Source: a phage
Direction: 5' to 3' (one strand)
Length of the DNA: 64,000 nucleotides
Sequence record: PX104380.1
The translations under genes were made by a program, and so were the position numbers. Of this stretch, positions 1 to 64,000 are shown piece after piece (the first letter of the stretch is position 1; every line of letters starts with the position of its first letter). The notes beneath the pieces were generated by a model, which searched no databases, was not told the DNA's origin, and saw only the letters and a program-made list of their open reading frames with translations.

Positions 1-676
1 TTTTAACTTGCTCATGGTATACCAATTCGCCATCAATTAACACACCTTCTGGATGAATCTGGCGAGCTTCTGCAGTCATTTTGATTAACTCTTCCTTAAG
101 AAGATCTAATCCTAGATATTCATTACCAGCTCGTGATAAAAGACGAACATCATCTAATTCATCACCTCTAACTTCAGCAAAGCACCGAGCTCCATCAGCT
201 TTTAACTGGGCAAAAGCTGGAAATTTGATATTCTTATTAATGCCTTTTTCATCATAAGAACTTGCAAGCATTTGAGGTTGTTCAGGAATTAAACCTGGCC
301 AAACTTTGTTTGCAATAGATACTGATGCACCGCATTCAAGGTCTCGCATCATCACTCGACGCAAAACTTCAACATCATCTTTTTTACCGTCAGTAATATA
401 TCCAGTTAATTCCTCAATTGCCGCATTTCCAGTCAATTTCCGAGTAGCTAACGTGAATTCAATGAAGTCAAGCATATCGGTAAGAGTCAACATTCCAAAA
501 CTCTGGGTAGCAATACCAGGTTTAGGCCATTTCTTGATATAATACTGTAACCCACGAGAATAAGTCAGACGATATACTCGTTTAAGCAATTCATTATCTT
601 TATTCTTTTCAAGAATTGCTTGCTTCTGCTTAGTTGAACCAATAGATGCTATTTCGTTCAGAATTTTAAGAATCAT
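1..676 (-). CDS. 30: ATP-dependent DNA ligase (gene 30), N-terminal ~225 codons; 3' end lies beyond the window start
   Basis: Minus-strand translation from ATG at 676 reads MILKILNEIASIGSTKQKQAILEKNK...; KADGAR adenylation motif encoded near 185-205; no stop before window edge; matches recalled T4 ligase N-terminus. Confidence 0.85.
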   Translation of the reverse strand, partial: MILKILNEIASIGSTKQKQAILEKNKDNELLKRVYRLTYSRGLQYYIKKWPKPGIATQSFGMLTLTDMLDFIEFTLATRKLTGNAAIEELTGYITDGKKDDVEVLRRVMMRDLECGASVSIANKVWPGLIPEQPQMLASSYDEKGINKNIKFPAFAQLKADGARCFAEVRGDELDDVRLLSRAGNEYLGLDLLKEELIKMTAEARQIHPEGVLIDGELVYHEQVK

Positions 677-942
677 TATTCATCCTTCAGAGTTTGGTTT
701 ACAACTCTATTATAAATCAATTCATCATTAAGCTCAGGCAAAGACTTATGATATGTAGTTCTAACTTTATTTCCTTGCATCCAGTGCTTGACGTAAATGA
801 AACCTTGCTCTACACATTTTTTAAAAATTCGTTCGTCTTTTTGAGCTCGGAATTCTGGATTGCATCTAAAAAATTGATTTACGTGACCGTAATCACGTGT
901 AGTATTACCTTCATTTTCATAAATAGTATGAACAACAAACAT
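676..942 (-). CDS. hypothetical protein, 88 aa (position of T4 30.1)
   Basis: ORF track; stop overlaps ligase start (TAATG). Confidence 0.5.
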   Translation of the reverse strand: MFVVHTIYENEGNTTRDYGHVNQFFRCNPEFRAQKDERIFKKCVEQGFIYVKHWMQGNKVRTTYHKSLPELNDELIYNRVVNQTLKDE

Positions 943-1778
943 TAGAATGCTCCTTGGAAAATATTATCACCACTAGTAGGTCTATTATACAAATACTCTA
1001 TGCCACCAGGTTTAATATAGTTCCATGTCTGAAACGGATGTGTCTGATATGGATGATATAGATTATAAGGATTAAATCCAGGAGTTCTCCAGGTAGTGTT
1101 CCAAGGAAAAGAATCGTTTTTAACCATCTTCTCGATTACATCTTTTATAGCTTTTTCACGATCAAAACTTTCTTTATTTTCCTTCGGTGAAAAAAGCTTA
1201 TTCTCTACATCATTCCATGTATAAACTCGCTGTGCAGTTTTTGGAATACTGTCACGCTCCCCTCGAGCCATCCAATAAACAGGAACATTTAATATTTCAC
1301 TCGCGTGATCGCAGTGGTGAGCGAGATCGTCAATATAACAAATTACGTTATATTTCTCTTTTGCTTTTTTGAACAACTCTTCTTTTGAAGAATCATGACC
1401 ACACATCAATACTTCTGAGAAGGCACCAGGAAAAAGAGCATTCAAATTAAATTGACGATTCAGCAGAGCGTCAATAGAATCACCCAGTGCTGTAACAGCT
1501 ACAAAATTATAATCTTCTTTTAATTTGTTAATTACACACAGAGCATCTTTATATGGAGACAAGTAACGAATAAAATCCGAACGATTGTATTTTTCAATTA
1601 ACTTGACGCCAAGTTCTTCGTCGCAATTAAAGAGTTTACCTGGAGAAATAAATTTCTCATCTTGGATCATTTTTAAAATATGTTCTAACGGAAGATTATA
1701 TTTCTGAGCAAAATAAGGAAGGCCTGATTGCCAGCTTAAACATACTCCATCAATATCAGTTAAAATAGTAGGCTTCAT
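942..1778 (-). CDS. HAD-superfamily-like hydrolase-fold protein, 278 aa (position of T4 30.2)
   Basis: N-terminal DIDGV (DxDG[TV]) motif and later IDD acidic motif; function unassigned. Confidence 0.55.
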   Translation of the reverse strand: MKPTILTDIDGVCLSWQSGLPYFAQKYNLPLEHILKMIQDEKFISPGKLFNCDEELGVKLIEKYNRSDFIRYLSPYKDALCVINKLKEDYNFVAVTALGDSIDALLNRQFNLNALFPGAFSEVLMCGHDSSKEELFKKAKEKYNVICYIDDLAHHCDHASEILNVPVYWMARGERDSIPKTAQRVYTWNDVENKLFSPKENKESFDREKAIKDVIEKMVKNDSFPWNTTWRTPGFNPYNLYHPYQTHPFQTWNYIKPGGIEYLYNRPTSGDNIFQGAF

Positions 1779-2233
1779 AGAGAGTCTCTTAATAGGTTTA
1801 ACACATCAATAAATTCAGCTTCGGTTAGTATTGTATCATCTTTTGTTAGACCACTAGCCATGCTATGCTTCAAAATTTTTCCTTTAGAGGCTTGTAAGGC
1901 ATCACGAAACCCCTTGTTTTGAATCGCTGCTTCAAAATATGCATTTGTATACAACTCTTTCCATGCTGCAGAGTATCTTGAAAAGGGAATTCCAAGCCAG
2001 AAAAGCGTCCCACGGTCCGCAGCTCTTGCATAAGCTCTTCCACTTTGCTGGGCGGCCAATCCGGAGAGCCTAAATATACGACGTTGTTGTTCAACATTTT
2101 TCACCTTGCATCCTTGGAGGAATCCTTCAAGACCTCCGAATTGAATACCATCCATGACGAAAGGCCATTGGGCGAAATTACTTAATGCGCATGATGGCCA
2201 TCTAAAATTGCTTCTAATCTCTAACTCAGACAT
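1775..2233 (-). CDS. NADAR / YbiA-like (DUF1768) domain protein, ~152 aa (position of T4 30.3)
   Basis: LSNFAQWPFVMDG...EGFLQGCK resembles recalled E. coli YbiA core FSNFAAWP..DG..E.YFQAQK; track start at 2239 is TTG, first ATG at 2233. Confidence 0.6.
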   Translation of the reverse strand: MSELEIRSNFRWPSCALSNFAQWPFVMDGIQFGGLEGFLQGCKVKNVEQQRRIFRLSGLAAQQSGRAYARAADRGTLFWLGIPFSRYSAAWKELYTNAYFEAAIQNKGFRDALQASKGKILKHSMASGLTKDDTILTEAEFIDVLNLLRDSL

Positions 2234-2432
2234 TTTCAATACTTATAATTTCAACATCAGCCCAATGACCATAGCAAGGAAGACGAAATTCAACTGGCCA
2301 GTTAGGGTCCTTTTCTAATATAATAGACTTAACTTGTGGTTCTTCGTGTTCATCAGTATACGGATTTTTATCTGTTACTTTATATGTGACCTTAATGTAC
2401 TGAATTCCAAAAATCTTATTAATTATATTCAT
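2226..2432 (-). CDS. hypothetical protein, 68 aa
   Basis: ORF track; ATG start verified; overlaps neighbours by a few nt. Confidence 0.45.
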   Translation of the reverse strand: MNIINKIFGIQYIKVTYKVTDKNPYTDEHEEPQVKSIILEKDPNWPVEFRLPCYGHWADVEIISIENV

Positions 2433-2626
2433 ACTAATTCCTTTAATCCGTAGATAGGAGATAATTCATCACCCATACGAAGGTCTTCATTTCCATCTAC
2501 CCAGGAAACAATATAAGCCTCTTTTACTTGAACATCTCCCAATTTAAATGCGGGTAAAACCTTAGAAATTAATCCAGGTATACCAACTCCCTTTAATTCA
2601 ACAGTTTGGCCTAAAAAGAATTTCAT
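2429..2626 (-). CDS. hypothetical protein, 65 aa
   Basis: ORF track; compact array. Confidence 0.45.
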   Translation of the reverse strand: MKFFLGQTVELKGVGIPGLISKVLPAFKLGDVQVKEAYIVSWVDGNEDLRMGDELSPIYGLKELV

Positions 2627-2913
2627 TAAAACCTCATCTGAAAACCATGCGATTTAACATTACCGCCATTAATATCAGAACTATTAATTTCACGTGCAAT
2701 TGAGGGATCAATGTCAATTTCGCCATTAAGTTTAACGATAGCTAAAGTATCGCGCCCATTTACAGTACGGAACTCTAAAGGGCAGACTACATTAACGTAG
2801 TTTTTAATCGATTCACTGGTAGGTTGCAAATGAGCAGGAAGGTCTTTAGGCGCCTTAGAGAAAACCACTTCACAGAAATTTTTGCGGGTATCAAAATAAG
2901 TAGTCATAAACAT
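2626..2913 (-). CDS. hypothetical protein, ~95 aa (track ORF extends to 2964 through an intergenic hairpin)
   Basis: Internal ATG at 2913 preceded by GAGG; upstream extension would translate the GGGGCUUCGGCCCC hairpin. Confidence 0.45.
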   Translation of the reverse strand: MFMTTYFDTRKNFCEVVFSKAPKDLPAHLQPTSESIKNYVNVVCPLEFRTVNGRDTLAIVKLNGEIDIDPSIAREINSSDINGGNVKSHGFQMRF

Positions 2914-2930
2914 AATATTTTCCTCAGTAA

Positions 2931-2955
2931 GGGGCCGAAGCCCCTGTTTTATTTT
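2931..2955. other. intercistronic UUCG-tetraloop hairpin
   Basis: ggggccgaagcccc (minus sense GGGGCUUCGGCCCC); T-run follows on plus strand only. Confidence 0.4.
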
Positions 2956-3319
2956 AAATATCAAATTCGTTAAGAACTACATCAAAGATTGCTTCAAGAT
3001 GCTCAGGTTTAGCTCTATTACTCAGAATATGACGAATCCAAGTTTTAACAAGAAGCTTGCGATTAACGCCATTCCAGCAAGGATGAGCCCCTAAATCACG
3101 TTGACGAAAATCATCATCTAATGCGATTTTAAAAGAAGAACCTTCTTTCGTGATTGAAACTGTAATACCGTTTTCAAATCGCATATACACATAGTTAGGA
3201 GTCATATACTGTTCAATTTCGCATACTGATCCATTTTGATGTTTCCAAAGGCAAATAGTATCAATAGAACCTGCAATACCATTAGAAACATATTTACGTT
3301 CAAAGTTGATGTAGTTCAT
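2954..3319 (-). CDS. hypothetical protein, 121 aa
   Basis: ORF track; early-type promoter immediately upstream. Confidence 0.5.
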   Translation of the reverse strand: MNYINFERKYVSNGIAGSIDTICLWKHQNGSVCEIEQYMTPNYVYMRFENGITVSITKEGSSFKIALDDDFRQRDLGAHPCWNGVNRKLLVKTWIRHILSNRAKPEHLEAIFDVVLNEFDI

Positions 3320-3354
3320 TTTTGTTCTCCGAGATGTTTAATTGCGGTACAGGT

Positions 3355-3385
3355 ATATAATATCATATCCTGTACCAAAGTAAAC
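3355..3385 (-). promoter_or_regulatory. early-type sigma70 promoter (GTTTAC -35 / ~18 nt / TATA-rich -10)
   Basis: Minus sense GTTTAC-N17/18-TATTAT/ATATAT upstream of ORF 2954-3319. Confidence 0.5.
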
Positions 3386-3387
3386 AA

Positions 3388-3720
3388 TTATTTTACTACT
3401 TTCCAGTGCTGCATGTCAAGTTTACCGACTTTTTTCATCTTCTCAATTAAGCGTTCGGCACGTTGGCGAGCTGTAACATAATACCATTCACCTAATTCAT
3501 TTTGTTCAATTTTTCCAACGATTACTGTATTCAATTCATAAATCCAACCAGTAAAGAAATTATGAACTTGAATTGTAAAGGTGAAATCTGTTCCCATACC
3601 TTCTGTTGTTTCTACTTCAATAATATCACCTTCAACTGCCATTAAGAACCACATAGTTTCATCATATTTACCATTGAAGCATTTAGTTTTAACTGCAGCG
3701 TTCAGATTAATCGTTTTCAT
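3388..3720 (-). CDS. hypothetical protein, 110 aa
   Basis: ORF track; preceded by terminator plus early-type promoter. Confidence 0.5.
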   Translation of the reverse strand: MKTINLNAAVKTKCFNGKYDETMWFLMAVEGDIIEVETTEGMGTDFTFTIQVHNFFTGWIYELNTVIVGKIEQNELGEWYYVTARQRAERLIEKMKKVGKLDMQHWKVVK

Positions 3721-3742
3721 TTTATTCTCCTTTGTTTGTGTA

Positions 3743-3777
3743 AGATAATACTATCACAAAGGAACCATACTGTAAAC
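3743..3777 (-). promoter_or_regulatory. early-type promoter
   Basis: GTTTAC...TAGTAT just downstream of terminator 3797-3825, upstream of ORF 3388-3720. Confidence 0.5.
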
Positions 3778-3796
3778 AACTTTGTGCAATCTTTGG

Positions 3797-3825
3797 AAAA
3801 TAAAAAAGGACTCCCGAAGGAGTCC
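3797..3825 (-). terminator. rho-independent terminator (UUCG-tetraloop hairpin + U-run)
   Basis: Minus sense GGACUCC-UUCG-GGAGUCC followed by UUUUUUAUUUU. Confidence 0.65.
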
Positions 3826-3830
3826 TTAAC

Positions 3831-4007
3831 TTATGCTTTCTGCTTACCAAAACGAGAAGCATCATCTCGAAGAACCGCACGTGCTCGGCGCATGATCTTC
3901 TCAACAGTTTGATTGATACGAGAGTTCGACCCACGCTTGTAGCCAGCGCGTTTAGAATCACCAACTTTCTTTTCAACTGCTTTCTTTGCTTTAGCTTGTT
4001 TTGCCAT
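3831..4007 (-). CDS. small lysine/arginine-rich basic protein, 58 aa
   Basis: ATG at 4007 with AAAAGAG upstream; MAKQAKAKKAVEKK...; track ORF has N-terminal extension. Confidence 0.45.
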   Translation of the reverse strand: MAKQAKAKKAVEKKVGDSKRAGYKRGSNSRINQTVEKIMRRARAVLRDDASRFGKQKA

Positions 4008-4251
4008 TATAAATTCTCTTTTAAATGAAAATGCAGGACTTATTGGCATTGCCTGCGAAAGCCCTCAAAGGGGTACTTAGGTTTTGAATATTTACCGACA
4101 GGATAACCATAAACCCGTCATCATTCACATTCAAGAGGTACACCATAAAACTGCCGGGGTCTTAAAACTATAATGATTCGCAAATCATTAATCAGACAGT
4201 TCGACGGCTCCTCGATTTTAGCTCACACTAAGGCAGTGAATCTCCAATAAA

Positions 4252-4500
4252 TTACTTCAGTGTTACCACAAAGTGACGAACTGCTTTTCGTGCAGCAGAA
4301 GCCAGAGGCTTAGCATATTTAAGTTCATCTTTTTCCTGAAGCTCAGCAGCTAATGCAGTTTGAGCAGGATTCAGATGTTTGAAATAACGCAGGATTTCAA
4401 GAGCTTCGGCTTCAACATCAATAGATGCGCCATAGTTTTCGTGACCATTATTCCATGCGTTTCGTTGCAGTTCAAGAGCGTGTTGTAATTGTTTAATCAT
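4252..4500 (-). CDS. rIII: rIII lysis-inhibition accessory protein, 82 aa
   Basis: 82 aa, position between 30.x block and gene 31, sequence matches recalled T4 rIII. Confidence 0.8.
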   Translation of the reverse strand: MIKQLQHALELQRNAWNNGHENYGASIDVEAEALEILRYFKHLNPAQTALAAELQEKDELKYAKPLASAARKAVRHFVVTLK

Positions 4501-4639
4501 TTAAAAATTCTCGTTAGAGATTAAAACTCGGTAGTCACGTTCTTCTGAATTTCATCTTCTTTCGACAGATCTCTCAGTTGTAGACTACCACATAGAATTG
4601 TTCGGTTAACTTATTATTCCGACACCCAATTCATATTAT

Positions 4640-4647
4640 TATTTATA
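4640..4647 (-). promoter_or_regulatory. candidate late promoter (TATAAATA) upstream of rIII
   Basis: Minus-sense TATAAATA immediately after gene 31 stop. Confidence 0.35.
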
Positions 4648-4983
4648 TCACTTATAAAGACACGGAATAGCTTTATAGTGACAAGTAACGAATTTTTGTT
4701 TAATTTCTTTTGGCTGCTTAAGACCCAGAGCTACAAAAGGATGCGGAACATTTCGAATTTGACCAACTGGAAGAGAAGTCAAATCACCGACTTCGCAGAA
4801 ACCTTCAGGAACATCAGGACCAACAGAGTGAACTACACACAGTTCAGGAACTTCACCTTGAACACGTTTACCGATAATAAGTCCTGATTCTGTAACTTCT
4901 TCATCACCGGCTTGTGCAGGTTCAGAAACTAAAATAACATATTCACCGACAGCACGAATTGGTAGCTGTTGTACTTCAGACAT
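4648..4983 (-). CDS. 31: gp31 GroES-like co-chaperonin for capsid protein folding, 111 aa
   Basis: 111 aa, [19 protein letters not shown]...; length and position as T4 gp31. Confidence 0.85.
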
Positions 4984-5013
4984 CGTTTTTCCTTTTTGTT
5001 AACAGATGAATTA

Positions 5014-5040
5014 ATAATAACAAATAATTCTTAAAGCATT
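5014..5040 (-). promoter_or_regulatory. candidate MotA-dependent middle promoter for gene 31
   Basis: Minus sense AAATGCTTTA (MotA box) followed ~12 nt later by TATTAT, ~30 nt upstream of gene 31 ATG. Confidence 0.4.
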
Positions 5041-5348
5041 TATTTACCAATAAATTGAAGCAAATGCTCAACTTTCATACCATTAACGGAAATCAATTTG
5101 TCAATAGAAAAACCTCGCCATGCACCAAGCTCAACATCAAATACTGGAATCATATCCGTAGATTCTTTCCGAGTAGATTCAGTCAATTTACCAGTTTGCA
5201 TGGTTGGCATAAAGTCTGCATCACGAGTACCTTTCATAGTACGAATAGTACCATCAGACTTTTCAAAAACTACGTTTGAAACACCCATGGACAATTTGGT
5301 TTTCAAAATTTCGCGAATTGCTACTTTCTGCTCAGTTGTCAGTTTCAT
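5040..5348 (-). CDS. hypothetical protein, 102 aa
   Basis: ORF track. Confidence 0.5.
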   Translation of the reverse strand: MKLTTEQKVAIREILKTKLSMGVSNVVFEKSDGTIRTMKGTRDADFMPTMQTGKLTESTRKESTDMIPVFDVELGAWRGFSIDKLISVNGMKVEHLLQFIGK

Positions 5349-5585
5349 TTATTTACCTATTACAGTTTTAATATGAGTTGTTCCACGTTCTTTAAGGGTG
5401 GAAAGTAATTTTTGACATTTTTCTAAATCAGATTTCCAACTATATGGTCTATCAATACAAACCCAATTTGTCTTATAATACTGCTTCCATTTAGAGAAAA
5501 AATATTTCTTATACTCTACAGCAAATGAAATATTCTCATTAGAATAAGAACTAATTGCTGTAAGCTTTACCAAACGAAATTTCAT
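5349..5585 (-). CDS. hypothetical protein, 78 aa
   Basis: ORF track. Confidence 0.45.
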   Translation of the reverse strand: MKFRLVKLTAISSYSNENISFAVEYKKYFFSKWKQYYKTNWVCIDRPYSWKSDLEKCQKLLSTLKERGTTHIKTVIGK

Positions 5586-6166
5586 TATTCACCGCAGAAT
5601 TCGTTGATATTTTCCCAGTTTAACTTATTCAAGTTTTTCTTAGGAACATTAAACACTTCAATACCCGCATTTCGCAGAATATCATCCCAGCCAGGTTTAT
5701 TTTTATCGTATGTTTCACAATAAACCAACTTTTTAATACCAGATTGAGCTATCGCTTTTGCACAATCTGGACAAGGAGAAAGTGTTACATACATAGTAGC
5801 ACCTTCAATAGAAGAACCATTTCGTGCAGCAAACAAAATTGCATTTAGTTCAGCATGAATTTCATTTTTAGATGACCATTCCGAGTGAGCACTACGATGT
5901 TCTTTCGCCAAGACAAAACGATCAGTTGAACCAAATGATACGCATTCAGGCTTATGACCTTGAATGATAGTATGTTTAGGTTTATTCAGCAACCAACCTT
6001 GCTCGGCGGCATAATCACAACAGTTCACACCACCGGCAGGCGAACCATTATACCCAGTAGAAATAATACGTCCATTCTTTTCAATTACTGCTCCTACCTT
6101 CCAGGAGCAACATTTTGATTCTTGTGATACTAAATATGCAATTTGAAGTACTGTACTCGCTTTCAT
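5585..6166 (-). CDS. cd: dCMP deaminase, 193 aa
   Basis: Cytidine/dCMP deaminase zinc motifs HAELNAI and SPCPDCAKAI; 193 aa as T4 Cd. Confidence 0.9.
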   Translation of the reverse strand: MKASTVLQIAYLVSQESKCCSWKVGAVIEKNGRIISTGYNGSPAGGVNCCDYAAEQGWLLNKPKHTIIQGHKPECVSFGSTDRFVLAKEHRSAHSEWSSKNEIHAELNAILFAARNGSSIEGATMYVTLSPCPDCAKAIAQSGIKKLVYCETYDKNKPGWDDILRNAGIEVFNVPKKNLNKLNWENINEFCGE

Positions 6167-6501
6167 TTCATAATCACCAGATAAGCAGATTTAGCAGTTT
6201 CAACACGATAAATTTCGTGACGAAGTTTAGTTATACTTTTAATAACAGAACTAATTATATTCTGCCCATCTTTAAAGCGGTTTTTCTTGTCAATAAAAAT
6301 TGCGCCAACCATCTTTTTGTGAAGCTCAACTGGATACTTCGTCACAATAATAGCATCATATACAGAAGGATGAATACTATTTACTAGAGTGTCATTCATT
6401 AAAGTTATTCTAATGAACTGTGCTGTTTCAGAGTCAAGCGCTCTATGATCGCCAGTGTCATTTTCAAGACAATTATCAATTATATCAGTTAAATTCATCA
6501 T
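6163..6501 (-). CDS. hypothetical protein, 112 aa
   Basis: ORF track. Confidence 0.5.
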   Translation of the reverse strand: MMNLTDIIDNCLENDTGDHRALDSETAQFIRITLMNDTLVNSIHPSVYDAIIVTKYPVELHKKMVGAIFIDKKNRFKDGQNIISSVIKSITKLRHEIYRVETAKSAYLVIMK

Positions 6502-6737
6502 AGTACGCCATACACCCTTTGTGCTTCAACTAATCCATCAAAATCTAATTTAAGATGCGATATTTGATCGCCATCGCCTGGATTCACAATTACTAATACT
6601 GAACGAGGAGTTTCGGTAATAACACGAACCGATGTTTCAGGAAATCGTTCAGAAACCTTATTTACCAATTCCTGCGCAAATAGCTTAACTTTTTCTTGGA
6701 ATTCTTTAACAGTAATCGGTTTTTCACTTAGCAGCAT
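6498..6737 (-). CDS. hypothetical protein, 79 aa
   Basis: ORF track; early-type promoter upstream. Confidence 0.5.
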   Translation of the reverse strand: MLLSEKPITVKEFQEKVKLFAQELVNKVSERFPETSVRVITETPRSVLVIVNPGDGDQISHLKLDFDGLVEAQRVYGVL

Positions 6738-6763
6738 TTTGTTTTCCTCATTTGTTTGGTAGA

Positions 6764-6796
6764 GCTATAATATCACAACTCTACCGTAAAGTAAAC
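6764..6796 (-). promoter_or_regulatory. early-type promoter
   Basis: GTTTAC-N18-TATTAT upstream of ORF 6498-6737. Confidence 0.5.
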
Positions 6797-6798
6797 TA

Positions 6799-7074
6799 TT
6801 AAATTGCTTTGAATTCTGCTGTCTGCGATTCAAAACGAATATCGCCTTTGATGACTAGCTCAGCATCAAGACCGAATACAACAATGATATGCGCGGAACC
6901 TGGATACAGCGTAATGGCAATAGAATCCACCTGGTCTGGAAGCAAAGTGTTCAATACATGAGTCACTTGAGCATGAATTCGAAGCTCGGCTGCGTTATCA
7001 AGCTTTTCAAACATATTATTAGCGATAATTTGACTAAACACTACTTCTACGATTTTAGAATAAGTCGGAAACAT
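6799..7074 (-). CDS. hypothetical protein, 91 aa
   Basis: ORF track. Confidence 0.5.
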   Translation of the reverse strand: MFPTYSKIVEVVFSQIIANNMFEKLDNAAELRIHAQVTHVLNTLLPDQVDSIAITLYPGSAHIIVVFGLDAELVIKGDIRFESQTAEFKAI

Positions 7075-7076
7075 AT

Positions 7077-7269
7077 TTACCTCACATAATTTTCTTCAAG
7101 CCAATCGATAACATCCAAAGCGTTATCAAAAGTTGAACCATCTACTTTATCTTCTGTTTCATAGTCAAGAACATCTAAACCTACTCTTCCATTAACAATA
7201 GGCCATAAACAAAACAGGTATTTCTTTTCTTTTTCAATTTTATCACAAAGATGATAAATCTTTTCTAGA

Positions 7270-7277
<8 letters not shown>
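7077..7277 (-). CDS. hypothetical protein, 66 aa
   Basis: ORF track. Confidence 0.45.
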
Positions 7278-8664
<1,387 letters not shown>

Positions 8665-8668
<4 letters not shown>

Positions 8669-8901
8669 TTATTTTTCTCAACCAATGATTGAATATAATC
8701 ATGCAGGTCTTTAGATGCTTTACCCCACTTATTTTGATATTCATTTTTGAGATTAGCACGTGATTGAGCTAATAAAACATCATTAGTTGGAGGTAAAGAT
8801 TCTAACCGCTGAATCTGGCGTCCGTAAATCATTGCAGCCATCTCGGATTCATAAATCAATCCTTTGAGATGTTCAAATTGATGCCATGAAATCATTTGCA
8901 T
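8665..8901 (-). CDS. hypothetical protein, 78 aa
   Basis: ORF track. Confidence 0.45.
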
Positions 8902-9191
8902 TTATCCTCTTTTAACTCTTGACGATAATAACATATCATAGTTTTCTGATCATGTACATATCGTTTTACATCATTAAGCCAAATACGAAATTCCTGGGAA
9001 TCTTCAAATGGCATACCGACCCAAGCTTTACCATCAATAACTTTAACTTGCCAAGATAGTTTAGCTTCGTCATATGACTTTATTTGTACAGGCCAATTAG
9101 GATGAACTGTTTCTTTCTTTACTTCTAGAGGCTTTGTCGAACAACCAACTAGAAGACCAATAGATAATATTACTGCTGATAGTTTAATCAT
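8892..9191 (-). CDS. outer-membrane lipoprotein, candidate o-spanin (Rz1 equivalent), 99 aa
   Basis: Signal peptide with lipobox LLVGC (MIKLSAVILSIGLLVGCSTKP); immediately downstream of the candidate i-spanin. Confidence 0.6.
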   Translation of the reverse strand: MIKLSAVILSIGLLVGCSTKPLEVKKETVHPNWPVQIKSYDEAKLSWQVKVIDGKAWVGMPFEDSQEFRIWLNDVKRYVHDQKTMICYYRQELKEDKCK

Positions 9192-9541
9192 TTAGAAAGG
9201 TCCTGGATGTCTTCTGCGAACTTGTTGAAGGAGTTGTTGATTTGTTTTTCAACCAACCCTGGCTTACGAGCCACCACATCCGCCTTCTTTGTGTCTTTGC
9301 GCAGTTTTTCATTTTCACGCTCAATAGCAGCAATCGCCTCACGATTTTTATTATTCATCGCATCAATATAATTATACTGAATTCGCAAATTATCTAATGC
9401 TAAGGCGTTTTCATTGGCTGTTTTTGTAATTTCAGTAACTGATGTTTCTAATCTTTCTACCTTATTTTTTAAAATAATAGATGTTCCGCCTAATGCTATT
9501 ACAATTAATAGCAAACCTGCTGTAGTATTACTTAATTGCAT
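9188..9541 (-). CDS. candidate i-spanin (Rz equivalent), 117 aa
   Basis: N-terminal transmembrane segment (TAGLLLIVIALGGTSIIL) followed by charged coiled-coil-like region; adjacent to lipoprotein gene. Confidence 0.6.
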   Translation of the reverse strand: MQLSNTTAGLLLIVIALGGTSIILKNKVERLETSVTEITKTANENALALDNLRIQYNYIDAMNNKNREAIAAIERENEKLRKDTKKADVVARKPGLVEKQINNSFNKFAEDIQDLSK

Positions 9542-10038
9542 AAAGTTTTAATAACCTCTACAATATCATCTTGAGAAAGACCGTTAATTAAAATATGATG
9601 TTCAGCCGGAGATTTAGAAATTTTAAAGCATGCCTCAACATCTTCTGCCATATCCGATGCACTACGATTTGGATTACTAATTCCAAGACGATGCTTTCCA
9701 GTCAAAGGATTAACGATGATATAGCATTTGCAGCTATTGATATGAACATTAGGTTGAGTCTGATTAATGAACACTTCACAATCATACTTAGCGAGTTGAT
9801 TTTCTAAAAAGACTTTCATCTCCTCAACCGCATCAGGAAGCATATCACGGGCTTGCTCAAGACGACGATTTCGATATTCTTTAATGGTCGTTTTCCGCTT
9901 GACTTGCTTAGCTAAATCTTTCTTAAGATCGGTGATATATCCAACTCGACGATTTCCTTTAAATACAGAAATCCCATCCGTAGTATCACCGTATGCTTCA
10001 ACAACCATTTCAGTAGTAATAAGCTGCAAATCCATCAT
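9532..10038 (-). CDS. alc: Alc-like transcription termination/host transcription shutoff protein, 168 aa
   Basis: Assigned by size (~167 aa) and position between pseT block and rnlA; sequence identity not verified. Confidence 0.55.
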   Translation of the reverse strand: MMDLQLITTEMVVEAYGDTTDGISVFKGNRRVGYITDLKKDLAKQVKRKTTIKEYRNRRLEQARDMLPDAVEEMKVFLENQLAKYDCEVFINQTQPNVHINSCKCYIIVNPLTGKHRLGISNPNRSASDMAEDVEACFKISKSPAEHHILINGLSQDDIVEVIKTLCN

Positions 10039-10063
10039 AAAGTCCTCATGTTATGTCAGTAAG

Positions 10064-10096
10064 ACTACTATAACACAACACGAGGGACTTGTAAAC
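10064..10096 (-). promoter_or_regulatory. early-type promoter
   Basis: GTTTAC...TTATAGTAG upstream of alc-like ORF. Confidence 0.5.
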
Positions 10097-10099
10097 AGC

Positions 10100-11687
<1,588 letters not shown>

Positions 11688-11694
11688 AATAAAA

Positions 11695-11714
11695 TGGGCC
11701 TTGCGGCCCACTCC
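11695..11714 (-). promoter_or_regulatory. hairpin between Shine-Dalgarno and start codon of denA
   Basis: Minus sense UAA-GGAG-UGGGCC-GCAA-GGCCCA-UUUUAUU-AUG: GNRA-loop hairpin separating GGAG from AUG. Confidence 0.45.
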
Positions 11715-12893
11715 TTAAAAATATTTTTTAAAACTCATCATAACTTTATCATCAACATCATTATCAATCTGTGCAACAAGATAAGATGACAGTTCTACTT
11801 CTTGCGGCGCGGATTGAACATTATCAGAATTAAGGTATTCACGAATCCAAGGATATGGATGTTTAACCGGAGCATCGGTAATTGGACATGGAAGACCGCA
11901 CTGTTTCATACGAGATACAGTTAAGTAATCAATAAAGCTCCACATGCTATTTGTATTTAATCCAGGAACATCGCCATCTTTAAATAAATGAACTGCCCAA
12001 TCTTTTTCTTGGCGGTTAACTTCCATGAAAATATCAACTGCTTCTTGTTCACACTCTTGAGCAATTTTAACCCATTCATCACCATCAGTGCCAAGCTGAA
12101 GTTGACGAATAATATATTGAGTGCCTTTAAGGTGAAGTTGTTCATCACGTGCAATGAACTTCATAATCTTGGCATTACCTTCCATGATTTCCATGTTCTT
12201 ATGGAAGTTAAAGGTACATGCGAAAGATACATAAAAACGAATAGCTTCAAGGGCATTAATAACATGCAGACACAGATAAAGCGACTTCATTAGCTCACGC
12301 TTCCAATATGTCTCATGCTCAATAGCATCTTCAATAACGTCTTCGTCTGCATTAATTTCTTTTTGGTATTCGATATCAGCTTTAGCGTTTTCCCAATAAC
12401 GAGTTTTAATCAGAACGTCATCATAATAACGTCCAATGGATTCAGCGCGTTTCATAATAGCTTCATCTAATACAATCTCATCAAATACCTTTGACGGATC
12501 AGTATAAAGATTTCGCATAATATGAGTGTATGAACGACTGTGAATAGTTTCACTAAAAGTCCATGTAGCAACCCATGTATCAAGACTTGGGTCTGAAATT
12601 AATGACATAAGTACAGCAGATGGCGCACGACCCTGAATGCTATCCAAAAGTGATTGATACTTCAGGTTGTTAGTAAAAATATTTTGCTGGTACTGAGGAA
12701 GCTTATTAAACTGTGCAGCATCCATCATTAAGTTTACTTCTTCAGGACGCCAAAAAAATGATAAAGATTTCTCAATAAGTTCTTCAAATACTCTATGTCG
12801 TTGAATATCATATCGAGCTAAACCCAATCCAGAACCAAAAAACATCGGCTCAGTCAAAATATTAACAGGGGATGTATTAAAAACTGTACTCAT
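11715..12893 (-). CDS. nrdB: ribonucleotide reductase small subunit, 392 aa, uninterrupted
   Basis: Full-length contiguous ORF with RNR R2-like features; position between denA and mobE. Confidence 0.9.
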   Translation of the reverse strand: MSTVFNTSPVNILTEPMFFGSGLGLARYDIQRHRVFEELIEKSLSFFWRPEEVNLMMDAAQFNKLPQYQQNIFTNNLKYQSLLDSIQGRAPSAVLMSLISDPSLDTWVATWTFSETIHSRSYTHIMRNLYTDPSKVFDEIVLDEAIMKRAESIGRYYDDVLIKTRYWENAKADIEYQKEINADEDVIEDAIEHETYWKRELMKSLYLCLHVINALEAIRFYVSFACTFNFHKNMEIMEGNAKIMKFIARDEQLHLKGTQYIIRQLQLGTDGDEWVKIAQECEQEAVDIFMEVNRQEKDWAVHLFKDGDVPGLNTNSMWSFIDYLTVSRMKQCGLPCPITDAPVKHPYPWIREYLNSDNVQSAPQEVELSSYLVAQIDNDVDDKVMMSFKKYF

Positions 12894-13531
12894 TTAGAAT
12901 CCTTAAATTTACATTTATCATAATGCCATCTTAAAGCATTGCCTTTATTAACTTTCTTGCCACAATGCGGACAAGGCGGATACTCTGTACCTTGCTTAGT
13001 TCTCAAAGAAATCAAATCACGGGTTTCTTTAGTATGAGGAACATCTCTTGTCGGAGAAATTGTACCATACATCGGATTAAGCACGCCGACTTTAGCAGCA
13101 GCTATATTCTTTTTAGCTTCTTCGGTTTTAGGTTTTCTCATGCGAGCTAAATGCTCTTTGGTAAATTTCCTTCCTTTAAGAGCTCTACTTATCTTTTCTC
13201 TGGTTTCCATAGAAACTTCACGTCCTATAGCAGCTTCAGATAAACGTCGTCTACCTAATTCGTACAGTTGAGAAGAAATTTTATATGAGCGATTTTTACC
13301 AGTCAAGCACATTAAACCAAAAGCTTTCTTTAATCCTGGGGTGTCATATATTTTACATAAAAGCCAATGAGCTATAAAATGCTCTCTACCTGTTAATTCA
13401 ACTAAATTTTCTTTATCATCAGAACCTCCCATGCATTTAGGGACTATATGATGTGTCTCTTTATATTCGGATAAAGGTTCCCGAGCCTGAGCTCGGGAAA
13501 TTAGGTCATTATAGATTTTTTGATAATTCAT
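12890..13531 (-). CDS. mobE: HNH homing-endonuclease-like protein, 213 aa, between nrdA and nrdB
   Basis: HNH motif ETHHIVPKCMGGSDDKENLVELTGREHFIAHWLL; position matches recalled T4 mobE. Confidence 0.7.
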   Translation of the reverse strand: MNYQKIYNDLISRAQAREPLSEYKETHHIVPKCMGGSDDKENLVELTGREHFIAHWLLCKIYDTPGLKKAFGLMCLTGKNRSYKISSQLYELGRRRLSEAAIGREVSMETREKISRALKGRKFTKEHLARMRKPKTEEAKKNIAAAKVGVLNPMYGTISPTRDVPHTKETRDLISLRTKQGTEYPPCPHCGKKVNKGNALRWHYDKCKFKDSK

Positions 13532-15795
13532 TACAATTTACACGCTGCACAATCGTCGGCTTTAGGAGTTTCTATTTCATAATCATCAGTACCAGAACCA
13601 TCACGGGTATTATGATAATAGAAATTTTTAATGCCATAATACCATCCGTATAACATGTCATCAATCATTATTGACATTGGAACCTTTCCTTTTGGAAAAA
13701 TCTGCGGGTCATAGTATGTATTCGCCGAAGCTGATTGACAAACCCATTTCAGCATAATAGCTACCTGCGTAAGATAAGGTTTATTACCTTTCTTAGCTAA
13801 TTTCCATGTATAATCATAGAGGTCTATGTTATGCTCAATATTGGGCACGACTTGATTAAAGGAGCCCTCTTTTGATTCTTTAACAGAGACTGGTCCACGT
13901 GGAGGCTCGATACCGTTTGTACTGTTAGAAACTTGGGAAGATGACTCACATGGCATAAGTGCTGATAATGTGCTATTACGGATGCCAAAGAGCTTAAGGT
14001 CTTCCCGCAGCGACGACCAGTCACAAACGTATTTTGGAGCTGCGATTTGGTCAATCTTTTTATTGTACCAGTCGATAGGTAATTCGCCTCGAGACCAACG
14101 AGTGTCTGAATAATATTCGCAAGGTCCTTTTTCTTTGGCGAGTTTAATGGATGCTTTAATGAGTCCATACTGTAATCTCTCAAATAGTTCATGTGTTAAA
14201 TCGTTAGCATCTTCATAAGAAGCAAAGTTACTTGCCAGCCAAGCTGCATAGTTAGTAACACCTACACCGAGGTTACGACGCTTTTTAGCTTTTTCTGCTT
14301 CAGGAACTGGATATCCTTGGTAATCCAAAAGATTATCAAGAGCACGAACTTGAACTTCTGCCAATTCATTAATTTTATCTTGGTCTTGCCAATCGAAGTT
14401 ATCCAGCACAAATGCAGATAACGTGCACAATCCAATTTCAGCATCGGGGCTATTCACATCATTTGTTGGAATAGCAATTTCACAGCACAAGTTACTCTGA
14501 CGAATAGGTGCCTTTTCACGAATAAACGGAGTATAGTTATTCGTATTATCAATGAACTGTACATAAATCCTTGCTGTTCCTGAGCGTTCAGTCATGAGCA
14601 ATTCAAATAGTTCACGAGCTTTAATACGCTTTTTACGAATATTAGGGTCTTTTTCTGCTGCTTCGTATAATTCACGGAAACGGTCTTGGTCTTTAAAATA
14701 AGAATAATAAAGCTCTCCACCCATTTCATGCGGACTGAACAAAGTAATGTAGTCGTTCTTTCCAAAACGTTCCATCATTAGGTCATTCAGCTGGACGCCA
14801 TAATCCATATGACGGATACGGTTTTCTTCTACACCTTTGTTATTTTTCAAAACGAGAAGATTTTCAACTTCCAAATGCCAAATAGGATAATAAGCAGTAG
14901 CAGCGCCGCCACGAATTCCACCCTGTGAGCATGATTTAACAGCAGTCTGAAAATGTTTCCAAAAAGGAATAACACCAGTATGACGCACTTCACCCATGCC
15001 AATCTTAGAACCTTCGGCACGAATCATACCAACGTTAATACCAATTCCAGCACGTTTGGAGATATATTCAACAATTGAAGCGGAAGCCTTATTGATAGAC
15101 TTTAATGAATCACCTGCCTCAATAACAACACATGAACTAAACTGCCGAGTCGGAGTACGGCAACCAGCCATAATAGGAGTTGGTAATGAAATCTGTCGAG
15201 TAGATACTGCTTCATAAAAACGAATAACATGTTTTAATCTATCAACAGGTTCATCTTGATGCAATGCCATTCCAATAGTCATAAATGCAAACTGAGGAGT
15301 TTCATAAATTTGACCAGTGGTTTTATCTTTAACTAAATATTTTTCTTTTAATTGCATCGCCCCGGAATAAGTAAATTCCATATCCCGCTCGTGCTTAATT
15401 TTTGATTCTAAAAATGTAATTTCTTCTGCTGAATATTTTGACAATAATTCAGGGTCATATTTACCTTCATTTACACAGTAAGAAATATGGTCAATAAATG
15501 AACGCGGTTCATACTGCCCATAAACATGCTTACGAAGAGCGAACATTAGACAACGTGCAGCTACATATTGATAATCAGGCTCTTCAACCGAAATAGAATT
15601 CGCAGCGGCCTTAATGACAATAGTCTGAATATCATCAGTTGTCATTCCATCACGGAGATAAGATTTAATATTTTCATATAATTCATAAGGATCTACTGAT
15701 GTTCCCTCAGCTGCCCAAGATAAAACTTTAATAATTTTTTGTGGGTCAAAGCTCTGAGAAACACCACTACTTTTGATAACATTAATTAATTGCAT
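13531..15795 (-). CDS. nrdA: ribonucleotide reductase large subunit, 754 aa
   Basis: 754 aa with N-terminal ATP-cone and class I RNR catalytic region; ATG verified. Confidence 0.95.
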   Translation of the reverse strand: MQLINVIKSSGVSQSFDPQKIIKVLSWAAEGTSVDPYELYENIKSYLRDGMTTDDIQTIVIKAAANSISVEEPDYQYVAARCLMFALRKHVYGQYEPRSFIDHISYCVNEGKYDPELLSKYSAEEITFLESKIKHERDMEFTYSGAMQLKEKYLVKDKTTGQIYETPQFAFMTIGMALHQDEPVDRLKHVIRFYEAVSTRQISLPTPIMAGCRTPTRQFSSCVVIEAGDSLKSINKASASIVEYISKRAGIGINVGMIRAEGSKIGMGEVRHTGVIPFWKHFQTAVKSCSQGGIRGGAATAYYPIWHLEVENLLVLKNNKGVEENRIRHMDYGVQLNDLMMERFGKNDYITLFSPHEMGGELYYSYFKDQDRFRELYEAAEKDPNIRKKRIKARELFELLMTERSGTARIYVQFIDNTNNYTPFIREKAPIRQSNLCCEIAIPTNDVNSPDAEIGLCTLSAFVLDNFDWQDQDKINELAEVQVRALDNLLDYQGYPVPEAEKAKKRRNLGVGVTNYAAWLASNFASYEDANDLTHELFERLQYGLIKASIKLAKEKGPCEYYSDTRWSRGELPIDWYNKKIDQIAAPKYVCDWSSLREDLKLFGIRNSTLSALMPCESSSQVSNSTNGIEPPRGPVSVKESKEGSFNQVVPNIEHNIDLYDYTWKLAKKGNKPYLTQVAIMLKWVCQSASANTYYDPQIFPKGKVPMSIMIDDMLYGWYYGIKNFYYHNTRDGSGTDDYEIETPKADDCAACKL

Positions 15796-16112
15796 AAGTC
15801 CTCAACTTGAAAATCGTCTTTAAACAATCGGTTAACTATATGAGCTATTATATCACCATGACACGGCTTTGGTTTACATGTGCATCCTAGCCTCATTCCA
15901 CGTAAAGGCTCTAAATGTGCTTTAGTTATTTCTCCGGATTTAATTCGACGTATAAAATCTTTTTTGAATAATTCAATGGCAGCCTCCCGGCTGCCAGCAT
16001 CTTTACCGACGTAATTTCCCCAAAATGTACCACGGTGAATATTAACATCAAAGTCGGATTTGTATTTATTCACTACCCGACATAGACGGCCCGCGCGGTG
16101 ATAATTCGGCAT
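15786..16112 (-). CDS. hypothetical Cys/His-containing protein, 108 aa (position of T4 nrdA.1)
   Basis: ORF track; [11 protein letters not shown] motif; ATG verified. Confidence 0.5.
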
Positions 16113-16329
16113 ATTGTTTTTCCGTTAAAACAGTAATATCGTAGTAACAGTCAGAAGAAGTTTTAACTGTGGAAATTTTATTATCAAAATACTCACGAGT
16201 CATTTTATGAGTATAATATTTTTTGCCATAAATGATAATAGGCTGATTTGGTCCTGGAACTTCCAGTTCACTTGGATTGGGAAGTTCAAAAAGAACAACA
16301 CCAGAAGTATCTTTAAATCGTAAAATCAT
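16066..16329 (-). CDS. hypothetical protein, ~87 aa (position of T4 nrdA.2)
   Basis: Track start 16341 is TTG; ATG at 16329 preceded by GAGGA; 3' end overlaps next gene by ~47 nt. Confidence 0.4.
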
Positions 16330-16352
16330 ATATCCTCGCAATTAAATTAAAA

Positions 16353-17213
16353 TTATACTGCCATTTTTCCTTTAATTGGCGGGTGAGATACATAGTCGTT
16401 AAGAACAAAATTATGCGGCTTTGCGAATTGACTCAACCAAAATACCTGCGATTCTGTATCCCATTCATCAAATTCATCTGGAAATTTTAATTGTAATTCG
16501 CATAAATCCATAGGTTCACGACGCAAAATTTCTTTACATTGTTCTACGTGATTCATATAGATATGAGTATTACCACCAGAAAATATCAAATCTCCCGGAA
16601 TAAGATTACACATCTTAGCTACAATATGAACTAACGTAGCATATGATGCAATATTAAATGGAAGACCGAGGAAAACATCTACCGAACGTTGATACCACTG
16701 AAGGTCAAGGTATCCATTACGAACATTAAATTGATAGAACATATGACAAGGTGGTAATGCCATCTGCTTGAGTTCAGCTGGATTCCATGCTGAAACAATT
16801 TGACGCCTATCATTTGGCAGTTTTTTAATACGATCAATAACTTCTATAATTTGGTCTACACCACCAAAATCACGCCACTGTTTTCCATAAATTGGACCAA
16901 GTTCACCGCTATGGTATCCTAAATCTTTTGCTTGATTTTCGTAATTTTCATCCCAAACTGTTTTGCCTTGGATTAACGAATCATGTTGAATTAATCGCAA
17001 ATCATTGACATTTGTGCTTCCCGATAAAAACCATATTAACTCAGCAATGCAAGCTTTCCAGGCGAGCTTTTTAGTTGTTACTGCAGGAAAACCTTTAGTT
17101 AAATCCCAGCGTAATTTAGTACCGAACAAAGCAATTGTTCCTGTGCCTGTTCGGTCATCGGTTTCATAACCATTTTCAAAAATGTCTTTAATTAAATCTT
17201 GGTATTGTTTCAT
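16353..17213 (-). CDS. td: thymidylate synthase, 286 aa, uninterrupted
   Basis: Contiguous 286-aa ORF with ThyA features (catalytic Cys region PPCHMFYQF). Confidence 0.95.
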   Translation of the reverse strand: MKQYQDLIKDIFENGYETDDRTGTGTIALFGTKLRWDLTKGFPAVTTKKLAWKACIAELIWFLSGSTNVNDLRLIQHDSLIQGKTVWDENYENQAKDLGYHSGELGPIYGKQWRDFGGVDQIIEVIDRIKKLPNDRRQIVSAWNPAELKQMALPPCHMFYQFNVRNGYLDLQWYQRSVDVFLGLPFNIASYATLVHIVAKMCNLIPGDLIFSGGNTHIYMNHVEQCKEILRREPMDLCELQLKFPDEFDEWDTESQVFWLSQFAKPHNFVLNDYVSHPPIKGKMAV

Positions 17214-17228
17214 TTAACACCTATATAA

Positions 17229-17576
17229 TCAATACGGTTTAGCATCAAATTTTCTCTCAATTTCAGGCGTGAAATATAATTCTTTACCGCGTTTGGAAAA
17301 GCGACCAATAATATGATAATTATTCTCATCAAACGTGATATTACCAATATCCATAGCTTTCAACCAAATATCGATATTTCTATCCAGCTTTATGTCAAAA
17401 TTCCAATACGGAGAACTATTACCGAAAATACTGCAAGCGGATTCAGTGAAACAACTGCTATAAATCTTATCTTTAGGAACTACTAATTGATAGACACCTT
17501 TAATAAACTGAGGACCCTGCCACTTTGGCTGTTTCTCGTCTTTTTCTAATAGAATAGGGTAATAATTAAAATTCAT
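17229..17576 (-). CDS. hypothetical protein, 115 aa, between frd and td
   Basis: ORF track; ATG verified; no recognised motif. Confidence 0.5.
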   Translation of the reverse strand: MNFNYYPILLEKDEKQPKWQGPQFIKGVYQLVVPKDKIYSSCFTESACSIFGNSSPYWNFDIKLDRNIDIWLKAMDIGNITFDENNYHIIGRFSKRGKELYFTPEIERKFDAKPY

Positions 17577-17595
17577 ATTTCCGCCACGCGTTATT

Positions 17596-18422
<827 letters not shown>

Positions 18423-18433
18423 ATTATCTCCTA

Positions 18434-18766
18434 TTAAAAAGGATCAGGAACATATCCGCTAGCTTTAATCATTTTAATTAACGTTAACATTCCTTTGTTA
18501 ACTGCTCGTGAGATTTCATCAAAAACTTCATCACTAAAAAGTTCTAACACGCCCTTCTGAACTTTTAATTTACAGCCAACAATTTCTTCATCGCCTATAG
18601 TAAATTCATTACCACCAATTCCACCGAAAAACTTAATTACACCAGTTAACTGTCTTCCACGAGAATATGGGTCGTGTGATAAAGTAATATGAGTCACCCC
18701 GAGTACAGTTTTAAATTGGCAGCGAATATTTACTTGTGAAATTCCAGTTACATGAATGTCAGACAT
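18434..18766 (-). CDS. hypothetical protein, 110 aa
   Basis: ORF track; ATG verified. Confidence 0.5.
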   Translation of the reverse strand: MSDIHVTGISQVNIRCQFKTVLGVTHITLSHDPYSRGRQLTGVIKFFGGIGGNEFTIGDEEIVGCKLKVQKGVLELFSDEVFDEISRAVNKGMLTLIKMIKASGYVPDPF

Positions 18767-18776
18767 AATATTTTCC

Positions 18777-19019
18777 TCAAATAGACTTTTTCACAATTTT
18801 CCAATCAGCTTTAAACTGATCGACGTCAGAGTGATAAATCCAAAATCCTGCGCTTTCACCGTCTTCATAAAGCGGACACCCATCACATTCATCTTCCCAT
18901 CCCATACCACGTAAAAGATGTTCAGCTTTTTCAACAAGTTCAGAATCTTTACCGATGATATTAAAATACCATTTACCTCTAACTTCTGAATCTTTGATGC
19001 TTTGGCGTTGTAATCTCAT
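18777..19019 (-). CDS. hypothetical protein, 80 aa
   Basis: ATG at 19019 preceded by AGGAGAATAAA; track extension runs through the promoter. Confidence 0.5.
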   Translation of the reverse strand: MRLQRQSIKDSEVRGKWYFNIIGKDSELVEKAEHLLRGMGWEDECDGCPLYEDGESAGFWIYHSDVDQFKADWKIVKKSI

Positions 19020-19048
19020 TTTATTCTCCTCATGTAGTTGATAGGGTA

Positions 19049-19078
19049 ATAGTATCACACTACTACCCTACCGTAAAC
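19049..19078 (-). promoter_or_regulatory. early-type promoter
   Basis: GTTTAC-N18-TACTAT plus conserved leader CTATCAACTAC upstream of ORF 18777-19019. Confidence 0.55.
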
Positions 19079-19443
19079 TACTTTTTGAAAGTTTTTCGCA
19101 AAAGTTCAATGATTTCATCTACATTGTTTTCATCTACAATGCAGTGAATTTTTGTTACGCCAGAAACCGGGTCTTTGACTTCATCTTTTTCAGAAGTCGG
19201 TTCTTTATACTCACGAAAACAATGAAATTCGTCTTCACAAACGTTAAAGTAAAAATGCTTTCCATTTGCGCATTCAATGTGTTTTATTACTCTAAATCCA
19301 TCAACAAAGAAAGCTTCTTTAACTTCAAACCATCCGCCATTTTCTTGAATAATTTTAACTATTGCTGAATTAGAACGTGGGCAATAATTAATAAATGTAT
19401 CAATAAGTCTTGGAACAAGTTCATACTTTTTACCGATATACAT
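19078..19443 (-). CDS. hypothetical Cys-containing protein, 121 aa
   Basis: ORF track; ATG verified. Confidence 0.5.
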   Translation of the reverse strand: MYIGKKYELVPRLIDTFINYCPRSNSAIVKIIQENGGWFEVKEAFFVDGFRVIKHIECANGKHFYFNVCEDEFHCFREYKEPTSEKDEVKDPVSGVTKIHCIVDENNVDEIIELLRKTFKK

Positions 19444-19487
19444 TATGTTTTCCTCATTTTAACGGGGCTGTAATAGCCCCTTGATAA

Positions 19488-19715
19488 TTATTGTTCAATC
19501 AATCCCATGTAAAATTCTGCGTCTTCAGAATCCATACCATCACAATATTCATTAGCCATAAAGCGGGTGAGGTCTTCAAGAGGACCTTCAATAACGATTT
19601 GAATACTCCAAAACTTAGAATCTTGCACGCTTGTGATACTAAGTTCAGGATAACGATTACGAATAATTTCTTCGATATATTCAAAATCAACGATGTCAAT
19701 ATCAACTTTAGCCAT
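19488..19715 (-). CDS. hypothetical acidic protein, 75 aa
   Basis: ATG at 19715 preceded by AAAGAGGAAAATAAT; track extension covers promoter. Confidence 0.45.
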
Positions 19716-19756
19716 ATTATTTTCCTCTTTAATCATCAGCAGTATTGCCGATAGTT

Positions 19757-19788
19757 GTATAGTACCATGGAAGGACAAGGATGTAAAC
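19757..19788 (-). promoter_or_regulatory. early-type promoter
   Basis: GTTTAC...GGTACTATAC after gene 32 terminator. Confidence 0.55.
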
Positions 19789-19811
19789 CGTTTTGTGAAA
19801 AAATTTTTGAA

Positions 19812-19839
19812 ATAAAAAAAGGGGACCCTAGAGGTCCCC
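19812..19839 (-). terminator. rho-independent terminator downstream of gene 32
   Basis: Minus sense GGGGACCUCUAGGGUCCCC followed by UUUUUUUAUUU. Confidence 0.65.
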
Positions 19840-19861
19840 AATTAATTAGTAATATAATCTA

Positions 19862-20770
19862 TTAAAGGTCATTCAAAAGGTCATCTAGGTCCGTGTCATC
19901 AGCACTAGATGAACTGCCAGAGCTTGAGCTCATAAAATCATCTTCAGTTTTTGTATTGAAGTCATCAACATTGAATGCATCCAAATCATCAGCAACTTTA
20001 TCAGCTTTCTTAGCAGCAGTTGCAGCAGCACCGCCCATCACAGCAGTTCCCATAACTTGACCGAATTTAGTGCTCAGTTCTTCAAACGATTTGAATTTAT
20101 CTTTAGAAGTCATTTCAGAAAGGTCAACCATTTGTTCGAACAGTTCTTTCTGGAAAGATTCATCGTCAATGTTTGGAATCGCAGATTGATTCAGGAATTT
20201 AGATTCGTCGTAGTTACTAAAACCAGAAACTTGTTTAACTTTCAGTACAAAGTTAGCACCTTCCCACGGACAAGTTACATCAACCGGAGTTTCACCCATT
20301 TCAACATCAACTGCAATCATTGCATTGATTTTATCCCAGATTTTCTTACCGAAACGGTATTTAAATACTTTACCTTCGTTTTCTGGAGTAGCTGGGTCTT
20401 TTACAACAAGAATGTTAGCCCAGTAAGAAGTTTTGCGTTTAACAAGACTGTACTCTTTATTGTCAGTGTTGTACAGATCATTTTTACTGATGTATTGACA
20501 TACTGGGCAAGAATCGTAATCACCGTGGGTAGATGAACATGTTTCAATATACCATTTACCATTTTTCTTGAAACCGTGATTTACAAGAATTGCGAATGGT
20601 GCTTGTTCATCATTTTTAGACGGAAGAAAACGAATTACTGCTTGACCGTTACCCGCATTATCGAGTTTCAGTTTCCACTCGCCTTTATCTTCAGAAGAAA
20701 AACCACCTTTATTGCCATTCAGTTTAGCCATTTGTGCAGCGAGTTCAGCAGTAGATTTACGTTTAAACAT
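19862..20770 (-). CDS. 32: single-stranded DNA-binding protein gp32, 302 aa
   Basis: 302 aa; zinc-binding Cys/His region and acidic Ser/Asp-rich C-terminal tail; matches recalled T4 gp32. Confidence 0.95.
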
Positions 20771-20824
20771 TTTATTTCCTTTTTAACTTAATTTAATTAA
20801 CAGTTGGTGCTATGACACTTTACC

Positions 20825-21454
20825 TCATAGCTGGCATAATTTGCAATACTCTGGGTCTTCGAGAGGTATCCAACCTGAGTTGAAATACTTTACCATCGAT
20901 TTAGCAGTTGTATCAGTTATATTTATATTACCTTTAACTCTTCGCCATCCAGGAGTTTTACCGTACAGATTAGAAGATAATAACACATAATTCTCGTAAG
21001 CAATATGAGATAATTTCCAAGACTCTATATTAGCTCGTGATGTTTTCCAAGGTCTAAAATCGTCACGGTTCATATAATTAGCCAATCTCATATGCTCTCT
21101 AACTTCCGGGTCTTTGGCTGGATGAGTTTCACCACTCACACCAAATCCGCCGCCAGCATATACCAGATTAAAATAGTCTGGATTATCTCTGGCATTTACT
21201 TCAAGTTGGTATTTTCGTTCTGCTTCAATAACATCCAAGCCATCATCAATTTGAATTATTTTAACGCTCGGTTTTTGAAGCATTACCGCATTCAAAAATC
21301 TTTTTTGTTTACATGAACTCCAATATTCCTTTCCGGAAGAGTCATATATTATTCCGTTCTCAAATGAGCAATTTAATTTACTACCGATATAGTAGTATGG
21401 CGGAGTCTTATTTTTGACACGGTCTTCAAATGTAAACCAATATACTATATTCAT
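20825..21454 (-). CDS. GIY-YIG homing-endonuclease-like protein (Seg-like), 209 aa, between genes 32 and 59
   Basis: N-terminal IVYWFTF...YYYIGSK...ERKYQLEVNARDNPDYFN resembles GIY-YIG catalytic core; occupies the recalled T4 segG position. Confidence 0.5.
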   Translation of the reverse strand: MNIVYWFTFEDRVKNKTPPYYYIGSKLNCSFENGIIYDSSGKEYWSSCKQKRFLNAVMLQKPSVKIIQIDDGLDVIEAERKYQLEVNARDNPDYFNLVYAGGGFGVSGETHPAKDPEVREHMRLANYMNRDDFRPWKTSRANIESWKLSHIAYENYVLLSSNLYGKTPGWRRVKGNINITDTTAKSMVKYFNSGWIPLEDPEYCKLCQL

Positions 21455-21455
21455 A

Positions 21456-22109
21456 TCAATACTTACAAGATTTCACAGTTTCAATGAAAACATTTTTAGC
21501 TTTCTGTGAATCAATATTTAAAATTTTTCTATAAGCCTTTAACTTTATAGAATAATTATTCCAGACTAAATTATCAGTCTGTTCATCATGTTTATCAATT
21601 ATATTTAAAAATGAATCAAGCAAAATAAACGTTTCAAACGAAATTATGTTCGACTGAAGCAGTTTAAAAATATAACTTGATTGAACTTTTGGATTATATT
21701 CAAAGATTTCTTTAAAAGCAGAAACTTCAACTTTCTTACTAAAATAATAAATGTTGCGAATATCTTCTTCAAACTTAAATTTAATTTGCTTTAAGCGTCC
21801 GATATATTCACGATAAAACACAAGTGCATCAGCGTCAGAGATATCACCAATCCAAGCATCTTGGTTAGCAACCAAATTACTTATAAAGATTAAAGCAAGT
21901 TCCTTTAATTTATATTTTTCTGATAACTTCTGGAAAAAATACTTATCCCTTCGCTTTTGATAAGCGGCATCAGACACCCGCATGCACCAATTATACTTAA
22001 TAACATCATACTTTCCATTCATATGTTGTTTTATCATTAAGTATAATTTATAAACTGATTTACCATCAATGTATCTTTCACCACCAGCAGGCATGCGGAG
22101 TTTAATCAT
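21456..22109 (-). CDS. 59: gp59 helicase loader, 217 aa
   Basis: 217 aa; position between gene 32 block and gene 33. Confidence 0.85.
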   Translation of the reverse strand: MIKLRMPAGGERYIDGKSVYKLYLMIKQHMNGKYDVIKYNWCMRVSDAAYQKRRDKYFFQKLSEKYKLKELALIFISNLVANQDAWIGDISDADALVFYREYIGRLKQIKFKFEEDIRNIYYFSKKVEVSAFKEIFEYNPKVQSSYIFKLLQSNIISFETFILLDSFLNIIDKHDEQTDNLVWNNYSIKLKAYRKILNIDSQKAKNVFIETVKSCKY

Positions 22110-22444
22110 AGCAGAAAATCTAATGTATTAGTTTTTTCACAACGAACAACAGAAGGACGTAAAAGATTTTCGTCAATAGCTTCCGACTGAATTTTTTCAA
22201 TTATACCCGAAGGAATAAATTTAGCAAATTGAGTTTCAGGAATAGAGTTTTCTTCCAAGAATGCTGTTGTAGCTTCAAGATAACTCATTCCAAACTCTTC
22301 TACCATTTTTTCAATAATAAATCCATTTTCTTGACGATCAAGAAGCTTTGCTATTTCATCCTTTTCTTTCTTGATTGAAAGTTCTTTTTCTGAAAGCCCG
22401 GCCTCATCGACCGGGCGAATATCATTTAGAGAAAACTGTGTCAT
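22106..22444 (-). CDS. 33: gp33 late transcription co-activator, ~112 aa
   Basis: MTQFSLNDIRPVDE... from ATG at 22444; track begins 3 codons upstream; overlaps dsbA 3' end. Confidence 0.75.
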   Translation of the reverse strand: MTQFSLNDIRPVDEAGLSEKELSIKKEKDEIAKLLDRQENGFIIEKMVEEFGMSYLEATTAFLEENSIPETQFAKFIPSGIIEKIQSEAIDENLLRPSVVRCEKTNTLDFLL

Positions 22445-22691
22445 AAAGTTCAACTACCTCTTCAGTTTCAGCTTCAAACACATCACGGTTATCTTTATGA
22501 TACAAAGCTAATAGACGATTAAACATCTTGCCATCAACACCAAGTTCATCTTTAGCACGAATTCGAATATCTTTAATCAGTTCATTATAACCGGAAATTT
22601 TCAGTTTATGATCAGATGCTTCTTTAATAAATTTAGCCAAGTCTTCGCCGTGGATAGCTTCATCAAATTCAACCATTTCTTTTTTAGCCAT
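22422..22691 (-). CDS. dsbA: DsbA double-stranded DNA-binding protein, 89 aa
   Basis: 89 aa; position between rnh and gene 33. Confidence 0.8.
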   Translation of the reverse strand: MAKKEMVEFDEAIHGEDLAKFIKEASDHKLKISGYNELIKDIRIRAKDELGVDGKMFNRLLALYHKDNRDVFEAETEEVVELYDTVFSK

Positions 22692-22699
22692 TATTCACC

Positions 22700-23617
22700 T
22701 CAAAATTCATTAATGCTATTAGTTAATTTAGAAAGACCCGCTTTTACAAAATATGAATAAATTTTGCCACGCGGTGGTAATTTATATGAATTATAGTAAT
22801 TCACAATGTTTGAAGCAATATTATCAGGAATATAATCAAAATCAATTAGAACTAAATTTTCTTTATAACGATTATATTCAGATTCTGTAAGAAGCACCTT
22901 AGCTTGCTCACGGTCATTAGCAATAGCTTCAACGATTGAAGTTTTCATTGAAGGAGTTCGTTCACCTTCAACTCTGGTAAACCAAAAGTCAGATCGTACT
23001 TTAACTGAAGCAACGTTATCCTTTTTGTCGCCTTTAAGGATTTTAGTCATACAGTCAATTTCAGCAGAACCGCTTTTAATTTTAACCCATTTCTTATGCA
23101 TCGGTGACCATTGCTTAACATTTGGGTATTTGTGAAGCTGTGTAAAGTCACCATCCGATGAAATGATTAAAATCTTGTGTCCTTCTAAAGAGAATTTTTT
23201 AACAAGAACAGCAATGTGGTCATCTGCTTCATACTTATCAATATCCATAACAATGTATGGCATATAAGCTTTCAATTCATCTATAACTTTATGACTGGAT
23301 TCAAAATAACCTTCCCAGTCCCAAGTAGATTCTTCTCGTGCTTTTCCACGGTTTTTCTTGTAATAGTAAGCAAAATCACGACGCCAGTATCCAGATTTCG
23401 CGTTATCAATACACAGTACAATTTTAGTGTATCCAAGCGTTTTTGCTTTTTTGACATTAAACTTAATTGAGTTCAATATCAAATGACGAACCATTGATAA
23501 ATTAATTTTTTCTTTATCTGGGAAGTTTACTAAAGCAGTTGAAAGCGCAATTTGACTAAAGTCAATAAAGCAAATTCCTTCTTTGTAATCTTCATCCAGC
23601 ATCATTTCTAAATCCAT
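22700..23617 (-). CDS. rnh: RNase H (5'-3' exonuclease / flap endonuclease), 305 aa
   Basis: ATG at 23617 (MDLEMMLDEDYKEG...); acidic catalytic residues in a FEN-like fold. Confidence 0.9.
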   Translation of the reverse strand: MDLEMMLDEDYKEGICFIDFSQIALSTALVNFPDKEKINLSMVRHLILNSIKFNVKKAKTLGYTKIVLCIDNAKSGYWRRDFAYYYKKNRGKAREESTWDWEGYFESSHKVIDELKAYMPYIVMDIDKYEADDHIAVLVKKFSLEGHKILIISSDGDFTQLHKYPNVKQWSPMHKKWVKIKSGSAEIDCMTKILKGDKKDNVASVKVRSDFWFTRVEGERTPSMKTSIVEAIANDREQAKVLLTESEYNRYKENLVLIDFDYIPDNIASNIVNYYNSYKLPPRGKIYSYFVKAGLSKLTNSINEF

Positions 23618-23646
23618 ATGAACCTCGTTCAATTAGTGAGATTTCT

Positions 23647-23676
23647 ATTATATACCATCCAAATCTTAAAGTAAAC
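23647..23676 (-). promoter_or_regulatory. early-type promoter upstream of rnh
   Basis: GTTTAC-N18-TATAAT, ~30 nt upstream of rnh ATG. Confidence 0.5.
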
Positions 23677-23679
23677 AAG

Positions 23680-23687
23680 TATAAATA
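23680..23687 (+). promoter_or_regulatory. late promoter (TATAAATA) for gene 34
   Basis: Exact TATAAATA ~35 nt upstream of gene 34 ATG. Confidence 0.7.
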
Positions 23688-23721
23688 CTTATTATTGAAA
23701 ACACAATAGGAGCCCGGGAGA

Positions 23722-26700
23722 ATGGCCGAGATTAAAAGAAAGTTCAGAGCAGAAGACGGTCTGGACGCAGGTGGTGATAAAATAATCAACGTAGCTTTAG
23801 CTGATCGTACCGTAGGAACTGACGGTGTTAACGTTGATTACTTAATTCAAGAAAACACAGTTCAGCAATATGATCCAACTCGTGGATATTTAAAAGATTT
23901 TGTAATCATTTATGATAACCGCTTTTGGGCTGCTATAAATGATATTCCAAAACCAGCAGGAGCTTTTAATAGCGTACGATGGAGAGCGTTACGTACTGAT
24001 GCTAACTGGATTACGGTTTCATCTGGTTCATATCAATTAAAATCTGGTGAAGCTATTTCGGTTAACACCGCAGCTGGTAATGATATTACATTTACTTTAC
24101 CATCTACCCCAATTGATGGTGATACTATCGTTCTCCAAGATATTGGAGGAAAACCAGGAGTTAACCAAGTTTTAATTGTAGCTCCGGTGCAAAGTATTGT
24201 AAACTTCAGAGGTCAACAAGTACGTTCAGTACTAATGACTCATCCAAAATCGCAGATAGTTTTAATTTTTAGTAATCGTCTGTGGCAAATGTATGTTGCT
24301 GATTATAGTAGAGAAGCTGTAGTTGTAACGCCTGCGAGTCTCTATCAGGCGCAATCAAACGATTTTATCGTACGTAGATTTACTTCTGCTTCAGCAATTA
24401 ATATTAAACTTCCTAGATTTGCTAATCATGGGGATATTATTAATTTTGTTGATTTAGATAAATTAAATCCGTTATATCATACTATCGTTACTACATACGA
24501 TGAAACGACTTCAGTACAAGAAGTTGGAACTCATTCCATTGAAGGCCGTACAACGATTGACGGTTTCTTAATGTTTGATGATAATGAGAAATTGTGGAGA
24601 TTATTTGACGGGGATAGTAAAGCACGTTTACGCATTATAATAACTAATTCTAATATTCGTCCAAACGAAGAAGTTATGGTATTTGGTGCGAATAACGGAA
24701 CAACTCAAACAATTGAGCTTCAGCTTCCAACTAATATTTCTGTTGGTGATACTGTTAAAATTTCCATGAATTACATGAGAAAAGGACAAACAGTTAAAAT
24801 CAAAGCTGCCGGTGAAGATAAAATTGCTTCTTCAGTTCAATTGCTGCAATTCCCAAAACGTTCAGAATATCCGCCTGAAACTAAATGGGTGACTGTCCAA
24901 GAATTAGTTTTTAACGGTGAAACTAATTATGTTCCAGTTTTACAGCTTGCTTATATAGAAGATTCTGATGGAAAATACTGGGTTGTACAGCAAAACGTTC
25001 CAACTGTAGAAAGAGTAGATTCTTTAAATGATTCTACTAGAGCAAGATTAGGCGTAATTGCTTTAGCTACACAGGCTCAAGCTAATGTCGATTTAGAAAA
25101 TTCTCCACAAAAAGAATTAGCAATTACTCCAGAAACATTAGCTAACCGTACTGCTACAGAAACTCGTAGAGGTATCGCAAGAATAGCAACTACTGCTCAA
25201 GTGAATCAGAACACCACATTCTCTTTTGCAGATGATATTATCATCACTCCTAAAAAGCTGAATGAAAGAACTGCTACAGAAACTCGTAGAGGCGTCGCTG
25301 AAATTGCTACACAGCAAGAAACTAATGCAGGAACCGATGATACTACAATCATCACTCCTAAAAAACTTCAAGCTCGCCAAGGTTCTGAATCATTATCTGG
25401 TATTGTAACTTTTGTATCTACTGCAGGTGCTACTCCAGCTTCTAGCCGTGAATTAAATGGTACGAATGTTTATAATAAAAACACTAATAACTTGGTTGTT
25501 TCGCCTAAAGCTTTGGATCAGTATAAAGCTACTCCAACGCAACAAGGTGCAGTAATTTTAGCAGTTGAAAGTGAAGTAATTGCTGGACAAAGCCAAGAAG
25601 GATGGGCAAATGCTGTTGTAACGCCAGAAACGTTACATAAAAAGACATCAACTGATGGAAGAATAGGATTAATTGAAATTGCTACGCAAAATGAAGTTAA
25701 TACAGGAACTGATTATACTCGTGCAGTCACTCCTAAAACTTTAAATGACCGTAGAGCAACTGAAAGTTTAAGTGGTATAGCTGAAATTGCTACACAAGTT
25801 GAATTCGACGCAGGCGTCGACGATACTCGTATCTCTACACCATTAAAAATTAAAACCAGATTTAATAGTACTGATCGTACTTCTGTTGTTGCTCTATCTG
25901 GATTAGTTGAATCAGGAACTCTCTGGGACCATTATACCCTTAATATTCTTGAAGCAAATGAGACGCAACGTGGTACACTTCGTGTAGCTACACAGGTCGA
26001 AGCTGCTGCAGGAAAATTAGATAATGTTTTAATAACTCCTAAAAAGCTTTTAGGTACTAAATCTACTGAAGCACAAGAAGGTGTTATTAAAGTTGCAACT
26101 CAGTCTGAAACTGTGACTGGAACGTCAGCAAATACTGCTGTATCTCCAAAAAATTTAAAATGGATTGTGCAGAGTGAACCTACCTGGGCAGCTACTACTG
26201 CAGTAAGAGGCTTTGTTAAAACTTCATCTGGTTCAATTACATTTGTCGGTAATGATACAGTCGGTTCTACCCAAGATTTAGAACTGTATGAGAAAAATAG
26301 TTATGCAGTATCACCATATGAATTAAACCGTGTATTAGCAAATTATTTGCCATTAAAAGCAAAAGCTGCAGATAGTAATTTATTGGATGGTCTAGATTCA
26401 TCTCAGTTCATTCGTAGGGATATTGCGCAGACGGTTAATGGTTCACTAACCTTAACTCAACAAACGAATCTGAGTGCCCCTCTTGTATCATCTAGTACTG
26501 CTACGTTTGGTGGTTCAGTTACAGCAAATAGTGTACTAACAATTTCTAATACTGGAACAGCAACTCGATTGATTTTTGAGAAAGGACCTCAAACTGGAAC
26601 AAACCCAGCCCAAACGATGACTGTTAGAGTGTGGGGAAATCAATTTAGTGGGGAATCAGATACAACACGTTCTACCGTATTTGAAGTTAGTGATGAAACA

Positions 26701-27591
26701 TCTAGTCATTTTTATTCTCAGCGCAATAAAGCCGGAAATATAACATTTAATATCAACGGTACAGTAACACCGATAAATGTTAATGCTTCAGGAACATTGA
26801 ATGCAAATGGCGTAGCAACATTTGGTAATTCAGTCACTGCAACCGGTGAAATTATTTCTCGAAGCGCAAATGCTTTCCGTGCTATTAACGGAAATTATGG
26901 TTTCATTGTTCGCAACGATGGATCAGTAACGAATTTTATGCTTACTGCATCGGGTGATCAGACTGGTGGATTCAACGGATTACGCCCATTAGCTATTAAT
27001 AATGCATCTGGTCAAGTAACGATTGGTGAAAGCTTAATCATCGCCAAAGGTGCTACTATAAATTCAGGTGGTTTAACTGTTAACTCGAGAATTCGTTCTC
27101 AGGGTACTAAAACCGCTGATTTATACACCCGTGCACCGACATCTGATACTGTAGGATTCTGGTCAATCGATATTAATGATTCAGCTACTTATAACCAATT
27201 CCCGGGTTATTTTAAAATGGTTGAAAAAACTAATGAAGTGACTGGACTTCCATATTTAGAACGTGGCGAAGAAGTTAAATCTCCTGGTACATTGACTCAG
27301 TTTGGTAACACACTTGATTCGCTTTACCAAGATTGGATTACTTATCCAACAACCCCAGAAGCGCGTACCACTCGTTGGACCCGCACATGGCAGAAAACCA
27401 AAAATTCCTGGTCAAGTTTTGTTCAGGTATTTGATGGAGGTAACCCTCCTCAACCGTCTGATATCGGTGCTTTACCATCTGATAATGCTACAATGGGTAA
27501 TCTTACTATTCGTGATTTCTTACGAATTGGTAATGTTCGCATTATTCCTGACCCAGTGAATAAAACTGTTAAATTTGAATGGGTTGAATAA
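23722..27591 (+). CDS. 34: long tail fibre proximal subunit gp34, 1289 aa
   Basis: 1289 aa, internal ~38-aa repeats (TATETRRGIA.IAT...TPKKL); late promoter upstream. Confidence 0.95.
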   Translation: MAEIKRKFRAEDGLDAGGDKIINVALADRTVGTDGVNVDYLIQENTVQQYDPTRGYLKDFVIIYDNRFWAAINDIPKPAGAFNSVRWRALRTDANWITVSSGSYQLKSGEAISVNTAAGNDITFTLPSTPIDGDTIVLQDIGGKPGVNQVLIVAPVQSIVNFRGQQVRSVLMTHPKSQIVLIFSNRLWQMYVADYSREAVVVTPASLYQAQSNDFIVRRFTSASAINIKLPRFANHGDIINFVDLDKLNPLYHTIVTTYDETTSVQEVGTHSIEGRTTIDGFLMFDDNEKLWRLFDGDSKARLRIIITNSNIRPNEEVMVFGANNGTTQTIELQLPTNISVGDTVKISMNYMRKGQTVKIKAAGEDKIASSVQLLQFPKRSEYPPETKWVTVQELVFNGETNYVPVLQLAYIEDSDGKYWVVQQNVPTVERVDSLNDSTRARLGVIALATQAQANVDLENSPQKELAITPETLANRTATETRRGIARIATTAQVNQNTTFSFADDIIITPKKLNERTATETRRGVAEIATQQETNAGTDDTTIITPKKLQARQGSESLSGIVTFVSTAGATPASSRELNGTNVYNKNTNNLVVSPKALDQYKATPTQQGAVILAVESEVIAGQSQEGWANAVVTPETLHKKTSTDGRIGLIEIATQNEVNTGTDYTRAVTPKTLNDRRATESLSGIAEIATQVEFDAGVDDTRISTPLKIKTRFNSTDRTSVVALSGLVESGTLWDHYTLNILEANETQRGTLRVATQVEAAAGKLDNVLITPKKLLGTKSTEAQEGVIKVATQSETVTGTSANTAVSPKNLKWIVQSEPTWAATTAVRGFVKTSSGSITFVGNDTVGSTQDLELYEKNSYAVSPYELNRVLANYLPLKAKAADSNLLDGLDSSQFIRRDIAQTVNGSLTLTQQTNLSAPLVSSSTATFGGSVTANSVLTISNTGTATRLIFEKGPQTGTNPAQTMTVRVWGNQFSGESDTTRSTVFEVSDETSSHFYSQRNKAGNITFNINGTVTPINVNASGTLNANGVATFGNSVTATGEIISRSANAFRAINGNYGFIVRNDGSVTNFMLTASGDQTGGFNGLRPLAINNASGQVTIGESLIIAKGATINSGGLTVNSRIRSQGTKTADLYTRAPTSDTVGFWSIDINDSATYNQFPGYFKMVEKTNEVTGLPYLERGEEVKSPGTLTQFGNTLDSLYQDWITYPTTPEARTTRWTRTWQKTKNSWSSFVQVFDGGNPPQPSDIGALPSDNATMGNLTIRDFLRIGNVRIIPDPVNKTVKFEWVE

Positions 27592-27599
27592 GAGGTATT

Positions 27600-28715
27600 A
27601 TGGAAAAATTTATGGCAAAGTTTGGACAAGGATATGTCCAAACGCCATTTTTATCGGAAAGCAATTCAGTAAGATACAAAATAAGTATAGCGGGTTCTTG
27701 CCCGCTTTCTACCGCAGGACCATACGTTAAATTTCAAGATAATCCTGTAGGAAGTCAAACATTTAGTGCAGGTCTTCATTTAAGAGTTTTTGACCCTTCC
27801 ACGGGAGCATTGGTTGATAGTAAGTCATATGTTTTTTCGACTTCAAATGATACTACATCAGCTGCTTTTGTTAGTTTCATGAATTCTTTTTCAAACAACA
27901 GACTTGTTGCCATATTAACTAGCGGAAAGGTTAATTTTCCTCCTGAAGTAGTATCTTGGTTAAGAACGGCAGGAACATCTGCTTTTCCATCTGATTCTTT
28001 ATTGTCAAGATTTGATGTATCATATGCTGCCTTTTACACTTCTTCTAAAAGAGCTATCGCACTAGAGCATGTTAAACTGAGTAACAGAAAAAGCACAGAT
28101 GACTATCAAACTATATTAGATGTAGTATTTGACAGTTTAGAAGATGTTGGAGCGACAGGATTTCCTAAAAGAACATATGAAAGCGTTGAGCAATTTATGT
28201 CAGCTGTTGGTGGAACTAATAACGAAATTGCACGTCTACCTACAGCATCTGCAATAAGTAAACTTTCTGACTATAATTTAATTCCTGGAGATGTTCTTTA
28301 TCTTAAAGCACAACTATATGCTGATGCTGATTTACTTGCTCTTGGAACTACAAATATATCTATCCGTTTTTATAATGCGTCGAATGGATATATTTCCTCG
28401 ACACAAGCTGAGTTTACTGGACAGGCTGGGTCTTGGGAATTAAAGGAAGATTATGTAGTTGTTCCTGAAAACGCTGTAGGATTTACGATATACGCACAGA
28501 GAACTGCACAAGCGGGTCAAGGCGGTATGAGAAATTTAAGCTTTTCTGAAGTGTCAAGAAATGGCGGCATTTCAAAACCTGCTGAGTTTGGCGTCAATGG
28601 TATTCGAGTTAATTATATCTGCGAATCTGCTTCACCTCCAGATATAATGGTACTTCCTACGCAAGCATCGTCTAAAACTGGTAAAGTGTTTGGACAAGAA
28701 TTTAGAGAAGTTTAA
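27600..28715 (+). CDS. 35: long tail fibre hinge protein gp35, 371 aa
   Basis: Immediately downstream of 34; length and sequence as recalled T4 gp35. Confidence 0.9.
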   Translation: MEKFMAKFGQGYVQTPFLSESNSVRYKISIAGSCPLSTAGPYVKFQDNPVGSQTFSAGLHLRVFDPSTGALVDSKSYVFSTSNDTTSAAFVSFMNSFSNNRLVAILTSGKVNFPPEVVSWLRTAGTSAFPSDSLLSRFDVSYAAFYTSSKRAIALEHVKLSNRKSTDDYQTILDVVFDSLEDVGATGFPKRTYESVEQFMSAVGGTNNEIARLPTASAISKLSDYNLIPGDVLYLKAQLYADADLLALGTTNISIRFYNASNGYISSTQAEFTGQAGSWELKEDYVVVPENAVGFTIYAQRTAQAGQGGMRNLSFSEVSRNGGISKPAEFGVNGIRVNYICESASPPDIMVLPTQASSKTGKVFGQEFREV

Positions 28716-28720
28716 ACTGA

Positions 28721-28747
28721 GGGAGCCTTCGGGTTCCCTTTTTCTTT
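28721..28747 (+). terminator. hairpin plus U-run between genes 35 and 36
   Basis: Plus sense GGGAGCC-UUCG-GGUUCCC followed by UUUUUCUUU, then late promoter. Confidence 0.5.
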
Positions 28748-28754
28748 ATAAATA
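28747..28754 (+). promoter_or_regulatory. late promoter (TATAAATA) for gene 36
   Basis: Exact TATAAATA ~25 nt upstream of gene 36 ATG, directly after hairpin. Confidence 0.7.
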
Positions 28755-28777
28755 CTATTAAAATAAAGGGGCATACA

Positions 28778-29434
28778 ATGGCTGATTTAAAAGTAGGTTC
28801 AACAATCGGAGGCTCTGTCATTTGGCATCAAGGAAATTTTCCATTGAATCCAGCCGGTGACGATGTACTCTATAAATCATTTAAAATATATTCAGAATAT
28901 AATAAACCACAAGCAACTGATAACGATTTCGTTTCTAAAGCTAATGGTGGTACTTATTTAAATAAAGTAATTTTTAATAAAGGAATGACTGTTCCTGGTG
29001 CTGGGTCAGGTGACAACGGTATTTTTGCCGGTCCTGGTGATAATGCCACATATGATACTACAAATATGGATATTGTTTCATGGTATGGTATCGGCTTTAA
29101 ATCATCACAAGGAGCAGCAGGTAGAACTGTAGTAATTAACACACGAAACGGAGATATTAGCTCAAAGGGTGTAATTGAAGCATCACAAATACGCGCAACT
29201 TCGCTATCACCAGTAAATAATTATGACCTTACGAGAAAAGATTATGTTGATGGAGCAATAAATATTGTTACAACAAATGCAAACTCTAGAGTATTACGCT
29301 CTGGAGACACTATGACAGGAAATTTAACTGCGCCAAACCTTTTTTCACAGAATCCTGCATCTCAACCCTCGCATGTTCCGCGATTTGACCAAATCGTAAT
29401 TAAGGATTCTGTTCAAGATTTCGGCTATTATTAA
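28778..29434 (+). CDS. 36: long tail fibre distal connector gp36, 218 aa
   Basis: Position, size; own late promoter upstream. Confidence 0.85.
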   Translation: MADLKVGSTIGGSVIWHQGNFPLNPAGDDVLYKSFKIYSEYNKPQATDNDFVSKANGGTYLNKVIFNKGMTVPGAGSGDNGIFAGPGDNATYDTTNMDIVSWYGIGFKSSQGAAGRTVVINTRNGDISSKGVIEASQIRATSLSPVNNYDLTRKDYVDGAINIVTTNANSRVLRSGDTMTGNLTAPNLFSQNPASQPSHVPRFDQIVIKDSVQDFGYY

Positions 29435-29442
29435 GAGGACTT

Positions 29443-33562
<4,120 letters not shown>

Positions 33563-33594
33563 TTTTTGAATAAATATCCTTAAAAGGAGGGTCT

Positions 33595-34251
33595 ATGGCA
33601 GCACCTAGAATATCATTTTCGCCCTCTGATATTCTATTTGGTGTTCTAGATCGCTTGTTCAAAGATAACGCTACCGGGAAAGTTCTTGCTTCCCGGGTAG
33701 CTGTCGTAATTCTTTTGTTTATGATGGCGATTGTTTGGTATAGGGGAGATAGTTTCTTTGAGTACTATAAGCAATCAAAGTATGAAACATACAGTGAAAT
33801 TATTGAAAAGGAAAGAAATGCACGCTTTGAATCTGTCGCCCTGGAACAACTCCAGATAGTTCACATATCATCTGAGGCAGACTTTAGTGCGGTGTATTCT
33901 TTCCGCCCTAAAAACTTAAACTATTTTGTCGATATTATAGCATATGAAGGAAAATTACCTTCAACAATAAGTGAAAAATCACTTGGAGGATATCCTGTTG
34001 ATAAAACTATGGATGAATATGCAGTTCATTTAAATGGACGTCATTATTATTCCAACTCAAAATTTGCTTTTTTACCAACTAAAAAGCCTACTCCCGAAAT
34101 AAACTACATATACAGTTGTCCATATTTTAATTTGGATAATATCTATGCTGGAACGATAACCATGTACTGGTATAGAAATGATCATATAAGTAATGACCGC
34201 CTTGAATCAATATGCGCCCAGGCGGCCAGAATATTAGGAAGGGCTAAATAA
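33595..34251 (+). CDS. t: holin t, 218 aa
   Basis: 218 aa; short cytoplasmic N-terminus, one TM segment (VAVVILLFMMAIVWY), large periplasmic domain; matches recalled T4 T. Confidence 0.9.
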   Translation: MAAPRISFSPSDILFGVLDRLFKDNATGKVLASRVAVVILLFMMAIVWYRGDSFFEYYKQSKYETYSEIIEKERNARFESVALEQLQIVHISSEADFSAVYSFRPKNLNYFVDIIAYEGKLPSTISEKSLGGYPVDKTMDEYAVHLNGRHYYSNSKFAFLPTKKPTPEINYIYSCPYFNLDNIYAGTITMYWYRNDHISNDRLESICAQAARILGRAK

Positions 34252-34524
34252 TTATTTGTTCGTATACATCTCTAGATATCGATATACACCCTCAAAACCC
34301 TCGTTGAATTCGTCGATGAGGGTTTTCTTATCTTCTTGAGTTAATTCAGAAACAATTTTACGGAATGAATTCTGATTTAATTTTCTACCTTCATGTGTTA
34401 CTCCAATCTCATTCAGAAATGCAATAAAATTAGCACGATTTTCAACAATATCTTCTCTGGAAAATTTAATTAAAATAGACGCAACAGTAATAATTTCACG
34501 AACTGTATCAATATTTTTATTCAT
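34252..34524 (-). CDS. asiA: AsiA anti-sigma-70 factor, 90 aa
   Basis: 90 aa, MNKNIDTVREIITVASILIKFSREDIVENRANFIAFLNEIG... matches recalled T4 AsiA. Confidence 0.9.
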   Translation of the reverse strand: MNKNIDTVREIITVASILIKFSREDIVENRANFIAFLNEIGVTHEGRKLNQNSFRKIVSELTQEDKKTLIDEFNEGFEGVYRYLEMYTNK

Positions 34525-34530
34525 TAACTA

Positions 34531-34689
34531 TACCACTCAATTAGTTGACTTTGTTATAATATCATCAGACGCTTGATTTGTAAACTGGTCTGTGTTATTT
34601 TCTTCAAAAATTTTTTCTACGAATTCCTTGAACGACTTACGTTCCTGAGCTACATTATGCTCGATTACTTTTTCAAGATTATGACTCAT
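34531..34689 (-). CDS. hypothetical small acidic protein, 52 aa
   Basis: ATG at 34689 overlapping arn stop; below track size cutoff. Confidence 0.35.
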
Positions 34690-34964
34690 TCGAAATAATC
34701 TTCAATTTCATAATCATGGACGTAAATCATTATAGTTTTTAATACATCATCAATACTTTTTCCTGGTGCTGGAATTACGTAGAAATATCCTGCTTTTGAA
34801 AGGTCTTTATAAGTTCCAATCAAGAAATCATTATTCTCGAGATGTAATTCTTCAACTAATTCATTAACAATTGAGTGGTATAAATTTGGTAGAAACTTAT
34901 ATAGCTTTTCTAGAATATCAATTTTGATTGTGTATTGAACCACAGACTGAGAATCAATAATCAT
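34686..34964 (-). CDS. arn: Arn anti-restriction protein (McrBC inhibitor), 92 aa
   Basis: 92 aa, position between asiA and motA; matches recalled T4 Arn. Confidence 0.75.
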   Translation of the reverse strand: MIIDSQSVVQYTIKIDILEKLYKFLPNLYHSIVNELVEELHLENNDFLIGTYKDLSKAGYFYVIPAPGKSIDDVLKTIMIYVHDYEIEDYFE

Positions 34965-35047
34965 AGACCTTCCCCTTATGTTTCTGTTTACGATTAGAAT
35001 CTTTAAACGCTTTCTTCTTATCTTTATGAACAGAAGCTTTATTAAAA

Positions 35048-35266
35048 TTATGTTTTGCGACTAAATTGTTCATAGTGCTGAATTACCTCTCTTAAACATT
35101 TGCATGTAAATGAGAACTTTTTAGCTACACCACATTCAAATATATGTTCTCTTAAATCACGCGTATCAGTATATCCCATCTCAACAATAAAATGCCTTAT
35201 TAGATTTTTATCTTTATCATTGAGAGAATTAAAATAATCAGATTTTGAATTAATTTCCCTGGCCAA
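35048..35266 (-). CDS. hypothetical protein, 72 aa
   Basis: ORF track. Confidence 0.45.
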   Translation of the reverse strand: MAREINSKSDYFNSLNDKDKNLIRHFIVEMGYTDTRDLREHIFECGVAKKFSFTCKCLREVIQHYEQFSRKT

Positions 35267-35546
35267 ATTGAATCACCTTCAGTTGACGTTTTAATTCTTT
35301 TATCATTTCTTCGTTCATCGCAATATAAAGATCGCGTAAAGCAGGTTTTAGCATGTCATTTATTATAGAACTAAATGGACATACATAATCTTTTCCTACG
35401 AGCTTTTTGGTGAATTCCATATCACAGAACTTAAATCCCGGCTCATTGGTATAAATTCCCCAATTAGTTGACATCATTTTATTGGCATATTCTAGTGCCT
35501 GGATTTGATTCATAATTCCATCAATTTGAAACTTTTTAATATTCAT
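35250..35546 (-). CDS. hypothetical protein, 98 aa
   Basis: ORF track. Confidence 0.45.
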   Translation of the reverse strand: MNIKKFQIDGIMNQIQALEYANKMMSTNWGIYTNEPGFKFCDMEFTKKLVGKDYVCPFSSIINDMLKPALRDLYIAMNEEMIKELKRQLKVIQFGQGN

Positions 35547-36007
35547 TAGTAAAGGTCCTCAGAGTAAAGTTCTTTTTCACTACCACCACGTTCAATACGT
35601 ACTTGTCCAGCGTAAGTTGCAATAATCATTGCTTCTTCACGTGTCCAATAATTACTATATTGGTCAATAAACCCTTGGTCATCATCACAAACTTGTTGAG
35701 TAACTAATTGAGGTTTAACTACATCTAAAACTTCTGCCATATCTTTAGAATAATGACGAGCACCTGGAATAATAAGAGTTCGTCCATCTTTTAATTTAAA
35801 ACGATTAGCTGCACAGACAATTCGTCGTTGATACTTTTGGTTTTCATCCCAGTACGCAGTCTGCCAACAGATTTCAGGAACTTCTTTCAGAATATCTTCT
35901 TCTGTGCATTTATAACCATGCGCTTTAAATTTTTGAACAAGACTCTCCGGAGTCTCACGAGATAAAGGCACATTCAGCATTTTTAAACGATTAATAAATG
36001 GGTTCAT
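35546..36007 (-). CDS. hypothetical protein, 153 aa
   Basis: ORF track. Confidence 0.5.
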
Positions 36008-36333
36008 TTAAACCATCCTTTAATACGCTGCCACAAAGTTTTCTGCTGAGCTTTGTTGACACCAATTGAACGAATAACTGGTTGAGATTCCTGGAATTCT
36101 TTATAATCGGCAAGGTAAATTTCGTAAGCTGCATCCGTAAATGAACTTATCGCTGCCATAAAATTATTGCGAATACCTACTGGAGCATCTTTACTTTCAC
36201 GAATAATCATGTATTTACCAGTCTTAATCTTTACAATAGTTCCAAGATAAGCTCCATGATACCAGATGTCCCAACCCTCTTGAGTAGGTTCTGCACAACG
36301 ACGAAGTTCATTAACAATTTCTAACTTGTTCAT
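36004..36333 (-). CDS. hypothetical protein, 109 aa
   Basis: ORF track. Confidence 0.5.
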
Positions 36334-36343
36334 TATTTATTCC

Positions 36344-36979
36344 TCACAGTTCAGATGCTACAGTGATTACTGCTTCAATGTTTTCTGCCGAGCGTTTAAT
36401 GTCAAGATAAACATTACCGTTTTTAGCGATTTTACAAGACATTCCGATATCAGTAAATTTCTGAATATGATGTTCCATCATTTTGTATCCAAAAATTCGC
36501 ATATTTCCATTGTTGTTAATTTCAAAATTACGAATTCCGTGAGTGCGTTTTTCTAAAATAGCGAGATAGTTACTGCGATAAGTTTCAACCTTTTTAAGAA
36601 CAAATCCATTTTCATCTAAAAGTTTTAACATGAGGTCTTTATCTTCTTCCATATCAGAAGTAATCTCACGAGCTTTACGAGTTGCTCGTTTTTTCAGTAG
36701 TTCCGGAGCATTTTCCTGTGCGTATAAAGTTGCTGCATTTGAAATAATATCCTGGGCTTCACCTGTAATGATTAATCCATCACCAGATTTCTCCACCAGG
36801 CCTTTTTTAATCAATACCCCAATATTACTATTAACTACTGCGTTACCTAAATCTGGATGCACCCCACGAACTTCTGCGGCTGTAATGAAATCTTTCTTAG
36901 CAATGGTAATTAAAATCGCAGCAGTTTTTTCATTCAGAACATCGTTAGAAGCTTTGATGATGTAAGTTACTTTAGACAT
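36344..36979 (-). CDS. motA: MotA middle-transcription activator, 211 aa
   Basis: 211 aa, MSKVTYIIKASNDVLNEKTAAILITIAKKDF...; early-type promoter upstream. Confidence 0.9.
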   Translation of the reverse strand: MSKVTYIIKASNDVLNEKTAAILITIAKKDFITAAEVRGVHPDLGNAVVNSNIGVLIKKGLVEKSGDGLIITGEAQDIISNAATLYAQENAPELLKKRATRKAREITSDMEEDKDLMLKLLDENGFVLKKVETYRSNYLAILEKRTHGIRNFEINNNGNMRIFGYKMMEHHIQKFTDIGMSCKIAKNGNVYLDIKRSAENIEAVITVASEL

Positions 36980-37017
36980 TTTCTAATCTCCGTAATTCTG
37001 TATCAGTAGTTGATAGT

Positions 37018-37050
37018 TGTATAGTACCACAGTATGCTTTGGTTGTAAAC
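37018..37050 (-). promoter_or_regulatory. early-type promoter upstream of motA
   Basis: GTTTAC-N18-TACTAT with A/T-rich upstream tract and conserved leader. Confidence 0.6.
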
Positions 37051-37070
37051 CGTTTTATGAAAAAAATTTT

Positions 37071-37100
37071 AAAATAAAAAGGGAGAGCCTCGGCTCTCCC
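37071..37100 (-). terminator. rho-independent terminator upstream of motA promoter
   Basis: Minus sense GGGAGAGCCGAGGCUCUCCC followed by UUUUUAUUUU. Confidence 0.65.
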
Positions 37101-37105
37101 TAAAA

Positions 37106-37255
37106 TTACTGCATGACTGTGATAACTGTCATGATAACACGTTGAATTCCGAACGCAAGAAGACCTCCTGCTACGGCTGGAACAACACCTAAACCCGCCA
37201 GTAAAATGCTACCGGATACTAATGCAGCGCTTGTAATACCAATGAATGGACTCAT
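37106..37255 (-). CDS. small hydrophobic membrane protein, 49 aa
   Basis: MSPFIGITSAALVSGSILLAGLGVVPAVAGGLLAFGIQRVIMTVITVMQ; ATG overlaps gp52 stop (ATGA); below track cutoff. Confidence 0.4.
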   Translation of the reverse strand: MSPFIGITSAALVSGSILLAGLGVVPAVAGGLLAFGIQRVIMTVITVMQ

Positions 37256-38580
37256 TTGATTTCCTCTAAATCTTTAGTGTATTCTGTAACTACATCAGTA
37301 GTTTTCCAATATTCGTTTTCTTCTTTTTTAGCTTTAGCTTCTTCAGCAAGTTTCTTTGCTTCGTCGGAAGTCATATGAAAAATATTCATTCCGACTAGTT
37401 TATCGACATAAGAAGAATACATCTCAATTTTAGAAAGTTCTTCGGTCAGTTCTTTGCGAGTTTTACCCTGTACAACAATTTCACCTGAAATTACTTTCTT
37501 AATGAAATGCGCCTTGGCAAAGGCTAAACGAAAAGCTGACTCAGTTTCTTTGATTTTGTTATCAATTCGTTTTTGGACATAAGTTTTACGAACTTCAACG
37601 AAGTCTTTGATTAAATCAACTACGTTATCGTAAACTTGTAGCTTTCCTTTCTCATTAATAACGGTAATATTTTGGGAACGACGCTCAATCAACCCAAAGT
37701 CTTTCATAATTTTTGCATGGCGTTCTTCTTCGTTATCGCTCAAAGAATATTCTTTGCGGAATTTAACTTTGAAGCCAAAACCATGCTCACCACAAGCATC
37801 ATCCCATGTAATGAAGCCTTTATCTTCAAGTGGATCTAAAATTTTGCTCACATAAGTTTCACGATCATACTTATACGGAATCTCAGTGATATGCATTTGC
37901 GTTCGTGAAGTAAACTTATATGTTCCACGAATTTCATATTGACCGTCAATCTCAACGACTTCACCACGAAATTCTGGGAATTCTACCTTCGGTTTAGTTA
38001 CTTTCTTTCCTTGAAGAGCTTGCAGTACAGCTTTCTTGACAGAAGAAACACTATGAGGAAGAATGTAAGTTGCATAACCAGTTGCAATACCGGAAACACC
38101 ATTAAGAAGAACAGTAGGAATAATAGGCAAATAGAAAGCAGGCGGAATGTGTTCTTTATCTTGATGTACCGGAGCATATTCAGTATCTTTATATACGTTA
38201 TAGAAATTTTTACTTACACGAGCAAAAATATAACGACTTGCTGCTGCTTTTTGAACGGTACGAGAACCAAAGTTTCCTTGACCATCTAACAAAGGAAAGT
38301 TATTATTCCAAGTGTTAGCCATCAAAGCCCCCGCATCTTGTGCAGAGTTTTCACCATGATGATATCCAAGGTCCGCTACACCACCTGCAATAGAAGCGAG
38401 TTTGTGAAACTTATCTTTATTTCCTCGTGCCAAATCAAGAGCTCGAGCAATAACAAATCGTTGAACTGGCTTAAATCCGTCAATCATATTTGGAATGGCA
38501 CGATTTTCAACCGTGTACATAGCATAAGCCAATGCTTCATTATCAATGATACTTTTTAAATCGCGATTATTCAGTTGCAT
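37252..38580 (-). CDS. 52: DNA topoisomerase II medium subunit gp52 (GyrA-like), 442 aa
   Basis: 442 aa; GyrA-type catalytic region (ASRYIFARV). Confidence 0.9.
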   Translation of the reverse strand: MQLNNRDLKSIIDNEALAYAMYTVENRAIPNMIDGFKPVQRFVIARALDLARGNKDKFHKLASIAGGVADLGYHHGENSAQDAGALMANTWNNNFPLLDGQGNFGSRTVQKAAASRYIFARVSKNFYNVYKDTEYAPVHQDKEHIPPAFYLPIIPTVLLNGVSGIATGYATYILPHSVSSVKKAVLQALQGKKVTKPKVEFPEFRGEVVEIDGQYEIRGTYKFTSRTQMHITEIPYKYDRETYVSKILDPLEDKGFITWDDACGEHGFGFKVKFRKEYSLSDNEEERHAKIMKDFGLIERRSQNITVINEKGKLQVYDNVVDLIKDFVEVRKTYVQKRIDNKIKETESAFRLAFAKAHFIKKVISGEIVVQGKTRKELTEELSKIEMYSSYVDKLVGMNIFHMTSDEAKKLAEEAKAKKEENEYWKTTDVVTEYTKDLEEIK

Positions 38581-38584
38581 AAAT

Positions 38585-38725
38585 TTACCATACTAGTGAA
38601 TGTAGTGCCATAATAACATCAGAAATGAAAAGCACGACTTGAATTAATCCGAACATTACTCCATAATATAGTGCTACTAATAAAGTAGCAAGGGCTAATG
38701 AATAGCCCAAGATTTTCTTAATCAT
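38585..38725 (-). CDS. small hydrophobic protein, 46 aa
   Basis: MIKKILGYSLALATLLVALYYGVMFGLIQVVLFISDVIMALHSLVW; below track cutoff. Confidence 0.35.
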   Translation of the reverse strand: MIKKILGYSLALATLLVALYYGVMFGLIQVVLFISDVIMALHSLVW

Positions 38726-38876
38726 TAGTAGATAACAACACAAATGTTAAATATGCACACATACCCTGAGCTAAAGCTTGCGAAAACACACTGCTGGCAT
38801 CAATACAGATAGTTAAAACACATGCTACTATCCAACAAATAAATGAAATAACTCCTAATAATTTTGCAATATTCAT
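38718..38876 (-). CDS. small hydrophobic Cys-rich membrane protein, 52 aa
   Basis: MNIAKLLGVISFICWIVACVLTICIDASS...; below track cutoff. Confidence 0.35.
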   Translation of the reverse strand: MNIAKLLGVISFICWIVACVLTICIDASSVFSQALAQGMCAYLTFVLLSTND

Positions 38877-38883
38877 ATTTTCC

Positions 38884-38997
38884 TCACATAAATCCAAAGT
38901 AAACGTTTAATACATCAATCATTAAAACGATTGGGAATATACTCAAAACTACTAGTATTATAACTACATTCCATATAGCTTTAACAATCTTTTTCAT
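38884..38997 (-). CDS. small membrane protein, 37 aa
   Basis: ATG at 38997 after GGAGGAACAG; MKKIVKAIWNVVIILVVLSIFPIVLMIDVLNVYFGFM; track extension covers promoter. Confidence 0.4.
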   Translation of the reverse strand: MKKIVKAIWNVVIILVVLSIFPIVLMIDVLNVYFGFM

Positions 38998-39023
38998 TTT
39001 CTGTTCCTCCGTAGTTGATAGGG

Positions 39024-39055
39024 TAATAGTACCACGGAAGAACAGTCTTGTAAAC
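39024..39055 (-). promoter_or_regulatory. early-type promoter
   Basis: GTTTAC...GGTACTATTACCC; leader plus RBS nearly identical to cassette at 39530. Confidence 0.55.
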
Positions 39056-39062
39056 AGCTTTT

Positions 39063-39161
39063 TTAAAAATATTCGTAATAAATGTGAATACCAACTACTA
39101 CCGCTGAAACCTGTGCAACCCACCACGCACAAGCAATAAGTACAGAATTCAAAATTTTCAT
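39063..39161 (-). CDS. small hydrophobic peptide, 32 aa
   Basis: MKILNSVLIACAWWVAQVSAVVVGIHIYYEYF; overlapping ATG/TGA with next mini-ORF. Confidence 0.3.
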   Translation of the reverse strand: MKILNSVLIACAWWVAQVSAVVVGIHIYYEYF

Positions 39162-39244
39162 AATAACCTCATTACAAAAGTAAATGTTAAACAAATTACT
39201 GGAATACTAATTAACCAAACAAAACACCACCATAGTGAACTCAT
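39158..39244 (-). CDS. small hydrophobic peptide, 28 aa
   Basis: MSSLWWCFVWLISIPVICLTFTFVMRLL; start overlaps stop of upstream ORF. Confidence 0.3.
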   Translation of the reverse strand: MSSLWWCFVWLISIPVICLTFTFVMRLL

Positions 39245-39504
39245 AGCTCAATCTCAGCGATTTTCATTTCATTACTATTAATAGCCGCTTTAAGACTATC
39301 TGAAAGAATTACATTCCAATGGTCATTCATATGACCATTAACTAAGCGTGTAATTTCTTCGGGAGTTGAAAAATAAGGCTGATCAGACTCCCAATGCGAT
39401 AGTCCCAAGCGAGTATAAATCATACCTTCATCATCGCTAGAATATTCAACTGACACAAACTCATCAGTTATTTTATGTTTAGCGTAATAAAATTTAAATT
39501 TCAT
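39241..39504 (-). CDS. hypothetical protein, 87 aa
   Basis: ORF track; early-type promoter upstream. Confidence 0.5.
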   Translation of the reverse strand: MKFKFYYAKHKITDEFVSVEYSSDDEGMIYTRLGLSHWESDQPYFSTPEEITRLVNGHMNDHWNVILSDSLKAAINSNEMKIAEIEL

Positions 39505-39529
39505 TTTCTGTTCCTCCGTAGTTGATAGT

Positions 39530-39562
39530 TATATAGTACCACGGTCCTTGTGGTGTGTAAAC
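39530..39562 (-). promoter_or_regulatory. early-type promoter
   Basis: GTTTAC...GGTACTATATAAC; near-identical to cassette at 39024. Confidence 0.55.
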
Positions 39563-39580
39563 CATTTTGTGAAAAATTTT

Positions 39581-40138
39581 TTAAATGGAAAGATACCATC
39601 CGTTGTAGTTGCTTTTTCGCACTACCTTACGAAGGTCTTCTCTGTCACCGATGAACTTCGGAGTGTACTGGATGACACCTGGATGAATTTCTTTAGTGTT
39701 GAATATAATTATACAGTCCGCGACTTGATGATTTAGAATGGGCCCTAGATTTATTCCAGAACCATATGGATACTCTCCGCTGCATCCCGTTGTTACCGAA
39801 ATCCAACGCGAGTCAGTTTGATGTGTCTTAACTTCTACACGGAGCCCACAGTATTTTGGATGTGCTAAAACATCCCATGCATACGTGTACGGATCATCGG
39901 CATCTTCTTGACCTTTGTTAACATATCCACTCAACCAATCTGCTACCACATACTCGGCATACACAGCAATACGGCATCTTTCGATAACTTCTGCCTTATC
40001 CTGATTTGGGTTTTGTTTTAAAGAGTATCTTGCAGTATCAGCAATTTTGGCCTTCATTTCACTAGTCAAGTCACTGTTAGATAGTGTAAATGACGGAATC
40101 TGAAATAGTCTCTGCAAACCCGGATTCGTTTTCTGCAT
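39581..40138 (-). CDS. denB: endonuclease IV-like protein, 185 aa
   Basis: 185 aa, position upstream of rIIB; assignment by size and synteny. Confidence 0.7.
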   Translation of the reverse strand: MQKTNPGLQRLFQIPSFTLSNSDLTSEMKAKIADTARYSLKQNPNQDKAEVIERCRIAVYAEYVVADWLSGYVNKGQEDADDPYTYAWDVLAHPKYCGLRVEVKTHQTDSRWISVTTGCSGEYPYGSGINLGPILNHQVADCIIIFNTKEIHPGVIQYTPKFIGDREDLRKVVRKSNYNGWYLSI

Positions 40139-40175
40139 TTAAACTTTCCTTTATGTCGGAATCATAATTTCTCTT

Positions 40176-40208
40176 AAAACAAAAGGGCCGAAGCCCTTAT
40201 TTTATTTG
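40176..40208. terminator. bidirectional terminator-like hairpin between denB and upstream ORF
   Basis: GGGCCGAAGCCC hairpin (UUCG loop on minus sense) flanked by A-run on one side and T-run on the other. Confidence 0.45.
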
Positions 40209-40396
40209 AATTGTGCAATTCTTTTTTCTAAACAATCTGCGTAAGATTTCATTGAGATGAACTGTGAAAGCAGTAATTCTTGCTCAACTGCATTAACTGT
40301 TAGAAACTTTGCGCTTTCTAAAAATTTACTCAGTGCATTAATTTTGAGCATTAATTGATCGTATTCTTCTTTTACTCGTGCTTGATAACCTAACAT
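40202..40396 (-). CDS. hypothetical protein, 64 aa
   Basis: ORF track; flanked by tetraloop hairpins. Confidence 0.45.
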   Translation of the reverse strand: MLGYQARVKEEYDQLMLKINALSKFLESAKFLTVNAVEQELLLSQFISMKSYADCLEKRIAQFK

Positions 40397-40428
40397 AATT
40401 TTCCTTAATGTGATAAGGGACGAAGCCC

Positions 40429-41367
40429 TTATTTAAATTGTTCTGTAACGTCTTCAACTACTTCGTATTGGCAGGTACGCATTTTAGCATCGTTGTAATC
40501 AATCGGAATTGATACTACATCACGCGGATGTACTTTAACTTTTACAACTCGGCTAGTTGAACTGCCAAAGTGACGAATATAAGATTTAGAACACACATGC
40601 AGACCGCGAGAACAAGTTTGTGTATCATCGTCATTCACACGAGTACGTGGCATTTTAACTACTTTACCAGGGCTGTTATCAAAAGTATTTGAATGACAGT
40701 CAAAGTAATTGCTGCGAACTACTTTCCAAGCATAGAAGTAACCGTCTTCTGTAATTTCAATATCGTTTGCTACCAAGAAATCAAAGAGTCGAGATACCGC
40801 TTTTTGGCTTGGGTTTTCCAGCAGATTTTCCAAGAACGGAAAATAGAATTCAAAGTTTTCGCCTTTTTCCATCGAGTCAAGAATACGATCAACCAAACCA
40901 GACCGTAATTCGATATTTTGATAGAACAAGCTTCCACCTTCAATTCGAACATCGCCGGAAATATATTTTTCAACAGCGCGGCGAACATTAATTTTTTGCG
41001 CAGCTTCTTCCAGCTTATCTGCTACAAGCAGATTAAGAATTTCCTGGAAGTTTGAATGAGTATTAGGAGTTGCGTTATAAGTTACACCGTCAACAGTAAT
41101 TGAAATGAATTTTTTAGATGCATTCCAAATAATGTCAGATTTAGCAACTGGAGCAATAGCTACATCACTCTTAACTTCAACTGTAATGTCACCGCTAATA
41201 GTAACTTTGGAGCGTTTAGCTTCTTCAGCATTTTTCAAAACACGACGGATTGTGTCAACCGATACACCTTGCCAATCAGCCAATTCCTGTTGGGTGTAAT
41301 TACCACTTGAATACAGCTTAACAATTTCAGCTTGTTCGTTTTTGGTCAGGCATTTAATATTGTACAT
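40429..41367 (-). CDS. rIIB: rIIB, 312 aa
   Basis: 312 aa, immediately downstream of rIIA; N-terminal HTH-like region (YTQQELADWQGVSVDTIRR). Confidence 0.9.
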   Translation of the reverse strand: MYNIKCLTKNEQAEIVKLYSSGNYTQQELADWQGVSVDTIRRVLKNAEEAKRSKVTISGDITVEVKSDVAIAPVAKSDIIWNASKKFISITVDGVTYNATPNTHSNFQEILNLLVADKLEEAAQKINVRRAVEKYISGDVRIEGGSLFYQNIELRSGLVDRILDSMEKGENFEFYFPFLENLLENPSQKAVSRLFDFLVANDIEITEDGYFYAWKVVRSNYFDCHSNTFDNSPGKVVKMPRTRVNDDDTQTCSRGLHVCSKSYIRHFGSSTSRVVKVKVHPRDVVSIPIDYNDAKMRTCQYEVVEDVTEQFK

Positions 41368-41378
41368 AATTTTCCTTA

Positions 41379-43556
41379 TTAGGCCGCAAGGGCCTTCATA
41401 GTTTTAGCGATTTGAGAAACTTCATCATCACTTAAAGAGTTGCGATATCCGATGAAGTCGGAAACAATACGGAATTTCTTGGTAAACTCAGCAACCATTT
41501 TATCACTGTTTTTTGAAGCATTATTTGATAATACATCAAAAAGATTAGTTACTGTCCAGATGTCATGACCGATGGTATCTTTTCCACCATTAAAATACAC
41601 ACCCTGCAATGAACTAACCATATTAGCGAGTCGTGTATATTCTTCAGAAACTTCATCTGTACTGAAGTACTTCATCATAAAATCTAGTTCAGGATGCTTG
41701 ATAATTTTATCAATATATCGTTGAGCTGAACTTGAATAACCTACATACTTATCATAATCTACATCATCAAAAGCATCTACATATAAATCACGTAAAGCTT
41801 CAAAAATACATTGGCACTGACCAAGCTCTTTTACCTTTTTCTGCAAAAGCGGACGAATAACATAAAATTCATTAATGCCAATAAGATTAGCCATACGAAT
41901 CAAAATATTCATAGATGGATGACAAAGCGATGTAGTACCATCCATAGAGAAAATATCAGAACGATGCATATACGCTACATACCCAGTAATTTCATCTGCT
42001 TCTGATGTGAGCGTAAATAATTCCTCTTTTTCCCAGCGCCCGTCTTTAATTTCAAACTTAAATGCTGTAGCAGCTTTAGGACGAGGAGCTTTACTTTTAA
42101 CTACCTTTGGAATATAGCTTTTAACTAAAGCTTCAATTTCTGACAAATAATGAATGTTAACTTCATCACTTTCAAACATCGCCATAATATCAGGAAGCAA
42201 ATCAATCTGCGATTCTACTTCTGGATTAATAAACAGAAGGCGTTCGTTGTGATGAATATTTAAGGTGTTATTAAATTCACTATCATCTAACGCATGTGCT
42301 AATCCACGGACAATATTAACACGATTTTTAATATTATCAATAACGATATTAATTTTTGTTGCATTAATACCAAACAGACGATAACTTGATGCAACGGCTG
42401 AAGTTTCATGACTTTGCTTAATGCGTTTCAGTCGAGGGTCAAGATTTACTTCATACACAACTCCTGCATTGCATAACTTACTATCAGGTTCAAACATACT
42501 CTGCATCTTTTTATATGACAGATTTTTAGTCGTGAATTTGACTGAATTACTAATCATATAATCTCGAGCAGAATACCCCATCTTCATCAATTCACGATAT
42601 GTGTGACGAGGAGATGTAGATTCTTTAAATCGTTTTACATCTTCATTAAATGCTTTCTCACTGAGTTCTTTAACTCGTTCAATAATATTTTTACGAGTAC
42701 GATCATCCAGTGAAAGAGCCTCACGAGATGGAGCAATATCAAGTGAACCCATTGGAAACTTAATGTAATTCACTTCATTGCGAATGCTTAGCCAGTTACG
42801 GTCTCTAATAACACCGTCGATAGGATAAACAATACCGCCATAGATAGCATATAATCCGCCGCGATCTGGCCAGTATCTTTCTGGATTTACACCGTAATAA
42901 TCATCAAAATCCGGAAAATAATCAATTTCGCGGTCAAGACCGTTAATGATAGCCAAATCTTTGAACGGTCGCATGATATAAGAAACTTCATAAGCAAAGT
43001 TTCTAAAGTCTTTTTCTTCAACTGGAACTACGATTTCAATACCAGTTTTATCATCTGGATCCATTTCTTTTACGAATGTAGGTTTAATCTGTGGACCATC
43101 ACCATCCATGTAAGCTACATAACCACGAATTTCACCTTTATGATACGAAGTAATACTAAACGTATCAGTATAACTAAACGGAGATTTAGAACCTAAACCA
43201 AATCCACCAATGAAATCATTAGATTCAGCTTTAGATGAACTGAAATATGAATTATACAGACCAGGAGAATTATCATCACCCTGAATATCAAAATCACTCA
43301 TACCCGGACCAAAATCTCGACAAACAAATCGTGGATCTAAACGTCCAGGAACTTGAATGATAAATTTTTCAGGATTTCCATTGAGAGAATGGGCATCAAT
43401 CATGTTGGTAATCAATTCACGGACTACTGCGCGAATCTTGTTTGTATACAAATCAGACGACAGAATTTTAAATACTTTAGGAGATGCTGTGATGCTAAAT
43501 GCTTTTGATTTAGAACCATTGCCAAGAATTGTTTCTTTTTCAGTGGTGATAATCAT
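41379..43556 (-). CDS. rIIA: rIIA, 725 aa
   Basis: 725 aa; N-terminal GHKL-ATPase-like motifs ([10 protein letters not shown]..., GFGLGSKS). Confidence 0.9.
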
Positions 43557-43566
43557 AATTTCCTCA

Positions 43567-43770
43567 TTAATTCATATTACGCTTAATAACTTCAGCAACT
43601 TCTAGTAATTCATCTTTAGTTGCAGTGTCGGATTGAATTTTATCTCTAATATCTTTAAAGCGGTTTTTAAATTCTTCGGCTTCTCCCATATCGAAAAAGC
43701 GTTGAATGATTCTATATTCTCGATGAACTGCTTTATCAAAAAGTTCTAAATTTACTTTATATGATTTCAT
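43567..43770 (-). CDS. hypothetical protein, 67 aa
   Basis: ORF track; early-type promoter upstream. Confidence 0.5.
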
Positions 43771-43795
43771 TTCAATATCCTCATTTGCCCAATTA

Positions 43796-43825
43796 ATTAT
43801 ACCACATCCTTGTGGTAAAGTAAAC
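43796..43825 (-). promoter_or_regulatory. early-type promoter
   Basis: GTTTAC-N18-TATAAT upstream of ORF 43567-43770. Confidence 0.55.
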
Positions 43826-45642
43826 TACTGGCTCATCCATTCTTTACGAAGGTCAGCATTATCTCCCATGAGCATTTCAAAAAGCTCATTCCAGTTCTCA
43901 GGAAGTTTAACAACATCATATACCGGATTTTGAATCATCTCACGATATTCAGATTTTTCCAAAGAGCCAAGTCCCTTAATATAACGGATGCTATGTTTAG
44001 GTAGAGCATCTTTAGCACTCTCATATTCAGCGACTGTATAAAACCATTCTTGTTTTTTACCGACCTGAGCGATGATTACAGGAGTTTTGACAAAGCGAAT
44101 TCTTCCTTGTTCAAACAGTTCTGGCCAATTACTAAAAAATCCGAGCAGAGAAGGATAAATGCTTCCTAGACCATCATGGTCAGCATCGGTCATAATAGCA
44201 ATATTATGATAATTCAAGTTTTCAGCTTTTTCACCAAGAACTAATCCAGTGATTGCGCAAATATCAAACAGTTCTTTGTTTTTAAGCATATCAGCATATG
44301 ACATACCCCAACTGTTGAGAACTTTACCGCGCAATGGATAGCCACCATGAAGTTCTTTATCACGAACATCGATTAAATAACCAATTGCAGAATCACCCTC
44401 AGTCAAGAAAAGAGTAGTGTCAGCATCTTTACCACAAAGATTCGCTTTGATATGTTTATGAACCTTAGCTTTAGAAGCCTTTTTAGCTGCTTTAGTTTCT
44501 GCTGCTTTTTCTGCCGCCAATTTACGAGCCAAGGCAGCTTCAATAATCGGCATTAAAATTGCTTCATTATTTAGAATAGCGCGTGAAATCTTTTTAGCAT
44601 CAAGTTGAATATGACTACGAATTTCGCCAAATGGAGAAGTCAAACGCTCTTTAGTTTGAGAATCAAATCGCATGTTTTTCATATCACGGACAAACATAAC
44701 GATAGTCAAACATTCTTTAACGCGTGCTTTAGTCACATCAATTTTGAACTTACGTTTGATTTGTGGAATAAGGTCTTCACAAATATCATCCATAACACAG
44801 TCAATGTGATGGCCACCATTCTTAGTGTGAATGTTATTCACATAAGTTAATTGACGAAAACCATCCGGTGAACGACCAACCGCAATAGAGCAATTTTCTT
44901 GTTCTTGAACGATAGCATGCTCATCATATTGGCGTGCATATTTCTTAAAATTGCCCTGAACCTTTTTACCATTAAAGGTAAATTGAATATCAGGATAAAC
45001 TACTGCAAGTGTCTGGAGACGATCTAGTGTAATGTCAAGATAAACTTGGGACAGCTCATTAGTTTCAAATGACATAAAATCAGGAATGAAAGTAACACGA
45101 GTTCCTTTCCATTTTCCAGGAATAGTTTCCCATGATTTATTTTCCATGCCATTTGAACAACGAACTACAATATTATTTTGACCATCACCAGTTTCACCGA
45201 CAAACATCACAGAAAAAATGTTTGTCAAACTAGAACCAACACCATTCATACCGCCAGTGACGCGTTCTTTATCATCACCGAAGTTACCACCTGCTTTTGG
45301 AATAGTCCAGGCAGCAACAGGACCAGGAATTTCTTCACCGGTAGGTGTTTTGACCATCGCTTGTGGAATACCGCGACCGTTATCTTCAACTGTTACCTGA
45401 TTATTTTTAATGGTAACATTAATTTTATTCGCGAATTTAAACTTAGTACGAATACCTTCATCTACTGAGTTATCGATAATTTCATCAATAAGCTTAACAA
45501 GACCAGGTACATACTGAACACTTTCCCATTTACCAAACAGAAAGCGCTCATGCATTTCATTAGCAGAAGAGCCAATATACATGCCGCTACGCTTTTTGAT
45601 ATGTTCAATATCGCTCAGAATTTTAATTTCATTCTTAATCAT
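43825..45642 (-). CDS. 39: DNA topoisomerase II large subunit gp39 (GyrB-like), contiguous 605 aa
   Basis: GHKL ATPase N-terminus (IDEIIDNSVDE, GRGIP), TOPRIM region; single uninterrupted ORF. Confidence 0.9.
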   Translation of the reverse strand: MIKNEIKILSDIEHIKKRSGMYIGSSANEMHERFLFGKWESVQYVPGLVKLIDEIIDNSVDEGIRTKFKFANKINVTIKNNQVTVEDNGRGIPQAMVKTPTGEEIPGPVAAWTIPKAGGNFGDDKERVTGGMNGVGSSLTNIFSVMFVGETGDGQNNIVVRCSNGMENKSWETIPGKWKGTRVTFIPDFMSFETNELSQVYLDITLDRLQTLAVVYPDIQFTFNGKKVQGNFKKYARQYDEHAIVQEQENCSIAVGRSPDGFRQLTYVNNIHTKNGGHHIDCVMDDICEDLIPQIKRKFKIDVTKARVKECLTIVMFVRDMKNMRFDSQTKERLTSPFGEIRSHIQLDAKKISRAILNNEAILMPIIEAALARKLAAEKAAETKAAKKASKAKVHKHIKANLCGKDADTTLFLTEGDSAIGYLIDVRDKELHGGYPLRGKVLNSWGMSYADMLKNKELFDICAITGLVLGEKAENLNYHNIAIMTDADHDGLGSIYPSLLGFFSNWPELFEQGRIRFVKTPVIIAQVGKKQEWFYTVAEYESAKDALPKHSIRYIKGLGSLEKSEYREMIQNPVYDVVKLPENWNELFEMLMGDNADLRKEWMSQ

Positions 45643-45696
45643 TACTTATCCTCGTTTGGTTTCGGGAATATTATACTCCAATAATCATAAAGCTAA

Positions 45697-45714
45697 AGGC
45701 CCGAAGGCCTTTTA
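45697..45714. other. UUCG-tetraloop hairpin overlapping stop of lipoprotein ORF
   Basis: aaaggcccgaaggccttt; minus sense GGCC-UUCG-GGCC. Confidence 0.4.
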
Positions 45715-45972
45715 TTTAAAACGAATAGTTGAATCCTTAAAGAACAGCCCAGAACATACTGTTCCTTCTACTTTCTGCCCGGTAGGTCCAATAGCACGAA
45801 ATCCAGTATGCTGGAAATCATTTTCAGAGCAACCGAACCAATTATATCCAGTGATTTCAATATTAGTAAAACCACTTGAAGACAAAACTTTGGTTGCATT
45901 ATCAGCATCAGTACATCCTACTAAAGATACTGCTAATACTAATGCCGCGATAGAACGATTAACATATTTCAT
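45712..45972 (-). CDS. small lipoprotein, 86 aa
   Basis: Signal peptide with lipobox LVGC (MKYVNRSIAALVLAVSLVGCTDA). Confidence 0.5.
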   Translation of the reverse strand: MKYVNRSIAALVLAVSLVGCTDADNATKVLSSSGFTNIEITGYNWFGCSENDFQHTGFRAIGPTGQKVEGTVCSGLFFKDSTIRFK

Positions 45973-45976
45973 AATT

Positions 45977-46354
45977 TCACTTAAATTTAATGGCTTGAAG
46001 GAGACTAATAATTCTTAAACGGCTTCTTTCATCTTTAACTGTAAAGGAAAGAGGGTCACCAGATTTCATAGTGATAGTGCATCCAAAATCAAAATTTTCG
46101 GAAACTTCTTCGAAGAAGTCAAATTCTTCAGCATAAATTAGAACATTACTCTGCATACTGTGAAGAATTTTTCCATCATTTCCAGATGCTGTACTAATCA
46201 TCGTAACATTATGACCTTTCATATCTTCAACGATAAATTCGCTTGTAGATATTACAGCATTAATAGAACCATTCCTATAAATAGCAGACATTAGATATTT
46301 CTTTTCTTCACCTTCGCGAACACGATATTTCTTACCGATTTTAAACATAATCAC
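45977..46354 (-). CDS. hypothetical protein, 125 aa
   Basis: ORF track. Confidence 0.5.
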   Translation of the reverse strand: MIMFKIGKKYRVREGEEKKYLMSAIYRNGSINAVISTSEFIVEDMKGHNVTMISTASGNDGKILHSMQSNVLIYAEEFDFFEEVSENFDFGCTITMKSGDPLSFTVKDERSRLRIISLLQAIKFK

Positions 46355-46527
46355 CCTTTAAGTAAATCGTAAAAACCACCATTCACATGCTTAGGAGCAG
46401 AAGGCCGACGAGTAGACAAACGATGACATTTAGGGCAAACATCATTTTCTCGTTCAGAAATCTTTTTAATTTTTTCATATTCATGCCCGCAGTCTTCAGA
46501 TTGGCATTTATAATCATACATTGGCAT
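46351..46527 (-). CDS. small zinc-ribbon protein, 58 aa
   Basis: MPMYDYKCQSEDCGHEYEKIKKISERENDVCPKCHRLSTRR: CxxC...CPKC; below track cutoff. Confidence 0.4.
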   Translation of the reverse strand: MPMYDYKCQSEDCGHEYEKIKKISERENDVCPKCHRLSTRRPSAPKHVNGGFYDLLKG

Positions 46528-46529
46528 AA

Positions 46530-46934
46530 TTATTCCTTAAAGTGTGCTTTCAACATCTGATACAAGGACCATGCTTGTTCATTATTTTCAATAGTAACTT
46601 TCATTACCGGGAATTCTGAGAAATCTTCTATCTGTTCTTGCTCTTCAGAAGCTTGGTATGGATTTTCAACTTCATCAAAGAACCCAGCTTCGTTAGTAGA
46701 GAGCCAGATAAAGTTTTCGTCAAGGATATCACCGCCGGCACAACGTTTGAGTACACCTGTGGATGTCATAATTTTAGTAGGACGCCCAAGATAATCAGCA
46801 TCTAAAATTTTAAAAGGCTCCATACCTAAACGTCGTGCATAGATTCCGTTATCAGTATGGTCTTTAATAAAATTTTCTTGAGCTTGTTTATTTTTAAATT
46901 GATACCATTTATTAACTTCAAATTTAATAGCCAT
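46530..46934 (-). CDS. hypothetical protein, 134 aa
   Basis: ORF track. Confidence 0.5.
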
Positions 46935-47149
46935 TAATAAATTTCCTTCCAGTAAGTTGTGCCGTCTTCAGTAATTTCACGGAATACACCATAAATCGGT
47001 TGTTTATCACCGACTTTCTCATACACATAAACCGAAGTCAAGTGAGTAAACTTAACGGTATGTTCCTTTTGAACCACTACCAAATCTGGATCGAATAATA
47101 CATCTTCAAATTCGTCATTAGTACAGTTCTGAACAATTTTACGTTTCAT
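46934..47149 (-). CDS. hypothetical protein, 71 aa
   Basis: ORF track. Confidence 0.45.
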
Positions 47150-47162
47150 TACAATTTCCTCA

Positions 47163-47432
47163 TTAATTGAACAGCGGAGCGATACGTTTCAGAAGAGTAG
47201 CAGCACCTTTAGCGAATTTTACATCATGAAAAACAGTTTCTTCTTCTGTAACAACTCGAACTTTAATATTTTCACAATCCCAATTTTTACGAACAATCTT
47301 CAAAAGCTGCAGTAAATCTTTACATTCAGCAATATCGATAACACATCCACGAGAATCTTCCATTATCGCACGATAACCGTAAGCCATACCATAATCGTTG
47401 AAAGATTGCTCGATGATAATTAAGTTTTCCAT
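47163..47432 (-). CDS. hypothetical protein, ~89 aa
   Basis: Second ATG at 47432 has GGAG at correct spacing. Confidence 0.45.
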   Translation of the reverse strand: MENLIIIEQSFNDYGMAYGYRAIMEDSRGCVIDIAECKDLLQLLKIVRKNWDCENIKVRVVTEEETVFHDVKFAKGAATLLKRIAPLFN

Positions 47433-47529
47433 TTTATTCTCCAAGTTGTTTTCTGTATCAGTAGTTGATATTGATATAGTACCATAATCAACTACTGATG
47501 TATATAGTTTTATGAAAAAATTTTAAACT

Positions 47530-48027
47530 TTATGCATAGCGAGCTTTGCTGTAGTGTTTAATCCAACTTTCAGGAATGACTTTGTATGTTCCCAAAAATA
47601 CCACGTTGTACAACTTAACACCATCTTCTACCCACTGATCGGTAATGTATGCACACATAGCACGAGTATGATGTTTTTGAACAACCCCTTCCTCATCTTC
47701 AGTAAATTCGAATTCATAAGGAGCAACGAACTTAATAGCTTGACCGAGTTTCCACTTAAAGTCTACACCTACATGTGAAGTATCAATCGTTTCAATTCCT
47801 TTAGCAGGAACAGCTTTCAAAAACGCAGACTCAAGAAATTTCGCACGAACATAGCCAAACTGAGGTTTAGACTTTCCATCTTTAGGAATGATACGCACTT
47901 TTACTTCAGAATCTTCATCTTTAACACCATGTTTAAGCTGAATGCTTACAATTTCGACCAATTTTCCTGCTGCTTTAGAACGGGATTTATCAGATACACG
48001 AGCAATTTCACCAATATTAATAATCAT
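47530..48027 (-). CDS. hypothetical protein, 165 aa; paralog of the next gene
   Basis: C-terminal AYITDQWVEDGVKLYNVVFLG similar to GWVTDQWIEDGVELLNVVHAG of 48104-48649. Confidence 0.5.
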   Translation of the reverse strand: MIINIGEIARVSDKSRSKAAGKLVEIVSIQLKHGVKDEDSEVKVRIIPKDGKSKPQFGYVRAKFLESAFLKAVPAKGIETIDTSHVGVDFKWKLGQAIKFVAPYEFEFTEDEEGVVQKHHTRAMCAYITDQWVEDGVKLYNVVFLGTYKVIPESWIKHYSKARYA

Positions 48028-48071
48028 AGTTATCTCTCACTTGTTAAAAAGATTTTATACTCCACGGGACC

Positions 48072-48101
48072 AGAGTATAATGGTCCCAAGAGTTTGTAAA
48101 C
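48072..48101 (-). promoter_or_regulatory. possible early-type promoter
   Basis: GTTTAC present; -10 less clear (TTATAC/TACTCT); flanking inverted repeat GGGACCA/TGGTCCC. Confidence 0.35.
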
Positions 48102-48103
48102 TA

Positions 48104-48649
48104 TTAATTTAAAATAGCTACCACCGCACTACGAGGTACTACACTAAAATCACCTGCATGAACAACGTTCAGAAGTTCAACACCATCTTCAATCCACTGG
48201 TCTGTTACCCAACCACAGATAGGATTATCAAAAGGACGACGGATAGACACAGCAGCACACAACAGGTCTGTAGGGTCTTGTTCTTCAACTTCTTGGAACA
48301 GGATGAACTCATCTTCATAAACCAGGTTTTTCTTTATTTTGTTATTATCTAACCGGCGACCGTGGATGACGTAAGATTTGTCAAACCACTCACTTTTGGC
48401 AAATTCTTCAACAATAAATTCGCCTTCGCCAAAAACATCAGTCAGAGTTTTATGACCAGAAATCAAGGCATTAGTTTTAATTTTAGGTTCAACCAGTTTG
48501 TAGGTTTTGCCGATTTCAATAGCGATAGTCATAGTAGGTTCCTTAATTTCCAGTGGTTTAACAGGGCATACATAAGTGCTTACAACATCAAAATCAATCA
48601 GTTTAGCTACCGGATTTGGTATGTATTCAGGATTATAATTAAATTTCAT
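48104..48649 (-). CDS. hypothetical protein, 181 aa; paralog of previous gene
   Basis: Shared C-terminal motif with 47530-48027. Confidence 0.5.
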   Translation of the reverse strand: MKFNYNPEYIPNPVAKLIDFDVVSTYVCPVKPLEIKEPTMTIAIEIGKTYKLVEPKIKTNALISGHKTLTDVFGEGEFIVEEFAKSEWFDKSYVIHGRRLDNNKIKKNLVYEDEFILFQEVEEQDPTDLLCAAVSIRRPFDNPICGWVTDQWIEDGVELLNVVHAGDFSVVPRSAVVAILN

Positions 48650-48651
48650 AA

Positions 48652-49152
48652 TTATCTCATTTCAATAAAATCTACGAGTTCAGCATGCGATTTGCGGAAC
48701 ATTACTTGGTGCCCACCAATGATAACTTCATCTTCAGGAACTTCGTATACAGCGAGATAAAATCCTTTAGAAGATAATTCTTCCCGCTCTTCTCGTGTGA
48801 ACCATCTCATCATATCATACTCACTAGCGAAAGCAAAATGATAAAGAGCTATAAACCATCCTGGAATATGATATTCTACTCCAACATAATCTTTCTTGAA
48901 CTTAGTATTAATTACTATATTAGCGTTTTTAACTAATAGTTTATCTTCGTGTGGTAAAGGAATTCTTTTATTATTATCGCTATGATGCATAAAATTAGGT
49001 CTGTCATAACCTACGTGTAATAGCCACTCTTCGCTCCATGAATCTATTATACTCCTGTACGGAGTTATTTGAACACAAAGATTTCGACGTATTGTTATAG
49101 CATCTTCATAATCAAGAATACTAAACGATGATTCAACACGATAAATTTTCAT
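48652..49152 (-). CDS. hypothetical protein, 166 aa
   Basis: ORF track; ATG verified; early-type promoter upstream. Confidence 0.5.
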   Translation of the reverse strand: MKIYRVESSFSILDYEDAITIRRNLCVQITPYRSIIDSWSEEWLLHVGYDRPNFMHHSDNNKRIPLPHEDKLLVKNANIVINTKFKKDYVGVEYHIPGWFIALYHFAFASEYDMMRWFTREEREELSSKGFYLAVYEVPEDEVIIGGHQVMFRKSHAELVDFIEMR

Positions 49153-49176
49153 TTTATTATCCTCAGTAGCTATGGT

Positions 49177-49209
49177 GTTATAATACCATAACTAACCGAG
49201 GAAGTAAAC
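49177..49209 (-). promoter_or_regulatory. early-type promoter
   Basis: GTTTAC...GGTATTATAAC upstream of ORF 48652-49152. Confidence 0.5.
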
Positions 49210-49215
49210 AACTTT

Positions 49216-49899
49216 TTATCGTTTTGTTGGAAGAGATAGAGGATCACACTCTTCCTCTGACGGAGCATCTTCAAGACCCATAGCATATCGCAAAGCATAC
49301 TTCATCATCAGGATGTCTTTCGCACAGTCATGAATAGAATCATGCGCAACGAATCCATTTAAGGTTCCCTTCGGAAGAGGACACGTGGTCATATCACGAA
49401 CAAGGAGAAGTGCTTCAATTCTAGTACGAATATCACGCTGATTCCAAAATTTACAAGGTTCTAACTTAAATGTATCAAGCTCATTCTCGGAAACGCCGTT
49501 AAGACGTTGAATATCGCGAATGAGATCGACTAAAATTGGAAAATCAAACGACATTCCACGGCACCAGCCTTGAGATTTCCAAGGATCGATATTATGTGCA
49601 TTGATGTAATCATTGAATTTTGCAATACCATCAATGGTGCTTACATCTTCATCTGATGGTGCAATATTTTTTCTAGCTTCAGGCGATTGATTTTTCCACC
49701 ATTCAATAGTGCTTTTAGTAAAAAGACGGTGTCCTTTTTGACTTTTTAAGTCAAATTTAATTTTAATGCCACGTGAAACTAGTTCATCGAATGTTTCAAC
49801 AACTTCCGGGTTAGGGTCAAAGGCAATAACAGCCAAATCAATAACAGCTGCCTTTTCACCGCTTCCCATTGTTTCAAAATCTATAATAAAATCAAACAT
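49216..49899 (-). CDS. dexA: exonuclease A (DnaQ-like 3'-5' exonuclease), 227 aa
   Basis: 227 aa; MFDFIIDFETMG exo I motif; matches recalled T4 DexA. Confidence 0.9.
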   Translation of the reverse strand: MFDFIIDFETMGSGEKAAVIDLAVIAFDPNPEVVETFDELVSRGIKIKFDLKSQKGHRLFTKSTIEWWKNQSPEARKNIAPSDEDVSTIDGIAKFNDYINAHNIDPWKSQGWCRGMSFDFPILVDLIRDIQRLNGVSENELDTFKLEPCKFWNQRDIRTRIEALLLVRDMTTCPLPKGTLNGFVAHDSIHDCAKDILMMKYALRYAMGLEDAPSEEECDPLSLPTKR

Positions 49900-50141
49900 T
49901 AAACTTTCCTCGCTAAATCGCGAATTTGACCTACAGTATAATCTTGAATATAAACTTTATTAATAGGCTCATCCATAAATTTTGCCATAGATTCAATATC
50001 TTTTTGCATCTCTTCAAGACTGTATACTATCTTTGAAGCTTTTTCACGAATAGTTACATTTTCAGGTCCTGGATTTTCTTCAATGACAGCTTTAACATTT
50101 GCCATAAGAGATTTAAACTGATACCAACTTAATTCAATCAT
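49899..50141 (-). CDS. hypothetical protein, ~81 aa
   Basis: Internal ATG at 50141 with AAGGCGG upstream. Confidence 0.4.
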   Translation of the reverse strand: MIELSWYQFKSLMANVKAVIEENPGPENVTIREKASKIVYSLEEMQKDIESMAKFMDEPINKVYIQDYTVGQIRDLARKV

Positions 50142-50394
50142 TAATAACCGCCTTATAAAGATGGTTAATTTCACCCAAAACATAATCACTTATTGTAACA
50201 GTTTTTACTTCACCACAAAAGAATTCTAACGCAATTAAATCTCGTTCAATTTCTTCTAATTGAAGCATTAACTTGCCAGATTCAATTTTTACATTTCTAC
50301 GATTTTTACTATAAGCTATTTCATAAATTTCGCTCACTTTATCTTGAAGAAGATAAAACTGGTCTTTAGTTATTTCCACGAATAGCTTCCTCAA
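50134..50394 (-). CDS. hypothetical protein, 86 aa
   Basis: ORF track. Confidence 0.4.
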   Translation of the reverse strand: MRKLFVEITKDQFYLLQDKVSEIYEIAYSKNRRNVKIESGKLMLQLEEIERDLIALEFFCGEVKTVTISDYVLGEINHLYKAVIND

Positions 50395-50626
50395 ATTTAA
50401 TTAGTAATTTACAGACACTTTCATCTAGTGTAATTACCGTATCTGTATTACTGTGATATGATTGTTTTTCAATTCGTTTAATTGCTAATATAGTATCACT
50501 TATAAGATAAAGCTTATGAAGGAGCTCAGCTCCTGTTACCATAACATCGAGATTATCTTGCTTATTAGTATGCTTCCTTATACCATCTATTAGACGATTT
50601 AAATATTTTGAATTGATGTTAATCAT
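50366..50626 (-). CDS. hypothetical protein, 86 aa
   Basis: ORF track. Confidence 0.4.
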   Translation of the reverse strand: MININSKYLNRLIDGIRKHTNKQDNLDVMVTGAELLHKLYLISDTILAIKRIEKQSYHSNTDTVITLDESVCKLLIKFEEAIRGNN

Positions 50627-50632
50627 ATAGCC

Positions 50633-51952
50633 TCACACATAAAATACATCATAACGACCACGAGTTACACCAACATAAAGAAGTTGTTGGGCCAATTCAG
50701 CATCTGCATAATGAATACAAGGCGTATAAATGAAAGCACGGTCTACAGACATACCCTGAGCTTTATGGAATGTTGATGCAGGAAGTGCTTTCACTTTACT
50801 AAACTGTGATTTAGCATCCCAAAAATCACTCCATGGAGCTTTTCCGCCTTTGTTCCAATTTTTATAAGTTTCTGCCGTTTTACCTAAAAATAGGTTAAAC
50901 TTATACAATTCTTCATCAGATGAAATTATTTTAATCTTTTCACGATAATATTCATCATCGCCGTAAGTTTCTACTGTTAAATCCCAATGACGAATTAAGT
51001 ATTCTCCAGGAACACCACGAGCTTTAACAAACGTCGATGTATACTCTGCTTCTATAATACGAACTAATTGTCCGTTATTAAAAATAATTTCTGACACAGG
51101 CTTTCCATCAATTTTATATGTTTTAATTAATGGTTCCTGCATTACAATAATTTCACCAACAATAAAATCTTTATCAGTTTCAAAAATCTTTTTACGAATA
51201 ATGCTATTTAACTTGTCAACAGATTTATTCGTAAATGCCATTACGCGATTTTCAAACAAATCATCTAAAGATTTGACGATTGAAAAATAATTTACCATAA
51301 AATCGCGTAAAGCGGTATCACCAGTAAATCCACGTACTCCATGCCCGTCAACAACTTTATCATAAATCCACTTACCGTTACGAACATCAGTAGCTACATC
51401 AATAATAGGAGCATTACTGCGTTTAACTTCAGTAAGTTCACACTGATAAAAATCTTTGTGTGTAAAGAATGGACTGATATAAGCAGTATTTTCTCCTGGG
51501 TCAACAGGTCTAATTTGCTTATTATCGCCTATTCCAATTATAGTACACCACGGTGGGATAGTTGAAAGCAAAATTTTGAAGAGCTTTCTATCATACATTG
51601 ACACTTCGTCGCAGATTAATACCCTGCATTTAGCTAAATCTGGTACTTCTTTTTGTTCAAAAAGAACGTTTTCTTCATACGTAACTGGGTTAATTTTAAG
51701 AATACTGTGAATAGTACTCGCTTCTTTCCCCGACAGTTTTGAAAGAATCTTTTTAGCTGCATGAGTAGGAGCTGCTAAAATAATACCAGTTTCACCCGTA
51801 GATATTAAAGCTTCAATGATGAACTTAGTAAGAGTAGTCTTACCAGTACCAGCAGGTCCATTAATAGTTACATGATGTTTCTTTTCTTTAATAGCCCTCA
51901 TAACGATGTTAAAGGCATTTTTCTGGCCTTCTGTCAAATCATCAAATGTCAT
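50633..51952 (-). CDS. dda: Dda SF1 DNA helicase, 439 aa
   Basis: Walker A GPAGTGKTT, Walker B LICDEVSM; 439 aa. Confidence 0.9.
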   Translation of the reverse strand: MTFDDLTEGQKNAFNIVMRAIKEKKHHVTINGPAGTGKTTLTKFIIEALISTGETGIILAAPTHAAKKILSKLSGKEASTIHSILKINPVTYEENVLFEQKEVPDLAKCRVLICDEVSMYDRKLFKILLSTIPPWCTIIGIGDNKQIRPVDPGENTAYISPFFTHKDFYQCELTEVKRSNAPIIDVATDVRNGKWIYDKVVDGHGVRGFTGDTALRDFMVNYFSIVKSLDDLFENRVMAFTNKSVDKLNSIIRKKIFETDKDFIVGEIIVMQEPLIKTYKIDGKPVSEIIFNNGQLVRIIEAEYTSTFVKARGVPGEYLIRHWDLTVETYGDDEYYREKIKIISSDEELYKFNLFLGKTAETYKNWNKGGKAPWSDFWDAKSQFSKVKALPASTFHKAQGMSVDRAFIYTPCIHYADAELAQQLLYVGVTRGRYDVFYV

Positions 51953-52260
51953 CGGAAAGCCCCTGCAATTGGAATACTAACAATACGCCCAGTATCTAGA
52001 ATTCGTTGATATAATCTTTGTGTATCTACATCAGGCTTAACATGTTTAACTTCTATTTTATTAAACCAAAACTTGCGTGGAGTCTCAACTAATCTTGGAA
52101 TTCCCTTACCTAAAGCTAGTTGATACTGCTCTTTAAGAGTGGTAAATACTTTATCAGCAATCTCTCTTTCAAAAAATACAGCAGGACGATGTTCATCAAG
52201 TGGAACTGGCGCCGTAAATCCGTCTTTGTCTCGGTAAACTATCGCATATACATAAACCAT
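51949..52260 (-). CDS. hypothetical protein, 103 aa
   Basis: ORF track. Confidence 0.5.
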   Translation of the reverse strand: MVYVYAIVYRDKDGFTAPVPLDEHRPAVFFEREIADKVFTTLKEQYQLALGKGIPRLVETPRKFWFNKIEVKHVKPDVDTQRLYQRILDTGRIVSIPIAGAFR

Positions 52261-52261
52261 A

Positions 52262-53008
52262 TTATCCTCGGATAAGTTTAAAAATTGAACAATTTAGCGG
52301 GTATCCTCTTTTCAGTTTAAGTTTATCAATAAAAGACAAGTTTTGATACCGCTCTACACCTTGAATAATTTTATCACACATATCATATTGCATTTCTGCT
52401 TCTGACAACTTTTTCACAGTTTTCCAATCCGAGCCTTTAAGAAGAACGTTCAATTTAACAACTTCAGCGCCTTCTGCTATGCGAGAACCATCAATACGAG
52501 CTTTAAGTGCTATAATCGTTAGCTTAACGTCAGAAGTTTGTTTTGATTTAGAAAGCTGAGAAATGTGTTCAATTCGGTTTTCACGTTTTTTCTGTATAGC
52601 TTTAATTTGATTATAAGTCTTTTTGATTTTAGCCCATTTCTTTTCATCTAAATTTAGTTTATGAACTTTTTTCGCAGATGAACGACCAATTCGCAAAGCA
52701 AATAAATCACGTTTTTCAATTAACTCCTCTAAAGTATAATCAGAACGAAATGTATTATACTTTTTCTTTACTGCAATAACATTCCCTTTAATGTATCCAA
52801 TGTTATTATCAAAACGTTCTAATGATAATTTCTCTCCTTCAATACGATTATCAAAAGGTTCTCCTGAATAGGCACAAACTTTTTGATCTAAAATGTTCTT
52901 AATGTAATTGAAGTCTAAGTTAAAATCTTTAGAACGTCTTTTTGCAGATGCCTGAGTATGCTCTAAACGACGTTTAATTTTACGAATTTGATTATTAGAC
53001 AGTTTCAT
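52262..53008 (-). CDS. srd: Srd-like protein, 248 aa
   Basis: Assigned by size and position between dda and modA; sequence not independently verified. Confidence 0.5.
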   Translation of the reverse strand: MKLSNNQIRKIKRRLEHTQASAKRRSKDFNLDFNYIKNILDQKVCAYSGEPFDNRIEGEKLSLERFDNNIGYIKGNVIAVKKKYNTFRSDYTLEELIEKRDLFALRIGRSSAKKVHKLNLDEKKWAKIKKTYNQIKAIQKKRENRIEHISQLSKSKQTSDVKLTIIALKARIDGSRIAEGAEVVKLNVLLKGSDWKTVKKLSEAEMQYDMCDKIIQGVERYQNLSFIDKLKLKRGYPLNCSIFKLIRG

Positions 53009-53029
53009 ATTTTTCTCACATCTTACGGA

Positions 53030-53063
53030 CGATTGACTACTATACTATAACATTTTTACCTTA
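53030..53063 (-). promoter_or_regulatory. early-type promoter
   Basis: GTTTAC...TTATAGTATAG upstream of srd-like ORF. Confidence 0.5.
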
Positions 53064-53130
53064 GCTTGTAAACAACTTTATGTAAAAATGCTTTAAAAAT
53101 TTCATGGTATAATGAATCTAAGTCCTTCCA

Positions 53131-53733
53131 TTATAGATTAAATCCTTCAAAATCAAGAGTATAGATAGTGTATGTTGAATACTTTTTATACTCATATCTA
53201 TCTGCAATTCTAAATACACTTCCAGCTGGTATCATTACTTCTTGTTCATCTGAAACTAATTCCATATTACGATAACGATGGCTATCCGGAAACTTAAAGT
53301 TTGGATTGTATTCTTTACAGCGTAGAGCTTTTATAGCATACTCCTGGAAATTGAATACCATAGGAGCTTTGAATTCAAAAATAACCTGTGTGCTATACTC
53401 TAAACCAGAAGCAAAATGTAGAGCTATATTTTTATCATATGAAGCTGATACGACTTTATCAAATGTAATAATATCAATTCCTTGATTTAACACCTGCTTA
53501 GTCTCAGCTGGAACACCTCTCCAAAGAGGTTTATCGTTTGGTTCCAAACGAGATTTGATTATTTCATTTAACCAAGTATGGTCATCTGGCTTATTAGTAA
53601 TACAATGAATTAAAAGTTCAATTTCAGATAAATTAAACCCTTCAGAAAGTAATTCTTCACGAATAGAAGCACGCACCGATGCATCCATTGATTTTATTTT
53701 AAAATCTTTTAGTTGCATTACTGAGTATTTCAT
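53131..53733 (-). CDS. modA: ADP-ribosyltransferase ModA, 200 aa
   Basis: 200 aa; tandem with 207-aa paralog; ATG verified. Confidence 0.8.
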   Translation of the reverse strand: MKYSVMQLKDFKIKSMDASVRASIREELLSEGFNLSEIELLIHCITNKPDDHTWLNEIIKSRLEPNDKPLWRGVPAETKQVLNQGIDIITFDKVVSASYDKNIALHFASGLEYSTQVIFEFKAPMVFNFQEYAIKALRCKEYNPNFKFPDSHRYRNMELVSDEQEVMIPAGSVFRIADRYEYKKYSTYTIYTLDFEGFNL

Positions 53734-54353
53734 TCAACTACCTCAATATCATAAACTTTAAATGTTCCAAACGAATCGTGTAATTTTTCTTTTGAAATAG
53801 AAGTTATTTTATACTTTCCAATTGGAATCATCCATTCTTGTTCACGCACGATCATCATTAAGTTATCAGTACGCTCTGAATCTAATCCATCAGTATCTTC
53901 ATATGTATACTTAAACTCAGTATTAGGAGAAGAAAGTATAATATCGCTGATATGGTCAGAGTAATTAAAAGCTTTATCAGTTTTTAAGCGGAATATTATT
54001 TCAGTGAAATATTCAGCATAAGAAAAAGAACACGCTGTGTGTAAACTAGTAGTAAATGAATCTACCCTATTCGTTGAAAACACATCTCCAACCTGTAAAT
54101 TTTCTATTATTTCTTTTGTTGTTTTTGATATACCACGATATAACTGATAAGGCGATTTAGTTAAATGCTTTTTAATGATTTTATTCAACTGTCTGTGAAG
54201 AGCTTCATTCTTTTTGGCTTCCATACATTGCCAAAGAATTGATTGTTCAAAATCAGTAAACTTTTCACAAACCTTTTTATACATATCATATTGAAAATCA
54301 ACGCTTTCAGCTTTTATAGATAACTGTTCAACATCTGCAAGATTAATAATCAT
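53730..54353 (-). CDS. modB: ADP-ribosyltransferase ModB, 207 aa
   Basis: 207 aa, upstream of modA, shared architecture. Confidence 0.8.
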   Translation of the reverse strand: MIINLADVEQLSIKAESVDFQYDMYKKVCEKFTDFEQSILWQCMEAKKNEALHRQLNKIIKKHLTKSPYQLYRGISKTTKEIIENLQVGDVFSTNRVDSFTTSLHTACSFSYAEYFTEIIFRLKTDKAFNYSDHISDIILSSPNTEFKYTYEDTDGLDSERTDNLMMIVREQEWMIPIGKYKITSISKEKLHDSFGTFKVYDIEVVE

Positions 54354-54376
54354 GATAGCCTCCGTATACTTCAGAA

Positions 54377-54409
54377 GCTATCATATCATTGTTAGAAAGG
54401 AAAGTAAAC
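54377..54409 (-). promoter_or_regulatory. early-type promoter
   Basis: GTTTAC-N18-TATGAT upstream of modB. Confidence 0.5.
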
Positions 54410-54420
54410 AACTTTTTGAA

Positions 54421-54603
54421 TTATTTTGCCCAGGGAGCCCAAGGCGGAGGGTCAAGATGGTATGAAGCCAGTTCTTCTAGAAGAGCATCTGGGGCTTCAA
54501 TTCCATAATTCTGTAATACTATACGGTATTCTTTCTTATAATCACTAGAATCATTCTGGATATTCGTAGAATGATTATCTTCTAACATCTCAAATAAATC
54601 CAT
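54421..54603 (-). CDS. hypothetical protein, 60 aa
   Basis: ORF track. Confidence 0.4.
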   Translation of the reverse strand: MDLFEMLEDNHSTNIQNDSSDYKKEYRIVLQNYGIEAPDALLEELASYHLDPPPWAPWAK

Positions 54604-54611
54604 ACTAATTC

Positions 54612-55082
54612 CTAGCGATAAAAACCAAATTGACGATTAGCTTCAATAATCTTTCTTTCTTCTTCGGACATTCTCCAGCGTAGTCCAACATCAAAATGAG
54701 CCCAGACCATCTTAACAAATGCATTTATATCTTTAATATCTTCAATAATGAATGTTTTACTTTTAGAAGGTTGACTCGCTAATTTAACTTTATCATCTTC
54801 AAATAGGTCAAAAAGACCATATTCATGAGCTCTTTTATAGCCTTTAATAGTTAAAGCTTCAGAAGAAGAAAACGGTGAATCGGTATTATGCAAAATATCT
54901 TCAGTATGCTTTATAATTAGAATAACATTTTCTGGATATTTTCTTTCTTTTATATCTTTAATTAAAAAATCCGGATTTTCTGCTAAAGGAATAATTAATG
55001 AGCATTTTTTATCAAGTGTATTTACTGATTTACCTTCTTTAGACATAAATTCTATTGAATATAATTTTGCTACTTCAATCAT
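54612..55082 (-). CDS. hypothetical protein, 156 aa
   Basis: ORF track; ATG verified. Confidence 0.5.
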
Positions 55083-55239
55083 GTGATTTCCTTTTGCCTA
55101 CTAATGGACCGTCAGGAACTTTGTTTTCCTGAATGTATTTCTCATTTTCTTCCATCATTTTACTACCAATTTTAAGAAGCAAATCCATTGCTTCATTTGC
55201 TTTTGCTTTAGCCTCTTCCAATGTCATATCTTTGCTCAT
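55075..55239 (-). CDS. hypothetical small protein, 54 aa
   Basis: ATG at 55239 overlapping upstream stop; below track cutoff. Confidence 0.35.
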
Positions 55240-55439
55240 GATTTATCACCATAGATGTCTCTCATCAATTTAAGCGCTGAGCGTTCTAATTTCTTTTCTT
55301 TCTCAGCACTAATCATTGATTTCATCCATTCTTCTGATTCGTTCTGCATTTCTTTATTTGCTTGTTCAACCCAACCATCATCAATATACATTGAGTTTGG
55401 TCTATTGAACCATTCAAGAATCTTCTTGAGAGCTTTCAT
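55236..55439 (-). CDS. hypothetical protein, 67 aa
   Basis: ORF track. Confidence 0.45.
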
Positions 55440-55911
55440 TTATTTTACCTAAAACAATAGTATGGACACCGTCAAATTTATGAATTTTTAGCAAATTAGG
55501 ATTTAAATTATTCCATAAAGAGGTAATAAAATATGATAGTGCATTTTCTTCTGTAATTATAAATTTATTTCCCTTATCTATTTTCCAGTCATATATTGAA
55601 TCGTATGAATATAATGGCAATGGTTTATTGTTATAATATGATTCAGCAACATCAATATAGTTAGATTTAGTAAATGCTTGAATTGACATAAATGGAGAAT
55701 TTCGTACAGTTTCAATAATTCCGATCTTTTTAAGTTTTATTTCAACATCTTCTGGAACTGGCATTGAAATAAAATCTTCTACTAGATACATGTTATTATC
55801 ATATCTTTTATCAATCATTACTGCTACTGTAATTGGAATATCTTTAGCAAACGCCATGCTATCACTATTGATAGACATTTCAAACAAAATCGCTTCCATA
55901 ATTTTCCTCAA
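55414..55911 (-). CDS. hypothetical protein, 165 aa
   Basis: ORF track. Confidence 0.5.
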
Positions 55912-56249
55912 TCACAAGATGTAGATGAACAACCAGAATCACAAGAACTTCCACATGAATCGCCCGTCCATACATGAACAGGAACATTAGTGTCATATGA
56001 ATCAGAACTAGACTGTGTATTCTGCGTATTAGATGATGTAGTAGGTGTTGACCAGCGCCAAGGATTTTTATAATATTCTTGGGCTTCTTCATAAGTCATA
56101 GTAACTGCTTCTACTGTTCCATCTCCCATATAAACATATTCAACTACAGTTAAAGGAAGGTAGTCATTTGAAATAGGAACTACACCTTCTCCGGGAGTTG
56201 TAGAGAAAAAATCCGTAAAGAAACTTTTAAACCAATTAAAGATAAACAT
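55908..56249 (-). CDS. hypothetical protein with Ser/Thr-rich linker and Cys-rich C-terminus, 113 aa
   Basis: C-terminus [18 protein letters not shown] after [15 protein letters not shown] low-complexity stretch. Confidence 0.45.
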
Positions 56250-56461
56250 TACAAAAAGCCTCTCTTAAATTCGATTCTTTGAAATCCACCCCAGTCAGTG
56301 TATCGCATTTCAGCATTGAACTCGACTGAACCATCTGCATGCATCATGAATGAATGCGTGACGATATCACAATCCCAGCTTTTCATACCCCATTTATCAG
56401 AGATAGCTTTATCAAGAACCTTCTGGAGGTCTTCATTTGGTTTAATCCAACGATTTAACAT
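56249..56461 (-). CDS. hypothetical protein, 70 aa
   Basis: ORF track. Confidence 0.45.
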   Translation of the reverse strand: MLNRWIKPNEDLQKVLDKAISDKWGMKSWDCDIVTHSFMMHADGSVEFNAEMRYTDWGGFQRIEFKRGFL

Positions 56462-56485
56462 AGTGCTCTCCTCTATAAGATAATT

Positions 56486-56517
56486 CTATTATACCATACT
56501 CATTTTGGAAAGTAAAC
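56486..56517 (-). promoter_or_regulatory. early-type promoter
   Basis: GTTTAC-N18-TATAAT directly after soc terminator. Confidence 0.55.
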
Positions 56518-56526
56518 CAGTAAAAT

Positions 56527-56551
56527 GAAAAAAGGACTCCCGAAGGAGTCC
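56527..56551 (-). terminator. rho-independent terminator downstream of soc
   Basis: Same 18-nt hairpin GGACUCCUUCGGGAGUCC as at 3808-3825, followed by UUUUUUCAUUUUA. Confidence 0.65.
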
Positions 56552-56559
56552 TTGAATTA

Positions 56560-56796
56560 TTAACCACCTATTTGTGTAGGCGTAAACATTGCAGCATTCT
56601 TAGTTTTCCAAGTTGCTGCATCAGAAACTACAGTAGAATATGCCGCCTTTTCAGAAGGAAAGGTCTGATAATGAGAATCTGCAATACGATGCTCGTTAGA
56701 ATAAATTTCAAACGGAACAGAAACTTCCATACCTTTAACTTCTTTGCCTTCACCTGCTGGATGAGTAAAGGTCTTGATGTTAACGAAACCACCCAT
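56560..56796 (-). CDS. soc: Soc small outer capsid protein, 78 aa
   Basis: ...VNIKTF...HYQTFPSEKAAYSTV... matches recalled T4 Soc; TATAAATA late promoter upstream. Confidence 0.85.
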   Translation of the reverse strand: MGGFVNIKTFTHPAGEGKEVKGMEVSVPFEIYSNEHRIADSHYQTFPSEKAAYSTVVSDAATWKTKNAAMFTPTQIGG

Positions 56797-56827
56797 AATA
56801 AACTCCTTTATTGTTTAATTACAAGTG

Positions 56828-56835
56828 TATTTATA
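56828..56835 (-). promoter_or_regulatory. late promoter (TATAAATA) for soc
   Basis: Minus-sense TATAAATA ~30 nt upstream of soc ATG, overlapping the 3' end of the HNH ORF. Confidence 0.65.
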
Positions 56836-57667
56836 ATCCATTTTCAAATCTCTTTATCATGTTTATATAATTTTCGTCAGGATAACCTAGGCTAACTGCT
56901 AGTTTTCTAAAATTGACATATTTAGGTTTGTTGTTATTAATCCATAATTCTCTAAGCTCTTTTTCATAATTCCATTTAAGTTGATTTCTGCGTGCAGTTT
57001 TGCTTAAAGTTTTTCCTTTAGCTTTTAAAGCTTTTTCAGATGACTGTTTTAATTTTTGAATATTTAAAACTTCTTCTATAGATAAATTATTTTCCTTTGA
57101 ATATCTTATGCAAAAATCTTTTACTGCGGCTATTAGGCAATTTTTGTGAGTACCTAAAATTTCTGGGTTATTTTCTTCAACTAAAATTCCCCAATATCTT
57201 CGGTAGCGAGGCATATCTCTTGAAATCCAGTCATTATACCAAAAATCAAAGTTGGAATACATGAAAGATTTTCTTTTACGAAGAGTATCTTGGTTTATCC
57301 ATTGCTCACGTTTATCAGCCCATAACTTAATAGTAAAGTCTTTTTCTGAGTCAGAAAGCTTCTTAAATTGCGAGCTATTTACTGAGGTCATTCTCTGGAA
57401 TGCATTCAGCAATCCAAATCTTCCAGTTGAACATAAGAGATAGTGAACATATATGTGTTGATATATTGGGAGATATACTCTATTCCAAGGATGTATTTTA
57501 AAATCACTATACTCAGGAAATGCGCATTTAGGAAGTATATGATGGGCTTCTGTTTTAGATTTGATGTGAGTGTTTAACTTATATTTATCTATAATTTTTA
57601 AGTACTCATCTAAAAGTTCCCATTGCGGGAACTTTTCTTTAAGAGCAGATTTGAAATTAATATCCAT
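56831..57667 (-). CDS. HNH homing-endonuclease-like protein, ~278 aa, between soc and gene 56
   Basis: HNH motif EAHHILPKCAFPEYSDFKIHPWNRVYLPIYQHIYVHYLL, similar to the mobE ORF; track start 57682 is TTG, ATG at 57667. Confidence 0.6.
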   Translation of the reverse strand: MDINFKSALKEKFPQWELLDEYLKIIDKYKLNTHIKSKTEAHHILPKCAFPEYSDFKIHPWNRVYLPIYQHIYVHYLLCSTGRFGLLNAFQRMTSVNSSQFKKLSDSEKDFTIKLWADKREQWINQDTLRKRKSFMYSNFDFWYNDWISRDMPRYRRYWGILVEENNPEILGTHKNCLIAAVKDFCIRYSKENNLSIEEVLNIQKLKQSSEKALKAKGKTLSKTARRNQLKWNYEKELRELWINNNKPKYVNFRKLAVSLGYPDENYINMIKRFENGL

Positions 57668-58175
57668 TATCTTGACGTTCAAAATTATGCTTGTTCTTCA
57701 GATAATAAAGTTTAAAGATTTCTTCAGCAGTAAGGCCGAGACCTTGGAACATGTTCAGAACGAAATGAAGAATATCAATCATTTCGAATTTAATTTCCAA
57801 CTGGTCTTGTGGAGACAAATCAGTAATCAGAGTTTCACGACGTTCACCATGCTGCGACTTCCAAGGCTTCCATACAGCAGATGCATCTTTTTCACCATTG
57901 CTCATACCACCAAGAGAAGTCAGAAGTTCACGGAATTCATCATCAATGTAATCTTTCTGATTACGCAGCCAATCGACAACTTCACCTGCAGTAGCCAAAT
58001 CATCAGGATGACGGTTATATTCAGGTTTATCTTTAGCTAAACGAACCTGCAGAGATTTCTGCATATCAAGCATAACTTGCAGTGGGTCTTTTTCATCACC
58101 GAGAATATCCCAGTATTCATTTTGAGCTTTATCAGCACCAGCGATCAGATGACTACATTCGTTGAAATGTGGCAT
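57657..58175 (-). CDS. 56: dCTP pyrophosphatase (dCTPase/dUTPase) gp56, 172 aa
   Basis: 172 aa MazG-like; position upstream of soc. Confidence 0.85.
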   Translation of the reverse strand: MPHFNECSHLIAGADKAQNEYWDILGDEKDPLQVMLDMQKSLQVRLAKDKPEYNRHPDDLATAGEVVDWLRNQKDYIDDEFRELLTSLGGMSNGEKDASAVWKPWKSQHGERRETLITDLSPQDQLEIKFEMIDILHFVLNMFQGLGLTAEEIFKLYYLKNKHNFERQDNGY

Positions 58176-58248
58176 GTTATTTTTCCTTTCAATTCATGGG
58201 TTAGTAGATTAATTATACAATAAATATATAAAGCAATAAGGAGGACAT

Positions 58249-58449
58249 ATGGTACAAAAATTAATGGCACTTGTTAATGCCATAAAAGGTAATAAAAAAC
58301 GTATAGCTTTTACTATTTCTGCTATGGTAGGAATTTTACTCTGGAACTTTATTTTATCACCTGTTGCAATTGCACATGGTGTTAATATTCCAGTAGTTAC
58401 TCTTGATACATTTGTAGATTTAGCATTTGCTTTAGTTGGGTTAATTTAA
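58249..58449 (+). CDS. small membrane protein, 66 aa, plus strand
   Basis: ATG at 58249 preceded by AAGGAGG; two predicted TM segments (IAFTISAMVGILLWNFIL, LVGLI). Confidence 0.45.
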   Translation: MVQKLMALVNAIKGNKKRIAFTISAMVGILLWNFILSPVAIAHGVNIPVVTLDTFVDLAFALVGLI

Positions 58450-59474
58450 ATCTTAGCATATTTAGATAACCGCATTTTAGCCATTAACCCCTGGGCAATA
58501 TTATTTTTCATATATTCCATAATTTGTTCAGGGGTTGCACCTTCCTTTCTAATCATATCATTAACATCTTTTGATTTCCAGGGAGATTTATCCCAAAACA
58601 TAACCCTTTCTCCTGCATCAACTAATTTAGTCATTCGCTTGATAGTGTCAGGATGACGAGGTTCATTATCTAAAACCCACACTCGTCTATCTTTAAATGG
58701 AACAACTTCTAGGTCTAATTGACCACCCGTAATAGCTATACCATTTTCAATGAAAAGGGAATCGATAGGTCCTTCTAGAACATATACATCGCCATCTTTA
58801 ACTCGTTCAACTCCATAGATTTTTGTTGCCTCAGGATAAGCTTTAATGGTGATATATTTTTGAGGAGCATCTTTCTTTAATGCGCGTCCTTGAAAAGACT
58901 CAGCCTTTCCGTCAGCATTATAAATTGGAATAACAAGACGAGGCTCAGAAATTTCCTTTTTGTATGTTCCCGGTGCGATGCTATTAACTAATTTAGGCCA
59001 TTCGGTTGTAAACCAAAGATATTTCCATTTATCCTTTGGAATACAACGAGCTTTTACATATTTTATAATTGGATGGTCTTCCGCCAGTTTATCTAATCTA
59101 ACACATGACGGAAGAGATTTAATTATTTTCTTCTCAGGTTGTTTAGGAAGTTCTTTAGGTTTTTCTACTGAACGACTTTTACCTTTTTCTTTTCTTATTT
59201 CAAAGATATACTCACGATATAAATCAGGTTCAAACTCCTTTAAATATATTCCGATTGGTGCATGATAGTTACAGTTATAACAATGAATATTTCCTTCATT
59301 ATTATCACCATAATACCATCCACGGGCTTTATTCTGGTCGGTTTTTGAATCTCCACAAACTGGGCATCTAAACCGTAATTTAAAAGTTGAACTATTATTT
59401 ACTTGTGTGAATTTAGGTAAATGAGCTAATGCACGGTATGCAAACTCATTATCAATCCAAGGTATTGATGACAT
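58446..59474 (-). CDS. 61: DNA primase gp61, 342 aa
   Basis: N-terminal zinc ribbon CPVCGDS...CYNC; TOPRIM region; 342 aa. Confidence 0.9.
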   Translation of the reverse strand: MSSIPWIDNEFAYRALAHLPKFTQVNNSSTFKLRFRCPVCGDSKTDQNKARGWYYGDNNEGNIHCYNCNYHAPIGIYLKEFEPDLYREYIFEIRKEKGKSRSVEKPKELPKQPEKKIIKSLPSCVRLDKLAEDHPIIKYVKARCIPKDKWKYLWFTTEWPKLVNSIAPGTYKKEISEPRLVIPIYNADGKAESFQGRALKKDAPQKYITIKAYPEATKIYGVERVKDGDVYVLEGPIDSLFIENGIAITGGQLDLEVVPFKDRRVWVLDNEPRHPDTIKRMTKLVDAGERVMFWDKSPWKSKDVNDMIRKEGATPEQIMEYMKNNIAQGLMAKMRLSKYAKI

Positions 59475-59476
59475 TT

Positions 59477-59641
59477 TTACTCTTCTTTTTCTTTAGATTC
59501 CTCTTTTTTCTTTTTAGGAATCTGTTCAGGACCTTTATTTACTATAGCACCTGATGTTGTTCCAGTAGAGATATTTTCAGGATTACCACCTGAATCTCCA
59601 GCAACCATATCTTCTTTAATAAATTCTTTATATGTTTTCAT
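59477..59641 (-). CDS. hypothetical small lysine/glutamate-rich protein, 54 aa
   Basis: ATG at 59641; below track cutoff. Confidence 0.35.
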   Translation of the reverse strand: MKTYKEFIKEDMVAGDSGGNPENISTGTTSGAIVNKGPEQIPKKKKEESKEKEE

Positions 59642-59642
59642 A

Positions 59643-60290
59643 TTAACCTCTATTCATAAAAGCATTAAAAATTTGATCGTCAATAGAAACTTTTACTTTA
59701 GGCTGTTCTTCAAACGGTAATTCATATCCACATATTACAATTTTGTGATCGATACCAAAATACACAGAAGCAATATGATTAATATTATTTTCAGTGAAAT
59801 CTAAATCAACATCAACATCTTTTTGACTAACGCTCAAAGGATAATTAATACGAATAATTCGATTATCTTTAACAAAGATTCCACCGACATACTCTGTGTT
59901 GCGTTTAAAGTTTACACGTTTCCTAAATGAAAAATATTCAGGTTCTTTATGAGCCCGACTCATAGGACACAATGAGTAGCTAGAATAAGAGATGTCAAAT
60001 CCTACACCTTCAATATGAATATGAGCCAACGTGTCATGATTAAACCAATTATAATCATATGCCAAATCCATTATATTGTAATATGTGAAAGGCACCGGAT
60101 TAACATCATGTGTTGTACCTTTAAAATCTGCCCAGGCAACGATTTCGTTATCTTTAACAATTACAAAAATTGTGCCAATAAGATATCCACGGTTATTTTC
60201 ATCAGGCGTTATAGTATAACATTGTGCATCAGGAAATTTACCGTATTTAAACGGTGGATTTTTGTGCATATAATAAATCATATTATTCAC
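59643..60290 (-). CDS. hypothetical protein, 215 aa
   Basis: ORF track. Confidence 0.5.
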   Translation of the reverse strand: MNNMIYYMHKNPPFKYGKFPDAQCYTITPDENNRGYLIGTIFVIVKDNEIVAWADFKGTTHDVNPVPFTYYNIMDLAYDYNWFNHDTLAHIHIEGVGFDISYSSYSLCPMSRAHKEPEYFSFRKRVNFKRNTEYVGGIFVKDNRIIRINYPLSVSQKDVDVDLDFTENNINHIASVYFGIDHKIVICGYELPFEEQPKVKVSIDDQIFNAFMNRG

Positions 60291-60576
60291 CTGTGATTTC
60301 GGTTACGATATTTTTGTTATTAAAGTTTTTATCGCAATACAGAACATAATTATACTGCATTACACCACCAGACTTAAGCTGTTTTTGTACTTCAGCTTTC
60401 ATTTCAGGACGATCGCGCTCAACAATATTCATAATATCCGCTTCAATTTGAGTTTCAACTTCAGTCTGATCTGCAGTCATAGACCATTCACACAAATCTT
60501 TATCATATCCTGCCATAGCAGGCTGAGCAGCACAAGAAGCCAAAGTAAAAATTGTAGCAAAAATAAATTTTTTCAT
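60283..60576 (-). CDS. secreted/periplasmic protein, 97 aa
   Basis: N-terminal signal peptide MKKFIFATIFTLASCAAQPAMA. Confidence 0.5.
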   Translation of the reverse strand: MKKFIFATIFTLASCAAQPAMAGYDKDLCEWSMTADQTEVETQIEADIMNIVERDRPEMKAEVQKQLKSGGVMQYNYVLYCDKNFNNKNIVTEITGE

Positions 60577-60602
60577 GATAATCTCCTCAGTAGTTTATGT
60601 TT

Positions 60603-60634
60603 ATATAGTATCTCAATTTCCAACAAAAGTAAAC
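60603..60634 (-). promoter_or_regulatory. early-type promoter
   Basis: GTTTAC...TACTATATA upstream of ORF 60283-60576. Confidence 0.5.
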
Positions 60635-60636
60635 AG

Positions 60637-60894
60637 CTATTTTAAAACTTCTGTATAATCACATGTTACAAACTGTTTCTCTAACTTGACGATTTTACGA
60701 AAATACCTTTTACACTGACGAATCTGTCGCTTCGTAGGACGTACAGCAAACTTAATAAATTCCACTCGACCAAATGGAGGACTTTCTTCTGCTGGAATAT
60801 CTAGCACCAATTCCCACGTATCTGCAATAAGTGCTTTGAATTGAGTATTTTTCCTGACGTTATACGGAGTAGGTTTAAATAAAACAATATGCAT
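60637..60894 (-). CDS. hypothetical protein, 85 aa
   Basis: ORF track. Confidence 0.5.
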   Translation of the reverse strand: MHIVLFKPTPYNVRKNTQFKALIADTWELVLDIPAEESPPFGRVEFIKFAVRPTKRQIRQCKRYFRKIVKLEKQFVTCDYTEVLK

Positions 60895-60895
60895 A

Positions 60896-61078
60896 TTATC
60901 CTCGGCAATCTACTTCACATACTTTCTTGTCATCAATGAAAGCTTTAACTAATGCTGTATTAACTTCAGCATATTGAGTAGTAGCCCATTGAACGTCATC
61001 TTTCATCATTGTGATTTCTTTAGTAAACGTACTTTCATTCTTAAACCACCCCATAAAAACTACCTTTACCAATTCCAT
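60896..61078 (-). CDS. dmd: Dmd (discriminator of mRNA degradation; antitoxin against host RnlA/LsoA), 60 aa
   Basis: 60 aa MELVKVVFMGWFKNES...; matches recalled T4 Dmd; immediately downstream of gene 41. Confidence 0.75.
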   Translation of the reverse strand: MELVKVVFMGWFKNESTFTKEITMMKDDVQWATTQYAEVNTALVKAFIDDKKVCEVDCRG

Positions 61079-61104
61079 AACAATCTCCTCATTTAACCAA
61101 CAAG

Positions 61105-61137
61105 ACTACTATACCATAGTCTTGTCAGCTTGTAAAC
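61105..61137 (-). promoter_or_regulatory. early-type promoter
   Basis: GTTTAC-N18-TATAGT upstream of dmd, overlapping gene 41 stop. Confidence 0.5.
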
Positions 61138-62564
61138 TAAAATTTTAATTCATTTGCCAAAGCATCTAACTGAGCTCGAGCTGATTCGTTTCTTTGATAG
61201 CGATTCTGTTCAGCCTGAATCTGCTGTGAACCTGCTACTTCACTCACTTCGGTTGGAGTAGAATCTTGTTCAATTTCTACCCATTTTTGATTTCCTTTTT
61301 GAACACCCATCAAAAACTTATTCCACTTATTCTTATCGCCATAACGTGATTTGATTTGCTTAATGAGTTGTTGTTCAGCAGCTGCTAGCTCCTCGGTTTC
61401 AATGACCGCAAGCATAAAATCAGCTGTTGCTGGAAGACCAGCAGATTCTGCAATATCGCTCATGTTAACATCGGAAGAGTCCCAAGCTTGTTTACCAACC
61501 TGTGCTGCAGTCCAAAGAACAGTTTCGGTTTCAACAGCCAGAGCACGCAATTCCTCTGCAATAGCTTTAACAGTTGTGTAACTATTTTCTGAGTAAACTC
61601 TGATGCGGCAAGATTTACAAATACCTAGATAGTCGACAATAATGATTGTTGGAACAAAATTCTTCTTGAGCTTTAATTCATTTAAAAGTGATCGAAATGT
61701 ATTAGCGTCTGCTCCACCAGTAGGATATTGCTTAACGATTAAACGACCGAGAGTAGATTTCTCACGCCATTTTTCCATTTTTCCTTTATACTCGGCATAA
61801 GAAATATGTCCATCATCAATGTCATCAAGAGAAACATCAAGCATGTTAGCGTCAATACGTTTAGCGCAGACTTCTTCTGCCATTTCCATGGAGATATAAA
61901 GAACGTTATGACCAAGCTGTAAATAATCCGCTGCTAATGAACACAATCCTAATGACTTACCAACGTTAACGCCAGCCATTAAAACGTTCAGTGTTCCTGT
62001 TTCAGCTCCGCCTTTTGTAATTTTATTCAAAATACGGAGTTTAAATGGAACCTTACGAGCTTTATTCATATAAGATAGCCAGCGTGCTTCGTAGTCATCC
62101 ATCCAATCATGACCAACGTAGCTATCAAATGAAATTGATAATGCTTGACGCATGATGTCAGGAATAGCACCAACATCCGGCATTTTCTTATTTCGTTTTT
62201 CCGGAGGAAGCTCAGCATTAGTTTGAATTTCAATTATTTTAGACGTAGCATTAAACATCGCCCTTTGCTGAACATATTTTTCTGTTTCTTTTATTAACCA
62301 ACTGTGGTCTTCTGGAGAATCAGCTAGTTTTGAAATAAGTGTTTTTACACCAGAATATTCTGTTTCAGTAAATGAACTATTTTCTAATGCAACATTTAAC
62401 GCATTAATAGATGGAACGCTATGGTACTCATTAACATGAGATTTAATTAATTTGAATGTATTTTTAGCTGGACCACTTTCAAAATATTCTGAATCCATAT
62501 ATGGCCAAACTTTTGAAAAATAAGCTTGATCAAATATGAGATGAGAAAGAATAATTTCTACCAC
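61137..62564 (-). CDS. 41: replicative DnaB-like helicase gp41, 475 aa
   Basis: Walker A GVNVGKS, RecA-like core; 475 aa; apparent GTG start with AAGGAG 5 nt upstream. Confidence 0.95.
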   Translation of the reverse strand: MVEIILSHLIFDQAYFSKVWPYMDSEYFESGPAKNTFKLIKSHVNEYHSVPSINALNVALENSSFTETEYSGVKTLISKLADSPEDHSWLIKETEKYVQQRAMFNATSKIIEIQTNAELPPEKRNKKMPDVGAIPDIMRQALSISFDSYVGHDWMDDYEARWLSYMNKARKVPFKLRILNKITKGGAETGTLNVLMAGVNVGKSLGLCSLAADYLQLGHNVLYISMEMAEEVCAKRIDANMLDVSLDDIDDGHISYAEYKGKMEKWREKSTLGRLIVKQYPTGGADANTFRSLLNELKLKKNFVPTIIIVDYLGICKSCRIRVYSENSYTTVKAIAEELRALAVETETVLWTAAQVGKQAWDSSDVNMSDIAESAGLPATADFMLAVIETEELAAAEQQLIKQIKSRYGDKNKWNKFLMGVQKGNQKWVEIEQDSTPTEVSEVAGSQQIQAEQNRYQRNESARAQLDALANELKF

Positions 62565-62573
62565 ACTTACTCC

Positions 62574-62918
62574 TTAAAAGAATTTAAATTTTTTCTTTGA
62601 CCTTTTATTAAATGCATCTTGTAGTTGCATTGTAATACATTTTTCTACATGAGGAGCTAACTCAGCTTTTCTTTCTTGGTCAAGAACAGCAAAGTCCATT
62701 ACGACTTTTCCATCAACCCAATCTAATTTTGTCACATACACAATGTGTGTAGAACCATCTTCTAGTTTAATGACAATCTCCTGGATAACATTTTCCATGG
62801 CAGATTTAATTATCTTAAGAGATTCATTAAAAAGACGTTCTTTTCTTTCTTCTTCCCCCTCCGAAGAGGGGGATTCATCGATAATTTCTAGATCTAAATC
62901 TAAATCATCTTTATTCAT
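62574..62918 (-). CDS. 40: gp40 head-vertex assembly protein, ~114 aa
   Basis: Track start 62936 is GTG; ATG at 62918 overlaps uvsX 3' end; assignment by position between uvsX and 41. Confidence 0.5.
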   Translation of the reverse strand: MNKDDLDLDLEIIDESPSSEGEEERKERLFNESLKIIKSAMENVIQEIVIKLEDGSTHIVYVTKLDWVDGKVVMDFAVLDQERKAELAPHVEKCITMQLQDAFNKRSKKKFKFF

Positions 62919-64000
62919 TAAATTCTTCCATATCACTTAACTGCTCGAGGTCAGTTTCTAAATCAGCAGCTGATTTACTTTTACTTTCTGAAGATTTAAA
63001 TTTTTCAACTTTTGAGTTAATTAATTCATCAACTTCAGCTTCAACAATTTCATTACTATCAATAGCACCTAACTGATAAGCACGTTTAATAGCATCTCGG
63101 AATGGTTGATGCTTAAATAAAGGACCCCAGAATGTAGTGCAGTTGGTATCTTTTGCACGCCAAGATTTTTCTTCGCGAATCATCTCACCGGTTTCTTCAT
63201 CAAGAAATTCACGAGCATACCAACCATTTTTAGGTTTTACCACGAATCCTAATTCTAGAGCCATATCTAACAATCCAGAATAAGGATCAATACCACCGTC
63301 AAATTTAACATCAATAAAGAATTTACTTTTTTCTTTAACGGTACGAGATTTTTCTACATTTAGAACAAATTGATACCCCTGAAGATCAGAGCCATCTTTA
63401 ATCTGACGTTTACCGATAATGAATACGGTATCAGCCGAATACATTACGCCTGTACCACCTGTCATCACGGTTTTACTAAACATTTCAATTGTTTCAATTG
63501 TATGGTTAACCGCAACACATGGAATATTTTTAATGCTAAAGTAAGGAGTAACAATACGGAATAATGACTTCAGTGATTTAGCACGAGTCATATCTGCCAC
63601 AGATTTTTCATTCAAGGCATCTTCCGTTTCTTTCTTAGAAGCCATATTACCAATTGAGTCGATGAATACAATAACCTTTTCACCACGCTCAATAGCTTCA
63701 AGCTGATTCACCATATCAATTTTCAGCTGTTCAACTGACTGAATTGGCGTATGAATTACTCGTTCCGGGTCAACTCCCATGGATCGCAAATAAGCTGGAG
63801 TAATACCAAATTCGCTATCATAGAATAGACAAACCGCGTCAGGATATTTGTTCAAATATGCCGCAACCATAGTCAAAGACATATTTGATTTAAAGTGTTT
63901 AGAAGGTCCTGCGAAAATAGTTAAACCAGACTGCATACCGCCATCAATCGCACCAGAAATAGCAATATTAAGCATTGGGATTTTTGTACGAATTACATCC
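62911..64000 (-). CDS. uvsX: UvsX RecA-like recombinase, C-terminal ~360 codons; N-terminus beyond window end
   Basis: Walker A GPSKHFKSN, RecA-fold core, acidic C-terminal tail; ORF open to window edge. Confidence 0.9.
   Translation of the reverse strand, partial: DVIRTKIPMLNIAISGAIDGGMQSGLTIFAGPSKHFKSNMSLTMVAAYLNKYPDAVCLFYDSEFGITPAYLRSMGVDPERVIHTPIQSVEQLKIDMVNQLEAIERGEKVIVFIDSIGNMASKKETEDALNEKSVADMTRAKSLKSLFRIVTPYFSIKNIPCVAVNHTIETIEMFSKTVMTGGTGVMYSADTVFIIGKRQIKDGSDLQGYQFVLNVEKSRTVKEKSKFFIDVKFDGGIDPYSGLLDMALELGFVVKPKNGWYAREFLDEETGEMIREEKSWRAKDTNCTTFWGPLFKHQPFRDAIKRAYQLGAIDSNEIVEAEVDELINSKVEKFKSSESKSKSAADLETDLEQLSDMEEFNE

Follow-up and report, generated by a model that had tools for sequence, protein, structure and literature searches.

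The window examined here, a stretch of 64,000 nucleotides of phage DNA (PX104380.1), is a segment of a Tequatrovirus (T4-like) genome, with 95–96% identity to the phages Kha5h, Ec_O157kw and PYPS2T across a 24-kb stretch. Between gene 56, whose counterparts in relatives are labelled dCTP pyrophosphatase, and the primase gene 61 lies a true gap of 270 bp (58176–58445). The sole long open reading frame (ORF) in this gap runs on the plus strand, and we refer to it by the name dam.1 (Table 1). A first-pass annotation, made from the sequence of the window, had described a plus-strand ORF of 66 aa that follows an AAGGAGG ribosome-binding site and is opposite in strand to all neighbouring genes, and the coordinates of the ORF bear this description out. 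dam.1 and gene 61 converge, and the TAA of dam.1 overlaps the stop codon of gene 61 by 4 nt (TTAA).

Table 1. Features at the gene 56–gene 61 locus of the window.
Feature	Position	Strand	Basis and remarks
Gene 56 (dCTPase/dUTPase, 172 aa)	57657..58175	-	ORF list; label in relatives; left-hand neighbour
Putative MotA-type middle promoter of gene 56 (oriA primer promoter in T4)	58212..58236	-	Sequence; homology to T4 P(M)16.53
AATAAATA, putative late-promoter (gp55-type) variant, A at −13	58219..58226	+	Sequence; 22 nt before the ATG
Shine-Dalgarno sequence AAGGAGG	58238..58244	+	Sequence; 4 nt upstream of the dam.1 ATG
dam.1 (RB69ORF029w / RB32ORF030w / PHROG 2024), 66 aa, predicted single-pass inner-membrane protein	58249..58449	+	ORF list, PHROG, tblastn, dN/dS, AlphaFold2
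Weak terminator-like hairpin (8 bp, −8.9 kcal/mol), then UAAUUUUU	58264..58283	-	Pattern scan; inside dam.1 codons 6–12
Gene 61 (DNA primase, 342 aa)	58446..59474	-	ORF list; annotation of relatives; convergent right-hand neighbour

On the far side of gene 56, between soc and gene 56, a minus-strand ORF of 283 aa (56831..57682) occupies the slot of segF in T4 and shares 26 nt with the 3' end of gene 56. Counterparts of this ORF are called HNH or homing endonuclease in relatives (SHGT_069, PYPS2T gp140). It has no Pfam match at E ≤ 1 and is unannotated in the Kha5h RefSeq record.

The same small ORF is present in T4 itself. In the T4 record NC_000866, dam (16846–17625) and gene 61 (17935–18963) are separated by 309 bp without annotation, and this gap holds a plus-strand ORF of 66 codons at record positions 17738–17938. 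Its product is identical to that of the window ORF at 65 of 66 residues, and both the AAGGAGG and the 4-nt overlap with gene 61 recur in T4. The gene is called dam.1 in T4T (HM137666), RB69ORF029w in RB69 and RB32ORF030w in RB51, while the Kha5h record bears the note 'Dam.1; similar to RB69ORF029w' and a recent T4 record labels the product hypothetical protein, phrog 2024. In line with this label, a homology search with the 66-aa product matched phrog_2024 with E = 1.5e-31 over residues 2–66 (profile positions 1–65 of 65). Matches in 696 phage records were obtained by tblastn, and IMG/VR contributed only five further, near-identical loci. dam.1 is an already annotated hypothetical gene, ordinary and widespread in T4-like phages. 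The names RB32ORF030w, ORF029w and dam.1 occur in no phage paper of the literature searched. Taking gene identity, coding status, late class and membrane location together, we hold with high confidence that the ORF is dam.1 in all these respects.

The first-pass annotation had noted the lack of a dam-sized ORF between genes 56 and 61, and this observation is correct. The gap is too short for one, so that the 259-aa Dam cannot be encoded between the two genes. Beyond the gap, tblastn with T4 Dam returned no significant homologue in the 64-kb window (best E = 2), no D/N/S-PP-Y/F/W motif in a Dam-like context occurs among the window ORFs, and no Dam homologue was found in positions 1–150 kb of Kha5h, the closest relative. 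The window maps to Kha5h from 149.8 kb, across the record end and start, to 47.9 kb. With neither the window nor Kha5h 1–150 kb encoding a Dam, one whole genome-equivalent of the lineage is thus dam-less; the search for a dam gene elsewhere, which had been proposed as a check, thereby covers the window and the rest of the relative. The lineage of the window phage probably lacks dam altogether, like most Tequatrovirus records.

The small ORF was also taken to stand at the locus instead of dam. This idea does not survive comparison with relatives, since T4, T2 and the Shigella phage vb_GEC_SH_GT carry both genes, the ORF always abutting gene 61, and we therefore reject a replacement of dam by the ORF. 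A junction alignment of the window with both sides of T4 dam revealed that the difference is the clean presence or absence of a cassette of ~880 bp. The window tracks the gene 56 side of T4 as far as the mot box, which reads AAGCAAT in plus-strand orientation, and then continues directly with the AAGGAGG and ATG of dam.1, where T4 has an insert of about 880 bp that comprises dam and the region upstream of it. The direct 56|dam.1 junction of the window type is found in 181 phage records, many of them 100% identical, and the dam|dam.1 junction of the T4 type in 81. T4-type Dam at 90% identity or more is present in about 182 records, as against about 501 for dam.1. Judged by these junctions, dam is an accessory cassette that lies between the gene 56 promoter and dam.1 in some Tequatroviruses (T4, T2) and is absent here, which accounts for the missing dam gene. 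Such an absence is a common accessory-gene polymorphism and no mark of anything unusual in the window phage.

The interval between gene 56 and dam.1 (58176–58248) is a hotspot for variable inserts and is empty in the window. T4 has dam in this slot, and T2 has dam together with an ORF of 181 aa. In PYPS2T and IME08 the slot is occupied by a homing endonuclease, and ZX14, R3_1 and Moon carry small unknown ORFs there. dam.1 stays attached to gene 61 whatever fills this slot.

Within this 73-bp spacer, the minus strand carries the elements of the gene 56 middle promoter, namely an ATTGCTT mot box, a 13-nt spacer and TATAAT (58217..58212). The T4 counterpart, P(M)16.53, serves gene 56/69 and oriA, and its mot box and −10 element are annotated in record X01416 directly after the dam stop codon. 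The homology suggests that the element would act as a middle promoter in the window phage as well. The late-type AATAAATA sits on the plus strand in the spacer of this opposite-strand promoter, and the two promoter classes share 25 bp. A similarly compact layout, with gene 56 only tens of bases from dam.1, is found in Mosig- and Gaprivervirus.

Homologues of dam.1 with lengths of 63–69 aa, on the plus strand and convergent with the primase gene, were found in Tequatro-, Mosig-, Gapriver-, Kanagawa-, Dhaka-, Marfa-, Jiaoda-, Moon- and Gelderlandvirus. We compared 12 representative loci or genomes from these nine genera. The open frame, its length and a strong Shine-Dalgarno sequence of the GGAGG type are kept in all 12, and the stop codons of dam.1 and the primase gene overlap by 4 nt in most of them, while the protein identity to the window dam.1 drops to 20–30% among the homologues. 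Pairwise codon differences are most frequent at position 3 and least frequent at position 2 (30/12/40 at positions 1, 2 and 3 between the window and HX01), and dN/dS ranges from 0.05 to 0.41 with dS saturated. By this pattern of substitution, dam.1 is clearly a true protein-coding gene under purifying selection in at least nine T4-like genera.

In the alignment of the family, W32, N33, P38 and G44 are invariant, A40, L47, P48 and G64 are nearly so, and position 53 is always or nearly always acidic. The window protein conforms to the family core W-N-x4-P-x-A-x3-G-x2-L-P-x4-(D/E) with W32, N33, P38, A40, G44, P48 and D53, and has I47 in the Leu column, where L is found in 90% or more of the family. 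A profile search of 5.8 billion proteins recovered 117 members, all of them short and all from contigs of T4-like size, and none of these 117 carries an evidence-based function. Searching 1.84 billion representative proteins with phmmer likewise returned only phage homologues, apart from three long repeat proteins (PQQ-like, SH3-like) that we judged spurious, as they matched through low-complexity LLWNF/hydrophobic stretches.

Two members of the family differ in the layout of the locus. The Gaprivervirus TH44 carries two tandem dam.1 paralogues before the primase gene (2495–2692 and 2701–2901 of the locus), a T4/RB69-type and a Dhaka/Kanagawa-type copy with a dN of 0.91 between them. The pair points to an old duplication or to recombination, and the protein possibly functions as an oligomer. 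In Klebsiella phage JD18, the GC-rich palindrome AGGGGCTTCGGCCCCT (2193–2209 of the locus) sits precisely at the junction of the dam.1 homologue with the primase gene, whereas T4-type phages have overlapping stop codons instead. The palindrome resembles a terminator that would act in both directions on the two convergent genes.

How dam.1 might be expressed was considered unclear in the first-pass annotation, which saw no exact late-promoter motif upstream. The motif is indeed inexact, AATAAATA being one mismatch away from TATAAATA. The signal itself is nevertheless recognisable, because no natural variant of the T4 late promoter is commoner than AATAAATA, and TATAAATA stands at the gene in three genera. 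Of 50 late-promoter sites in T4, 32 are perfect and nine have an A at −13 (Geiduschek and Kassavetis, PMC2988020). Moreover, the early and middle transcripts of T4 are all opposite in polarity to the dam.1 strand (PMC2988020), so that a gene on this strand can only be late.

The motif is well kept among the relatives. NATAAATA is found 12–22 nt before the start codon in ten of the 12 dam.1 loci, and the loci of Moon- and Gelderlandvirus have TATTAAATA in its stead. The full element takes its canonical form, TATAAATA, at this position in Dhaka-, Marfa- and Kanagawavirus, and reads AATAAATA in the window and Mosigvirus, GATAAATA in T4 and T2, and CATAAATA in Gapriver- and Jiaodavirus. In most loci this is the only plus-strand ATAAATA in 4–5 kb, and the probability of a chance occurrence in the 32-nt interval is 0.3–1.2% per locus. 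The late-type motif is retained in both dam-plus and dam-less upstream contexts despite their differing flanks. A scan for sigma-70 promoters yielded eight sites, compared with 9.2 expected from shuffled sequence, and none of them lies on the plus strand upstream of dam.1. A TATAAATA-type element is thus present in the orientation of dam.1, about 10 bp ahead of the predicted start, and from this arrangement we infer gp55-dependent late transcription of dam.1 that would begin at about 58232. Transcript, ribosome-profiling or proteomic evidence for the dam.1 ORF was not found in the searchable literature, and a T4 omics paper (PMC9697503) is silent on antisense as well as unannotated genes.

The structure of the dam.1 protein was predicted with AlphaFold2 from a 31-sequence alignment, with moderate confidence (mean pLDDT 72). 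The model consists of helices at residues 2–12, 16–42 (27 residues) and 52–62, the latter two connected by a loop (43–51). Hydropathy reaches about 2.0 over residues 20–41. The first-pass annotation had predicted transmembrane (TM) segments in the plural, of which the hydrophobic character and one clear TM helix (about 19–42) stand; besides this helix there is a short hydrophobic C-terminal helix, and no further clear TM segment. The N-terminus has a net charge of +1 to +5 in 29 of the 31 members, with KGNKKR in the window protein, and the segment after G44 has a net charge of 0 to −3 among the aligned members. dam.1 is therefore predicted to be a single-pass inner-membrane protein with an N-in/C-out topology, as read from hydropathy and the positive-inside rule. 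The term 'small membrane effector', which had been offered for the product, is a fair description of what is likely a hydrophobic protein with a predicted TM helix. The conserved residues are all located in the outer half of the helix or on the predicted periplasmic side, and the invariant Trp-Asn pair within the TM helix suggests a specific helix-helix association.

No meaningful match to dam.1 was found in Pfam, in NCBIfam or in a sequence-profile search of the PDB, and Foldseek searches against BFVD and PDB returned nothing beyond members of the family. COX7B was alone among Pfam families in matching several members (five of 31, best E = 0.009), which we take as a chance match among single-pass membrane proteins. 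A likeness of 'F-V/I-L-S-P' to the signal-anchor-release domain of T4 RI was rejected, the hhalign probability being 0.2%. T4 holin T was rejected by the same method (probability 0.2%), as was Ac.

Combining these features, we propose the following tentative model. Late in infection, RNA polymerase with gp55 would initiate at the variant promoter AATAAATA and produce a transcript with a leader of about 17 nt, from which the strong AAGGAGG would drive translation of the 66-aa protein. The protein is predicted to span the inner membrane once, by a TM helix at about 19–42, and to keep its basic N-terminus (KGNKKR) on the cytoplasmic side, which would place the conserved Gly/Pro turn and the short, acidic amphipathic helix on the periplasmic side. 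The invariant W32-N33, together with P38, A40, G44, P48 and the acidic residue at 53, could then mediate a helix-helix contact at the periplasmic face, either with a second copy of the protein or with another membrane protein. Such a contact would most plausibly tune a late envelope event, for example the timing of lysis. A lysis-timing protein, ORF52, has been described in a different phage, BSPM4 (PMC11657625).

Any specific role of this kind, as a late membrane modulator of lysis timing or envelope state, is at best a doubtful assignment. The same holds for its fullest form, in which dam.1 is an overlooked player in the late envelope biology of T-even phages, a bitopic microprotein that uses its intramembrane Trp-Asn motif and its acidic periplasmic helix to bind an inner-membrane partner and thereby sets the timing of lysis or protects the late infected cell; we put this forward as a speculative reading that is unlikely to be right in full. 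Candidate partners on the phage side are holin T and the RI/RIII lysis-inhibition machinery, and on the host side a membrane sensor or a defence protein.

The hydrophobic stretch of dam.1 can also be read as part of a pre-protein. Residues 1–42 would then form a long Sec signal peptide, and signal peptidase I would free the active species, the hydrophobic peptide HGVNIPVVTLDTFVDLAFALVGLI of ~24 aa, to the periplasm or to the outer leaflet. The basic n-region, the hydrophobic core, a Pro at −5 and an A-x-A at −3/−1 are consistent with such processing, and so is the conservation around the putative site, where P38 and A40 are invariant or nearly so and position 42 is A or T in all 31 members, followed by the conserved G44. 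The C-terminal 24 residues also include several conserved positions (G44, L47, P48, the acidic position 53 and G64). However, W32-N33 lies within the hydrophobic core and is invariant across nine genera, which is atypical of a disposable h-region. The core measures about 22–24 residues, the length of a signal anchor, compared with the 7–15 residues usual for signal peptides, and many members have Thr at −1, a poor residue for cleavage. On balance we regard release of a peptide as improbable.

To the same low degree we credit a holin-, pinholin- or antiholin-like factor in the timing of lysis, which would oligomerise to leak ions or bind holin T. The late-promoter motif and the predicted membrane location agree with such a function, as do the polar residues conserved in the TM helix (N33, and also D27 in the Dhaka/Kanagawa type), and the tandem paralogues of Gaprivervirus fit a self-associating protein. 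The UniProt entry of a close homologue (OE5505) is even labelled 'Holin', but this is an unreviewed name with no evidence attached. No Pfam holin family was matched by any of the 31 members, even at E ≤ 10, and there is no similarity to T4 holin T or to the antiholin RI. The dam.1 C-terminus is hydrophobic and acidic (net 0 to −3) and is without the basic cytoplasmic tail typical of holins. Furthermore, dam.1 of Kha5h is not part of a lysis cassette, the holin gene t being about 25 kb away and the lysozyme gene about 47 kb.

The locus also has features that could act at the level of RNA. No recognisable terminator was found by pattern scan on the plus strand after dam.1 and before gene 61, so the late dam.1 transcript probably continues into gene 61 in antisense orientation. 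The terminator-like hairpin of the minus strand inside dam.1 has a U-rich run on its 3' side and is of low significance (z = −1.65; 11 of 200 shuffles fold as well). It may attenuate read-through from gene 61 to gene 56, or may be a chance structure. The hairpin occurs in Tequatrovirus only and is absent from six other genera; this distribution and its z value led us to reject it as the reason for the conservation of dam.1.

That the locus is kept for an RNA role, be it a late antisense transcript pairing with read-through early mRNA (genes 61 to 56) or a region retained for the hairpin or the gene 56 promoter with the ORF incidental, is highly improbable: the unterminated late transcript, the hairpin and the transcription of both strands of T4 at some sites at different times (PMC2988020) fit this idea, whereas the third-position substitutions, a dN/dS well below 1, nucleotide sequences diverged to saturation between genera, the retention of frame, length and a strong Shine-Dalgarno sequence in 12 of 12 loci, and a hairpin that is missing outside Tequatrovirus and barely better than shuffled sequence all stand against it. 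The antisense regulatory element considered in the first-pass annotation is accordingly not needed to explain the conservation, since the sequence evolves as a protein, and an RNA role could exist only on top of the protein.

The value of these findings lies mainly in annotation and housekeeping. The T4 RefSeq record NC_000866 is without dam.1, and omics studies that use this annotation therefore miss the gene. The notable point is that a conserved, putatively late membrane protein of T4 is still uncharacterised and missing from the RefSeq record of this phage. Should a role in lysis timing, exclusion or anti-defence prove true, a small late membrane factor would be added to the best-studied lytic phage. 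If the protein indeed binds a membrane partner as proposed, the textbook T4 lysis or exclusion system would have an unrecognised member that is absent from the reference annotation.

Comparing the window ORF with dam.1 of T4T, RB69ORF029w, RB32ORF030w and PHROG 2024 shows that all represent the same gene, with identities that range from 65 of 66 residues for T4 to about 54% for the RB69 type. The window, T4T, RB69 and RB32 copies have in common their size, their strand, the overlap with the gene 61 stop codon, a strong Shine-Dalgarno sequence and NATAAATA. No substantial difference separates the window ORF from these copies; it directly abuts the gene 56 promoter, owing to the absence of the dam cassette. 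T4 Dam itself shares with the window ORF the map position between genes 56 and 61 alone. Dam is a 259-aa product of a minus-strand early gene, which resides in a separate cassette adjoining dam.1 and has no homologue in the window.

When dam.1 is compared with T4 late genes that have gp55-dependent TATAAATA promoters, the clockwise strand and an 8-bp motif of the −10 type shortly upstream of a strong ribosome-binding site are shared features. In contrast to those genes, dam.1 is not a structural or assembly gene and lies alone inside a cluster of early and middle replication genes. Its motif is also non-canonical in Tequatro-, Mosig-, Gapriver- and Jiaodavirus.

The predicted dam.1 protein can also be compared with the small T4 envelope proteins Imm, Sp, RI, RIII, Ac and holin T, with which it shares the short length of a phage protein and a predicted action at the inner membrane or in the periplasm. 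A comparison that covered RI, holin T and Ac detected no similarity of dam.1 to any of the three, either in sequence or in profile. Moreover, Imm, Sp and Ac are encoded by early genes, whereas dam.1 has only a late-type signal.
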